The translations under genes were made by a program, and so were the position numbers. DNA of 64,000 nucleotides, from positions 124,001 to 188,000 of the forward strand of contig CDRNVI010000058.1 of NCBI GenBank assembly GCA_977017575.1. Direction: 5' to 3'. Source of the stretch: Paramoeba atlantica. Taxonomy: Eukaryota; Protista; Discosea. Under the pieces are notes generated by a model. It was not told the DNA's origin. It ran no database searches and saw only the letters and a list, made by a program, of their open reading frames with translations. Positions 1-64,000 of this stretch are shown in pieces (the first letter of the stretch is position 1; every line of letters begins with the position of its first letter).

Positions 1-760
<760 letters not shown>

Positions 761-939
761 TTAGATGCTAAAAAAAACTAGGTGTATAGCAAAAGATAAG
801 AGTTCGTGCTTTCGTACGTTTCGGATATTCAACATTAAAAGACAACGGCGAGAAGGGATAGAAACCAGGCGATTTTCTCTAAAAAAGAGTTTTAGTCTTC
901 CAAAACGAGCTATAGACATGAAGTTTTTTTTGCACGAAG

Positions 940-1464
940 TCATAGTCTTTGTATTCGAAGCTTTTCTTTCAATAATTGTGCTATATGCTTTTTTCTCCAT
1001 GCCTCAATGGGCTGCGCCTCAATCGAATTACGCTCCAATAGAGTCTTGATCTTAGCATCTCTGTCCGCGTCTGTGGTGCTATACATTCCTGTGCATTTGC
1101 GCTCCTCTCGGAGCGTGTCATGGGACCAGCGCAACATTTCCTTCGTGGAGGGATGCGTAAATAAGACCCCACCGTCCTCCAGCGCGTACGGAACCCAATG
1201 CTTTGACATTGTGCGGTGAACATCCGAAAGAGGACCGTCTCTACTCCCGTTAGGACGCGGTCGTTGTATGTCATGCCTGGGTGCAATATCCACGGATCTA
1301 TTTTTTCGAGTTGTCATTTTTCCTACACCATACCCGTAAGGTCCGTACGTGCGATAGGCATGGTTGTATGACCTCCCTTTTCTTGATCCACTAAGGGGAT
1401 GCTTTCCTCTATCAATTTGCGTGCTTTTGGTTCCCCGCAATCGAGATATCGAAGCTCGAAGCAT
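940..1464 (-). CDS. Basic, probably mitochondrion-targeted protein; possibly a mitoribosomal mL41-like subunit
   Basis: 174-aa ORF on the cluster strand with an MLRASISRLR presequence-like start; HPLSGSRKG...YGYGVGKMT loosely resembles mL41. Confidence 0.5.
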   Translation of the reverse strand: MLRASISRLRGTKSTQIDRGKHPLSGSRKGRSYNHAYRTYGPYGYGVGKMTTRKNRSVDIAPRHDIQRPRPNGSRDGPLSDVHRTMSKHWVPYALEDGGVLFTHPSTKEMLRWSHDTLREERKCTGMYSTTDADRDAKIKTLLERNSIEAQPIEAWRKKHIAQLLKEKLRIQRL

Positions 1465-1598
1465 ATTGTAGAATCTTAAGAATATGATGTTTTTGAAAAC
1501 AAATTAGTGTTTTAGCATTCAGCTAAGTTTAGCAGATTTGGTTTTGAAATAAAGACGGTGCTGTGTATCAAATCCCAAACTCGACAAAAACAAGATTG

Positions 1599-3194
1599 CT
1601 ATTCGTCAACATAATTGGAATCTTGACTCCCATGTTCTCTCTTTTTTAGAAACCGTGGAAGTAGGGTAGTGTACGTAAGGGATGCAAGAGATGAAGTAAT
1701 AATTACTGCAAGCATGCAAACGAGGTAAATATCACTTGCGCGTTGCTTTCCCACCATGAGCGCTTCTTGTTCCAAGGGATCGTCACAGAACACCTGGTTC
1801 TCAAAATATAACAGAGGAACAATGGCTTGAGCAGCTTGCGTAGTTGCTTTACCTCCCCAGAGAATTGCTGAACACATTCTTTCCGAAAGGCTCACATTTG
1901 GAAGAATGAACAATAATAGAAATGTAACGCCGATCCGCGTCATTAGTCCAACAGCTAAGCACGGAGCAGCCATGCGAAGAAAGCTCCACCTGAAAAGATC
2001 ACGAAATACTATTTGTGCCCCCACGAGTGCGAAAAGTATCGGCAGTGTGATTTGCTCCCAAATCCAAATAAAGTAGTATCGCAGCTCTCGAAGCGTTCCG
2101 TATTCAAAAGAATTTTCGTTCGTTTCCAGAACATGTACAAGACTTGCACACATGGAGAGCACCGCGAGAGAAGCTCCACCTACAAGACCTTTTCTACTTC
2201 CAAAGAACACAATGCTACAAGAAACGAGCAAGACATAGATGCTAAAAAAGTTTTTTGCGGATATCGAGGCATCTTTATTCTGACGTTTGATTTGAAGTAT
2301 CCCAACTCCCACGAGGGCAGTAAACGCGCCCAATAAGATTCCCCCAAAAGTTTGGGCCACAACAAACAGCGTAACGAGCTGTGGGCTCCATTTGTTGGTG
2401 CCAATCTCCACAAAAAACCCAATCATGGAAATCCCAAGAGCTGCGTCCAGGGAAGACGCTTTCTCTAGAAGACTCCCGAGCACGGGAGCAACCCCTCGTG
2501 AGCGGACATGCGCAACGGAGGCTAGAACGATTGCGGGGGATATCGGAGAGCACAGAAATCCCTGAAGAAACGCAAACCATGTGTGGTAGCCACAAAAATA
2601 CTTTGCGACCAGCGCGTGTGTCCCAGCCTCAGCAAGCAAGGGTAGCGTCCCTAACAAAAGAACACTCCCCCGTGTTCCCCAGAGCGATTTCCACGAGAGG
2701 AGCAAACCGGCCCGTAGTAAAATAATGCAGAGCCCAAATTGCTGTACCACACGAGTGACTTGATGGACCGTTCGTGATTTCTGAGAGGAGAGAAAGAACA
2801 GATTGTTAAACAGTGCCCCGCTTAACAAGATACAAAGTAGTGAGGGCAGCCCGGTAAAGCAGTGAACAAGACCGCCTAACAGAGTTGCAACCAGCACAAC
2901 ACAGGAGGTGTCAAAAGGAACCGTTCCTGTAGAGGTGATCTCCGAAGGTAACACATTCCATGCACTGAACCAAACAAGAGCTAAGAAAAGGATTCGAATC
3001 ACAAGACATGCGAAATCGATACGTACGCCGTTACCATGCACAATCACGATGCAACGAGCAAGTGGTTGGCATTGTACACTCCAACGGGGCTGTGTGGAAT
3101 CCGAGAACGTGGTCTTCGGACAGTACCATGGGGTAATGCTGTCCTTATGAGGACAGAAGACATTCTCCTCAGTCATACACGTTTTTCTACTCAC
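1599..3194 (-). CDS. Na+/H+ antiporter, NHA/SLC9B-like
   Basis: Many hydrophobic helices with motifs IILLRAGL, SPISPAIV, ASSLD, LPILFALVGA and GKATTQAA (compare PKATVQAA). Confidence 0.85.
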   Translation of the reverse strand: MSRKTCMTEENVFCPHKDSITPWYCPKTTFSDSTQPRWSVQCQPLARCIVIVHGNGVRIDFACLVIRILFLALVWFSAWNVLPSEITSTGTVPFDTSCVVLVATLLGGLVHCFTGLPSLLCILLSGALFNNLFFLSSQKSRTVHQVTRVVQQFGLCIILLRAGLLLSWKSLWGTRGSVLLLGTLPLLAEAGTHALVAKYFCGYHTWFAFLQGFLCSPISPAIVLASVAHVRSRGVAPVLGSLLEKASSLDAALGISMIGFFVEIGTNKWSPQLVTLFVVAQTFGGILLGAFTALVGVGILQIKRQNKDASISAKNFFSIYVLLVSCSIVFFGSRKGLVGGASLAVLSMCASLVHVLETNENSFEYGTLRELRYYFIWIWEQITLPILFALVGAQIVFRDLFRWSFLRMAAPCLAVGLMTRIGVTFLLLFILPNVSLSERMCSAILWGGKATTQAAQAIVPLLYFENQVFCDDPLEQEALMVGKQRASDIYLVCMLAVIITSSLASLTYTTLLPRFLKKREHGSQDSNYVDE

Positions 3195-3623
3195 GAAGTA
3201 CCATACGAAATCTCCTTGTCACCGAATTCAGAAGAGGGACATTGTTAATGGGCACCGGGAAGAGCACGTGACGCGAGCATTGAAGCGTATCGAAAGAGAA
3301 ATGCCCACTGATCTAAAAAATACATTGTGGTATTACGGTGATTCTAAATATAAGGTGGTTTATAACCGCCGTTCTATCCTCGATGATTGAAAACAAAGAG
3401 ACAAAACGGCAAAAAAAGGAGTAACACAATAAAAGAATATAAACCGCCGTGTAGTTTACTGTACACGGTAACTGGGTATAGACACACTAACATTTTCACA
3501 AAAAAGTAAAAAAATACAGTTTGAATCGCATTGGGGTGTTTGGCAATGCGAATTATTAACACTAGCCCTATAAAATGGCATAGTCCAACAGCATACCTTG
3601 ATGCAAAATTGAATCACTCCGAT

Positions 3624-4295
3624 TTATGAAGGGTATGCGGGATGCGTGCCTTGAATAACAAGTGAACTGCCTTGTAAAATCAAGCGTTCCATTTTTTCAG
3701 GCAAATCCGATACGTCCACTTCTCCTTCAAAATTATTGTTTTGCAAGTAAAGCATTCGAAGAGTAGAAGGCAAATTATGAAAAGATAATTGACCGGAAAA
3801 TTTATTTTCATGGAGCCACGCATTTTTAATTTCTGGTGGTAAGTCCTGAAGCACTATTGTCCCGCTTAGTTTGTTGCGATATAAGGATAGCGTTTTAAAA
3901 GTTTGTGGAAGAGAGCTAAGAACAAGTTCTCCGTAGAACCCGCATGCGCTAGCGTATAAAACCTCCAAGAAATTTGGCAAAGCCATGTAATCTATTGTTT
4001 GACTCAAAATGTTTTCAGAAAGCCTTAGTGCTGTCAGGTGGCGGGGTAAGAAGCTCCAAGCGACAGTACCCTTCAAGCCTTTTCTTAGCCAAGAAATTTC
4101 CTTTACGTGTCCCGATTCATCGCACCTAACACCCTCCCATTTGTCAATGGGAGTCGTCGCGTTCCAATTGTATACCGGGTGCGTCACGTTTTGCAGAAAC
4201 CTGCAGAGCTGAAGCTCGGGAGCCATTGTGATTTTACTTACTTTACCGAGACGAGAGGTAGAATACGAGTCCGCAGATAAACAGGTGGCTGCCAT
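3624..4295 (-). CDS. Leucine-rich repeat protein
   Basis: Repeated LxxLxLxxNxLSG units (LTALRLSENILS, FKTLSLYRNKLSG, LRMLYLQNNNFEG). Confidence 0.8.
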   Translation of the reverse strand: MAATCLSADSYSTSRLGKVSKITMAPELQLCRFLQNVTHPVYNWNATTPIDKWEGVRCDESGHVKEISWLRKGLKGTVAWSFLPRHLTALRLSENILSQTIDYMALPNFLEVLYASACGFYGELVLSSLPQTFKTLSLYRNKLSGTIVLQDLPPEIKNAWLHENKFSGQLSFHNLPSTLRMLYLQNNNFEGEVDVSDLPEKMERLILQGSSLVIQGTHPAYPS

Positions 4296-4471
4296 TACTG
4301 TAATAAAGATATCAGTAGTAGACTTGGATGCTGCTTTATGTGTTTACAGTAAAATATTTAATTACGGTATCATTTCATTACGGTGTCATTTATTAATAGA
4401 TGGTGAATTAAGAAATAAAACGTTTACAAGGCACAACTCTATGGCGTAATCTACTCTAAAGGTGCAACGTT

Positions 4472-5716
4472 TCACGGGCTTAAGAGCATAAGAATGACTA
4501 CCAAACAAGCACAAATGGTGAAAGGACAAGCGACGTAAAGAAAGAATATCAATAAAGAGACCTCGTGGGTCATGTAGTGCCGCATGCTGAAGATAAGACC
4601 AAGCTGGATCGCTGTTGGACAACATACCTGGACGAGATACACGAGATGCAGCACACGCCATCGGGGCAATGTACTGCGAAATAGGTAAAAGAAAGACAGG
4701 CCCAAACCAAGCGGAACGACAAGAAGACGCAGTACGGTGACGACAAACACAACCCTGGGAGGAAGAGGAAAGGGTTTAGCAGGAGTGCTGCCCTGTACTT
4801 CGGAATTCGAGACTGTGCCTTCCCTACCCTCCGATACCTCTTTCCGTACCTCTAGGAAAGTGAGATAGAGATTAGCTCCAAGGAGAACGAGAGTCAGGGG
4901 AACGGTACCCTCCCCGACCACGCGCAGAGCGGCATAGAACACATAGAGATATCCACTCTCTGAGTCGGTAAAGTGCCGCTGTAGCGAGGGTATGGCTAAG
5001 ACAATAAGCGTTAGAATCGCGGCGACAAAGGGCGCATTGACGCACTGTCTTAAAATCTCGAAAGTGCTTTTGTGTTTCAGGCAAAAGCTGGACCACCAGG
5101 CTCTTAGCGTTTTTGTTGTCGACGCGGATCCATTTTGCTGCGCATCACTCTGCCCTTCCTGTCCATTCGTGACCAAAAGCGTTCCCTCCTCGAAGCTACT
5201 GATTCGTTTCCTTTGCTCTTTTTTCTCATATTCAATGACATAAGTCCCTATGAACCACATAAATGGAGTCATGAATACATGAAACACGAAGCACAATGAA
5301 ATGGCCAATTCCAGATCTTCCCGAATCCACGGGATATTGGTTGCCAGAGATTGCAGGATATTGATAGGAAAACTGATTGTGTTGTTGAACGTTACACACA
5401 ACATAGCGAGAGGTCGAAACTTCGTCGGAAGAAGACAAGTGGCCGCGAGAAAGGTCAGCAGTGAGGAACCCACCACAACGTAACACACACAAACCGGAAG
5501 TAGCCATGAGTCCTCAAGCTGATGAATACTGAGAGCACCCACAATCGATGAGAATGTAAGTGCCGGGGTCATAATGGTGGCACTTACCTGGGCGATGGCC
5601 GATAGAGCCTTCTTCTCCGGTTTGCACACCCACGCAAAGTACACCCCGCTGGCGACAATAAGCATAAGCTTTACCACAGCGGTAACGACGTGGACCGCAA
5701 CTTGGATCATTCTCAA
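4472..5716 (-). CDS. Auxin-efflux-carrier family (PIN-like/PILS) membrane transporter
   Basis: 5+5 TM layout with a central loop; motifs MTPALTFSSI, FNNTISFP, GEGTVPLTLVLLGANL and CPTAIQL. Confidence 0.85.
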   Translation of the reverse strand: MRMIQVAVHVVTAVVKLMLIVASGVYFAWVCKPEKKALSAIAQVSATIMTPALTFSSIVGALSIHQLEDSWLLPVCVCYVVVGSSLLTFLAATCLLPTKFRPLAMLCVTFNNTISFPINILQSLATNIPWIREDLELAISLCFVFHVFMTPFMWFIGTYVIEYEKKEQRKRISSFEEGTLLVTNGQEGQSDAQQNGSASTTKTLRAWWSSFCLKHKSTFEILRQCVNAPFVAAILTLIVLAIPSLQRHFTDSESGYLYVFYAALRVVGEGTVPLTLVLLGANLYLTFLEVRKEVSEGREGTVSNSEVQGSTPAKPFPLPPRVVFVVTVLRLLVVPLGLGLSFFYLFRSTLPRWRVLHLVYLVQVCCPTAIQLGLIFSMRHYMTHEVSLLIFFLYVACPFTICACLVVILMLLSP

Positions 5717-5949
5717 GTGACTTTGTGATGTGTAGATGCGAACGACGTGAAAACGGGAGATTTACTGAAAGGTGATCAGTAGTGCGTGAAATCTCATATC
5801 CACGGGTATAAGAATAGGTAAACTTCTTCTTAGTGGTGTTCCATTGAGATTACAATCATCTTGCACTTCGAAATGTGATGCATACAAATACATGTATCAT
5901 GTAAGACAAAAAATCGCCTACATTTTGTCCCCAACAGAACCTCCCAGGG

Positions 5950-7902
5950 CTACGCCGACGTCAGATGCCCCACGGAATCTACACTGCCCTCTTCCGACCC
6001 CCCAACCCTTTCCTCCGCACCTCGTCCCCTCACCCCTCGACATGCCTCCCCGGTATACATCCCCGCATTCCGGGCTCGAAACACATCCCGGGGACTCACC
6101 TCTACCCCCTCAGGGTAGCTTGCCGCAACCTCCTCCTCCTTCCCCACCCTCTCCCGGTCCCTCTCCCGTACCCTCACCGCTCTCCTCCGGCTCAACTCCA
6201 ACACGTAGCGCTGGGGATCCAGCCGCATCCGGAGATACTCCCCCTCCCCATCTTCCTCCGGACAAAAATCCCCATCCCCATCTCCCCCCGCACTCGCCTG
6301 CTGCCCCTCCAGCACCGACGCCAGCCGTGTCTTTATGTCCCGCACGGAGCTCCCGGTGAGCTCCGCGCACTCCCGCAGCACTCTCCGCTGGTACGCCCCC
6401 AGCCGCCTCCGGTGCCACTGCCGGGTCAGCACCTCCGGGGCCTCCGCCCCCGGCACCCCGTGGAGGAACCCGAAGTGCGCCATCGCCTCCACGGGGTGCA
6501 GCACCCAGAGCTCCGCGCGGAGAGAGCCGCGGAGACGCTGGAGGAACGCAGGGGACTCATTGTAGTTATTAGAATTACAATTTCTATTTCTATTCTTCTT
6601 GTGGTTATTATAGTTTATATTTTCGTGGTTAGTAAAATGAAACGGTTGACTTCCGAGGGGGTGGGATGTCGTGGGCTCGGCATTCTGCATCGGGGCATCG
6701 AAATAGTCCAGCACGACCCAACGACGGTTGTGTTTGATTTCGTACTCGACGGGGTGCGGGCGGGAGGGCTCGAGAAGGGTTCGGAAGTTGGAGGTTAGCA
6801 CGACCGCGAGACCCCCGGGTCGGAGATGGGACCCGGCATGCTCGAAGAAGTGCTCGATCTCCCCATCGATCCCCGCGAGCCCGGGGGCGTAGGGGGTTTC
6901 GTGGGATTCGTACTGGGTTAAGGAGAGTAAATCCGGAGTGTAGACGACACAGTCAAACGGGAGGGCGTAGCTCGCGCGCGGGGATCGGCTGTTGGGGGGC
7001 TTGGTGTTCGAGGGGTCGACCGGGAGCGCGGGGAACATATCTGCGGTTTGAAATTGTAGCCGGCTACGGGTGGAGGTGTCGGAGAGTCGCCGGACATCCC
7101 GGAGCATGCCTTCGAGTGCACGGGGATTGGGGTCCGTACTGAGCAGGTTGATTTTTTTAAACCGGCTGAGGGCGAAAGGGAGGACACCGCAACCTACGTT
7201 GAGACATAGTACCCGCTGCAGCCTTAACGGGTTGTGCATGCAGGTGAACCATTTTATGAATAAAGCCACGTGTTGGAGATGAACGGGTTTCGGTAGCCGT
7301 ACGCCGAAAAGCGGATGGAGTCGAAGGTTGCTTAAAAGAGAGGGGAAATTCACCCCATTGCGCCAGGCCGCGAAGTGATCCACCAGCGAGAGGTAGTCAC
7401 GTACGGAGAGGTGCGTGTGAGCGGCTGCGGGGTAGGCCTTTTCAGCGAATTCGATAAAGTCACGATAGATGCTCTCATTCCAGTGGGTCTCCTCGAAATA
7501 GAACAAATGGCGGTAGAACGTCGTGTTCTTGTCTTTTTCACGAAAATCACGAAGCAGCCAAAAAGAGCGATCAAGGACGAGCCGTTCATAGGTCGCGGTT
7601 GCCGTCGCTTGTTGAAAGACCAGAGACGGGAGATCGATGGCAGGATGCTCCAGCGCAGAGAGCTGCGTTAAATACTTTTGATACTTATCCGCCATTTCTA
7701 ACGAGTGGTTGACTTGAACGTAGTGACCCTGTCGCAGGGAGGCGTAGACGGAGTCGTAGGTGTCAAGATTGGGGTCTAAAAGCCGTACCCCGTGGGTCTC
7801 GGGGTCCAACGTGTCCTGGGGACGAATCACGAGATGACGGGAAGAAAAGACACGGAGGGGGGGAGAGGGGGTGAGAGGGCGGCGAAAGAGCTGCGTCCAC
7901 AT
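5950..7902 (-). CDS. Class I SAM-dependent methyltransferase-like protein, probably mitochondrial
   Basis: 650 aa with LCLNVGCGVLPF (motif I), LLSTDPNPRA, ADMF and FDCVVYTP, plus a presequence-like N-terminus. Confidence 0.75.
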   Translation of the reverse strand: MWTQLFRRPLTPSPPLRVFSSRHLVIRPQDTLDPETHGVRLLDPNLDTYDSVYASLRQGHYVQVNHSLEMADKYQKYLTQLSALEHPAIDLPSLVFQQATATATYERLVLDRSFWLLRDFREKDKNTTFYRHLFYFEETHWNESIYRDFIEFAEKAYPAAAHTHLSVRDYLSLVDHFAAWRNGVNFPSLLSNLRLHPLFGVRLPKPVHLQHVALFIKWFTCMHNPLRLQRVLCLNVGCGVLPFALSRFKKINLLSTDPNPRALEGMLRDVRRLSDTSTRSRLQFQTADMFPALPVDPSNTKPPNSRSPRASYALPFDCVVYTPDLLSLTQYESHETPYAPGLAGIDGEIEHFFEHAGSHLRPGGLAVVLTSNFRTLLEPSRPHPVEYEIKHNRRWVVLDYFDAPMQNAEPTTSHPLGSQPFHFTNHENINYNNHKKNRNRNCNSNNYNESPAFLQRLRGSLRAELWVLHPVEAMAHFGFLHGVPGAEAPEVLTRQWHRRRLGAYQRRVLRECAELTGSSVRDIKTRLASVLEGQQASAGGDGDGDFCPEEDGEGEYLRMRLDPQRYVLELSRRRAVRVRERDRERVGKEEEVAASYPEGVEVSPRDVFRARNAGMYTGEACRGVRGRGAEERVGGSEEGSVDSVGHLTSA

Positions 7903-8157
7903 GGGGGATAGGAGAGACAGGGGTAAGGGGAAAGGACATAGACGGACAGAGAGGAAATTTTAGGGGGAGTAAGGTTTTTATGTGTTACAGAGAGTTAGGA
8001 TGAGGTTCGCTCCTCTGCATTTTCGTGTAAACTTACGTGAAATTCATGAAACTTGTATAAAAAATAACGGAAGTAAAGGATTTGGTACATTTTTTTGTGG
8101 TATCCGGTGAGTTGTTCTCAAACTACCCATGAAGCGATTCGCACCCGCATTGTCCCC

Positions 8158-9096
8158 TCACTGAAAAATCTCATTTAACGGATCCAGCGCGGGCAACGGA
8201 GGGCATGCTGCATTTCGCTGTTTTCTTTGCTTCTTTGCCTCACTACGTGCTCGGTAACTATACGTCTTGGCGTGCGATTCGACTTGTCTCGCATGAGGAG
8301 AGGGGACTTTGTTCTTCCAAAGCACATTTCCCCCACACAGCTTGTCCACCAGCAGCCGGGGGTACAACACGAAACGAGGACCAATCTCCATCACGTCCTT
8401 CCCGTCCGTGGTGAACTGGTAGTTCCGAAACCACACACACCCATCAAAGAAGAAAAAGCAATACATATGGTCATGAAACGGTTTCGCACGGGGATGGTCC
8501 TTGGGGGTACCGAAGCACATAGTGAGCAGAACTTGTAGCACTTTTAAATGAGGCTGTAGGGTAAATTCATTGTCAAAATGCAACAGTGGGCGAGAATACT
8601 TTAGACAGTTTCCTGTACGGCTGAGCTCTGCAGCAGTCGAGATCGAGACCAAGGAAAACAAGGCGGAGGGACCCTTGGGGGATTGCCCGATCCAGAGATC
8701 CGTTTCGCTCTTTCGCGGGTTAAGCAGTACCGTCGTGTTGCATTGGTACAGCGAGGTGAGTTCAGACATCACCGTTCCGAGCCCGGCATGGAGTTTTATT
8801 TTGCTCGTCCCTCGGCTGTGAGGTAACATCTCGTGGAAATCTTTTATGAGACAACGTTCTTTTTTAGAGATGGCTCGGGTGCCGAGTATAAGGCATCGCT
8901 GCTTGTTTGCGCCTACCGACGCGGATTGAGCCCTTCGCAAGGATACGTCCTGCACCATCGAGGTGGCTGCGTCATCGGATTCGATACTTGTGTTTTCTGA
9001 TTCAGGATCGGTCTCGGATGCTTCTGACGATTTATCAAGTGTTGGGGTCTTTCGTTTGCGAGCCATAAGTTTTGAGGCACTTTCACTAACTAACAT
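8158..9096 (-). CDS. BRX1: Brix-domain ribosome biogenesis protein
   Basis: PKGPSALF, GNCLKYSRPLLHFD, FGTPKDHPRAKPFHDH, DGCVWFRNYQ and EIGPRFVL. Confidence 0.9.
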   Translation of the reverse strand: MLVSESASKLMARKRKTPTLDKSSEASETDPESENTSIESDDAATSMVQDVSLRRAQSASVGANKQRCLILGTRAISKKERCLIKDFHEMLPHSRGTSKIKLHAGLGTVMSELTSLYQCNTTVLLNPRKSETDLWIGQSPKGPSALFSLVSISTAAELSRTGNCLKYSRPLLHFDNEFTLQPHLKVLQVLLTMCFGTPKDHPRAKPFHDHMYCFFFFDGCVWFRNYQFTTDGKDVMEIGPRFVLYPRLLVDKLCGGNVLWKNKVPSPHARQVESHAKTYSYRARSEAKKQRKQRNAACPPLPALDPLNEIFQ

Positions 9097-9281
9097 TTTT
9101 GGGTTTCCTGTGTAAGATTAGTATTATGGAAAGATCACTACCATAAACAATTCTTTAATATGATTTGCTTACTTTTACGTAACTCCTTGTCCCGCGTAAT
9201 TTAAAATAGATAAACAGAAGTACGAACCTTAAGTGTTTAGTACCCTTTTTTATTAGCTGACAGTGGCCCTATCTTAAACTT

Positions 9282-10091
9282 TTACAAGTGCAAGCCACTA
9301 GTCTTTAACCCTTCGGCATAATTTTCTATCCTCTTACTTTGCAGGTAAGGATATGAGACATCCCAATCAAGCGTGACGTGGGCGTTTAGCATAGCATCCA
9401 ATGATACAGATGCAGGTTGATGCAAGAACATCTCCTCGAACACAACTTCTGACTTTTCTCGCTTGAGGATTTCGTAGGATGCCCTAAAAATAACTTGCTG
9501 CACGTAATTCGCCAAGTAATAAAGAAGAGGAAGCGTAACTCGAACAAACTCTTCGATTTTGTGATCCACCTCATGCTTATCCTCTTTCTTTTTTGAAATG
9601 AACTCGAGGTCGTCTAGTCGGTTTCGTATATGGCGTAATACCGGCTCGGGCAATAATTCCGTGATTTGATGTAGCGATCTTCGTAAATTGGGTAACGTTT
9701 GTGTAATAACTTGTTGAACATTTTCTTCAGACAAAGTGAGCCATTTTTGGCCAACTGACAAGGTCGAGGAAGGCAAGGTTTTTGCCTTTTTCGACCCTTT
9801 CGAGGGCCTTTCTCTTTGTTCCAGTTTTTCGCATTCTTGATTCATTCGATCACAGAGGTGCATTACTCCCAATCTTAGTTGGCTAAGGCATAAAATAAGT
9901 TGTACAGGCGGAGGTAGAGTGCACACATCCTCCGTGTTTTTCGAGTTGACCTCATCCGAGGGTGGGGCTATTATGGAGCACAGAATATTATCGTAGACAG
10001 CATTTTGTGATTTCCATGCTTTATGGGCATAGTGCACAATTTGCCAAGACAACAAATCAGAAGACATTGGTAAGAAAGATACGAACTTCAA
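9282..10091 (-). CDS. Hypothetical helical protein
   Basis: 269-aa ORF on the cluster strand that fills the gap between genes; no motif recognised. Confidence 0.6.
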   Translation of the reverse strand: MKFVSFLPMSSDLLSWQIVHYAHKAWKSQNAVYDNILCSIIAPPSDEVNSKNTEDVCTLPPPVQLILCLSQLRLGVMHLCDRMNQECEKLEQRERPSKGSKKAKTLPSSTLSVGQKWLTLSEENVQQVITQTLPNLRRSLHQITELLPEPVLRHIRNRLDDLEFISKKKEDKHEVDHKIEEFVRVTLPLLYYLANYVQQVIFRASYEILKREKSEVVFEEMFLHQPASVSLDAMLNAHVTLDWDVSYPYLQSKRIENYAEGLKTSGLHL

Positions 10092-10309
10092 TTCTGGCCA
10101 AATCTAGTAGTAAAGCCCTGGTTGAAGAATACCAAACGAAATTATATTCCTTTGTGTTTTGTCACTAAAAAGGCAGGTTCTACACATTTCACAAACGTTT
10201 TTACCCCTTCGGATAAAAGATTTTCACAATCATTACAATTATGGTTAAATCACTTGCCTACACTATGATCGGCATACTCCATCATAGTGCATGCCTCCCG
10301 CCTCCGTCC

Positions 10310-12238
10310 TCAGGACTGATTCCCGTGCAGCAGCGCCTTTATCATTTGCTGTCGCAGCACACACTCCGTACCCTGCGAAGTGTTCTCCCCGAGCGGAATC
10401 CGTACCCCGTTATCATCATAGTACGCCCGTAGTACCGCTAAATACATCTCCTTGGCCACTTCCGTGACGGGAAGCACTGAAGGGAGCGCTACCTCCGGAC
10501 CCTTCTTCTTGCCCGCCCCCCTCTGCTGGGACTCCACTAAAATATGAACCCCACTCACGGAGGTACGGAACAGGTACCGCACCAACTCGACCCGCCGCTT
10601 TTGATTCCACGCCGCAAGCTGAGCGTGTGGTTCAATCGCAAACGACAGCGCGGAGTTTATTTTATTCGAAGCAAATTCGACATTTCCCGGAGGTCCGAGA
10701 AATTCGAGTCGTGCTAACGAGGCAAGAATACTGATGCTATTTCCCAAGGTCGTTTCATGGACCATATTCGGGAGCAGGACAATGATCTCCTGCATCAACG
10801 GGCGAAGTTCAAAAATGGCCGGACACAGCGTCGGGGGACGGCTGGCATCACTGACAAGCGTTGAAAGCCCACTCAGGAGTAAGGCTAGATCCGAGGGCTT
10901 GGCCTCCGGAAGCAACCCCTTAACGTGCCGGAGAAGTGAAACAAACTCCTCAGGGGGGTACACTTTTAAATGCACCATGGCGTTCAGCAACCGGCAGGTA
11001 TCGCTGATCGTCGTGGCATCGTGATGCGAGGGGAGGGTGAGGGAATCCGAAATCGGACCCTCGGAGGCCGCGTAGCCCGGAAACCGAACCCGTAAAAACT
11101 GAGCCGCAAACAACCGCACGTAGGTTTGGTTATAAAAATGCGTATTCCGCAGCGCCTGCAGCGCATCCACCAGTATCCGCGGGGAGGTATCCGCGAGTTG
11201 TGCCCCCAGCGCACGGCAACAGGCGTTGTACATCCCTTTATGGTCAATCTTATAATACGCCCCCGCGCGCAGCACATACAACACCTCCAACTGGGAATAC
11301 CCCTCCCCTCTCCTCATCACGTCCTCCAGCAACCTCTGCACCTCCCCCGCCATCCCATGCAGCACCTCCCCCGCCTTCCCATACTGCACCGCCTCCACAC
11401 TGTGCCACAGCCGGGCGTAGTCCGTAAACGTGGCCATCCCGCGGGTCGCGGCAAACCCCCCCAGCAGCGCGGCCCACATCCCGGGGTGCGCCACCCGGAC
11501 CCGGGCGAACGCCAGCCCCACCGTCGCCACCTCCCCCGGGGCCATCTCCCCCGCGAGCTGCGCGACCCGCGGGGCCAACCGCTGCATGGTGTCCGTGAAG
11601 TTCCCCGGGAGCAGCGCGGCCAGGGCGGCCACCACCGGGAGCACCCCCTCCACGGGGAGCTCATACCCGCGGTCCGCCAGCAGCGTGAACAGCGACTCCA
11701 CGAGCTGGGGGACGGCCTCCCCGAGGTGGAAGTAGCTGATGCAGGAGGCGAGTCGCGCGGCCTGGGCCACCGAGAGGGCCCGGGACCGGGCGTGCGACGG
11801 GAGGTTCTTGAGGAGACGGTCCAGCGCGAGACGGGCTTGGCTGAGGAGAGTGGGGTCGTGGGGGGGAGGAGTCGTAGTCGTAGTGGTAGTCGTAGGAGTA
11901 GGAGTCGTAGAGTTGTGGTGATGGGGAAGCGTAGTAGGTGTCGTAGTAGGTGTCGTAGTAGGATTTGTAGAGTTGTGGTGATGGGGCGTCGTACGAAGGC
12001 TACGCTCGTGTTGCTGTTTCAGTAGGGTGAGTCGAGTTACGGTGGTGGCTGCGATGGTTTCGTAAAAGGATTGGGTCTCGGCGAGGGGGGAGGGGGAGGG
12101 GGGGGTGTCGTCGAGGGTGGGGGGAGGGGGGGGAGGGGAGCGTCGGGAGGGGGAGGAGGAGGGGAGGGTGGAGGGGTTGGCGTGGATTTTGGCACGCATG
12201 CGAATCCATTGCTGCCATTGTTGTTTGATGGGGTTCAT
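10310..12238 (-). CDS. Helical-repeat (FASTK/RAP-like) protein with a Pro/Thr-rich N-terminal insert, probably organellar RNA-binding
   Basis: 642-aa ORF with repeated amphipathic helices (EVATVGLAFARVRV, EVLYVLRAGAYY, DLALLLSGLSTL). Confidence 0.65.
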   Translation of the reverse strand: MNPIKQQWQQWIRMRAKIHANPSTLPSSSPSRRSPPPPPPTLDDTPPSPSPLAETQSFYETIAATTVTRLTLLKQQHERSLRTTPHHHNSTNPTTTPTTTPTTLPHHHNSTTPTPTTTTTTTTPPPHDPTLLSQARLALDRLLKNLPSHARSRALSVAQAARLASCISYFHLGEAVPQLVESLFTLLADRGYELPVEGVLPVVAALAALLPGNFTDTMQRLAPRVAQLAGEMAPGEVATVGLAFARVRVAHPGMWAALLGGFAATRGMATFTDYARLWHSVEAVQYGKAGEVLHGMAGEVQRLLEDVMRRGEGYSQLEVLYVLRAGAYYKIDHKGMYNACCRALGAQLADTSPRILVDALQALRNTHFYNQTYVRLFAAQFLRVRFPGYAASEGPISDSLTLPSHHDATTISDTCRLLNAMVHLKVYPPEEFVSLLRHVKGLLPEAKPSDLALLLSGLSTLVSDASRPPTLCPAIFELRPLMQEIIVLLPNMVHETTLGNSISILASLARLEFLGPPGNVEFASNKINSALSFAIEPHAQLAAWNQKRRVELVRYLFRTSVSGVHILVESQQRGAGKKKGPEVALPSVLPVTEVAKEMYLAVLRAYYDDNGVRIPLGENTSQGTECVLRQQMIKALLHGNQS

Positions 12239-12450
12239 GGGAGGGGGTGGGGGTGGGGTGGGAGGTAAAGGGGTGAGGTGGGGAAGAGGGTAGAACTAGA
12301 GAAGGGAAAAGGTGGGTGGGAGAGGGTGTTGTGGTGGTTCAGGAGATAAAGTTTAGGGTAGGAAAGGAGATGGAAATACATTTAAAAAAATAAGGTTATG
12401 GCCTTGATCCATCAGATCAGATCAGATCAATATACCTGCATGAGTTGGAA

Positions 12451-15400
12451 TCACCCCGTAGCCGGGGACTCGGCGTGTGCCCCTATCCGCTCTTGTTGCT
12501 CCTTTTTAAGTTGCTCCAGTTCCTCTTCCGCGGTTTGCATTTGGGAAAAGAGCTTCTGTTTGAGCTCTGGAAAGCTCTTCAGCTGGTCCGCACTTAGACT
12601 TGCGTTTCCCTCCTTCTCCAAGTGCAGCATCAAGAACTTAATCGTTGCTGGGCGCTGGTAGGGTGGAAAATTCGCATAAGCCTGTAACAACCGGAACATG
12701 TTCGCTGGTGTCGACGAGCGTGCGGACTTATAGGCTCGAGAAAAAAGCGGGGCGAGCAGCCGAGAAGTGCCTAGTCGCATGACCGCAAAACATTCCAGAA
12801 TGTCTAAACTGAGACTCGAAGTTAGTGAGGTCTCCAAGTAGGCCAGCCGCGTATTCACCGCAGAGATGAGCTTATGGTTAAAGACGCGTGAAATCGTAAA
12901 CGCTTGCAGGATGACCACCGTCTCCTTGAGCGAGGCCCCACCGAGGTGTTCCTGTATGGTGGGCAACACCTCGTGACACAGCGCACTGCAGGGCTCTTGC
13001 AGCGTCGCAAAACCATGCAGCAGTAGATGTACCTCCGCCGTGGAGAGATGCTCTTTAAGCTCCAACACACGATGGGTAACAACCGCAAAGAGCTCTGCGT
13101 TTTTCACCGAGACGGTTGCGAATCCTTTCATTACGCTGCAGCAGGTGCGAAGGGAGAGGCTGGGGCCAAAGGCAATCGCCCGCAGCGCTAACTCGTCGAA
13201 AATATCTTTTGATGTCTTTAAGTTTACCGTAGAACATGTGTAGATCAGTTCCCCCACGTCGGCTTCTTTTAACTCTTGACGTTTGGCAAGCGCCAGGGTG
13301 ATTATCGAGCTGTAGGCCTCAGTGTCGCGAAAGCCCAGCTTGGAGAGACAAGTAAGGATGAGGACGAGATCTCTCCCACCAAAATGAGGGGCTAATTCAA
13401 TAATTCTTTTGGAATAGGAGTGCACCAGACGTTTGCTTCGCAGCGGCCGCAGTGCGGCTGCCGCGAGAAGGCGTAGTGTGTCCTTCGGGGAGCACTCCGA
13501 GGCAATGTTCAAACACCGATCAATGAGATTGGAAAGCGCGATGGTATTATCCGCATAAAGAGGCACTCGCATGTAGATTAGAAAAAGATTGACAAGCACG
13601 GTGGGGTGAGTATTTCGGCGGGTGGCAGAGGTCTCGATCTCGGATCGCATCGTCGTAAACACGGCATGACCGGCCATATCCATCGTCGCAAGACAGCGCA
13701 GTGCCTTGCATAGATCCGCACTGTTCATCTCTTTTCCATGCGTTGCTACATAGTCTGCCAGTGTCGATATGAAAGACTTTTCGAGATAAGTGGATTCCCC
13801 TGCTTCGATAGCTTGGAGGAAAACAAGAAAATGGCTAGGTTTGAGAGTGTGCAAATGCTTCGTGACAAACTTGGAAAGTGTTTGAGCAGAACTTGCCTTG
13901 TTTTCCCCTTCCGCGCAAAAACATGCGTTTATGGCAATAAACACCACCTCATCGGAGCTTTCGAGTTGCTCTGAATGTTCAATTAGGTGCTGCAGATAAT
14001 GTCGCATAGGAGTGGTGGGAAGTAGTCCTAAGTCAAGGCAGTTCCGCAACAAATTCAGTTTAGCTGCACGTGAAAGGTATTTGTCGTCGGTTTCAAATAA
14101 CGGGGATATTTTATCCACAAAGGCTGTAAAGACATTACCTTGTCGAAGAGGACTTTCTTTCAATTCATCCGCGACAGAACGGAGGAGATGAAGCAGAAGT
14201 TCAAGAACGCACATGTTAACTCCGGAAATGAAACGTACTTCTTTCTTCAGAGGTGCACGATGAGAACACATTTTTTGTATGTCTTCGAATCGTTCATTTT
14301 CCGAATTTGCATCGAGCACGTTGAGCTGCAATGCTCGTTTGGTCAACCGGAAAGCAGTCTTTAGATTTATAGTAATCTCGGACAGCGTCTCATGCATCCA
14401 GCAGACCAACTCAAACCAGTCCGCAGCACTCTGTACGCGAGAGCTGCGTTGCTCGTAATTCTTCAATAGCCTTTCGTTCGGAAGACCAATCTTCTTATCA
14501 ATGCAGACGCGCAGAAAGGTTTGAATTTGTGGCCACGTCATGAGATCTGTGTTTAAATGTTCCAAAAATCGATGAACCACATCACGTTTGAATGGTGGGT
14601 ACGAAAAAATATGCAAAAGTAACGGCAAAGGAAGCGTAAATTTTAGCCCGAGAACTCTAGTCTCCAAATGTGCGTTAATTCGAACATGCTCTGTGTGTCC
14701 GCTGACATTCAGGCATTCGATGATACGAGCCACGTCCATCGGATCCACGACTTGCCTCCAGTGAATGCAAAGTTTCTCGCAAAGTAGTTGAACTGTTTGC
14801 CTGTCACCTATGTGATTCTGATGCAAAACGGTTAAAACGGGAAAGCCTTTGCAGAGTACCGAAATGCGCATCATTTTAAGATATCCGACGGCAAATTTCA
14901 TAATGTCGGACAGCATCTCGACGACTGCCCTTCTTGTCTCACCGGAAATGCTGAGCGTGTCAGCGGCTTGTAAAAGTACTTTGGCGAGTGAGCCTGCGGA
15001 TTCCAAGGCGTGCGAAGTTGATTCTGGTCCTGGAGTCTTGTGCCACCAGAGAAAAGTGGTCCGAAAATACGGGACCAGACCATCTAACTCATCGGCTCCA
15101 TAAATTTCACATAAAAGATTCAGATAAGATGCAAGTAAATGATGAGATAGGCCTTGGAGGTCTTCTACGTGACTTGGCCAATGTGAAAGCGGTTTCAACT
15201 TTGGTGTCTCCTCGGTTTCGGATGTAGTCGCTGGACTACCGGTTTTTGGGCTCTCTAAATCTTTTTTAGCAAGGTTTTCTAACTCAGCAACGAGTTGTGG
15301 AAGGTTATTTAGTTTTTTGCTTTGCACTTCCGGTGTAGAACTCGAGTAAAAACGCAATCCAATTCCTTGAAAATTATGTTTCGAAGACTTCAAACGCATC

Positions 15401-15675
15401 TTGTTTGATTGGAAAGAAAATGGAAAGGCATTTAAAGAAGAGAAGACATTCTTCGAATATAAATTTAGAAAGTGAAGAAAAGTTTCCTTATGAGGACGCG
15501 AGCCGACGGCACAACTGTGCACAAACGTGGTGTTCGGGATACACGAAATATTAGGAGTTCGGATTCGTATTTGTCGTTCTAGGTGCTCACAAGAGGGTGA
15601 ACAAGTGCATAGAGACATAACGTTAATCGATTTCGTTTTCCACGATAAAGGCATCGTAGGGACAGAACACGGCAT
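12451..15675 (-). CDS. Large helical-repeat (FASTK/OPR-like) mitochondrial protein; likely start ATG 15399
   Basis: About 1000-aa ORF; MRLKSSKHNFQGIGLRFYSS presequence-like segment; tandem repeats of about 36-38 aa (DLVLILTCLSKLGFRD, CCSVMKGFATVSVKN, EVHLLLHGFATLQ). Confidence 0.7.
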   Translation of the reverse strand: MPCSVPTMPLSWKTKSINVMSLCTCSPSCEHLERQIRIRTPNISCIPNTTFVHSCAVGSRPHKETFLHFLNLYSKNVFSSLNAFPFSFQSNKMRLKSSKHNFQGIGLRFYSSSTPEVQSKKLNNLPQLVAELENLAKKDLESPKTGSPATTSETEETPKLKPLSHWPSHVEDLQGLSHHLLASYLNLLCEIYGADELDGLVPYFRTTFLWWHKTPGPESTSHALESAGSLAKVLLQAADTLSISGETRRAVVEMLSDIMKFAVGYLKMMRISVLCKGFPVLTVLHQNHIGDRQTVQLLCEKLCIHWRQVVDPMDVARIIECLNVSGHTEHVRINAHLETRVLGLKFTLPLPLLLHIFSYPPFKRDVVHRFLEHLNTDLMTWPQIQTFLRVCIDKKIGLPNERLLKNYEQRSSRVQSAADWFELVCWMHETLSEITINLKTAFRLTKRALQLNVLDANSENERFEDIQKMCSHRAPLKKEVRFISGVNMCVLELLLHLLRSVADELKESPLRQGNVFTAFVDKISPLFETDDKYLSRAAKLNLLRNCLDLGLLPTTPMRHYLQHLIEHSEQLESSDEVVFIAINACFCAEGENKASSAQTLSKFVTKHLHTLKPSHFLVFLQAIEAGESTYLEKSFISTLADYVATHGKEMNSADLCKALRCLATMDMAGHAVFTTMRSEIETSATRRNTHPTVLVNLFLIYMRVPLYADNTIALSNLIDRCLNIASECSPKDTLRLLAAAALRPLRSKRLVHSYSKRIIELAPHFGGRDLVLILTCLSKLGFRDTEAYSSIITLALAKRQELKEADVGELIYTCSTVNLKTSKDIFDELALRAIAFGPSLSLRTCCSVMKGFATVSVKNAELFAVVTHRVLELKEHLSTAEVHLLLHGFATLQEPCSALCHEVLPTIQEHLGGASLKETVVILQAFTISRVFNHKLISAVNTRLAYLETSLTSSLSLDILECFAVMRLGTSRLLAPLFSRAYKSARSSTPANMFRLLQAYANFPPYQRPATIKFLMLHLEKEGNASLSADQLKSFPELKQKLFSQMQTAEEELEQLKKEQQERIGAHAESPATG

Positions 15676-16052
15676 GCGGGTACTGATGCAAAGAAATGTT
15701 TGCGGTCAAGCCTGGTAGATTTCGTTGTTATGCAATCAGAAGTCACTAAATCATGATTTCATAGTAAGTGAGATCGTGAAACAGTTGTAAAGCATTTCTT
15801 GATACTATGCGGGCCGTATTCTAGTGAAAAACCAAAAGAATAGTACAAAATATTAATCAGTCAAAAAGAGGACAGATAGAAGTTTTTATATCAATATCAC
15901 TTTAGTAATCTTTACATAAGAGGCCTATGCTATGGTTGACCCGAGAATAATTTCTTCAACTTGCAAACTGTGTGCACTTTACTGCAATCCTCTTAGCGCT
16001 TAGAATCTTTTTACCTTCCGAAAAATGAAAACGAACGGTGCGTGCATGCCGA

Positions 16053-16226
16053 TTATGAGTATTTTGTCCATCCAAGACTAGTGGCGTGTTGTCGAAAACA
16101 TTTCCGGCAGCAATACAAACCATATTTGCGAATGAGACCTTTCTCAACACTGCACATGCGACACTGGCGACTACCTTTGCCTACGTGTAGAGCCTGACGA
16201 GTTTTCCAAATATCGGCGTGAACCAT
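16053..16226 (-). CDS. RPS29: 40S ribosomal protein S29 (uS14), 57 aa
   Basis: Manual translation [57 protein letters not shown], with the GKGSR-CxxC...GLIRKYGL-CRxCFR signature. Below the ORF-track size cutoff. Confidence 0.95.
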
Positions 16227-16535
16227 TTTCCGTAAAATTACGTGCTATCAAAAAATCAATATAAAGAAAAAAAAATGTGTTGAATCTTTTGAATATTTTT
16301 CTGATTACCTTACAATAGCAGCACTTGGTTCTTGAATTACATGAATGAGCTACATGAATGAGTTACATGGAAGGGACACCTGCGAAAAACTACAATTTTC
16401 AAAACTATCTCTCCAATATGATGCAACTCCTTACAGATTTGTCTTGAGTCGACATTTCCGCAAAAAGCAAAAGCTTCTCGAGATAGATAAAGAAAAGGAA
16501 AAAAAGAACAATACAGCTTTACCTATTGGAACGCC

Positions 16536-16859
16536 TTAACTGACATTTACTAGAGAGGACTCACTCGTTTCTCGTAAATCACTGTCCTCCATACGTACCA
16601 TGGCGGTGCTTGGAATCATACACATGGACAAAAAGCGTTCTCGAATAAACATACTATTATTTTGTGTCATTTCCGCATTTTCGTTGGAGTTTCCTACATC
16701 GTCCTCTGCTGGGATCGGCGGAAGAGACTCCCACGCCTCACTTAGAATCACGTGACCATCACAGTCATAACTCGCAATGACGCCTCGAAAGACCCTACCG
16801 TCCGTAATGGTTATGTGCACTCGGCGTCCTAGAAAAGTCTTTGACATTCTTGTGCGCAA
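16536..16859 (-). CDS. Sm/LSm-fold protein, NAA38/Mak31-like
   Basis: Sm1 (VHITITDGRVFRGVIASYDCDGHVILSEAWE) and Sm2 (ERFLSMCMIP) motifs. Confidence 0.8.
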   Translation of the reverse strand: MRTRMSKTFLGRRVHITITDGRVFRGVIASYDCDGHVILSEAWESLPPIPAEDDVGNSNENAEMTQNNSMFIRERFLSMCMIPSTAMVRMEDSDLRETSESSLVNVS

Positions 16860-17055
16860 GTTAGGAGGTAAACCTCATGATAATATGTATAAAATTCTGG
16901 AAAAAGCAAATCGTATATTTTCTACAAATTAATTTTACAAACAAAAGAGATAAATATACAAGTAAATTGGTTTGAACCGTAGTATCCTGAATTTGACAAA
17001 GAAATACCAAACAATACTTCGAAAAAACATCGAACAATTCTTTTTCAAATTCACC

Positions 17056-19143
17056 TCATCTTGCCGTTTCCTCCTGAACTGGTTTGTCCTGAACAAAACC
17101 GGTCATTTCCACGGGCGCGTACTTACCACCACTGTGTTTCAAATCGTAGTAGTAACACACATAAATGGTATCAATACACACGGCATAGACCTGGAAAAAC
17201 ACACAGGACATAAAATAACACACAACGGCAATAAACACAAGAGGGAGTACCGTACTTTGCTCGCTTACAAACGATTCCTCACAGAATATTCCCCGCTGCA
17301 GGAGCAAATGGCTGCACAGGACACAGGAAAAAACAACCAGCATTTTGCCTAACCCAATCACGACCCCTTCCACGGCACTGAGCACCACAGCAGTCGCAAT
17401 ATTATCCAAAATAATATGAAAAGCCTCTCGGGCAGCGGAACAGAAACACTGGGAGGTAATACACATCACAATGTAACCGTTACGTGAGATCACTTTGAGA
17501 AACTTTTCAAAACAAGCGAGTAAGCATTCCGCGATGCAGGAGAAAAACCGGTTCACGTTGGGCCGGCCCGCGACCTTCTCGGCTTGTGTGGCAATCAGTC
17601 GCATCGCAATGCGTAGCATTTGAACCAAAGCAATGAGTAACGTCCCAAGCGCGAGCGTCCCGGCATGATACCCGAGTGTCCAGCACGTTGCTCGGGCAAT
17701 GGATCCATAGGGGAGATATTTATGCGTCGACGCCTGGGCTTCTCTTTTCTCTGGAGATGAAGCCATCACCGAGGGACAGCTAAAATACCAAAATACGGTA
17801 CAAAAGGCCAGAATGGTAAACCCCACAGCCGTGACAAACCCCAGTGACCACAAAGCCCCGAAAAGCGTGTAGACATACAAATAGGGTCGGTAGAGGTCGT
17901 CACAGACAAATCCCCCAATGTTATAGCTCTCCTCCATAGTTTGATTGCCCCACGAGAAGGTTGAATTTCGTATGGAAAACGGAATTTGCACCGTATGGGA
18001 ACAATCCGAGGTGTAGAGAAACAACCCGACGCCTGCGGACCACACCACAATGAGCAACTGGACCGCGGAGGTCACCAGCGACACCCCCACCATCGAGGGG
18101 GCCGCGGAGAGCACGCGCCCGCCCATACGAATCATATCACACGCGGTGTCCACATGTCGCGCAAACCAAAACATGAGCAGAACGTAAACCAACGTGGTGG
18201 CCGCGAGACCATACGAACTGAGGCGCCAGAATTGAGCCGACTGCGTGGAGAAAAGCGAAATCGAGGCCTGCGGGGTGCGCGCTGGATTCGCCATGGCCTC
18301 TGCCTGGGTGTGGAGGTACCACGTGAGCAGGAGAAACAGCAGCAGCACGAGCACGATACTCAGCCACACGAGGGGCTTCACCGCGAGACGCATCAGTTGG
18401 ATGTAGAGCACACTGAGGAGCACACAGAGCGCCGCGGAGAGGAGCAGAACTCTCCAGCAGTCACAGAGCTCGGAGAGGCCTTGGGTTAAGACTCCGGAGA
18501 TTTGCATCGCGTAGGGAATTTGGGAGAGATAGGGGGAGAGGGTATCGGTGGGGAGCCTTTGGGGCACACAGCGATGGGCAAAGGTTTGGGTGTCGTAGGT
18601 GATGGGGTAATACGCAGGAATGTACCACGGAAGAGCGGAATGGTTGGAGTGGGGGTCGCGCGAGTGACGGGGGACATCTCCGTAGGTGTAGACTTTTTGA
18701 GATTCCGGTAAAAAGAGGGCTGAAAATGGGCTTTGAGCGTTGTGAAAAGGCTCAGGGCATTGACGCACACACAGCGCACGCTGTACCCCTTGGTAGGCCA
18801 TGGCCAGCACGGTGTTTGTGTCGTTGGAGGAGGCCAACGCCTTTTCCGGGGCAAGCGGTACCCATAAATGCGTATTCTCCTCCCATCGTTGACTTTGGTA
18901 CACACTTTGGTCCGGGATGTGGTTGGAAAACTCCGGGGGTCCGGTTCCCTTGCCACAGACATAGCCGAGGTAGTCCGTGCCATAGAGTAGACGGTTGGGA
19001 TCCCCGGATTTAAGGCTCAGTCCTCCGAGTACAAGGAAACCGACCCAAAACACAACGAACAGGACAAGAAAGAAAACATCCGTACAGCTTCGATGGGTGA
19101 CGTAGGTGGAGGGGAGTTTGTTGTCACCCCCGCAGCAGAGCAT
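17056..19143 (-). CDS. Choline transporter-like protein (CTL/SLC44)
   Basis: RSCTDVFFLVLF, LLYGTDYLGYVCG, YHAGTLALGTLLIA, LKVISRNGYI, FCSAAREAF and VCIDTIYVCY. Confidence 0.9.
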   Translation of the reverse strand: MLCCGGDNKLPSTYVTHRSCTDVFFLVLFVVFWVGFLVLGGLSLKSGDPNRLLYGTDYLGYVCGKGTGPPEFSNHIPDQSVYQSQRWEENTHLWVPLAPEKALASSNDTNTVLAMAYQGVQRALCVRQCPEPFHNAQSPFSALFLPESQKVYTYGDVPRHSRDPHSNHSALPWYIPAYYPITYDTQTFAHRCVPQRLPTDTLSPYLSQIPYAMQISGVLTQGLSELCDCWRVLLLSAALCVLLSVLYIQLMRLAVKPLVWLSIVLVLLLFLLLTWYLHTQAEAMANPARTPQASISLFSTQSAQFWRLSSYGLAATTLVYVLLMFWFARHVDTACDMIRMGGRVLSAAPSMVGVSLVTSAVQLLIVVWSAGVGLFLYTSDCSHTVQIPFSIRNSTFSWGNQTMEESYNIGGFVCDDLYRPYLYVYTLFGALWSLGFVTAVGFTILAFCTVFWYFSCPSVMASSPEKREAQASTHKYLPYGSIARATCWTLGYHAGTLALGTLLIALVQMLRIAMRLIATQAEKVAGRPNVNRFFSCIAECLLACFEKFLKVISRNGYIVMCITSQCFCSAAREAFHIILDNIATAVVLSAVEGVVIGLGKMLVVFSCVLCSHLLLQRGIFCEESFVSEQSTVLPLVFIAVVCYFMSCVFFQVYAVCIDTIYVCYYYDLKHSGGKYAPVEMTGFVQDKPVQEETAR

Positions 19144-19421
19144 GGCGTCCGGAGCACGTGTGGGGGATTCTTCTTATGCAGGAAGAAGATTTACAGCGTT
19201 TGGTTTATAAAGGCGATATGGTTTTGCCAGGCCCGTGCTTCATGGTTGGTTTTGCATGGGGAGGAATAGAGAATAGTTCTAGACTCGATAAGATAGAGAA
19301 AAAACGATGAATCACAAAATGGACGGTTTTTAACGAAACATAACTCAAAGACTTATGATTTTAACACAACCTGATGTACAAAAACCTATCAAGCACTAAA
19401 GTAGATGGAGTCTACTTTTCT

Positions 19422-20243
19422 CTAAATTTCAACTGTGGCAGCGACAACAAAATTGCTCCAGTCCGCGTCTTGAAACGCAGCCTTGTCTTCCTCCGCCTGC
19501 TGTGTTTCCTGGTTTTCCTTTACCCTGGTTTTCTCCCTCTGCCACAGCGCACTGTCCCAGCAACGCGCCAGCAGCTCATCGGGGCGGCATGTGCTCTGCG
19601 TCTCCAACGCTTCCACGAGACCACCGGAGGGTCGCAAAATACGCTGGTAGGATTCAAACAAATGCCGAAAGAGATGAAACCTTGGGTGTCCATCTTTTAG
19701 AAAATCAAAATAGGGGTTTCGCTTTTCATGCGTCATCAGGGCGTGCATGAACTCCTCTCCGTAGATGACCAGATACTGGGCGGTGTGTTTCATCAGCTCC
19801 AATGTAGTAAGGCAGATTTCATTCCCTGTGGGACTGAAATCCGCATCTAGACTGTGGATAAGGGGGAGGGGGTCGGTAGCAGGAACAGGCCGCTCCTCGT
19901 TTAGCATCGCGCAGAGAAGAGAATGGGTTTGTGTTTCGGGTGATACGAAAGATGAAATTGTGGTCGTCCCCGATGGCTGAGTAGCTTGAGGTGTCGTATC
20001 CACAACGGGGGTTTGGTCCCGTAACTCTTGTTTGTATTCCTCCACTTTTTGACGGTAGTACGCGTGGTAGGGGTTTTCGGGCTTCAAAAAGCTAAACGTT
20101 ACGTTGGTCATGATGGTTCGATTCGCAAGAAGCCCGTACTCGAATTTTTCACCTTTCTCAGCAACCCTCTTGGCTGTTTTATCGACCGTCTCCCGAGTGC
20201 TCGGAGGGGGAAGAATCACGCGGGAGGAAGGGGCAGCGCTCAT
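19422..20243 (-). CDS. SF3A1: Splicing factor 3A subunit 1 / Prp21 (two SURP domains)
   Basis: PPPSTRETVDKTAKRVAEKGEKFE...FSFLKPENPYHAYY; a second SURP (TAQYLVIYGEEF...YFDFLK); DWSNFVVAATVE. Confidence 0.85.
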   Translation of the reverse strand: MSAAPSSRVILPPPSTRETVDKTAKRVAEKGEKFEYGLLANRTIMTNVTFSFLKPENPYHAYYRQKVEEYKQELRDQTPVVDTTPQATQPSGTTTISSFVSPETQTHSLLCAMLNEERPVPATDPLPLIHSLDADFSPTGNEICLTTLELMKHTAQYLVIYGEEFMHALMTHEKRNPYFDFLKDGHPRFHLFRHLFESYQRILRPSGGLVEALETQSTCRPDELLARCWDSALWQREKTRVKENQETQQAEEDKAAFQDADWSNFVVAATVEI

Positions 20244-20490
20244 TGTTTAAAAAAAGTAGACTGGGTTAAAAAAATCTACCAAATGATGTTTGAGTTTTGT
20301 GGGGCATTGAATGTGTCTATCAAATCTGAATATTTCAAAGGTACTGACCCATCCTTTAATTACATTTAAATTGGTATGCAAGCCCATAAAAACAAACATT
20401 TGTGAACCATAAAGCACAAACCTACATGAAGAACACAGCAATTTACTGCATTACGTCTGTTTTGCCCCTTTTCACACCCCCTTATTGCCC

Positions 20491-21009
20491 CTATTTCGCC
20501 CGACAAACCTCCGGGATCGTAAACTTCCCGGCCTGGTTATTCATCAGCAGCGCAATAATCAGCCCATACAACCCCAAAGCCTCTCCAAAAATCAACATTA
20601 AAATCATAGCCACAAAAATCCGGTCCTGCCGCGCGTACGCCCGCACCGAGGTATCCCCAACTATCCCAATCGCAAACCCCGCGGCCAGGGAGGACAACCC
20701 GGCCGCGAGTCCGGCCCCAAAATGCATATACCCCGCAAAGGCGGAGTAGGTCCCGTCGACGCGAATACTGCTGTTGATAATCACCGCAACAATGAGCCCA
20801 TAAATCCCTAGAATCCCTGCCATCACGACGGGGACGATCCCACGCATAATACGCTCGTGGTGGAGCACCCCGAGGTGGGCGACCCCGACCCCGGACTTGG
20901 CAGTGCCGTAGGCGGAGCCGAGATTGGCAAAGACAAGCGCAGCGGTCGCCCCCATGGCCCCGAAGAAGGCCGCAGAGGGGGGGAAGAGTTTGTCACAGAT
21001 CTCAGACAT
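20491..21009 (-). CDS. VMA3: V-type H+-ATPase 16-kDa proteolipid subunit c
   Basis: [26 protein letters not shown] and [14 protein letters not shown]-type motif with the conserved Glu. Confidence 0.95.
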
Positions 21010-21347
21010 GGAGGAGAAGGAGGGAGGAGATAAAGAAAGAATTCTAAAGGAATATCAAGAGGGTGAGTTACAAGGTGTGTTTTGCAATACATACCGTGTT
21101 GGACAAACACGTCTTGTTTTACGTCCTACTTACGTGTGGACAAGAGTTTTTGGACAAGAGTTTAAAAAAAATATCATTCAGGATTGCTCTTCCCCTCCTT
21201 ACGCAGGCTGCATCTTGCACCTTTTGTTAGTAAGAGCACAACTTTCCTGACGTACAGACTAACTCATAGCCCTAGCTACTAGTTTTACAGCACTAAGGGA
21301 GCAGGGGAACCCAAGTTTGACCATTATAGAATGTACCCAAGAGAAAG

Positions 21348-23391
21348 ATGGACACCCGCCCGGTTTCTCATTTTCATCATCGAATAGCTTTTTCGTCGCT
21401 CTGCGAAATCTTTCTGTCCCTATTTTGCAATGCACAAGGTGCAAATGCTACCTACACTGAGCCGTCAACTGGTCTCCGCGAACTGCCCTCTGCCCAGGAC
21501 ACGCAAATTGATTACTCAAATTGGCGCACGAGACTTGTTCGTCCTCTGTGTACTGGCTGTCCCGCTTTTAATTGTGTATCTTGCTGGCGCAGTGTAAGGT
21601 CGCGATGCTGAAGAGTGGATGCGGAGTCACGATACGTTCAGTCCGACGAACTGTCACTTGCACGGTATTGGTTTCATGTCGGACGTTGTCTGGCGATCCT
21701 CATCTTACCATTTGTACTAATCGAGAGCCCGGAAAGGTAAATCATTGCCGAATAAAGAAATGCAAGTGGGCACCTTATTAACACCCCGTCACGATAAGTG
21801 ACCATAGGCTAATTTTTGGTATATGAGGCCGTTTTATCTAATTTTTGTAGCATTTTGCAGATCTCATTGCCCAATTTCTTGGAGACACACACTTGGTGCA
21901 AATGCTGAACAATTGCATCTGGTGGGTGTTACTTACCATTTTTTTTTTCACCTTTTTACCACTTTGCTTGATTTGTTATAGTGTGTAAACACAGTTCGTG
22001 TGGACAATATGGCCTATTAGGCGAACATCTCAGCGTCAACGTCATAGAAATCGGATTCAGAAAACTCAACGAGCGGAAACCAAAGCACCCTAGCGGCGAC
22101 GGGAGCGGAAAAAGCGGCCATCCGGAATCAGTAAACTCCGATACTCACGCAAACTCGCCGTCGACAAAAGGGAATCATGGCTGTGGAACCGAGACATTTC
22201 CGGATCCAAAGGATCTACGATTGAAGGGATACAAATGGGTTGAAAATGGGTATGTTCGTGACCCCTACGCTTTCGATGTTTTTTCGGACGAACCAATCTT
22301 CCTGACGGCTGAGCAAGTCTACTTTTTCGAGTGTGATAGTCCAGAAATTCACATCAAAGAGTTGGAGACGGAGTTATCTCCGAATCCCCGACGCGTAGAA
22401 TTCTCGACTCCATTCGACGAAAGTCGGAACGCGACCGAAGTGACTGGAAACGCAAGTAACAGACTCTCGATGTCAAACGGAAATTCACAAGTCCTCTCCC
22501 ATTCCCCTTCGAACCACCCGCAGAACTCTTATTGGATAAGGTGTCGGAAGTTAAATTCCATGGATCAACGCAGTTGAAGACGGAGGTTTTAGAACAAGAA
22601 ATCTGATACGTGAGTTGCGGGATGCACCAGAATTTGGCTTACGCCCCAATTTGTATTTTTCGGATCGATCATTTGTCAAACAGAAAGAGCGTTTTTTGAT
22701 ACACTTTTCTGCAAGTGGATTTTATTTGCACCTGTGACGCAAGGATGGGACCAAGAAGTGTACCTTGAAATGGGAGCTTGCAGCACTCCGCAAAGATCAA
22801 GTTGCTAAATGCGAGTTTGGACGGATTCAGGTGGACGAGACGTTTATCGGAAAGCGGAAATACAACCGGGGACGACCTCAGCGTAAACGAGGGTGGTGGT
22901 TTGCGACAGTGACGGAGTCCAGAGGGACAGGTAAGACTGGGCGGACGCACTGGAAATTAGTGAAGCGCCGTGACAAACCCACGCTACACGGCTTCATTAT
23001 ACCCCACTTGGCAAGTGCGCGTTCTGTCCTGGTCAGCGATTGTTAGGGAGCCTACAATGGCCTCGACCAAGTGTGCCCACATTACTCCGTCACAGTAAGG
23101 AATTTGTGAATGAAAGAGGGTACCATACGAATGGTGCCGAGAGCGTACACAATACAATCAAGTATTGGGCGCGCTTGCAACACTACAACTTCGGGGCGAC
23201 TAGTTTGGAGTTGCGCTGCAACGTTGCATGCGTCATGTATGGCGACACGCATGATGGTCGGGAAGTCTCACGGCAGAATCGCTTTGCCAATCTCTTGGAA
23301 TGTATTCGTGAGCACTTTACATTCCCTCCCGAAGAGTCTGATGAAGTCAGCTGCGACAGTTGCGCGTCTGAGTATGATGAGTAATACGTAA
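21348..23391 (+). mobile_element. Degenerate Merlin/IS1595-family transposon, copy 1 (N-terminus 21348-21775, catalytic part 22765-23391, unrelated DNA between)
   Basis: CTGCPAFNC and DAEEWM...CTNREPG match the N-termini of copies 2 and 3. IQVDETFIGKRKYNRGR, VLVSDC* (TGG to TAG) and HSKEFV...HTNGAES follow; stops and frameshifts present. Confidence 0.85.
21981..22577 (+). other. 198-codon orphan ORF inside the segment that interrupts Merlin copy 1
   Basis: ORF track only (GTG start); no motif recognised. Confidence 0.25.
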
Positions 23392-23479
23392 AATTCGGAA
23401 CGTCTGTACATATTTCTTTTTTTCTCCAATACTCTGTACGTATGCGTTTATGCTTAGTTTACAAAAAAAAAAAAAGACC

Positions 23480-24146
23480 TACGTGGCTTCAGTTTCCTTT
23501 GCCGCGCCTAAAGACGGTTGGAACCCGATGGAAGCACCAGGCTTTAAGGCTGCAGTGCGAGACGTTAACAGGAAAGCAGGGGCCGGCTTATCAACACGGA
23601 GACAGGAAAATTCATCAGCCCACCCCCTGCCCCGAGAGGACGTCCTTCCAACCCGTCTTTCCCTCCAAAGCTCAACTCTTCCGCTCACGCCACTTCCGAC
23701 ACCTTCGGACAGCCTGCTCACCCCGACCTGGAAATTGACCTAGACGTCGACCCACGGGACTGGGATGAACGCTCGATTCCGCATCAGGAAACCATCGTAC
23801 ACACAATTGCCGAACATAAATTCCGTCTTGCCTACAATGCTGCGGATACGAGAACGCGCACTCGATGGACGTCACAATCCGGGAAAGGGGCGAGTAGTTG
23901 AGCATTCGTAACGCCACCCCAAGACATTTCCCCTTCACTCCTTCAGAATTCCTGAAGCTGCCACCATCTCTGGTGCGATGGTGGCTCGGGGAGAATATTT
24001 ACGTCGAAACACCCCCTTGCCCTGCCCTGGAGGTGCTCCCTTCCGTTGAGCCTTAACGGCGATCACGCCCTAATGTGTAATCACGGCCAGACAACGCTAC
24101 CACAGCCAGACACAACGCCCTCGTTGAAAAACAGCTCGCACCATCT
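23480..24146 (+). mobile_element. CRE-clade non-LTR retrotransposon remnant (C-terminal zinc-knuckle region)
   Basis: Frameshifted RTRTRWTSQSGKGAS, RCSLPLSLNGDHALMCNHG and HNALVEKQL resemble the CRE C-terminal CCHC region. Confidence 0.6.
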
Positions 24147-24219
24147 TTTATTTTAAGACCATCTTCTATATTTTAAGACTATCTTTTATTTTAATTTGTT
24201 TTAAAATATTATGGCGGAT

Positions 24220-25400
24220 GCTTCCGGAACGTGTAAGGGGACAGGCTTTTGAAACCCTTACACGGACCAAGCGTGGTCGGGGGGTCATCTTTCGCTCACC
24301 CGAGCGGGAGGGGTCTGCTAAACTCCGGCAGAGGGCGGTGCGGGCGCTCTGTAAGATAGTCCGCGTTGGGGCTCATCTTCGCGTCGCGTGGAGACACGAC
24401 AACTGTTGCGAGACTTTGTAGGTTTGGGAGGGCGAAGTCGTGTGTGAGGGGCCGGCTTATCTCAAAAGCGTAGGCGGGCATACTCAGGGGGGATCCTCGG
24501 TAACTCGAGGTGAACCTTTGGCCGGTGCATTTCGTGTTCGGTACGTGGCGAGGCCGCACACGACTCTCCCCTTTCCCCCCTTACCGAATACAGGTGTCGT
24601 GCTCTGCGCGGTGCAGGTGAGCAACCCGGCAAAGGCAAAACGAAGGAGCTCCCGTCACCGCCCTCGGTCACACTGGGCGTCGCGTGGCACACACGCCCAA
24701 CGAGATTCGGAGAACCTCAAAGGTTCCGCTGCGAAGGAGGACACAACCGTTGCAACACTTAACGTTACGACGTTAAAACTCGAGGGGGAAGATGAACTCT
24801 CTCTTCGAAGATGCAGCCGTTTGAACCAGGTGCTTGCTTTCATGCACGTAAAGGGGGTTGGCATCATGTGCCTTCAGGAGACCAAATACAATTTCTCGAA
24901 CGAAGGCCATGAGGATGGAATCCTCTATAGGCAGGTTGAAAACCTAGGGGAGCGTTTTCATTTGTATTTGCTGTCGGTCGCCGCACGCGATTCATATAAT
25001 GGCATGGCCATTGTTAGCCGACATGCGTTTCGGAAGGTTTGGATGGTGAGCAATAGGGTGATGGGAGCTGAGTGTCCCCTGGAGGAGGGGACCGGCACTT
25101 TGTTTAATGTCTACATTGATGTATGCCCCTATACGGGACTCCTCAGAAGCCGTTCATGCGGCATTTCTGGGTGACTTGGACAAGGCGTGTCGTGAGGTCA
25201 AGGCAGAACGGAAACGCAGACCTTTATTGGTCATGGGGGACTTCAATGTACCGATAACGCTCGTGACAAATCCGAGCATGGATCCCCAAGCGGTCTCTCA
25301 GCTGAAAGGCCTCTTATGCTCCATCGGCTGCAAGTCAGCACACACCCTCTGCCCGAGCAGGAGAAAATGGACATGTGAGTTGCCGGGCAGGAGGGCGGAG
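24220..25400 (+). mobile_element. APE-type LINE 5' fragment (AP endonuclease domain, frameshifted)
   Basis: VATLNVTTL, GIMCLQETK, YNGMAIVSR, LFNVY, LLVMGDFN and RRKWT. Confidence 0.8.
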
Positions 25401-25900
25401 ACAAAGGACCGTCGCAACGTGGGAACAGAGAGGGTAAGGCAGGAGGGGGAAGAAGGAAAGGTGGAACTGGGAAGGAAGGGTTCAGAGCCAGAGGGGACGG
25501 ATAACAGTGGTATGGTGAAGAGGGGCAGAGAAGGAGGAGAGGAAAATGGGGACAAGGTACTTGATTTCGAGGTCACCCACGCCCAGCAATCCAAATACTC
25601 GGACAAAGTCCGTAACGCTAGCTCGGTGGCCGCGGGGTCATTTGCCGAGCACTACGCCACGGAGCACAAGGAGCGACAACGAAGAGTCTGTAGGCACTGT
25701 CCCGAACTTCGCTGCCATGGCTGTTGAGAGCAACGGTTCGTGGAGCGTTAGCGTGGCAGCTAACGTGGAATGCTTCGATGGGTTGGCAAAAGGAGGGCCC
25801 AAGCCTCCCAAGATACCCTGACCGAGGAAGCGGCAACGAATAAACTCTATCTAGAGCTGAACGTGACCCTTGTGCGAGCCCAAGCTCGGATGATGGTCAC
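25400..25900 (+). mobile_element. Restriction-like endonuclease (RLE) tail of a CRE/R2-type retroelement
   Basis: KVLDFEVTH and FAAMAVESNGSWS resemble RLE motifs LDVTV and FxPLAVETxGxW. Confidence 0.55.
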
Positions 25901-25992
25901 CCGTATGTCTGTTTCCGACCCATGCGCCCCAATCACTGATGATTAGGGCTCCGGACGATCTAGAGTGTTGATCGGGCGGGCAGCCCCTATTC

Positions 25993-26412
25993 TCACGCCT
26001 CACCTTCGCAGGTGAGGCGCAGGTTGCTGATGTGAATCCTATCTTGGAACGCTCCTACGCCTGCGCAGGAAACGGAAGCTCTTCGCGCGGCGCTCAACAT
26101 ATTCGCCGCAACTGAAGAGAAGAGTTCGCCGCACTTGCAGCGGAGTGATTTTAGTAGCCCAGAAGCATCACGTTGAGCATCTTGCAGCGCATCATAGCAT
26201 GTTCTGGGAAGGCATAATGTGGTTAGCGGAGCTCTTCTACTCAAGCTAGCAGGCTTCACCCGTCTGCGAAAGGCTTCGATCGTCGCTCTTCTCAAAGCAA
26301 ACCAGATCTCACATTTGAAAAGAAAAGCGACTAAACAAAGAAGTGTATTTGCCAAGACAGGCTGGCTTTTCAGAAGAGGTGTAGAATGCTTTTTTTCTAA
26401 GCAGTTGCGCAA
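25993..26412 (-). CDS. Hypothetical protein
   Basis: 139-codon ORF on the cluster strand; no motif. Confidence 0.3.
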   Translation of the reverse strand: MRNCLEKKHSTPLLKSQPVLANTLLCLVAFLFKCEIWFALRRATIEAFRRRVKPASLSRRAPLTTLCLPRTCYDALQDAQRDASGLLKSLRCKCGELFSSVAANMLSAARRASVSCAGVGAFQDRIHISNLRLTCEGEA

Positions 26413-26468
26413 TTACATTCGAAAGTAGTAGATATGTCATTCCTCCAATCAAAGCGATTTATTGAATT

Positions 26469-27191
26469 TCAATAGATTTGATTGACCACATCATCAAAAT
26501 TTATTGAGCTTACTATAAATTTATCAAGATTGCCTGCAAAGTGTTCTGTACTACGCAGACCAGGAAGAAACCTTTCAGAGCTTAAAGTAGATCTGTGCCT
26601 TCGTAAGGTAAGTGCTTCGAAATTTTCTTTTCGAATACCAGGATAGAGATACATTGCTTGTAAGGCTGGAGAGCGAGACACGGGTGAAGGATGGCTTGTT
26701 TGGTCTGTACTAATTTGAAGATCTTTAGATTTCGTGTCCGTATCAATCACACTTGACGTGGTACTAGACGTGGTACGAGAAGCGGGAATAATAGTGTCTA
26801 TTGCGTTGAGTTCAGATCTATCGTCGTCTTCAATTTGAGCCTCTGATAACAGTGGCAACTGCGCTTCAGATCGTTGAAGATATTTTTTATTTAACTCAGA
26901 GAAAAGTTGGCAGCGAAATTCCTTCATCCGCTGATCTATAGCTTTTAACAAACAGGAGTGATCAATTTCTGTTTCACAACTCTTAGCTTGCGAGGAAGAG
27001 CCAGAGTTCAAGCCAGAATATTCTCTATTCTCATAAGAGTTCTCACAAGAATTTTCCGAACGTACAAGTCCATTCGAATCGTTCGACCACGTGTTTTCAG
27101 TAGAGAGCTTATCTTGTAGCTCAAATTTTTGCTTGTCAATGCCTTGCTCCATAATCATGCATGCAATAATGATAGCTTCAAAAAAAATCAA
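26469..27191 (-). CDS. Hypothetical Ser-rich host protein stranded inside the TE island
   Basis: 240-aa ORF on the cluster strand with host-like composition. Confidence 0.5.
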   Translation of the reverse strand: MIFFEAIIIACMIMEQGIDKQKFELQDKLSTENTWSNDSNGLVRSENSCENSYENREYSGLNSGSSSQAKSCETEIDHSCLLKAIDQRMKEFRCQLFSELNKKYLQRSEAQLPLLSEAQIEDDDRSELNAIDTIIPASRTTSSTTSSVIDTDTKSKDLQISTDQTSHPSPVSRSPALQAMYLYPGIRKENFEALTLRRHRSTLSSERFLPGLRSTEHFAGNLDKFIVSSINFDDVVNQIY

Positions 27192-27389
27192 AGTTCAAGA
27201 GGCTTTCAAATTAAGAAAAATATTTACAGATCACAATCTACAAGGATTATAAATTTAGAAAAAAACGACAATTGCACTTCTATTCATTTTCCAGTTTGTC
27301 AAGTCGAGCAAAAAGATTGTCTTCTTAGATGTAGATATGGTCAGGACAGATAAAAGCTGCATACTGGTGCGCTTAAATAAAAAAATCGG

Positions 27390-27775
27390 GTACGTCTCTA
27401 CTTCGTTGAATATTCAACGAAGTGCCGGCGCTTCGTTGAACCATTCATTTCTCCCCCATTTTACGCCCCAAAAGCGAGTTTGCTCAAGGAATTCTCATGG
27501 TGTTCTTCTCAACGCCTGTTCTTATGCCTTGCCAGGGAAGATTAAAGAACACCAAAGGATACTTCTTGTGGCCGACTTCGAGAAAACACAGTCTTATTCC
27601 CGGACTTACCAAAGTGTTTGGGTCCACTAGGGAACTGTGAAACTCTGGGTGGAACGATTCATGTTTTTACGATAAACTTCAGACAAAAAACAAAGATAAA
27701 TTTGATAATAAGTTAAAGAACTTCAGAAAACGTTGTAGAATCATCGTAGAAAAGAAGGGTGTATATTGGACCCCA
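27390..27775 (+). mobile_element. Internally deleted relative of the Tc1-like DD32E element at 56892
   Basis: 27450-27660 aligns by eye with 57085-57295 (transposase 5' end). 27728-27770 aligns with 58168-58212 (3' end). A 22-bp palindrome lies at 27401-27422. Confidence 0.8.
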
Positions 27776-28048
27776 TGCATACCGCCACAGCAAGCCAGTG
27801 TCAACTTGTGCCAGCCAGTGCAAGCCACAACGGCCCTTTTTCTAGGGGACCGGAAATGGTTGACTGGCGGAACGTGTGTTTTTTGTGGCCTGCGACTGAA
27901 CACGGGGTGATAAAATTAAAAATTCTGTGCCAGCCAGTGCCAGCCACACTTGCATGGGCTCCCACTTGCATTGTGGATCCTACACGGGTTTTAAAATAAT
28001 GTTTCCTAAAAATATCTGAGATTTTTTATTATTTCTTTAAGTGGCAAT

Positions 28049-28584
28049 TTGCTTTGTTGGCCTTTTTTCCGGAACACGGAAGGGACGGTGAAATATGGGG
28101 GCGGGAGTTTGATGGTATGGGCGTGCATTGCGCACGCAGGGGTGGGCAAGATACGTCTGATTGAGGGCAATTTGAACGCCCATCAGTACGTTGAAATTCT
28201 GGATCAGAATCTTGCCCCCTCCATTGAGCAAGTGGGCCTAGACCCCGACGAGGTCTTGTTTCAACAAGACAATGACCCGAAACACACGAGCAAGCTTGCC
28301 AAAGAGTGGTTGGCGAGCCACAGCTATGTGGTTTAGAAGTGGCCCCCGCAATCCCCAGATCTCAATCCTATTGAGAACATGTGGGGCCACTTAAAACGGC
28401 GTCTCTCTGCCTATAAGAAGGACCCAAAGGGAATGATCGAGCTTTGGGACCGGGCCAAAGTTGTGTGGGACGCACTTCCCAGTGCCCTATGCGCGTCTAC
28501 TGTGAGCATGCTGCTCACACTGTGAGCATGCCTCGCCATATGAGAGCGGTGATTGCTGCGAAAGGGGGGCATACAAAGTATTAG
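28049..28584 (+). mobile_element. Tc1 DD34E transposase 3' remnant
   Basis: TVKYGGGSLMVWACI, FQQDNDPKHTS, *KWPPQSPDLNPIENMW and AVIAAKGGHTKY; 34 residues between D and E; one in-frame stop. Confidence 0.9.
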
Positions 28585-28864
28585 TTTTACCTTGTTTTTA
28601 CCGTTTATTAATCAAGAAATAATCCATCTTTTTATCAAAAAATCTTCACTTGAAAAAAGTGTAAAAAATGTCTCAATAATATTTTTCACTCAAAGGTGTT
28701 ACGGGTCCTCGTGGAAGCTGCTGCATAGGTAACGGCCCTCATAGTCAGTGTGCTGGTACATACCCCTACATAACCCCCATATACTATGATAACTATTCGT
28801 CTTTCATTTCAAAGATAATCACTCAACAAAATATTTTTTCATAACATTGAGACATTTTTTAACG

Positions 28865-30455
28865 TCACTGTACCTTTGAGTCATCACTGTTTTCAGAAAA
28901 GCTACAAAAACTATCACTGACGTCATTCATGCGATCATCCATGTCTTCACATACATAAAAATTGCGAATACACTCCAGAATGTTGAAGCGGATTTGCCAG
29001 GATTCTTTCCGCTCAGTTTTTCCGAATCCGAATTTCACGCACTGCAATGCCGCATTACGGCGCAAATCCATGGATGATATTCCGTGATTATATAATGCTG
29101 CTGCTTGATCCAGTGTTTGATCGTCCGATGAGCGGCTTCCGCGTGATTGGTGTGATGGCCCTTCAAAGTCACGAATTCCTTACTTTGATTTACAGTAAAA
29201 TGTCTGCAGTATTCCCCCAAGTTTATGTAGCCACGCCACTCATCGGTTACCACCACAGATCACGCGCTCGTTAAATGTGGGGTAATGAAGTTCAGAAGCG
29301 TATGCTGGTCCCTTCGTTTGACGAGTTTCCAATGGGTTCTCCCCATTTTACGTTCATCTATCTCTGTGACGGTGACGAACCACCATCCGACTTTTCTCAC
29401 CCGCTTTCCGCGATGGTACTTTCTCTTCCCTATAAAGGTTTCATCGACTTGGAGATTTGAAAAATCGAAGTTTGCATTTTCTTGGCGAAAATATGCAGCA
29501 CTGGATACCATGTGTAACAGCTTCGTAATAGTTCTCTGACGCACCCCGCGGTTACGGCTTATATTCCCGGTCGTCAAATTGTTTGCAATATCAGCCCATA
29601 TGAGGAGCAGAGTAGTGAGAGTTACGCGTGTGCGGCTACTTAAATAAGGTTCGTACATGAAGGCTCTAGCTCTACAGGCATTCGCAGCCCCCTCCTCCCG
29701 ATGAGTACACTCGAAGAACCGCCAGGTATCCTTCATCTCCACCATAAACTCTCCCCCGTGGCGTTTGCACTCTGGTGCTGTCAAAAGGCCGTGATTTTTC
29801 ATCCACACCTCCGCCGCTTCCGCCTGGGGAATGTACCTCATATTACGCCACAAGCGAATGCACGCGAAACCTTCACATCCCCGACAAACTCGATGTGCTT
29901 CATGCGGCGGAATATGGCCTTCCGTCCATGTCGCGTGTTCGACAGCATTGTTGTTGTTGTTACGTTATTTGTATGCTTGCGTCTCGAGGTAAGCCTTAAA
30001 ACGTCTCAAAAAGGCATCCGACGTATTCCCAGTACCGTGGTCGTTGCTCATTGGAAAAAGAAACGGTAAAAGAAGAGATCAGAGATTATGACCAAACGAT
30101 CAGTCAAGGAATTCACCTCGCAGAGGTGGGCATCAAATACACAATCCTGCGGAAGTGGCAGACCTAGGTTCTCAGTGCGCGACCCGCGCGCTCCAGCGCG
30201 CGGGTCCCCAAAAAATATAATTATGTCCCAGGGCTACGCTCACAGTTGGGCCTTGCTCGCAAACGGGGGCTTTTGCCTCCAGAAGAGGGCTTCGCTCACA
30301 GTTGGGCTTTGCTCGCAAACGGGGGACTTTGCCTCCAGAAGTGGGCTTCGCTCACAATAGGGCGTTGCTCGAAGGCTGGGGGCTTTTGCCTCCAGAAGTG
30401 GGCTACGCGCACAGTTAGGCCTTGCCTCCAGACACGTAAACTAGGTGTCGCAGTT
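28865..30455 (-). mobile_element. Merlin/IS1595-family transposon, copy 2 (frameshifted), with a structured left end
   Basis: LQVDETFIGKRKYHRG, VVTDEWRGY and HTNHAEAAH. Left end 30146-30455 has a GC hairpin and tandem repeats of about 57-60 bp. Confidence 0.9.
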
Positions 30456-31074
30456 TAGGAAAATAAATGCATAATCCTGCGGAAGTGGATGACACAGGTT
30501 ATCAGTGTTCGCAGTTGGGCCTTGCTCGCAAAAAAACATGAGTACCGTTAGATCTCTACACCAAAAGTCTATTTTTGGATGCCGCTTGTGAAAACTAAAA
30601 GTGAAGACAAAGAATGAGAGAAGAAAAACAGAATTTTTATAAGCAATATCATGGCGTATTGATGCACTTCTTGAATCGAAAGGATATCGCGATCAAAAAG
30701 CCTAAATGTACGCCTTGCAAAAAAAGGAAAGGAAAAGATGTGTAGCAAATGACTTTTGTTAAAACTTTCAGTGAACATTATGAACGATTTGCATGTAAAT
30801 CTCAAATTCTTGTTTTCACAAACCGTTTTTTTTAGAGTTTTAAAACAGGCTAAAACCCTAGGAACGAATAGATTTCAAAATGAGCGAAAGAGTGGTGCTG
30901 CAACCCCCATGGATTCGCGCGGGGGAAAACAAAGGGGGTGCCTTATTCTTATCGAGGGGTTTTATACGAGAACATTTTTGCCATTATTTATGATACACTT
31001 ATAGAGCAGAGATTGTTTTCATCTTGGTGGAGGAAAAGAAACTCGCGCGCAGAACGCGCGGTACCGTTTAAATA

Positions 31075-31813
31075 CAGGGTTGTAAATTTGGATGTGGGGG
31101 GGTCTAAAATTTGTAAAACTTGGCCAATTTTGAAAAATAATAGCGCATTCGAGAGCTCTCGAACAGGGCTCATGAACGTAACAAGGCCGAACTAGGCACA
31201 AGGGGGCATTGCCCCCTAGACAAAGAGCCCCGAAACGCTATTTGTAACTTTCTAAAATAATGCTAAATGTAAAAAATATATATTAATAATTGCTATTATC
31301 GTCGATTAATCTCAATCACAATACAGCATCGCCTTCGAAAGCTCTTCACGGCATTTTCAGGGGCCTTGAAACGCTGCTTCGATCGCAATGATCAAATCTG
31401 CACAATTCCGAGGGGCTCAACCATTTTTGGAGTCGCCCACTATGGAACATGAATTTTTAGCGCGAAAAAGATTGTGTTGTTTCGTAATCGGCAACAAGAA
31501 CCATGCACCAGCTTGCTTTTACGTGCTCAGGCGAAGAATAAACACTTTCGTAGTTTTTGTGTTCGGGTGATCGCCCGCAACCCCGTCTTTGTAGCATGAA
31601 TCAGGGGAGAAATCAGAAAAACTGTGAAAAATGCAAGAATTTGCCTCCCAAAAAACTAAGTTTTTTTACGTGCACTCGAAAATCTAATTAACGCAGATGC
31701 CGTGCGTGCACGTTCATGAGCCCTGTTCGAGAGCTCTCGAATGCGCTATTATTTTCCAAAATTGGCCAAGTTTTACGAATTTTAGACCCCCCACATCCAA
31801 ATTTACACCCCTG
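31075..31813. mobile_element. 739-bp non-autonomous Tc1/mariner-type element (MITE) with about 104-bp TIRs and TA TSD
   Basis: TA|cagggttgtaaatttggatgtgggg...cccacatccaaatttacacccctg|TA. The TIRs share ggggggtctaaaatttgtaaaa and aataatagcgcatt.gagagctctcg with the element at 56892. Confidence 0.9.
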
Positions 31814-32188
31814 TATGTGGCACGCGATTTTGAAGCCGCGAGTAAAAATGGATAAAAAAAATGTAATTTCCTTCGGCCGCGTACCATAAAGTGTAAGTTC
31901 GAGATTTTAGACCTCAGGTGAGCTCAGGGAGGGGAGTCTGTCGTGATGCGCTTAAACGAAGGAAGGATGACAATTCACCTGCAGACGTATTTAGTTACGG
32001 ATAATTTATCTGAAGCCAAATCTGAATTCAACAAATCGTTGTATGTTATCCGCGAATAAATAACATTGTATAAATAAATCGGCCGCTGTAACCTTTTTTG
32101 ACAAGAGTTCTCGATACTTTCAGAATAGAAGAATATAATGCCTAAAATGATTGCATGGACACGGCCATAAGCCTACTTCGTAGAAGTT

Positions 32189-34126
32189 TTATCGAGAAAG
32201 AAAGAGAACTTGCTCCACGTGAGGCGTATGGGGAAAAAGATCCACTGCCAAGGAGAGCTGAGGCGTAAAAGGGGTATTGGGATACTTCTTTGTGGGTCGT
32301 TTCATCAGATCCGTCGCATCCCGAATAAGGGCATTTTGGTTGCATGAGACGTACACAATTTGCGTAATTGATCTCATTGAACGTAACCATCGCACCATAT
32401 TCCCATGTAGTCCTTCTCGAGGCGGATCGACGAGCGCTACCACAGAGGCAGAGTTCATCGAGCGCTCGCTTGACTCTGCGGAATCTTTTGACGTAGTTAT
32501 GTTTTCGCCCGACTCTATCTTTGGTAAAACTCGTGCTCTCTTCTCTTGCACAGACGATAGCGTCTTCGTGATTTCCGTTAACAAATTCTCTACTTTACCC
32601 TCTAAATAGGATACATTTTGGGCATTCTGGGCCTGTGTATTTCGCTTTGCATCTTGGACCGCATCATGCACCGCTTCCACGCCTATTACCCAATGCACTT
32701 GGGAGCGCAGAAACAAACCCAAGAGTCCAGTGCCACAGCACAGATCTAACAGTATGGTGTCGCTTGAGAGCTTTGCGTGTTGTTTAATTTGTCGTAACAA
32801 CGCTTCGGAGGCTTTCGTGTTGACTTGGAAAAAAGACCCAGGGCTGATTAAAAACGGGATGCCGTCCATTCGCTCTTCCAAATGCGAAGGACCGAAGAGT
32901 AATTTGAAAGGCAAATCCCAAGGGGCGGCGTTGCTGACCCCATCGTGTTCCTGCCAAAAAATACATCGAACGCCGGAGGAGAATTCGTCGAGCAGACTTT
33001 GGTACAGTTTTTCTCGAGTGTGTGTGTAAGATAACTCTGTGCTATGGTTTGCATCATCCGAATTGTTTGAGTCCTTTTCTTTTTCATTTGAATCCGGAAA
33101 CCGTGTTGTCTGTACAATCATCATCGTTTCCCCTTTTTGGTTCATCCGCACGCTGAGTCTTCTCCAGAATCCACAATGAAGACTCTTGTCATAACTCCTA
33201 AAAAGAGAAGCACAGCGATTGTACCAAAGTTGAACCCACTTCTCAAATCGTTGAGCGATTAAGATCGCGATTTGAGGCGTACAAGGACAGTACTCGGGTG
33301 AGGATACAGCAAAGTGCCCATCTTTAACAGCTCCGAGATTAAACCCGACTCGAGGGAGAGAGGACATGTGATCTCCTTCCTCTTTTTCACACCCCAGGCC
33401 AATAGTAAAATCGACGCGGTTCCGATACCCGTAGAGCTCAGGAGAGGGGGAGAGACCTGCAAAAGGAATTGCTGGAGGCAATTCGATAGATGAAGAGAAA
33501 TTGGAAAATCCAGAAAGTGCTCTGCGATCAGCTTGATAGACCTCGTGACGTATTTTTTCAAGAACCTCCGAGCAGTGTTTGGTCTTCTTTTCAAGCTGAG
33601 ATTCGTAGGAGAGGGCTGTCCAGGGAGCAGTGCTGGAGGATGGGTTCGTTTTACGATTAACGTCGCCTTTAGAGCATGAATTCTCCATTTCAGATAAAGC
33701 TAATTCCGTTTTTGGACGAGATTCTTTGTCTCTTTTTCGTTTTAGATTTCTGTCTATTGGATCTTCCATATCACCAACAAACACAGGAGTTTCTTTCCAT
33801 GAGGTGCCTTTGTGCTTTATTGCACATAAAATTTGACTGGCTGTATTTTTTGCAAGTTCCGAATCGAAAGAAAGAAATAAGTAGCTACTGTTGGGACTCT
33901 TTCCAACACGAGTGCAGCCAGTGAAATAAGACTTTAAGGGGAAATTGCTCTTTTCTTGTTCTTGTTGATCCATCCTAGGTACCTTTTTTTCGAGAATACG
34001 TTTGATATCGCTTTGCGTAAATCGGTGGGACCCAACGAAGATTTTCAATAAATAATCATTTGTGCGTCGGTGAATCAGTGACTCGTTCGGAGTGTTGTGT
34101 GAATTCGGACTTGTTTCACTCTCCAT
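32189..34126 (-). CDS. TRM2: tRNA (uracil-5-)-methyltransferase, TRM2/TRMT2 family
   Basis: YGYRNRVDF, ISPGSFFQVNT, LLDLCCGTG, LVDPPREGL, YVSCN and VDLFPHTPHVE. Confidence 0.92.
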   Translation of the reverse strand: MESETSPNSHNTPNESLIHRRTNDYLLKIFVGSHRFTQSDIKRILEKKVPRMDQQEQEKSNFPLKSYFTGCTRVGKSPNSSYLFLSFDSELAKNTASQILCAIKHKGTSWKETPVFVGDMEDPIDRNLKRKRDKESRPKTELALSEMENSCSKGDVNRKTNPSSSTAPWTALSYESQLEKKTKHCSEVLEKIRHEVYQADRRALSGFSNFSSSIELPPAIPFAGLSPSPELYGYRNRVDFTIGLGCEKEEGDHMSSLPRVGFNLGAVKDGHFAVSSPEYCPCTPQIAILIAQRFEKWVQLWYNRCASLFRSYDKSLHCGFWRRLSVRMNQKGETMMIVQTTRFPDSNEKEKDSNNSDDANHSTELSYTHTREKLYQSLLDEFSSGVRCIFWQEHDGVSNAAPWDLPFKLLFGPSHLEERMDGIPFLISPGSFFQVNTKASEALLRQIKQHAKLSSDTILLDLCCGTGLLGLFLRSQVHWVIGVEAVHDAVQDAKRNTQAQNAQNVSYLEGKVENLLTEITKTLSSVQEKRARVLPKIESGENITTSKDSAESSERSMNSASVVALVDPPREGLHGNMVRWLRSMRSITQIVYVSCNQNALIRDATDLMKRPTKKYPNTPFTPQLSLAVDLFPHTPHVEQVLFLSR

Positions 34127-34465
34127 TAAGAAAATGTTGGATTTGATGTCCTAAATAACTGATAATGTTGATATGTGCAATGAATGGCTAGTAAATTCAG
34201 CGTCACATGAAAAACGTTTTAAATTCAACATAAAGATTATGCCTGACGACTCTGCAGTACGTTATGTCGCATAATAACGTATAATGATATACACAACGAC
34301 AGAACCAGAGACAACGGCAAGTAGGAGCTGTAGTGAGAACTACAGACTCTGCGCTCTGCAAAAACCCAACCTTACATCGGAAACAGGATTTTCCTGTTGA
34401 TACTTCTGCCACCCGTTTTTATTTAAAAAGGAAAGTAACGAAAAGTCTTGTGAGTAGCTTGTAAG

Positions 34466-35968
34466 TCATACCGAATCATGCATGGTAGAAGAGGAGTCGT
34501 CCCACAGCAAACAGCGTAACAAGGGGGAAGCTAACTCCTTGTACTCCTCTCCAATGACTCGCACAATTCCAATCTTAACGGATTTAGGTGACAACGGATG
34601 AGAATCCCTTACCGAGTTCTGTAAAAATATTCGAGCACGATGTACGCAATCATTCCCTAAAGTGTCTAATAAATGTCTTTTGGAATACTCTTCAGCTTCA
34701 CAAGGAACTGCAACGACTGTGTTTTCAAGGGGTTCCATTTCATGTGGCAAACTAATCGAGCTCTCGTTTCGTTCAAGAATAGCTTCAATCTCATCTACGA
34801 TATATTGTTTATCTTGAAAATCATCCTCAAACTCTAATGTAGCCATTCTTTCCTGTTCATTCGAATCTGTCAGTGTTGTGTAAATATTTTCTTTTGTTGA
34901 GTCAAATGTCTCCGTTGAGAGCTCTACGCTCTGTACCGCTTCCCTGAGATTTCGCACATTTCGTAAATCACTAAGTCGATATTCCTCCTCGTTTGGAGGC
35001 GTTGGATAATCGACCGGAAGCGGGGCCGCTGTGTTCGATAACACAGAAGGAAAAGCCTTTCGCTCGTTTCTATTTGGGCTTATAAAGTTTTTCAGTCCTG
35101 CGCCCCACTCCCGTAGCTCTCTCCTTAAATACGATGTTTGTAATAAGGAGGAAACCTTGGGCCGGTGTCCTGGATGTAAGGTCAGACATTTATGGATCAG
35201 GGATACCAAATTCGGGTTCGCCCCGGGGTGCACAGCGTCGTATTCCCCTGTGACAATTTTTTTCATCAACTCTTTCAGTCCTTTAGCTTGAAAAGGACGA
35301 CGTAGTGTCAGGAGTTCATACAAAAGAACCCCAAGGGACCAGATATCACTTTTTTGATTGTATGGACAGTGATTGCACACTTCCGGAGAGAAGTAGTACG
35401 GGGTACCACAAACGGTATGTGCGAACCCTAACGTATTCTGCAGCGTTGTGGAAATCCCGAAATCTCCAAGTTTCACGAGTCCCCCGGTAGTAAGGAAAAT
35501 ATTGGCCGCTTTTAAATCTCTATGGAGAATATTGCGCTCATGCAGGTGTTGCAACCCGAGACAAATTTGAAGAAACCAGTGCAGGATTTGTGCATCTGAA
35601 AAATAGACCACTTGCCCGGGAACCTGAAACCTCTTTCGTTGTTTTTTAATCCGAGAGGCTAAATCTCCCTCATCGGCGTATTCCATAATAATATAAATCG
35701 TGGTGTCCTCCTCGATGTGCTCCTCGTAATGAACAATATTGGGGTGCTGGATGCGGGAGAGAATATCAATTTCGCGTTTCACATCGTTAAACTCCTTAGG
35801 GGTCATGGTGGCGGTGTCGATGACTTTGCAAATGTACCGTTTGCGGTTTAAAAGGGATTGGACTAGAATCGCATCCCCAAACGAGCCTTTGCCAATCTCT
35901 CGTAGAATGCGATAACGGCTGCAGAACGAGGCGGAGTGATCCGGGCGAGAGGGCGTGTTAAACTGCAT
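34466..35968 (-). CDS. NIMA-related (NEK) Ser/Thr kinase
   Basis: IGKGSFG, HPNIV, MEYADEGDL, HRDLKAANIFL, KLGDFG, CGTPYYFSPE and KSDIWSLG. Confidence 0.95.
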   Translation of the reverse strand: MQFNTPSRPDHSASFCSRYRILREIGKGSFGDAILVQSLLNRKRYICKVIDTATMTPKEFNDVKREIDILSRIQHPNIVHYEEHIEEDTTIYIIMEYADEGDLASRIKKQRKRFQVPGQVVYFSDAQILHWFLQICLGLQHLHERNILHRDLKAANIFLTTGGLVKLGDFGISTTLQNTLGFAHTVCGTPYYFSPEVCNHCPYNQKSDIWSLGVLLYELLTLRRPFQAKGLKELMKKIVTGEYDAVHPGANPNLVSLIHKCLTLHPGHRPKVSSLLQTSYLRRELREWGAGLKNFISPNRNERKAFPSVLSNTAAPLPVDYPTPPNEEEYRLSDLRNVRNLREAVQSVELSTETFDSTKENIYTTLTDSNEQERMATLEFEDDFQDKQYIVDEIEAILERNESSISLPHEMEPLENTVVAVPCEAEEYSKRHLLDTLGNDCVHRARIFLQNSVRDSHPLSPKSVKIGIVRVIGEEYKELASPLLRCLLWDDSSSTMHDSV

Positions 35969-36183
35969 GGTTTAACTCTAGAGACGTTGGAGCATGACGT
36001 GATTCATGAGAAAGAGGAGGAAGGAAAAAAGTAGGACGTCTAAAAGAGATTTAAGAAGTTTAAACAAAGATTTATAAGTGTAGCTACTCGAAATCTAATT
36101 TTTCATTTTCTCTTCGGTTTAACAAAGTTCATGGAAGTCTTAAATTTGAACTTGAAAATTCTTACATGATATCGGGGATACAT

Positions 36184-36825
36184 TTAAGACTCATCGAGCA
36201 ACAAGTGTTGAAATAATTCTCGCACATTGACAAACTCTCCTGTGGTGTGCGTATGCGGGAGAGAGAGAGAAGTTGTGTCTTCAGGAGAACGTGCCTCATC
36301 TGGCAATTCCATCGTATTCTCATTTTCTTGTACGGATAGAGCCACACAACTGAGTAGCTTTTCATAACTTTGATGACGACGACCTCCAGCCACATTACTG
36401 TGTGGTCTTCTTATGGGCACAGCACGACTGCCGTGTGTGGAGTGGAGTGTTTGTATTTCTTCCAACTGTTTTGTTTTTAATGTCTCTATCGCGGCTTGGA
36501 TTTGTTTTTGTACCTCCTTAGCTTCCGAGTGACTGTTACGATCCCCTCGTTTGAGTCGTCGGATCAGTTCTCGGTGTTTTACAAAACCCGTGTTGAGTTC
36601 TCGTAATTCTAGTCGATGTCTTCGTTGCATTCGTCCGAGAGATTCCTTTGGTTTCTCTACAATCACATTCCTTCGTTTTGTGTTTCGACGTGAGGCGACG
36701 ATTGTACGAATAGGTTTGCCTCTAGGGATGTGATGGGGTAGGGAGTGGCCTACGGGCTTTTTGGATCCTCGAGAGAACGTTCGCTGTTCTTTTTTCTTTG
36801 TTTGCTGACGAGTCTTGGTCTTCAT
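36184..36825 (-). CDS. Hypothetical basic coiled-coil protein
   Basis: 213-aa Lys/Arg-rich ORF on the cluster strand. Confidence 0.6.
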   Translation of the reverse strand: MKTKTRQQTKKKEQRTFSRGSKKPVGHSLPHHIPRGKPIRTIVASRRNTKRRNVIVEKPKESLGRMQRRHRLELRELNTGFVKHRELIRRLKRGDRNSHSEAKEVQKQIQAAIETLKTKQLEEIQTLHSTHGSRAVPIRRPHSNVAGGRRHQSYEKLLSCVALSVQENENTMELPDEARSPEDTTSLSLPHTHTTGEFVNVRELFQHLLLDES

Positions 36826-37193
36826 TTGTTATGTCATGAAATGTTTAACAAAAGGTTCTAATGTTTCGAACAGGTGAAATCGACATTTTGAATTTGTGGT
36901 GCATTAAATTGTGAAACTTGATCTCAACGTATTAACGCATTGTTGTATTACTCTACTAGTAATTCGTTCTTCTCAAAGGTAGATTGTCATACTCTATATT
37001 TTTTTGATTGCTAATTTCACTTTCATAGCGAAATTTAGAAAGCGTGATGCATACCGATTTTATAGCCCATTTGATTCGCAATGTGCTTTCACCATGAGAC
37101 TTCATAACGTACTGACAATACGCAAAGCCACATATTCGGCAACGAGAACATTGAAGTAATGAAATTCGTCATGCAGTCCTAAACCAAATTTCG

Positions 37194-38303
37194 CTAAAAC
37201 CGATAGTTTTCCTCCGTTTCTTGTGCCCACTGATATTTTCCTACCAGCGATTTTGTAAAGGCTCGCTGAGGGGGAACGTTGAGTCGTCGACACCATGAAA
37301 ATATAATCCGAGGATCAATATAATTAGCTTTTGAGGTCGTCGTCGAGATACTCTTGCCATCCTCCTTTATCTTTATATTCGCCTTTGCGGTCGCAAGCTG
37401 GTTGCTTACGGTCTGAATTTTATTATCAATATCACTGGGAAAAGCAATACGGGGGGGTCGTTTCGGAGGAATGGATTTCACTACCGCATTCAGGTCCTCC
37501 GCTGATGCTGCAATTTCTGTGTTAATCATACTTTTCCTTTTCGCAATTTTAAAAAGACTCCAACAGTCTTCATCCTCATCACTGCTGGCTACATTTGTTG
37601 TGATTACCGAAGTCGTTGGTTTCTGAATCTCCCATGAATCTCGGCGTCCCGTTTTTCGAGGCAATTTTTTAGTTATGATGGGGTGAGAGACTTGTTTTTG
37701 TTGTCTAATCTTTGGTCGTGCTCTCTGTAGTTTTTTAGATTTTTCAGATTCGGATACCGAAGATTCTTCGGTTGAGTCTTCCGAACTGCTCACAGAAGAA
37801 GAAGAGGCACTTCCTTCGCTGGTGGTTTCACTATTCGATGTGCTTTCATAGGATGATGAAGAAGTCTCGTCCTCTGTAGATGAGCTCTCGACATCGTTTC
37901 TGCCTTTCGATGCAAGGTTTTTAGAAGAGTTTACCGGAGAAGAGATTTGTTTTAGTTTCAGCGTTTTCTCACCCTTCAAATCGGGTTGAATGTTTTCTTC
38001 TTTTTTACAGGAAGCTGCTTTTGGGGTTCGTTCTGGAGTCGCACGCTCTACGCGTGAGCTTTCACTCTTTTCTTGATGGTTTGACTCAATTTTCGAATTG
38101 ATTTCTGGGATATTGCAGGGAGGATTGGGTATTGGCACCTTAATTGGTATTTTTATGGGCATTTTGATTGGCATTTTGATTGGCATCTTGATTGGTATTT
38201 TGATCGGCACCTTAGCTGGGGGCCTGGGAGGTTGTGGCACTGCGGTCTCCGTTGGAGACGGTGAGGATGGGCTCGGCAACGATGAAGTGTTCTCGGCCGA
38301 CAT
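37194..38303 (-). CDS. TOP1S: DNA topoisomerase IB small (catalytic) subunit of the kinetoplastid bi-subunit enzyme
   Basis: C-terminal KEDGKSISTTTSKANYIDPRIIFSWC...FTKSL carries the SKxNY catalytic Tyr. A long Ser-rich N-terminus replaces the core domain. Confidence 0.92.
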   Translation of the reverse strand: MSAENTSSLPSPSSPSPTETAVPQPPRPPAKVPIKIPIKMPIKMPIKMPIKIPIKVPIPNPPCNIPEINSKIESNHQEKSESSRVERATPERTPKAASCKKEENIQPDLKGEKTLKLKQISSPVNSSKNLASKGRNDVESSSTEDETSSSSYESTSNSETTSEGSASSSSVSSSEDSTEESSVSESEKSKKLQRARPKIRQQKQVSHPIITKKLPRKTGRRDSWEIQKPTTSVITTNVASSDEDEDCWSLFKIAKRKSMINTEIAASAEDLNAVVKSIPPKRPPRIAFPSDIDNKIQTVSNQLATAKANIKIKEDGKSISTTTSKANYIDPRIIFSWCRRLNVPPQRAFTKSLVGKYQWAQETEENYRF

Positions 38304-38545
38304 TCTAATTTAAGGGAGAATGAAAGAAGAATGTCAGCGTGTTACTATCTTAGAGGAAACAAAGATAGTAAAATGCATATCGTAAAGCAATCAAAAAAGA
38401 CAAAATTGCCATTTAAAAACAAGATTAATGACATGCATTCGGACTGAACCTTTCGGATAACCCATGAGGAACGCCACGACCTATTTTCTTGTTTTCCTGT
38501 GTTTTTGGCTCTATCGGTCCATATCCCTTCCATACGCTGCACCCT

Positions 38546-41524
38546 CTATTCACCCCTCTCCGATACGTTTGGCACCCTTGGGAGTGTCCTCTTCCCAAGC
38601 AATTGGTAGTACTCATCCAAGTACGGCTTGTTGCGTGGATCGCGAATGTTAATTTTAGAACCCGGAAGTTTCCAGAACGGGTAGTTGGTGTAAATCCTTC
38701 GTCTCGCTCGCATACGAAGCGTTCGGCTTTTTGCTTCCTCAATGATTTTTCCATGGTTGCGCAGATCACGACGAATACGCTCATCGACAGGCTTGCGTAC
38801 CTTTTGTTTTTCTGAACTCGAAGTATCACTAGAGGGCTGAGCTTTGACGCGTTCTTTTCCTCGTTGGTTTAATTTTCCTCTTCGCGGAACATGAGCAGGA
38901 ATATCAGTGGGAGAAGAAAAATTCGAAATGGAAACAGATCCTTCTTCTCCATCTGTGGTTGTTCTATTCACTTGTTGAGGAAGAAGAGATTGTAGTCTTG
39001 AATTAATATCCCTGGCAGAAGACCCCGCATTCAAAATTTCAAGGTCTATCCCATTTTCGGCATTTGTTGCCTCTCCTCTATTTGAGCCCTCCTCTGTAGT
39101 GTACTCCGTGTCTGGCTGTAAAAGGAATACACGCAAATTTGACTGTGTCGCTTTGTCGGCTAATTTGTCATCTAGGGTCAAAAGACTTGGGGAATCCATT
39201 TTGTGCTTTTCCTCCGTGTGTGAAAATAACTGAAGATGACATAACGTACACACCTGAGCGATCAACATGACTCTGTCATCATCATCCGAAAGCGAACGGT
39301 TGGGAAGAAGAAGGGAAAATAAGTTCTCTTTTTTCTCAAGATGATTTTCATCGGTTTGTGTTCTTGTTGTTCCGTAGGAACGAAAAAGTAACTCCTCCGT
39401 GGGATGCAGCAAACGAACAACTCTATTGTTTGCAACACAGCTTTTTGAGGTTTGAACTTCGATTTTAAAATCATGCTGAATACAACGAAGTAACAACGTA
39501 ATCGAATCTCGGATGTGGACCGCATCACTCGATTGTACAGTTTGTTGCAACGTAAGGCAAGCCTCCCGAAGAGCCACAAAAGGAATATATAACAAACAAG
39601 ATTTATTAGTTTCCTCTGTTTTGTTTGCTAAGTTATTTAGCCACTGATCGACCCGTGTAAAATGCTCAACGGCAGAGGCGTCTAAAATGTAAATACGGCT
39701 AGAGAAGTCCTGCAAAATGCGCTTCACGTCGGTAAATTGGCTAAGTAGAAGATATGAGGGATTAAGTGCGTAACAACAACTTGCCGGGTCTCGGGGAGAC
39801 ACATTGGAGCATACCGTGTTGACAATAATCTCATCGAATTCAGGAAAGGTTTGGGTAAGGTAAAGAAATAACGATTGCGCAACTTCAGGGTTGGTTTCGC
39901 GATCAATTGTTTCGTACACCGTATCGGCGAAAGCAAGATCCACAGCGATGAGAGGGTCTGTGGAAGTTGTATTGGATATCCCTAGCCTATCGGGCGTACT
40001 CCCTACTCTTTTTTCGTCCTTTTCATCAAAAGACTGCATCCGATTCCTTTCCATCGCATCTGTTGCTTCCAAATTTTCATTATCCGCGTTGATCGGCTGT
40101 TCCGCTTTACGCTCTTGATGTAACCGTTCAATCTCCTTTTGCTGATATTGCAGCGCATTCACAGCGTTTTCTGTCGGATTACGCTGCAAATAGCGTTTCA
40201 CCATACGAGAGTAACACGCATGGAGGTTGGCCCACTCCTTCTTTTCCCAATATTTAACGTACAACATTTTCCATGCCACACGACCGAGAGTACTTTCTCC
40301 GGAAACGCAACCCAATATCTCACCCAATGTTGTGGGATAGATTTCTATCTCGAGCGCCTGGGCCTTTTGTAAAAGTTTCCACGCGGTTTCTATTTTATCC
40401 CCATCACAAAGAATTTTAACGTACGCATCATAGTGATCCGCGCCAAACGCATTTCCTCTATTGTTCCCCCTTTCCTTAGTGTGTCGGAGCCAATCACTCA
40501 GCAAATGCGTAGCCTCCTTCACCAAAGGCTTTTCCGGGGTTGAGAGATACGCCAGACGACCCAGCGCACGTAAATATACCCCATAGGGGTCTTTTCCCCC
40601 TTGATCTGGACCACATAACACTTGGACGATCTCCCCCACCTCCGAGGCCGTTTCCGCCCACCCCAGGGCCGCAAACGCGTGTTTTGGGAGTATTCGCCTC
40701 CAGTTCTTCTCCGGGAATAACTCACACACCACAGGGTCGCTGATATCGCCCCCTAGAACCTCCAAATGCCAATCCAACCACTCCAGAGCTTTGCCTCTCT
40801 CATGGACCGCACAGAGTAATCGGATATACGCCGCAACCACCAGCGAGTTATGCAAAATTTCGTTCCGATGCTGAAAAACCGAAAACGAGTCCTCCAGAAA
40901 AGTACCCGAAAGCGGGGAACACGAAACGGTACGCTCGAGCGCGAGAAACAGCGTGCGGTAAAACACCGGATCCTCCAGCAGCGCGGCACTCACCGCCACA
41001 ACACTCGGGCTATGCTGTCCTTGCGGGGCAGCTGTTTTCGTAAACACCAACTCCAGCCCTGCCGTGTCCCCGACGCTTTTTAACACTTTCAAATAGGTTA
41101 ACACGACCCCGCGTGAAAAAGTGTGTCGGTGGAGCAAATTCCGATAAAGCGCATGAATTTTCGGGATCATTTTATCCATTCTTTCGGTTTCATTTCCCTC
41201 TACGGTTTGCTGCACCCACTGTTTGGTCCATTTCAGCAGCTCCACCGCTCGACACGGGGGGAGACGGAAATGGGACTGCGTGAGTAGCTCGAGCAGTATC
41301 CAGGGCGGGGTGTTCCAGCACTCACAGGCGGGAATCAGCGCAGCGCGCAGCGGGGCATCGAGAGCGTATTGCTTTAACGCTTTCGGAACCGTTGGGGTCG
41401 CAAAGGAGGCGTTTGCGGGGGTGAGCGCGCGAATCGCGGGAGCGTTTTTTACGGGACAAAGAGGAGATGACGGGGAGGAGACACCGGGGAGACAACGTAG
41501 AAAGGGTGTACGGAAACGCGACAC
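38546..41524 (-). CDS. Presequence-bearing PPR-like protein with a C-terminal PIN-like domain
   Basis: PPR-like YDAYVKILCDGDKIETAWKLLQKAQ and AAYIRLLCAVHERGKALEWL. PIN-like YILDASAV, DDDDRVMLIA and LLTLDDKLADKA. Confidence 0.65.
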   Translation of the reverse strand: MSRFRTPFLRCLPGVSSPSSPLCPVKNAPAIRALTPANASFATPTVPKALKQYALDAPLRAALIPACECWNTPPWILLELLTQSHFRLPPCRAVELLKWTKQWVQQTVEGNETERMDKMIPKIHALYRNLLHRHTFSRGVVLTYLKVLKSVGDTAGLELVFTKTAAPQGQHSPSVVAVSAALLEDPVFYRTLFLALERTVSCSPLSGTFLEDSFSVFQHRNEILHNSLVVAAYIRLLCAVHERGKALEWLDWHLEVLGGDISDPVVCELFPEKNWRRILPKHAFAALGWAETASEVGEIVQVLCGPDQGGKDPYGVYLRALGRLAYLSTPEKPLVKEATHLLSDWLRHTKERGNNRGNAFGADHYDAYVKILCDGDKIETAWKLLQKAQALEIEIYPTTLGEILGCVSGESTLGRVAWKMLYVKYWEKKEWANLHACYSRMVKRYLQRNPTENAVNALQYQQKEIERLHQERKAEQPINADNENLEATDAMERNRMQSFDEKDEKRVGSTPDRLGISNTTSTDPLIAVDLAFADTVYETIDRETNPEVAQSLFLYLTQTFPEFDEIIVNTVCSNVSPRDPASCCYALNPSYLLLSQFTDVKRILQDFSSRIYILDASAVEHFTRVDQWLNNLANKTEETNKSCLLYIPFVALREACLTLQQTVQSSDAVHIRDSITLLLRCIQHDFKIEVQTSKSCVANNRVVRLLHPTEELLFRSYGTTRTQTDENHLEKKENLFSLLLPNRSLSDDDDRVMLIAQVCTLCHLQLFSHTEEKHKMDSPSLLTLDDKLADKATQSNLRVFLLQPDTEYTTEEGSNRGEATNAENGIDLEILNAGSSARDINSRLQSLLPQQVNRTTTDGEEGSVSISNFSSPTDIPAHVPRRGKLNQRGKERVKAQPSSDTSSSEKQKVRKPVDERIRRDLRNHGKIIEEAKSRTLRMRARRRIYTNYPFWKLPGSKINIRDPRNKPYLDEYYQLLGKRTLPRVPNVSERGE

Positions 41525-41866
41525 GGTGGGGGAAGGGAAGGGAGGGGGTTTAAGGTTGTGGAGTACAGATTTGTGTGATAAAAGTGAGCCGGTTCAGCGT
41601 CATGTTGAAGAGGGGAGCAAGTAAACGTTTTTTCTACAAGAATTTTTGATGTAAAATAGTGTTTTTGCGATCAAAGGATCATTTCTATACTTTTGAAATT
41701 TATGCCACATATCTTTCTTAGACGATTTAATCCACCGAAATAAACGGTTTCAGCTCTACTCAATTTTAAGGACTTCATCGTCTCCTTTACCACTCACCTC
41801 CACTTTTTACTTTTACGCAACACCTCTTTGCTTATCTTCCTGTCTCTTTCCCTCCATTACCTCTAC

Positions 41867-42331
41867 CTACTTCCGACGTGCCAGCACACCCTGGACCCTA
41901 CCATGGCGTCCGGAGGTCTTCGTGTGCTGCCCCCGCACCCTGTGGCCATAGTAATGCCGAATCCCACGATGCGCGCGGATCTTCTTCAGACGCTCCAAAT
42001 CCTCTCGGATTTTGTTATCCCAGCTCACCGAGGTGCAGTGCTCGGAGTTCCCCGTGGTACGGTCCTTCTTACGGTTCAGCATCCATTCCGGGATGTTAAA
42101 CTTTTGAGGGGACGCGATCACCTCCGCGATACGCTCCAGCTCTACCGGGGTGAGAGTCCCGGCCCGACGGTTAGGGTCAATTCCAGCCTTTTTGGTCACC
42201 ACCAGAGCCATGCGAACCCCAATGCCTTTGACCATACGAAGCGCGTAGGGAATTTTACGTTTCCCGTCCAAATTGGTGTTGGACATTCGGATAATGTGCG
42301 TGAATTCGGGAGGGGCGACAGAGAGGGACAT
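41867..42331 (-). CDS. RPS18: 40S ribosomal protein S18 (uS13); true start ATG 42331
   Basis: IIRMSNTNLDGKRK, GIGVR, RAGTLT and RAHRGIRHYYGHRVRGQHTKTSGR. Confidence 0.97.
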   Translation of the reverse strand: MSLSVAPPEFTHIIRMSNTNLDGKRKIPYALRMVKGIGVRMALVVTKKAGIDPNRRAGTLTPVELERIAEVIASPQKFNIPEWMLNRKKDRTTGNSEHCTSVSWDNKIREDLERLKKIRAHRGIRHYYGHRVRGQHTKTSGRHGRVQGVLARRK

Positions 42332-42623
42332 TGGGGGAGGGAATAAAACGGGTTGAAAAGGATAAAAAAGGGTTTGGAAAATAGAGAAAGATGTGAGGAA
42401 GGCTCGAAAATGTAATGGAAATACCCAAAACAGATCCTTTTTTGAACCAAACTTTGAAATCAAAAGCCATTCATTCAAGTCTTTCATCCGAACTGAACTT
42501 CGATACCTTCTATTCCCACCTTCTTTTCTTCCTTAAAACCTTCTTCTCACCAAAAAAAACACTTTCACACTTTCTCCTCACCCCAAAAGAACCCCCCTTT
42601 CCCCTCTTTCCCTCCCCTCTCCC

Positions 42624-43109
42624 CTACAAACACCGCGCGCGGACAAAATTATACGGCACCGGGGCCACCCTCACCGCCTTTCTTTTACTCTTCACCACCC
42701 CCGCCACCACCCCCCCTCCCGGCTGCCGTTTCATCCCCCCCCTCCCCTTCCCCCCCTCCTTTCTCAGCTTCGCCAGCTCCCCCATCCGTGCCGCGTGGGC
42801 CTCAGCGCAGCGCGAGAGCCGCACGTGCTCGACGCGGACGCAGATGCGTTTCCGCAGCACGCGGCTGCCGACGCGCTTGTTCACCACGACCCCAAACCCC
42901 CGGGGGGTGACGTTCCACACGACCCCGGTCTTCCCGTGGTAGAACTTGTGCGGCATCCCCTCCCGGATGGAGGGGTCCGCGACGACATCGACGTAGTCCC
43001 CGATTTTAATCGGGGTGAGAGAGGGGCGGGTGCCGGGCACCCCGTGCCGGCGAAACTTTTTCGCAAACAGGGTGCGGGTGCCGTGGCGCAGTCCCCAGGA
43101 GTGTACCAT
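42624..43109 (-). CDS. RPL21: 60S ribosomal protein L21 (eL21)
   Basis: GLRHGTRTLFAKKFR, KIGDYVDV, GMPHKFYHGKTG and KRICVRVEHVR. Confidence 0.97.
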   Translation of the reverse strand: MVHSWGLRHGTRTLFAKKFRRHGVPGTRPSLTPIKIGDYVDVVADPSIREGMPHKFYHGKTGVVWNVTPRGFGVVVNKRVGSRVLRKRICVRVEHVRLSRCAEAHAARMGELAKLRKEGGKGRGGMKRQPGGGVVAGVVKSKRKAVRVAPVPYNFVRARCL

Positions 43110-43452
43110 GGTGGGGGGTGGGTGGGGAGGAAAAGGTTGAGGAGAAACAAAAAGAAGACTTTGGAAGGAATAAAAAAGTGGTGGGGGGGGGAGAAAGGGA
43201 AAAGCGTACTTGGGAATACACAGAGGAAAAAAGAGTAAAGAGGTAAAAAAATAGCAGAAAAGTAGTGGTCAAATTTTTAATTTTGTGAAAACAAATCCCG
43301 AAAAAAAAGTAGTTTGTAAAAAGCTTCCCCCTGGCCCAGTTAGCGCACGCCCCTACGGTACCCGTTTAGCACCGCGGCGTGCGCTAAAAACTTCTTGGTC
43401 ATCGTAGATACGTTGTAAGGGTCTCCCACAATGTCTCCCTCTTCACACACTC

Positions 43453-44060
43453 TTATAAAGTGTTGTTGTTACTCCAGGGGCGACCCGGGATAGGACCTAT
43501 CTGGTATCGGAGGAAGATTCTCGTCCCCACCGAGAATAGGAGCAGGTGGGTTTCCCTCATGGTGCCCTCGTCGGGGTTCCCACACGGCCCACACGTAAAC
43601 CTGTACGGACGCGCCGGATAAGCTCTCTCTCTGGCCGCCTCCCGACGGGCCGGGAACCAAAATCCTCTTTTTTTGAGGAGGGGGGGCACTCAGCTCACCA
43701 GCGGGACGATCCTGGAAGACAAGAGCGCTCTTCAGTGTCCCGCACGTACATTGTACGTGGCCAGCGTCTGTGAATCCTTCCTCGACAAATCAGTAGAGGG
43801 AAAAGTAGCGCCAGCGTGGAACCCCCCCTCCTTCTCCTCCTCCTCCTCCTCCTCCTCGCAGTCAATCGTTTCCTCTTGTTCCCCGAGGATAGACTGTCTC
43901 AACGACAGTTGGCTCGCGAATGGCGTATGCGAGCACATCTAGAGGGGTTGGAAACCTCGGAACGGACTCCCAGCCCAGCTAACGGTTCCCCCATGTCGGC
44001 ACTCAAGCGCGCGGAGGAGTTGGCAAGCCTTGAGGCTCCGCTCGACCCCCCTCTGTGAAT
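43453..44060 (-). mobile_element. 3' remnant of a LINE (C-terminal CCHC-like region)
   Basis: PLAGLGVR and FTCGPCGNPDEGTMRETHLL in broken frames. Confidence 0.5.
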
Positions 44061-44364
44061 GAAACCTTTTACGTATGGCCTCGTAAGGCATATAAACAAG
44101 CTCGTATTATTGGATACTAAACGGAGTTTTCCATAAACATCTCAATCACTTTACAAAGGGTTATCTGCGCAACTCGATCCCCAGGAAATTTTTCCCATCA
44201 TGCCGTATGAACTAATTGGCTGCCCCTTCTGGTGTGTTCCCTTAGACTATGTTTTCTAATCTTCTTGATCCTGACTCATCGTCACCACCTACCATCAAAT
44301 CTTCAGCATTGCTAATGTCACCTAAATTAGGTGACCTAATAGCTGTCTTGGCCCTTTACATCTC

Positions 44365-45110
44365 TTGCAAGACCCAAAGTTCATTAAAGCTGATGACACA
44401 ATTAATTTAATGGACAAGTTTGATACTCGCACAACGTATTTCATCAAGGAGCGAGAGAAAGGACGTGCACGTTGCCCTGTTATGACCACCCCGGGTTCCC
44501 GTGCTGCATATATGACTTGTGAACGATTCTTTTGTGCTGCAACTAACCACACTGCATATTCCTACTACATTGGGCGAAGTGACCCACCTTATTTAGGGGC
44601 ATTATTGACGAAACGACTTCACCCGACGGGGACGCCCTACAAAACAGGCAAATATCTGTACGAGTAAGGACCACCCCTTACCTCCTTGCCTCCCTCAATG
44701 AGGGAGCTACTTTCTAAGCCCGGAGCCCCGGCAGGGCGCCACCCATCTTATCGCCCCATCGCGATGTGGGAGTGTTTCCTCAAGGTGGCAGGACGACTTG
44801 CCCTGGAGAAACTGAGAGAATACGCCTGCCTCCTTTTCTCCAACGGCTGCAACTCGGAACTCAATACACCCAAGGGTGTGAACACACCATCTGTAGTGTC
44901 CGACATCACTTTAGGGTCAAGCCGGATGAAGTCATAGTGGCAGCTGATTTCGAGAATGCCTTCAACAGCATCTCGAGGTCAGCCATATTCAGGGCCCTAA
45001 AGGGAGACCCGAAGCTACTTTCCCTCGAGAGTATTACTTTCTTCCTCTCATGGAGTTCTACAAATATATTTTATAGCAAAGATGTAAATTTATATTTTGT
45101 CCCCCCCTAG
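44365..45110 (+). mobile_element. Degraded CRE/SLACS-like reverse transcriptase fragment
   Basis: KP...YRPIAMWECFLKV, LQLGTQYTQGCEH and VAADFENAFNSISRSAI. Confidence 0.75.
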
Positions 45111-45149
45111 TCCTTTGTCACTACTTCTTTTCGTACGGTGTAATACACT

Positions 45150-45768
45150 GTATGCGCTAAATTTCAGAGTGGAAGATTCACGTTTTTCATCATACTGCTA
45201 TACCTTGGTACAGAAACACGGACCAATGATGTTCTTCATCAGGTAGAGCAAGAATTATTGTCCAGGTGGAAGCTACTAGAATAATGTTAGTCCTGGGGAC
45301 ATTTTCGTTTCCTACGCGTTTTAAAGGAAATGATAAGATGATACTTGCAAACTATCTATTTCGCGCTAGGTATGTATGTCTATATATCTACGCGCTAGGT
45401 GTGTAAATTTCAGAAAAGTGAAAGTTTCACGCTTTTCATCATACTGCTATTTTAATGCAGAAACACGGACCAATGACGTTCTTCATCAGGTAGAATAAGA
45501 ATTATTGTCCAGGTGGAGACTACGAGAATAATGTTAGTCCTGAGAAAATTTCGTTCCACAAAAGCCTAAGCACTCTAAAGGAAAAGATAAGATAATACTT
45601 TCGTTTCCTACGCGCTCTAAAGGAAATGATAAGATGATACTTGCAACTATCTACTTCATATGCGCTAGGTGTGTAAATTTCAGAAAAGTGAAAGTTTCAC
45701 GCTTTTCATCATACTGCTCTTTTAATGCAGAAACACGGACCAATGACGTTCTTCATCAGGTAGAATAC
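45150..45768. repeat. Tandem repeat, unit about 250-270 bp, about 2.5 copies
   Basis: gtgtaaatttcagaaaagtgaaagtttcacgc at 45401 and 45671, with a more diverged copy from about 45151. cagaaacacggaccaatga.gttcttcatcaggtaga occurs three times. Confidence 0.9.
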
Positions 45769-46379
45769 TGTGAGGAGTAAAAGATCTATAGTGCAGTGAA
45801 ACACTGTACTCCCCCTCTCATTAATTTTTAATAATATAAATTATAACAAAAATGAAAATTTATACTATCCCCCCCTATTTAATAGGGCTACGTGTCACCC
45901 CCCCCTATAATAGGGCCATTTTTGTCTGGAAGGCCAAAAAAGATTGGTAATAATAATAAATGCCGGTAAGGTGGAATCTCCCAGTTTTGTTCGGATTTCT
46001 GTTAATACCCCCTTGAAACCCTGAGTCCATTTTTTAGAAGACTCTGCATCTTGAAAATACGACGCTGCACGATGATCTTGTATGATGCGCTTGTTATGTT
46101 CTTTGTGAGGAACTTTGGCATGCACACCATCCGTCACCCCCCTCCACAAGAAATGCGCGCGGTGAAGTACACCATCAGCAGATACAAGTATTGTTGATGT
46201 AAATCCGAGACGCGTCCCTGCAAGCTGTATTGGCTTTCCCTTTGATGCACGTACCCATGTCCATTCGCGGTTTGTTTCATCCAGCTTACAGAAAAATTCA
46301 TCCATGTTAAATACGAGTTCTGGGAGAATGTGGGAATTTTATCTCATCATAAAAGGACAAACCAGCCTTCTTCACTGCA

Positions 46380-47120
46380 GGAGGGGAAACCCATGTCTCT
46401 GCCGACGCGGCGAGCGTGATTATGGCCCGGAGCGTTATCCATGATCACTGTTGCCGCTGGTTTACGCTTTAACCAGTTGTAGAAACCATTTCGTTTTGTC
46501 ATGGCAGAGAGAAACGTTTCATTAGTGACCGTCTCATTCTCCGCAAACTCATGAAAACAGTGAACCTTGGGAACCCCCCATTTTCTTCATCTACAATAGA
46601 TTCTAACATTATTCGAAACTCTTCATTATCAATCGCATTCTTACGTATGTATTTTATACGTTCTAACCCTCCTGTCTCCCGGTGGCGTTTAACCCATCGA
46701 GAGACAGTTGCTTCACTGCATTTCATAAGAGCAGCAGTGTCTGTAATCGAACGTCCCTGGTTTTGTACCTCATGGACGCAAATTACACGTGTTTCATGAG
46801 TGATTTGTTGCGTCGAGAGGGTGCGCCTCTGGCGGCGAAGTGTTTTCGGCATAAAAGATGTGTTAGAAAGAGTTAAGTGGTATTTTATTCATAGATTAAT
46901 GCGCTAAAATGATAAAAAATGATAAAAATCCGATTTTTTGCAGAATTTTCGGGTAAAAAATTCAGTAAAATTTTATCATGACGTCATATCAGCTTCAGGA
47001 GCGGCAACAATGGTGCCAGTAGTCTTAAAATTTCGAGATCTGTTGAATGCCGAAGGAATTAGGTCAAAAGCTCGCGCGGTACAAATTTTAGACCCCCCAC
47101 CTTTTTCGTGACCCCCCCTG
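46380..47120 (-). mobile_element. Deleted Tc1-like element of the DD32E family
   Basis: TIR-like end ttttagaccccccacc...cccctg|TA (47120). HTH MKCSEATVSRWVKRHRETG (46852-46499) followed by VIMDNAPGHNHAR. Confidence 0.75.
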
Positions 47121-47587
47121 TAAAGAAGTACTGCTCTATTTGCGACAGAGAGACGTTGTTCAGCGTTCGCTCCAATTCTTCCTGTCTGGATTGCTCTTCA
47201 CGAGGTGATAGTATAACATTATTTTTAGAAGCCTGCCAACATTGTGCTGAAAATTGTGTCCCTGTTGGGAAGAATCTACAATGTATGCTCACAGTGCCAT
47301 GGCGCGCAAAGTCCGGAGACATTTGCACCACCATTAGTGGCCAAACTAAGTGAACGTGGGCTTGACATTGATAGAGTCAAGCGCGTTTGTTGTTCTTATG
47401 TCGGGTGGAACATTTGTGGCTGCACCATGTCGTTCTCCCAGGTGGCGCATATAAATTTATTAAATTAAATTTATTATGCATCATAAAAAATTCTGCTAAG
47501 GCTGGGCCCCGCAAGACGTATCTTCGATCAGCCGAGGCAGTTGCTTTTTGGTTGGGACACGCTCTTCAAGGAAACAGTGCGCGAGAT

Positions 47588-49011
47588 GGCGGATTGTCAA
47601 CACCAACGCACCACTTTTTTTCCCAAAAAATAATTTTCTTGTCATTTCCAGTGCACCACTTTTTCTTAAAAACTGTATTCTCATTTCCAATGCACCATCA
47701 ATTATTTAAAGAAGAATTATTTTATAATATCCTTCGGATCTACACTACAAATGCGCCGTTATTCAAGACTCAGTCATTACGATCGTAATCGTATTCAATC
47801 ACTCTTTACATCTGGCGAGAGTCGGCGAAGCATAGCTCGCATAATTGGCAAAAGTCACAGCACTGTTTGTCGCGAGTTGGCGCGTAATGCAAGAAGGGGT
47901 CAGCGCTATGAGGGGACGAGGGCACAGCGCATTTCGAAAAGACGCCTCTCGTGTAAAAAGGTCAAGCCTCACAAGATACAAGGCCTTTTGGAAGAGGAAG
48001 TCAGCTCTCGACTTCAAAAGAAGCACAGCCCGGAACAGATTGCAAATACGATCCGTAGCTGTCGTACCGCCTCGACTTCTACCATATATCGCCATATTCG
48101 TCGCAACGCGTCCTTAGGCGGCAAGTTGTACACCCATTTGCGGATCCGGCGAAAGAGGCCATACCGTCGTCGCACCAGACCTGATCGCAGCGCGATTCCC
48201 AACCGAACGCCACTTGAAAATCGACCAGAAATTGTTAATAAGCGTCGGCGCTACGGCGATTGGGAAGCAGACTTGGTCGAGGGTCGAGGACATACCGGAT
48301 ATATTCTTACCCTGTGCGAGCGTAAGAGTCGCTTCCTTGTTCTTCGCAAGTTGGAATCTAAGCACGCGAAGGGGGTAAGCAAACAAATTGTAGACGGGTT
48401 AAAGAATTACAAGGTTCAAACAATCACATACGACAACGGAACAGAATTCTGGCACCATGAAGAAGTAAACAAAAAATTAAAATGCAAGTCTTTCTTTTGC
48501 GCTCCATATCATTCGTGGGAGAAAGGGTCTGTGGAACATGCAAACGGTTTGATCCGACAATTCCATCAGAAAACCGAATCTTTTGAGAATTTGAACCAAA
48601 GTGAATTAAACAAAACAGCATTGGAATTGAACACTCGTCCTCGGAAATTATTAAATTATCGTTCTCCAATGGATTTTGTGAATGAACTGCGTAAGTAAAA
48701 GAAGCTAAGTAAGCAAAGGTACGTGAGAAAGCTTGTAAAGTTAGTCTGTTAGTGTTGGAAATTTAATGACATTAAATTTAAGCATTTTGTAAAGGTGAAG
48801 AAATTCTTGTCTAATAAAGTTTCTTACTCAGATCTTACACTTGTATTACACTTTCTTTAAATACTCTGGATAAGTTTTTATGTTGAAAGGAAAAAGGAAC
48901 GATGTTCAACTATGGTGAGGCGCAGAAAAAAGGAATGACGGTCGACTATGGTGAAAAAAGTGGTGCGCTGGAGTTGACAATGGGGTGGTGCACTGGAGTT
49001 GAACATCCGGG
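47588..49011 (+). mobile_element. Complete 1424-bp IS30-family element with imperfect 25-27-bp IRs and a 3-bp GAT TSD
   Basis: GAT|ggcggattgtcaacaccaacgcacc...ggtgcactggagttgaacatccggg|GAT (IRs 18/25 identical). Removing the element and one GAT restores a continuous reading frame. Confidence 0.92.
47751..48698 (+). CDS. Intact IS30-family DDE transposase (315 aa)
   Basis: HTH GKSHSTVCRELARN, HSPEQIA, STIYRHI, GDWEADLV, TITYDNGTEF, APYHSWEKGSVEHANGLIRQF and LNTRPRKLLNY; DD33E spacing. Confidence 0.97.
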   Translation: MRRYSRLSHYDRNRIQSLFTSGESRRSIARIIGKSHSTVCRELARNARRGQRYEGTRAQRISKRRLSCKKVKPHKIQGLLEEEVSSRLQKKHSPEQIANTIRSCRTASTSTIYRHIRRNASLGGKLYTHLRIRRKRPYRRRTRPDRSAIPNRTPLENRPEIVNKRRRYGDWEADLVEGRGHTGYILTLCERKSRFLVLRKLESKHAKGVSKQIVDGLKNYKVQTITYDNGTEFWHHEEVNKKLKCKSFFCAPYHSWEKGSVEHANGLIRQFHQKTESFENLNQSELNKTALELNTRPRKLLNYRSPMDFVNELRK

Positions 49012-49490
49012 GATCTTTCAAAAACATTGCGTCGAATTTGGGAGTCCTATCGAGGACGTGAATCTGAGCTTCGAAAGGAGCAGCGCGATGCCCTTGTAAA
49101 GAAAGTTGAAGAACGCTTGGTTGATAAAATTGATGATTTTAAGATTGTTCGAGAAAAAGTTCACCGCGCTCAATCTTTGATCGAAGATTCTTCACTATCT
49201 GTCGAAGAACTTTTTCAACATCTTAAAGATAAGAAAGTTTTGCGAGAAGAAAAAGAGGTTCTTCTGCGGCACGTTAAGCGTCCCCAACCCCAACCACTTG
49301 CAGAAGGAAAGAAGGAAGAAAAGAAAGGTCGGACACGTATTATTAAGGGAGCACTAAGTCAGAATACATTGAAGTTCTCAGTTTCCTTGAATTAAGTGAA
49401 GTCTTTAAGGTGACGAAAGTTTTATGGAGTTGACCTTATACACGCATGTTCTGTGTTTGTAGCCTAAGTATGTAGATCTGGTAGGAAAGA

Positions 49491-49904
49491 ATGTTTTTTC
49501 GTCGAAACGGAAAATCATATTTCTTTCAATATTTTTTGAGAATGCCTTCTGAACTAATTGTGTGCGGTCTTACAGATGCCACTCTAACCTACCTTGAGCG
49601 CCTCGGGTTTGACAAAGAAGAAATTTTTGCGTCATTTCTTTTCTTGCGGACCGGCGGGAATTATGTAACTGTTTCCGATCATCTAACAGCAAAATTTAAG
49701 CGCGGGTGGAGCGAGAAGTCATGTGCAACCAAAATTCCGGAGTTTTTTCAATCGTTATATAAGGATCTACGTCAAAACTGGCTTGAACCGCGCAATGACA
49801 TTCTCTTTGACAACTCTAATGGAACGGACGGTTTTTTAAGCGACGATGTACGTATGGTGGTTGACACAGTTCCACTTTATGTAGATGCTCTAGATGATTG
49901 CTAG
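49491..49904 (+). mobile_element. PIF/Harbinger/ISL2EU (IS5-like) transposase N-terminal fragment; likely ATG 49542
   Basis: HTH-like DKEEIFASFLFLRTGGNY, then MVVDTVPLYV (compare IIDCTEVFI, first catalytic Asp); truncated. Confidence 0.55.
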
Positions 49905-50665
49905 AAAGAAGTTCAGACCGATCTCTACCCAATATCCCTCGAGCCATGCTTGCAACCAAGGATGCATCAACAGGTTTGTTTAACACATTGTACATCTTAA
50001 TGCCATCTAAAACATCATTCTTTTCTGCATCCGTAAGCATATCTTTTCGGCCACGCTTGCCGGAAGGAGCATGGTCCTTCAAAGCATAGGCACTTCGTTC
50101 AGACATTTTCTTACCGTGCGTTTGATTCCAAATCTGCATGCTAGTCAAAACGGAACAACTCTCACAAAGTGCTTGGAATTCACGTACTTCTTCATCACTC
50201 CACGTATTTCTCTTTGCTTTGCGCGATGAGCGTTTAGCCTCAAGTTCCTCCACAAGATCTGCCACATGCCGTGATACGTAAAAATTGTTTGAGGCAAGCG
50301 TCGACTGCGACGGGGCCATAGCAGGAAAAAGGAATCAAAAATGAAGAGTTTCTCCACAAAAAATAAAAAAATTAATTATTGCACTAATTAAATGTGCAAT
50401 GATTTTTCACCGCAGTAATTATGGATCGGACGGTACCTGTATGCGCTTTGATTTCATTAGATATTTCTTCACTCTGCCATGGTAATGCATCTACAAAGGC
50501 CAAAATTTACCTGGAAGTGTGTGACACGCGAGGCCTTAGAGGAAGGTGGAGGCGCAAGGCAAAAAGGCAGAAGGCGTAGACTTCTGACTTTTTGCCGCGG
50601 CGACGACGACTTCCTCGCGTGGGAAGCTGTAAGAGGTCCTATGGAGCATGTTTCGATGGCTATGT

Positions 50666-50857
50666 AACCCAGGCTAAAGTGGACGAGCGAGATACTAAAG
50701 GCACATTTGGCAAACTACCACAAAACTGGATCAGTATCTCCCGCTAAATTCTTGGGTCACATCAGAATGCTTAACAAACCGGGGGATACCGTTCCAGTTT
50801 TGTGGTAGTTTGCCAAATGTGCCTTTACTATCTCCCTCGTCCACTTTAGCCTGGGTT
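50666..50857. repeat. 192-bp foldback/MITE with 65-bp arms
   Basis: 50666-50730 and 50793-50857 are inverted copies with 2 mismatches. Confidence 0.92.
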
Positions 50858-51544
50858 TATTTATAAAAATTAATGAGAGAGGGTAGGTGGAAGGACGTGA
50901 TACAGCACTTTAGCTGATAGGATGAACCAATTTGTTTCGCTGTAAGGATAGATTGCGGGTAAACAAAGACGATAATTATGAGATGTTAACGATAAATATT
51001 TGCTTAAGCGCCCATAGAGTAATGAACGGAGGGCTAAGGTACAAAAGGCAGATCTTCACTTTCTGGAGAAAATTCTTCCTGTCCCTTCGTCTCCACAAAC
51101 GTGATTATACGCCGATTTCTACGAATTTCTTCTTGATCAGCGATGCGCTGCGGGAAAAAATAAAAGCCAAGCCCCTTGTCCGAAGTGGAGTTCAAAAGTT
51201 TCGAGGACATAGAAATAATGTACTTCAGAAAAATTTGAAAGGGTATGACTCAGAACGAAATTATAAATTTTTGCAGAAATATAAATCTTTGCAAAAAAAT
51301 ACCAAAGGTCATTTATTAAAATTAATGAGAGGGGGAATAGTTCAGTTTTTTTATCGTAAATTGCTATACAAGTAATATCTACTAATACTAAGTAATACAG
51401 TTTATCTTGGCGTATTGATGCACTTCTTAAATCGAAAGGATATCGCGATCAAAAAGCCTAAATGTACGCCTTGCAAAACATCAAGAGTAAAACATGCTCC
51501 TTTGAACCATTTATCTTTAAAAAAAATTACGAAATTTTCCTTTT

Positions 51545-51850
51545 GGGTCATTTTTTTTATCAGGGCCCACGGCTCATAGAAGAGGGAGCCGGGAACTGGC
51601 ACGCGGACTTCGAAATGATACGTACAGTGCCAGGCGCGCTGAACGAGCAGCGAAGAAGTCCATGCTGAAACGCCAGCCGCGCCCATGCATGATTAAAGGA
51701 GAGATTAAAGACAAAGTCGTGTCTCTCCTACGCAGGTGCTTTAGCCCCCAGCAAATTACAGTAGTTTTGCGCAAAGAAGATGGTATTAAAGTATCCCGAA
51801 CGTCAATATACGGGTTTATTAAGCGGGATGATGGTCAACATGGGAACTTG
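51545..51850 (+). mobile_element. IS30-family transposase fragment
   Basis: SRELARGLRNDTYSARRA...IKGEIKDKVVSLLRRCFSPQQITVVLRKEDGIKVSRTSIYGFIKRD parallels the 59634 copy. Confidence 0.85.
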
Positions 51851-52666
51851 GAGAGTTTGAAAACAATTTTCCTAGCTCATCTTTTCTCTCCCGGAAACGG
51901 GCGTATTTTTACTATGTTAATGCCCGTTTCCGGATGGCGCTAGGAGAGGAACTGTCCCTCTTGTCGCAAAGTAGGGGTGCGCCTCCCTTCCCTCATCTCC
52001 CACCACCCCGCTCGGAACACGGTTCCGAGTCCCCATGCGCTGCAGGACCCTTCTACCATACCTTTTGTGGGTCCGTGGGTCCGGACCCACGACCAGGGTC
52101 CGGACCCACGTAACAGCCGTAATACACTCAATATTACACTTAATATTGTATACACTCAAATCTTAATGCCGGTTATTTATAAAACTTTATCAAAAACTTT
52201 TGGGATATATGCTAATTCGCCAGCGATGTTGGTTTTGGAATCATACATGTACCATATGTACTGTATTCTTTAATTCTTTTATTACTTGAAGCTTTGAAAC
52301 CTATTTCTTAGCCAAATCTTATTTGATGGAACATTCTTCGCTTCGTCCGACGAACATTGACTCAAGTCAAGACCTACCGCCGGATCCACGTCGGAGACGA
52401 TTGTCCGGGCGAAAATTCATGACGGAAGATGCCTTCCCACAATACCTCTCTCTCGTGCGATGTGCATCAGATTGTATGTACTCTCACGAAGGCATACCGT
52501 TAAATACCAACGGCTTTGAGCAGCACTACGAGTGCAATCATTGCAAATGGTCCTCGCACGGCAAGTATAAAAATCATTGTCTGGAGCATCGTCGTGCTTG
52601 TCTGGATAAAATTTCTTCGGAGCGAACTTCGGATCTCTGCGACCATGTGTGGATTGTCATACTCAG

Positions 52667-53059
52667 AGGGTTGAAACCTTCCCAGGCGCTCCCAGTGAAA
52701 ACCTATGGAGTCTGCACTTGGAGATTTTGAAAGGGTGGGTGAGATTTCAGCTCAAGGTCGTAAATTTGGGAAAGTAGTAAATGAGGTCGTTGCTCCACTG
52801 GGCAGGATACATGTCCTGTAAGGTCAACGACCCATTATCTCGGCGCATGAAACGCTCCAATGCTTGCCCCTTTAGGCAAAATTTAGTATACCGTACCCAC
52901 TTAGTATACCTACTAGGTATCCTGGAACATGGTATATTTTGCTTTTAAGTGACGAATGTAAGTTATAAGACGTGAGTAGGGAGAATAACATCTGCAAAAA
53001 GTATATGCATTTTAGAGAAAAAAGTACGCTCCCAGGCGCTCCCATCCAGTTTTAACCCT
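52667..53059. mobile_element. About 393-bp non-autonomous element with 11-13-bp TIRs inserted into the IS30 terminal IR
   Basis: CTCAG|agggttgaaac...gttttaaccct|CTCAG. The reconstructed empty site catactcagtgcaac recurs intact at 53116-53130. Internal direct repeat cccaggcgctccc. Confidence 0.75.
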
Positions 53060-53375
53060 CTCAGTGCAACAAAAACGAGAAAAATATGGGTGTGTTCCGG
53101 ATGTCAGGATTTTCGCATACTCAGTGCAACGCTGTTTTTTCGGTCGGACAGCACCACGAACGGACGCGGGATTGTATGAGACATGTTAAGAAAGAAACAA
53201 TCGATTAAGATAAAAATGGATTAAGATAAAAAATTATATAAGGAGAAGAAAAAAGGAGTACCTGGATAATCGATATTGACGGAACAACATAACGCGTTTC
53301 TTTAGTAAAGAGATGAACTTTTCGCCTTTACTGCTTTACAACTTACGGCTATACAACTTACTGCTTTCATGTATA

Positions 53376-56320
53376 CCGTATACCCCCCCCCCCCGTAATA
53401 GAATGGGTTTTGGGCCAAAATGGCCAAATCTCTGTTACTGGGGGGTGTATGCTTTTTTGGGGGAGTAACTTCAGGACACTGGTCCGGACATGGAATTTTG
53501 TCACCATGGTACTCCCCCTCTCATTAATAATTATAATTATAATCTATAAACCTTTTTAGTTTATAATTATAATTATAGTTTATAATTATTAATGAGATTC
53601 GATAAGTGATTTTTTCTTACTATGGACTTCAATTTCTTGATTTTCGAGACACTACGTTCAACTTGGAAGCAATTTTTAGTGCAAAGTATGTGGTACAGGT
53701 GTCTTTGTAGATAAAAAATGATGAATTTGAGGTTTATAATTATAAAAGTGAGACTCAGAATTATAATCTCATTAAATTTCTATAAACGATCCCTTTAATG
53801 ATTTTTGGAGGTTTATAATTATTAATGAGAGGGGGAGTACTATTTTTTCGAAGAAAAAAAAATTCTTTTTCACTCAGTTGTATTCCTTATTAATGATTTT
53901 CTACTATCAATAGTAAAAAATTTTCTTGTCAAATTTTCCTGAGTTGCATGGTGCAAACTATTTGCTCCTGCTGGAAGGGTAGACCCCCAGCCCCTTCGCC
54001 TCTTCTCCATCCCGTCTACTTCTCTCCCTCCCCTTCTTTGCCTTCGCCTTCCGTCTCTTCTTCTCTATCTCCATCCTCTTGTCCCGTCTCCTCCTCTCTC
54101 TCCCCTTCTTCACCTTCGCCTTCCGTCTTTCCTCCTTTATGTTCTTTGCCTTCGCCTTCCGTCTCTCCCTCTCTTTCCCCCCTTGTCCCAGACTCCTCTT
54201 CTCTCTCCCCTTCTGCACCCCCTGTCCCAGACCCCTCTTCTCTCTCCCCTTCCTCTCCCCTCCCGTCTCACGCTCCACGCCATACGTTGGATGCGTACTG
54301 GGCTAAGAGATCACGGAGTATGGAGAGGGAGGTGATCCCAAGGGCTAGTGGGCCCGTAAGTAGTTCAGTATTGGGTTTTGGAGCGAAAGTATTGTGTGTT
54401 CAAGAGGGGATTGTTAGGAGAGGGGGGCATGTTGAAGAACATATAAAACGCAGGATGTATTTTCATACCAGTTTATCAGTCAAATATTCCTGGTTTTGAT
54501 TTCCCTTGTTTATCTACCTCTGTAGAAGAGAAAATGAAAAAAAGACAGGAAGATGAAGAAAGCGTTATTGTGGACATAGAGGCAACAACACAAGTTGCTT
54601 CTTCTGAATCAATAATCGCGAGGAAACAATATACTTATAATGAAAAATTAGATAAAGTGAGACGATACATGGCAGCCCCCTGGGGGCAAAGAGATAAGCT
54701 TGTGAAGGCAAGTGGGGTAAAGTACGGAACAACGGCAAGTTGGATGGCAAATTATGAAGATATAAAGAAGGCTGTACAACGAGGATTTGGCACCCTTACA
54801 AAGTTAATGCCACTCGTAAAATACAAGGAGCTTTTTGAACAAGCCTACAAATACTATTGTACCGCACGTGAAATGTTTTCTGCAGTTCCTATGTATCACA
54901 TACGATTGTACTGCATGCAAAACAGCGAAGAATTTTCAAAATTAAAAGTAAAAGATCAGTATTTTAGGATCGGGGAATTTGAAATGCATTACGGGTTATC
55001 TGCTAGGCGTCGTACAGGCTTAACCCAACTTTTACCTTCTAATTTTCAAGAGAGACATGAGGCTCATTTTCGAGTTGTAGAAAATTCTTTAAAAGACGAG
55101 TGTTTCCCTGAATTTATTATTCTTTTGGATGAGACGGGTGTTTTATGGAACCCTGCTCCTACAACAACTTTAGCTCCAAAGGGTTCGAAATGTGTTCCTA
55201 TTAGAATAAAATACGAGAAAAAACAGTCAACTTGTCTTTTGTGGGTTTCAGAATGTATTAAAAGAAATGAAAAAGGTTACGAAATATTCAATGCAAAATA
55301 TGAGAATCCTTATATTATTTTTGAAGGAAAAAAGGAGTGCCAAAGATCTAATTCAGTGGAGAGTAAGGTAAGGAAGGCTGTTGAACAGAAGCCTACGTAC
55401 GCAGAGGTTAATCAAACGGGGTTTAAAATTCGTTGAAAAAATTCCCAATTGTTATAACAAGAGGGCGTGGCTTATTATGGACAGATTTTCAGCCCACCGC
55501 ACAGAAACAGTTGAAAACGCAATAAGTAATAAGGGATATAAAATTTTTTATATTCCTCCTGGTTGTACTTCTATTCTGCAATTTCAGGATGTTTATGTGA
55601 ACAAACCATTCAAAGATCGTATTAGAAACTTTTACACCAAGCATTGTATTGAGAAAAATAATAATGTAACGAGAGAGCTTGTTGTTCAATGGGTAGTGGA
55701 CGCCCAAGCATCATTAAAATTACAAATGATAGAAAGTGGAATAAAAAAGCTTGTATTAAGAAATTTTGTAGGAGTTGGAGAAGAAACAAATGTCAACCAA
55801 GGGACAGACGCGGATCTTCCGACGGAAGTGCAAGTGGCGCTTTTAGAAGATGAGCCGCAGGATCTGTCCTTGGTTGCCGTTGCAATATCTTTTGCCGAGG
55901 CAGTCCAGCCTGAAGAACATGGCTATGAAAATATAGAAAGTGATTAGCTTGCATAACATTATCGACTTCTATTTTAACTGTCATGACAGTTTTTTAGATG
56001 TCGTATCAACAAACTTCAAGTAACTTTAGTAACTTAGCTTTAGTCTCTCTTTCATCTTCTTTTAGTCTAAGATCTCTTCTAATCATGAGTAAATGCTTTC
56101 GTTTGAGCCACCACCACCCAACCCGTCCAGCGACCCATGACGCCCAGCCTCCCCTGTCACCCCCCCCCCCAACCCCTCACCAAACCACCCCCGACGCCAG
56201 CCTCCCCGGACCGCCCAACCTCTCACCCAGCCATCCCCGACGCCAACCCCCCCAGCCACCCAGCCTTCCGAGCCGAACCTCTGTTACTGGGGGGGGGGGT
56301 GTCTTACTGGGGGTATACGG
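53376..56320 (+). mobile_element. pogo-family (DD35D) transposon with TA TSD; transposase 54534-55947 has one frameshift near 55430
   Basis: TA|ccgtatacccc...gggggtatacgg|TA; RKQYTYNEKL, LLDETG, LIMDRFSAH and IPPGCTSILQFQDVYVNKPFK (35 residues between D and D). Confidence 0.9.
53512..53837. mobile_element. 326-bp Stowaway-like MITE with 25-bp TIRs and TA TSD, nested in the pogo element
   Basis: TA|ctccccctctcattaataattataa...ttataattattaatgagagggggag|TA; same terminus as the element at 45809. Confidence 0.92.
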
Positions 56321-56891
56321 TAGTACCGTCTCTTCATAGTAAAATTTGGCCTTCCAAGCTCTTTGAGGAGACCCATTTCAAGCCTGCCCCGAACATAAGG
56401 CCGCCTTCCGCGGATCCGTAGGCACTTGTGAAACTTCCCCCCATTGTCTTTGTCTCGACAAACAAATCGATAGATTGTGGAAGTGGATGGTGAACCTTGT
56501 GAGCCAACAAGTGTATATCCTATTAGCAACCTGCTCCGGGCTGTGAAGCTTTCGGAGACAGGTCTTTACACTTTTTTCAAGACTGGCTCTAATTTGACGT
56601 GGTCTGGTCCCTTTATTGACCAGTCGTCTCTTGGCAACACGATGGGCACGGCTAGAACGGTATTGCCCACCTCTTTTCCTGTTGCGTGCCAGCTCACGAC
56701 ATACCGTACTTGGGGACTATTATGTAGAAATTAACCTTTTGTTGCGCTGAGTATGACAATTTGTTGCACTGACATTGACAATCCACCATGCACCGTACAT
56801 GGATAAAGTTAAGCCTTTTAATACAAAGGTTTTACCATGCTTATACGCGATGACAAACCTCCTGGAAGTAGATACATATGGTTTTTAAATA

Positions 56892-58463
56892 CAGGGGTGA
56901 AAACTTCCATCTGGGGGGGGGTCTAAAATTTGTAAAATTTGCTCAATTTTGTAAAATAATAGCGCATTGGAGAGCTCTCGCAGAGTTGTATGTCTTTGGC
57001 GTATTCGGAACGCTCGACTTGAAAGATTTAATCTGATGACAAAAAAATAATTTTTTTTCTTGTGAAAATATGGCAATTTTTTGTTTTTCCCCATTTTATG
57101 CCTCAAAAGCGAGTTCGCTCAAGGACTTCCCGTGGTGTTTTGAGCGCACGCTCCTATGCCTCACCAGGGAAGATTAAGGAAAGTCACAGGATGCTTCTTG
57201 TGGCGGACTTTGAGAAAACAGAGTCTTATTCCCGGACTGCCCAAAATTTTGGTGTCCACGAGGGAACTGTGAAACTCTGGGTGGAAAGATTTAATTGCAC
57301 TGGCGACGTGGCCAGTCCATCCCCTACGCGTCAACCTAGGGTCACCACCTCTGATCTTATGAAAGTATCTTTAAAGCTTATTGATGACGCTTATCGTGAC
57401 CTTCCTTATGGTATCTCCACTTGGAGCGAGCTCTGGAGAGAGGTAAAGCGACGTGGCTTCACATGTTCAATAACATCCCTAAGGAACATGTTGAAAAACT
57501 CAAAAGAAAAAATTGTGCTCAGAACAGCTTTAAAGACCCTTTTCTTATCTAATAATCATAAGGAGCGCAGAGTGCAATTTGCCACTGAAGTGCTACAGTG
57601 GAGCGACGCTGCGCTGGAAAATATTATTTTCTGCGACGAAAAAAAATTTACGTGCAAAAGATCCACCCGACCCACGTACCTTTGCCGAAAATCTGACCCC
57701 CCCAAAGAACAAACAGGGGAATTAGAACCCTAGCATGGTGGAGAAGGTATTATGGTTTGGATGGGGGTGAGCTTAAAGCATGGGTTTCATTTACACGTAT
57801 TTCCTACCCATGATTCTCAAGGAAACAAAGTAACTGTAAAGGGACAAAATTTTTATGAAGCCATGAAAAAAAAGGGGGGTCTGTTCCAATATTTAAGGAG
57901 ACATCGGGCCACAATAGTGATGGACAATTGCCCGGCACATAATAAGGCTCGTGCCGCGGCCCAAGAAAAGGGTTATTCTTGGCTCCGATGGCCAGCACGA
58001 TCCCCTGATCTAAACCCCATAGAAAATCTTTGGTCAATAATGGACGGGACAAAGGACCGAATTCAACCCAAAAATCAACAACAATTACTCTCCGCAATTC
58101 ATGATTCCTATGATAAACTTAAGACAGAACAAATATCCAAATTTGAGAATACGCTAAAAAGCTTCAGAAAGCGTTGTAGAATCATTGTAGAAAAGAACGG
58201 TGCACATTGCGGATACTAACAGGGGTTACTAACAATCTTTTTGGGGGGAAAAACGTTATTTTTTAACTTTTTTGTATCATTTTTCAAGTGACAATTCGAG
58301 TTTTTGACCTATTCGGCATTTGTAGTTCCACTTTGATATGTTAAAAGCTACCAGTACGAAGACATACAACTCTGCGAGAGCTCTCGAATGCGCTATTATT
58401 TTACAAAATTGAAAAGTTTTTACAAATTTTAGACCCCCCCCCAGATGGAAGTTTTCACCCCTG
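56892..58463 (+). mobile_element. 1572-bp Tc1/IS630-like transposon with about 100-bp TIRs and TA TSD; transposase 57062-58219 has one in-frame TAG at 57731
   Basis: TA|caggggtgaaaacttccatctggggg...cccccagatggaagttttcacccctg|TA; IFCDEKKF, IVMDNCPAH and WPARSPDLNPIENLW (DD32E). Confidence 0.93.
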
Positions 58464-59209
58464 TATGTATGAAAGTCTGCGACTTCCCGTCTCATCAGAA
58501 ATGCTTTTGCAGGCACGTCCCAAAGTTCTCCACGAAATGCACGCACTTACCGCTAGACTGGCGGACGAATTATGGAAAATTTTGTGCTCCGACATTGACA
58601 CGTATTCCTATGTTGGATTGGCCGTAGACACGGGTATTGACCGTGTAAAAGCTGAGCACATAATGATCGTAGTGCTTTACGTGGAACGTCACGAGTATAT
58701 TCTCCCTCCTATCTATTCCACCAGACACAAGGCGTATGATGGCTATGCCATGGCCAAAGAGCTTATGGACTGTTTGTCAAGTAACTTGGGGGAAGAACGA
58801 CTTCTCAAGCTCGAATTTTTAATGGTGGAAGGTTCTACGGTAAATCACGTTGCCCGTGTTCATTGTGAGGGATTCCTAAAGACAATCTACGATCGCATAT
58901 CTCTTGTTGGTGACAATGATCTGGAAAACATAGAACTTGGTGTCAATCGGTTGTGTCGGGTCTCACTTTTGTCTTGCGTAGGTCATACAGTGGTTTCAGT
59001 TGATCTTGCCCCCCCTCGGAATTTTGATTTTGATTTATCCGTTTTTGCTCATCTTTGCAGCATTGGAGAGATCTCGTTCCCCTAGCGAAGAGCTTTGCCG
59101 CCTTTTTTTCATAGAGACCCCCTGGTGCCCCCTGGGTGACCCGAAAGTTGACCAAAATGAAACCCAGCCCAGCGACCCCCACCCGCTCAAACACCCCCTC
59201 CCCCCTTCA

Positions 59210-59307
59210 CCCACCCTCCCGAACCAAATCTCTGTTACTGGGGGTCAGCCCAAAAATGGTCAAATCTCTGTTACTGGGGGGGGGTCTATTACTGGGGGGG
59301 TATACGG
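59210..59307 (+). mobile_element. Solo right end of a pogo element related to 53376-56320
   Basis: aatctctgttactggggg motifs and the ctattactgggggggtatacgg|TA terminus. Confidence 0.75.
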
Positions 59308-59345
59308 TAGTACCGTCTCTTCATAGTAAAATTTACATACCAAGC

Positions 59346-59595
59346 GGCACATTGACAATACATAAGGCACATTGATAATGCATAAGGTGTATTGATAATG
59401 CATAAGGCACATTGATATTGCATAAGGCACATTGATATTGCAAGAAATTGGGCACTTTTGTATTGCATAGTAAGCGGCACATTGATAATGCATAAGGCAT
59501 ATTGATAATGCATAAGGCATATTGATAATGCATAAGGCATATTGATAAGGCATAAGGCATATTGATATTGCATGAGGCACATTGATAATGCATAA
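59346..59595. repeat. 21-bp tandem array, about 12 units (gcayattgataatgcataagg)
   Basis: Directly visible; a short interruption lies near 59445-59470. Confidence 0.95.
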
Positions 59596-59633
59596 TCGAT
59601 TTTTTTCTAATTTCCACTTTTTTTTGTCGGGCA

Positions 59634-60326
59634 ATGTCGAACTTCAATAAAGTGAAAACGCGTCTTGATTCGGATGATCGAGCGATGATAGAACTGTTGC
59701 ATAACCAACAAGAGTTTTCTCAAGAGGAGATAGCGGAGAAGGTAAAAGCCTCTCAATCTACAATCAGCCGGGAGTTTGCCCGGGGCACCTTCAAAGACGT
59801 TTATCACGCGAAGCGCGCCCATCTTGCGTGCAGTAAAGCGATGTCAAAGCGCAAGGGAAAGGCTTACAAAATCGAAGGTGACGTGGAGGAAAAGGTGATC
59901 CGTCTATTGGAACGACGATTTAGCTCGCCGCAGATCAGCGTGGTCTTACGTAAAGAAGATGACGTTAAGGTGTCGCGTGTCGCAGTGTACGGTTTTATCA
60001 GGCGTGATGAATCCCTCGGGGGAACACTGTATAAGTGCCTGCGTCGAGGCGGTGGTCGAGGCCGTCGCCTGCGCGGCAAAAGCCGTTTTAAGATCCCGAA
60101 TCGCACAGACATTAGCGAAAGGCCCAATGTTATCAACACGCGGGGAAGATTTGGTGACTGGGAGTGCGGCCTAATAGAGGGGTCAACGCACAGTGGGTTC
60201 TTCCTAAGTTTGCTGGAACGGAAAAGCAGGTTTGGTACACTAAAGCTACTGCGCACGAAGAAGAATGAGGTCGTTGCAGAGGCTATTGGTAGCGCCCTGG
60301 AACACTATCTTGTTCATACGATTACG
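59634..60326 (+). mobile_element. Divergent IS30-family transposase, truncated after HTIT (before the second Asp)
   Basis: SQSTISREFARG, FSSPQIS, VYGFIRRD, IPNRTDISERP, RFGDWECGLIEG and LLERKSRF. Confidence 0.92.
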
Positions 60327-60333
60327 GGCTTGA

Positions 60334-60399
60334 GGGCACGTTCGTTGAATCTTCAACGAACTGAGCGCCCGTTCGTTGAACATTCAACGAACGTGTCCC
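60334..60399. repeat. Double-palindrome cassette TTCGTTGAA-N2-TTCAACGAA, two copies
   Basis: 60341-60360 and 60372-60391; the same palindrome occurs at 27401-27422. Confidence 0.9.
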
Positions 60400-60475
60400 C
60401 TGGGGGTGCAATTTTGTTTTCCCACAAAAAAAATTTATTTCCCCAAAAAATATATTTCCCCTCCCACAGGAATGG

Positions 60476-62060
60476 CTGCGACACCTAGTTTAGGGGTCTA
60501 GAGGTCCAACTGTGAGGGAAGCCCACGTCTGCGAGCAAGGCCCAACTGTGAGCGAAGCCCACGTCTGCGAGCAAGGCCCAACTGTGAGCGTAGCCCTGGG
60601 ATATAATTATTTTTTTCTGGGGACCCGCGCGCTGGAGCGCGCGGGTCGCGCACTGAGAACCTGTGTCTGCCACTTCCTCAGGATTGACCAGAGGCAATAA
60701 TTACTATGAATGATCTTGCTTCCTTAAGGCATTTTTTTCTACGTTCGCCTTTTATGGATCCTGGGGACGAGGATTTGTTTTCTCAGGGTGCAGAAAGGTT
60801 GTTTGCGCGGTTTCTTGCGGCCTTCGAATACACTGCACAACGGCGGGATGATGATCGGCAGGGTGATAATCAACGTGATGGGACTCAGCCAGACCTCGTT
60901 GAAACTAATGGTACATCACGCCGTACGTGGCGAAATCTTGAGGTTCGGCCGGTTTGTAGGGGGTGTCCGGGATACGCCTGCGTGAGGCTATGGCGAAGCG
61001 TTGCCGCTATTCCTCAGGGGAATGATGCGGAGAAGTGGATGAAGTGCCATGGTCTGTTTGCCCTCCCCGAATGCCCCGATCATGGGAACCAGTTCATGGT
61101 TGACATCCCGGGTAACGATCTGATGTGGCTTTGTGTGCACCGTGAACCTGGTGATCGGAATTCTTGCCGAGCGCACGTTATTTCTTCCATACGTATATTT
61201 CTTTCCATACGTATATTTCTACGCACACTTTGCTGACTCCGAGCATGCTTCTCTTGGTGTGGGCCGATATTGCTAACCATTTATGCACTGGACAGATTTG
61301 CGGGAACCGTGGTATCGGAAGAAAGGTTGTAGAGGACACCTTGCGTAACCTCGGGGAGGCTGCGCTTGGTCAAGAACGCAAATTTGGTCACTCTTTTTCG
61401 CGAATCCAAGTGGACGAGACGTTCATTGGTAAGCGGAAATAAACCGTAATTTATAACCGAGGTCGTCGACAACGTCAGCGGGGTTGGTGGTTCGCAACAC
61501 TAACTGAGCAGGAGGGTCGGAAAATGGGTCTTACCCATTGGAAGCTGGTAAAGCGTCGTGACCTGGAAACTCTGCATTCCTTCATTCTCCCGCATCTGGC
61601 CAGGGCGCGGACTGTTGTGGTCAGCGATTGTTGGAAAGGGTACGTCAACCTCGGTGAGTATTGCCGGCACTACGCGGTGAACCACAGTAAGGAGTTCGTG
61701 ACCTATCAAAGGTTTGTACCTATCAAGTAGTTCGTGACCTATCACACCAACCACGCGGAGGGCGTCCACGGTACCATAAAGGGTTGGGTTAAGCGTCAAC
61801 ACTACAATTACGGGGCCACCCCTTTGCAACTCCAGCGGAATGTTGCGCTTCAGTGCGTGAAGCCTGGTGCTACTCACATGGGTAGAGAGCAAGCTTGGCA
61901 ATGTCGGATGCAGAATCTTTTGAACTGCTGCACTACGGGGCTGAAAATCCTGAATGGGAGGAAGTCAGCGAGAGTTCGTGTAGCGACAGCGACGTTAGTG
62001 GAGATTCTGACGACAGTTTATAATTCAATAAATTTTGTTTTTTTATACATAGTGCTTTAC
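60476..62060 (+). mobile_element. Merlin/IS1595-family transposon, copy 3 (frameshifted)
   Basis: CRGCPGYAC, IQVDETFIGKRK, VVSDCWKGY and HTNHAEGVHG; the left end matches that of copy 2. Confidence 0.9.
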
Positions 62061-62123
62061 ATATTTTGCTGGGACTCAGGGCTCAACCTGACTGGTTAAA
62101 AAAGCAACAAAAAAAACGATAAA

Positions 62124-62146
62124 GATACAGTTTCTGTACTTTGTTG
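62124..62146 (+). other. Spliced-leader exon 3'-half-like sequence GATACAGTTTCTGTACTTTGTTG
   Basis: 21/23 match to the 3' part of the T. cruzi SL exon as recalled (GATACAGTTTCTGTACTATATTG). It is not followed by a GT donor. Confidence 0.75.
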
Positions 62147-64000
62147 ATTTCTTTTTTTAATCTAGTCTTCTCTTGGGGCTCAGTTCTCCTATGACACAGG
62201 TGAAAAATCCTCAGACCCACGTAGGTACGAACGAAGACTCTCATTCATTCCATCAGAATATTGACGTCAGCGAAGGTACTCTCAGTGAAAGCGCTCTCAT
62301 CGACGAAGAGCGTTCCCACTGTCCCGGCAGTTGGGACCAATTCGATGGCAACAAGCACCTGATCTCCACTGCGAGCACTTACGACGAACAATTTTACACT
62401 ACCCCGATCCCGAAGAATATTCCCAAGGAATGGATGGAGCGCGTACGCCACATCACACAGGAGAGGGAAACTCCGGACACAGGACACGCAGAGGCCGAAG
62501 ATGAGGAAACACAACACTGTGCGGTGAGAAGGCAGAAAATAACGCAAGAAGACGCACTCGCACCCAAGGCCGCCGATAAAAGCTATACTCAAAGCCGCAG
62601 TGAAAGACGCTCTTTCCCGCCAACTGCAAAACACTTCACCATCGAAAGGGGTCACCAAAACGGACTCGCGTCCGTCAAGACGAACACCTTGGACATACCA
62701 TTCTTCACCCCGGCACGCTGTAAACAAGACCACCTCCGCGGAAAAAACACAAAGTGGAGAAGAGTATCGGGAATGCCCAGCGGTGGGATGCTCTTGGCGA
62801 AGTCCGCCGCACGGAGGGTCGTGACAAGCATTCTACAATCACGTCGCATACGACACACCCGAGCGACGAAAGCCATCCCCCAGGGACCCAAACGCATCAC
62901 TCCGAACTTCCCTCACTGACCACGTGCAAGGACGTGCCCCCTCGCTGCCGCCAACTCTGGGGAGAAATCCTTACAAACGCAGCTAAAAACGCAGTCACCG
63001 AGAACTCTACAGCCGCATGGACCCTACTCGCTATGCTTCCGAAGTGCTTACTACCAGCCCCACACCGAGGAGGTCGCAAGAACCACACAACTTACTCATC
63101 ATACGTCCAGAAGTGCATGAACCGATGGCTTGCACAAGACTAAATGTCTCCCTATGGAGACTTTATGTCTCCCTATGGAACGAAGCAGTAGACAACACAC
63201 AGAAGAAACAATCCGCTGCTTCTACAGCCGTCCACGACGAGGAGGAAAAAGCCGCTATTCGAGCAGAGTTGCTAGTTCGACGAGGTGAGTACTCTAGGGG
63301 TATGGCTGCACTTACCGCGGATTCTATGGCGCCCGACGACGAAGACACCTTCCGTAAGCTTCAAAGCAAACACCCTTGCCGTCATCCAGACAGTGACATC
63401 ATCGACTATGCGCCTCCGTCCACAGAGCCTTTAGTAGTGCAGGAACCCGCGGTAGAAAAAACGATCAAAAGCTTTCACAGGGGTTCCTCGGCAGGAACAA
63501 TGGGTTTGCGACCCGAGCACTCACAAGCTGCACTTCTGGCGCGCGTAGACAACACGGTGAAACCTCTTAACGCGCTTACACATCTTGTGAACCACCTGTT
63601 AGCCGGGAAAGCACCCCTAGAGGTACAGCCATACTTCGTGGGAGCCAGACTTTGCGCCTTGGAAAAGGGTGAAAACGATGTCCGACCTATAGCAGCGGGA
63701 GAAACAATACGTCGATTGGTGAGCAAAGCGGCGTGCAATGCAGTGAAGAGCAAAGCTAGCGAAATATTCAAGGGGTTACAGTTCGGAGTTGCGACGCCGG
63801 CAGGAGCTGAACGAATAATTCACACTTGCCGGCATGCCATGGCAATCCACACAGACAACCCCGACCTGGTACTGTGCAAAGTCGACCTGAGCAACGCCTT
63901 CAACAACGTAAGCAGATCAACTTTCTTGAAACTCGTAAGCGATCACTTCCCGGAATTGCTTCCATGGGCAATCTGGTGCTATACGACAACCAGTGTTTTG
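62147..64000 (+). mobile_element. CRE-clade non-LTR retrotransposon 5' part (frameshifted; runs off the window end)
   Basis: Zinc-finger-like CPAVGC...FYNHV; AWTLLAMLPKCLL; RGSSAGTMGLRPEH; ARLCALEKGENDVRPIAAGETIRRLVSK; LQFGVATPAGAERI; KVDLSNAFN. Confidence 0.92.

Follow-up and report, generated by a model that had tools for sequence, protein, structure and literature searches.

An IS30-type element inserted into a hAT transposase gene of a protist and overlaid by eukaryotic transposons

How does an insertion sequence of the IS30 type come to lie within a eukaryotic transposase gene? To our knowledge, the IS30 family has been described only from bacteria and archaea. In the window, i.e. the whole 64-kb stretch of protist DNA analysed here, a copy of such an element (IS30B) occupies positions 52648-56787 (4140 bp) inside a hAT gene. 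Instead of the prokaryotic host from which the family has been described, we find eukaryotic genes and transposable elements in its flanks.

On the plus strand, the element starts with TGTGGATTGTCATACTCAG at 52648 and ends with ...CTGACATTGACAATCCACC at 56787, and an inverted-repeat search of the sequence as it stands finds the first 18 nt of the two ends to be 83% complementary. Once a foreign insert of 393 bp is taken out, the ends read TGTGGATTGTCATACTCAGTGCAACAA and GGTGGATTGTCAATGTCAGTGCAACAA and are identical at 23 of 27 positions, exactly the figure that the first-pass annotation had given for inward-facing repeats. Within the whole 64-kb window, the exact 11-mer GTGGATTGTCA is present at the two ends of IS30B only, and the 25-mer at the ends has one occurrence with zero expected. 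The ATG claimed on both sides can be read at 52645-52647 and 56788-56790 (CAT in the IS30 sense), and the empty site of a hAT paralogue, L003, has ATG only once. A target duplication of 3 bp is typical of IS30 transposases. The 3' terminus of IS30B (52648-52666, minus strand) represents the outer half of a terminal 20-bp motif, with the sense strand ending in ...CTGAGTATGACAATCCACA; it is 100% identical to positions 7289-7307 of the sister copy L004, and the termini of L004 and of a further sister copy, L006, are alike. The 3' non-coding region (53060-53375, minus strand), in which a motif scan places the innermost 20-bp motif at 53111-53130, shares 92-99% identity with L004 6958-7268 and with L006. 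At the 5' end (56719-56787, minus strand), the terminal inverted repeat GGTGGATTGTCAATGTCAGTGCAAC is accompanied by a second copy of the 20-bp motif. This motif reads ATTGTCATACTCAGYGCAAC and is repeated three times per end in full-length copies of IS30B, whose termini are related to the ends of the elements IS30A and IS30D.

The target had been described as a eukaryotic transposase gene, and this gene is of the hAT type. The left end of the host element (52058-52647, plus strand) begins at 52058 with a GC-rich terminal region of GGGTCCG repeats, and the N-terminal part of the transposase ORF (52323-52647, plus strand) contains a zinc-finger-like CxxC/HxxH region. This left part is 91% identical to L003 9798-10322, with the homology starting at CATACCTTTT in both copies. 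Behind IS30B, the ORF continues on the plus strand at 56788-56891 (APYMDKVKPFNTKVLPCLYAMTNL...), where it is 95% identical to L003 10317-10424 and colinear with the related proteins P0137, P0130 and P0121; a frameshift follows after ...TNL, at which the L003 protein P0179 reads through without one. The RNase-H-like core part (58466-59001, plus strand; AVDTGIDR...) has 92% identity to L003 10423-10928, is truncated further on and resembles DUF4371/FAM200-ZBED5. Pfam gave no match for the host ORF of the window itself. Its membership in the hAT group is deduced from its 57 relatives (best E 5.8e-45), since the full-length P0128 (24.9 bits) and P0162 (24.5 bits) carry PF05699, the C-terminal hAT dimerisation domain (cut-off 21.4 bits). 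Within P0128, the PF05699 portion is matched by the L003 copy; the copy in the window breaks off ahead of the C-terminus. The hAT element in L003 has a perfect 9-nt inverted end, CATACCTTT, followed by the GC-rich repeat. Its flanks ATAAAATC and TAAAGTCA agree only with a shift of 1 nt, and a clean 8-bp hAT target duplication was sought in L003 and not seen; in the window, the element lacks its right end.

The uninterrupted state of the gene is preserved in L003, a paralogue with 91-95% identity on another contig of the same assembly, which reads GCGACCATGCACAGTAC. Window positions 52121-52647 correspond to L003 9798-10322 and window positions 56785-56891 to L003 10317-10424; the two parts are contiguous in L003, and P0179 reads SDLCDHAQYMDKV across the site. 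The empty site predicted beforehand, tgcgaccATGcaccgtac, is present in L003 with one substitution (cacAgtac). Removal of the element and one ATG from the window joins ...SDLCDH in frame to APYMDKVKPF...LLEVDTYGF, as had been proposed. The junctions were also checked at the level of the sequencing runs X1-X4 with their Logan contigs. Contigs of X1, X2 and X3 skip exactly 4143 bp, i.e. the 4140-bp element plus 3 bp, as expected from the prediction, and contigs of three runs contain the filled junction with 0 differences; all the supporting DNA goes back to a single organism, study and assembly, and the runs are possibly the assembly's own data and not independent of it. One could object that only two hAT copies enter the DNA comparison and that L003 might have suffered a deletion, with 52648-56787 being original hAT sequence. 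However, this segment has the inverted ends of an IS30 lineage and a 3-bp duplication, a unit with the same termini is found at three unrelated loci, and the full-length hAT relatives P0137 and P0130 are colinear with the host after removal of the element and align straight across the site without the segment. The probability of a deletion in L003 is practically negligible, and we regard the segment as an insertion.

The three other copies of this lineage (L004, L005 and L006) lie on other contigs beside eukaryotic genes or retroelements, and no other copy of IS30B or of the hAT element was found within the 64-kb window. All four copies of IS30B share 92-99% identity in differing eukaryotic contexts. 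L004, L005 and L006 have the same termini as the window copy, and the 3-bp duplications are CAT in the window, TCA in L004 and CAG/CTG in L006, the last one matching at two of three positions only. Two of the sisters, L004 and L006, have their full length, and L005 has a truncation unlike that of the window copy. Against the NCBIfam IS30 profile (NF033563), L004 scores 46.3 bits over positions 1-89 and 163.8 bits over positions 91-237 (cut-off 80). The triad D, D, E of L004 is located in GDWEAD, TYDNG and AVENMNG, with 33 residues between the D of YDNG and the E of VEN. IS30A, which is situated in the same window, reaches 245 bits against the IS30 profile. Judged by profile, DDE triad, terminal inverted repeats and 3-bp duplications, the IS30B lineage is assigned to the IS30 family; the profile match of L004, together with the termini and 3-bp duplications common to the copies, bears out the identity proposed for the element. 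An intact ORF is found in none of the four copies examined (L004 has one frameshift and one stop), and a search for RNA evidence of the lineage returned none.

These copies also bear on the question whether bacterial IS30 reads were misjoined to protist DNA, by an assembly chimera or by bacterial contamination. The culture or sample may contain bacteria, and runs and assembly come from one study. Nevertheless, such an artefact is exceedingly improbable: the element joins its host precisely, with 3 bp duplicated, a paralogue has the site empty, and contigs of three runs contain the filled junction; four copies with 92-99% identity stand in different eukaryotic contexts; IS30B has itself been invaded by eukaryotic transposable elements; and even the nearest bacterial genomes, those of Verrucomicrobiota, reach only 42-47% identity to protist IS30.

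The copy in the window is a dead deletion derivative that encodes no catalytic domain. It shares 96.3% identity over 767 bp with the near-intact 1.45-kb copy L004, and the alignment of both reveals that start codon, first helix-turn-helix (HTH) and the entire DDE domain are missing. Compared to L004, 139 bp with start codon and first HTH as well as one 32-bp motif unit are absent, and nothing in the window corresponds to L004 6425-6839. The N-terminal remnant of the transposase (56390-56718, minus strand; approximately aa 35-140) comprises the second HTH, SPEQV, STIYRF and LRIRGRRPY and is disrupted by frame-shifting small indels and stop codons. Two stretches of the NCBIfam IS30 profile are recovered in it, positions 1-64 (E 3e-7) and 68-105 (E 0.019). 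The remnant has 54% identity to IS30A and 61% to P0004 in tblastn and is 93.6% identical at the DNA level to L004 6101-6424. The last approximately 22 codons (56321-56389, minus strand; ...LKWVSPKELGRPNFTMKRRY..) align with L004 6840-6961, the C-terminal end after RPRKC, and a deletion of approximately 470 bp in the DDE domain fuses them directly to the N-terminal part. An assignment of 56320-56389 to aa 140-168 of the transposase, with a degenerate DDE region possibly surviving in the left arm, was ruled out by the L004 alignment, which identifies the former segment as the C-terminal end. Pfam applied to pieces of the window copy gave nothing usable, so that the assignment to IS30 was made with NCBIfam and the sister copies; the global DNA alignment of IS30B with IS30A gives 58% in the N-terminal coding part and is uninformative elsewhere.

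Since the window copy is unable to encode its own transposase now, it either decayed after landing or was moved in trans. With the catalytic domain gone, it cannot be shown that the copy was itself competent when it inserted. Retention of both ends and of the 20-bp motifs with loss of coding parts would fit an element that inserted already as a deletion derivative of approximately 0.8 kb and was mobilised in trans, near-intact members of the lineage exist, and both arms reach several-fold the single-copy depth. However, the full-length copies account for this depth signal, and no further copy carrying these deletion junctions was found: neither L004 nor L006 is shortened, and L005 is truncated differently. 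Mobilisation in trans is conceivable but the less likely of the two, the alternative being decay in place after the insertion.

IS30B has in turn been a target of other elements. A nested pogo/Tc5-like transposon (53376-56320, plus strand; 2945 bp) is bounded by terminal inverted repeats (TIRs) of CCGTATACCCCC... and ...GGGGGTATACGG, perfect over 14 nt, and by a TA duplication at 53374-53375 and 56321-56322. Its transposase ORFs (54534-55436 and 55381-55947) are frameshifted, and it matches DDE_1 with an E of 5.8e-11 and 42.7 bits (cut-off 22); its Tc5/CENP-B/DDE_1 look-alikes are all from Eukaryota (score 0.94, 182 shared features). In L004 and L006, the site of the pogo-like element is intact with a single TA, and contigs of X1, X2 and X4 skip 2947 bp there with 2 shared letters. 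The pogo-like element contains a small inverted-repeat element, a MITE (53506-53843), with 31-nt TIRs that are 97% complementary, TA on both sides and a high multi-copy depth. A different kind of insertion is seen in the 3' end of IS30B, where the foreign 393-bp insert (52667-53059), with short inverted ends AGGGTTGAAAC and GTTTTAACCCT, stands in place of 20 bp between two terminal motifs. This insert is partly multi-copy by depth and is found neither in L004 nor in L006, and other copies in the runs have 20 different letters at this position. The view that eukaryotic elements targeting TA had invaded IS30B consequently applies to the pogo/Tc5-like transposon and not to the 393-bp insert, which is flanked by CTCAG.

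The window contains a second, identical 39-bp junction between pogo and IS30B sequence at 59296-59334. This hints at a local duplication, and one might suppose that the copies of IS30B were spread by segmental duplication or gene conversion and not by transposition. The precise common termini, the unrelated flanks and the different 3-bp duplications (CAT, TCA) make this very improbable, and we hold to transposition as the origin of the copies. The same hAT ORF further harbours a separate Tc1/mariner-type element (56892-58463, plus strand; TIR CAGGGGTGAAAACTTCC..., TA at 56890-56891 and 58464-58465) with HTH_Tnp_Tc3_2 and DDE_3 domains. L003 lacks this element (the matches on either side of it overlap by 2 bp), and a contig of X3 continues without it; its landing in the hAT gene is an event separate from the insertion of IS30B. 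The order of events at this locus is hAT, then IS30, then pogo and then the MITE.

A eukaryotic hAT paralogue keeps the untouched target site, which argues that the IS30 lineage moved inside the nucleus. The eukaryotic hAT target, the pogo-like invader and the contigs involved, which carry eukaryotic genes, support this earlier claim of nuclear transposition. We are highly confident that IS30B belongs to an IS30-family lineage resident in the nuclear genome of the protist and that it inserted into the hAT coding region. It is also likely that IS30 founded a true nuclear DNA-transposon lineage in this protist, with entry probably from prey-type bacteria, e.g. Verrucomicrobiota, followed by diversification, the formation of triple-repeat ends and continued transposition.

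The move in the nucleus would have been catalysed by an IS30-type DDE transposase, supplied either by the window copy before its decay or by a relative capable of autonomous movement, for example the near-intact L004. This enzyme may bind the 20-bp motifs, of which there are three per end in full-length copies, and would proceed by the cut/copy-and-paste chemistry of bacterial IS30. Transcription in polycistronic units together with spliced-leader trans-splicing might allow the expression of a bacterial ORF without a promoter; the DNA contains what we take to be a spliced-leader-like relic. The genes are clustered on one strand; together with the putative relic, this arrangement suggests a euglenozoan-like protist. 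A mode of transcription of this kind may lower the barrier to the transfer of transposons in this group. Only very few cases of a transposon passing from a bacterium to a eukaryote are on record. If the IS30 lineage indeed transposes in the nucleus, it would add one more IS family to those represented in eukaryotes and would offer a natural test case for what a bacterial transposase needs on chromatin. Evidence for such a move could hardly be cleaner than at the present locus, where a paralogue preserves the empty site, the element is flanked by a target duplication, and both the gene that was hit and the later invaders belong to eukaryotic transposable elements.

In a tree whose bacterial outgroup was drawn from matches to IS30A only, lineages A, B and D of protist IS30 group together as a clade (SH-aLRT 96), separately from metagenomic and bacterial IS30s. 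Our literature search on IS30 in eukaryotes or Euglenozoa returned bacterial papers only and none on a eukaryotic IS30 lineage. With bacterial IS30 (E. coli IS30, NF033563), the protist lineage has in common the single transposase with N-terminal HTHs and a DDE core with 33-residue spacing, terminal inverted repeats of approximately 25 bp, a 3-bp target duplication and a length of approximately 1.4 kb; the terminal GGTGGATT is shared by the IS30B lineage and a verrucomicrobial relative. In contrast to bacterial IS30, the protist lineage resides in nuclear chromosomes, has transposed there and lies within a nest of hAT, pogo and Tc1 elements, and it possesses three copies of the 20-bp motif at each end, whereas bacterial IS30 has one inverted repeat.

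DDE lineages with both prokaryotic and eukaryotic members are Tc1/mariner-IS630, Mutator-IS256, Merlin-IS1595, PIF/Harbinger-IS5 and ISL2EU-IS4, and the eukaryotic superfamilies with such IS cousins are ancient and widespread in eukaryotes. The IS30 lineage resembles them as a DDE lineage present in both prokaryotes and eukaryotes, although in the protist case so far in one organism. A survey covering every IS family across 430 eukaryote genomes detected IS607 only and no IS30, and IS30 does not figure among the families for which it lists a eukaryotic counterpart (PMC3673617). The IS607-like sequences reach up to 22 copies per genome, and contamination was excluded by their eukaryotic flanks (Gilbert and Cordaux 2013, PMC3673617). 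Like eukaryotic IS607, IS30B is a case of a prokaryotic IS family integrated in a eukaryotic genome. However, IS607 has a serine recombinase and the IS30B lineage a DDE enzyme, and for IS30B the insertion itself is documented, through the unoccupied paralogous site, the duplicated target and the stacking of nested elements. The rotifer Adineta vaga has an IS5-like element that, in the account of Gladyshev and Arkhipova (2009) given in PMC3673617, is single-copy and silent. Both this element and protist IS30 are bacterial-type DDE insertion sequences in a nuclear genome but, compared with the rotifer element as characterised in that account, protist IS30 is multi-copy, comprises sub-lineages and has demonstrably moved.

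The stretch at 52648-56787 is an IS30-family element (IS30B), and it is dead. On the minus strand, 56716-56390 codes for an N-terminal fragment of IS30 transposase. This remnant matches the NCBIfam profile NF033563 at positions 1-64 (E 3e-7) and 68-105 (E 0.019) and shares 54% identity with the intact 315-aa transposase (47751-48695; 245 bits against the same profile) of IS30A, another IS30 lineage in the window. A DDE domain was not detectable in the window copy. Using the 112-aa remnant as query, a word search returned three sister copies elsewhere in the ENA assembly ERZ24900291, on contigs other than the window's. The one at locus L004 (5861-7311, 1451 bp) is near-intact, with ORF pieces that cover profile positions 1-89 and, at 163.8 bits (cut-off 80), 91-237; all three catalytic residues (D, D and E) are in place, and the ORF is interrupted by a single frameshift and a single stop. 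Across 767 aligned bp the window copy shares 96.3% identity with it; the losses of the window copy amount to 32 bp (one end motif), 139 bp (the start codon and first HTH) and approximately 470 bp (the DDE domain). The piece at 56321-56389 is therefore the protein's C-terminal end, joined to residue ~140. The window copy may have been complete when it landed; that it was moved in trans instead is possible but somewhat less likely.

The sister copy at L006 (5816-7425) contains small internal tandem duplications and inserts, and at L005 (5860-6300) unrelated sequence ends the copy after aa ~105. The three copies adjoin an ABC transporter and an AAA/Vps4 gene (L006), DFRP_C and retroelement ORFs (L004), and retroelement ORFs (L005). 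Near the L006 copy, a called gene (10122-10976) contains DDE_Tnp_IS1595, a Merlin/IS1595-type transposase.

On the plus strand, the window copy begins with TGTGGATTGTCATACTCAG, ends with CTGACATTGACAATCCACC and is immediately flanked on both sides by ATG (52645-47 and 56788-90), as the first-pass annotation had it. The 23/27 identity of the inverted repeats, also claimed there, was obtained once a 393-bp insert interrupting the left end (52667-53059), which the sister copies lack, had been removed; with the insert left in, an inverted-repeat search gave an 18-nt repeat that is 83% complementary. Within the window, the exact 11-mer GTGGATTGTCA is confined to the two IS30B ends, and a 25-mer from the right end occurs once (0 expected). 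All IS30B copies share the same termini, starting with GGTGGATTGTCAATGTCAGTGCAAC and ending with ...GACAATCCACA, so that the ends are conserved across copies at unrelated loci. The window copy is flanked by CAT/CAT, the one at L004 by TCA/TCA and the decayed one at L006 by CAG/CTG. Full-length copies carry three inward-facing copies per end of a 20-bp motif, ATTGTCATACTCAGYGCAAC. The ends of IS30A and of an IS30D element at locus L001 are variants of the same sequence, GGYGGATTRTCA..., and GGGTGGATTCAGGG is present in the left inverted repeat of a verrucomicrobial relative.

The interrupted host is a hAT-type transposon. Its 206-aa ORF (58465-59082) has no match in Pfam, but 57 relatives in a library of 1.84 billion proteins (best E 5.8e-45), among which the full-length P0128 and P0162 contain a hAT dimerisation domain above the Pfam threshold and P0164 weakly. 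A language model gave DUF4371/FAM200-ZBED5 proteins, all eukaryotic, as look-alikes, which is a lead only. When both insertions (IS30B and a Tc1-like element) were cut out by script, the relatives P0137 and P0130 aligned colinearly with the host, from an N-terminal zinc-finger-like part through the IS30 site into the core, with one frameshift after ...TNL; the Tc1 site (IWFLN|MYESL) was also crossed.

A word search with the interrupted ORF found P0179 (85% identical, 194 aa), which runs unbroken through the site (...SDLCDHAQYMDKVTHFNTNVLPCLYAMTNLPGSRYIWFLNMYESL...). Its contig, ctg4017l (282 kb), was retrieved as locus L003. The alignment consists of three contiguous pieces, window 52121-52647 with L003 9798-10322 (91%), 56785-56891 with 10317-10424 (95%) and 58464-58969 with 10423-10928 (92%), and L003 therefore contains neither the IS30 element nor the Tc1-like element. 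The empty site predicted for uninterrupted hAT copies could be found here, as L003 reads GATCTCTGCGACCATGCACAGTACATGG, one base off the prediction. The flanks of L003, with the eukaryotic genes SAC3_GANP, NPL4, TMEM208 and MAM33, show no relation to the window's, which makes L003 a paralogue rather than the second allele. Its hAT copy has an internal deletion, keeps the dimerisation-domain region and has inverted ends with CATACCTTT and GGGTCCG repeats; the 8-bp duplication around it is not clean. GC-rich runs of GGGTCC(G) repeats in long imperfect palindromes are seen as hAT-type ends at window 52058-52125 and likewise at L003 9686-9760 and 13743-13816.

We also aligned Logan contigs from four runs of the organism over 52200-57100. 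In X1, X2 and X3 a contig skips 52642-56784 (4143 bp = 4140 + 3), where six letters (ACCATG) fit either side of the join, and continues beyond 56891 without the Tc1 element. Other contigs span the filled left junction with 0 differences. Because the assembly may have been built from these very runs, the contigs give consistency and not independent proof. IS30B inserted precisely into the hAT, with a 3-bp duplication.

Later TA-targeting eukaryotic invaders had been proposed as well, and this holds for the main one. A pogo/Tc5-like element (53376-56320) has 14-nt perfect TIRs, a DDE_1 ORF and an N-terminal ORF similar to eukaryotic Tc5/CENP-B-type proteins; contigs in X1, X2 and X4 skip 2947 bp with the TA shared, and at L004 and L006 the site reads GAGAC(G/C)GTACTATAC(T/A)TGAAAGCAG with a single TA. 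In contrast, the 393-bp insert, at the 3' end of IS30B, is flanked by CTCAG and not TA; its place in the sister copies is 20 bp between two end motifs. Within the pogo-like element lies a 338-bp MITE (53506-53843; 31-nt TIRs, TA on both sides). The order of events was hAT, IS30B, pogo-like element, MITE. Apart from this, 39 bp at 59296-59334 are 100% identical to 56309-56347 and comprise the pogo-like end, TA and 26 nt of IS30B C-terminal coding sequence, with a base that only the window copy has; the pogo-like sequence upstream (59100-59306) is only ~70-85% alike. Possible explanations are a second IS30B::pogo junction and a local duplication.

Eukaryotic genes, all on a single strand, occupy the first 41 kb of the window, including a protein kinase, a topoisomerase I C-terminal domain, a choline-transporter-like protein and a Na/H exchanger. 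ACAGTTTCTGTACTTTGTTG at 62128-62147, before an ORF with a weak LsmAD match, is a spliced-leader-like relic and suggests a euglenozoan. IS30A is an intact element (47588-49010) with the 315-aa ORF, repeated end motifs (TTGTCA...GCACCAC) and a 98% identical twin on another contig (L002). IS30C (59335-60326; 122.9 bits against NCBIfam IS30), a further lineage, is truncated at aa ~230, with about 12 tandem 20-bp units GCATAAGGCACATTGATAAT (59340-59600) in front of its 5' end. A short IS30C-like fragment (51572-51850; profile positions 31-91, E 8e-5) is found shortly before the left end of the hAT. A quick maximum-likelihood tree groups IS30A and its twin, IS30B (window, L004) and IS30D in one clade (SH-aLRT 96), which a branch of 0.7 sets apart from 40 metagenomic IS30 proteins; IS30C, on a long branch, could not be placed. 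The nearest bacterial relatives in data with one genome per species are from Verrucomicrobiota MAGs (42-47% identity), some with several copies per chromosome.

When 430 eukaryote genomes were surveyed for all IS families in 2013, IS607 alone was found, and the survey's list of families with eukaryotic cousins (IS630, IS256, IS1595, IS5 and IS4) does not contain IS30 (PMC3673617). Our text searches of the IS30 literature returned bacterial papers only. We suppose that an IS30-type DDE transposase produced in the protist catalysed the insertion of IS30B. Polycistronic transcription and trans-splicing could make a separate promoter unnecessary for IS30 expression, the HTH domains of the transposase might bind the repeated 20-bp motifs, and the chemistry would be that known for bacterial IS30.
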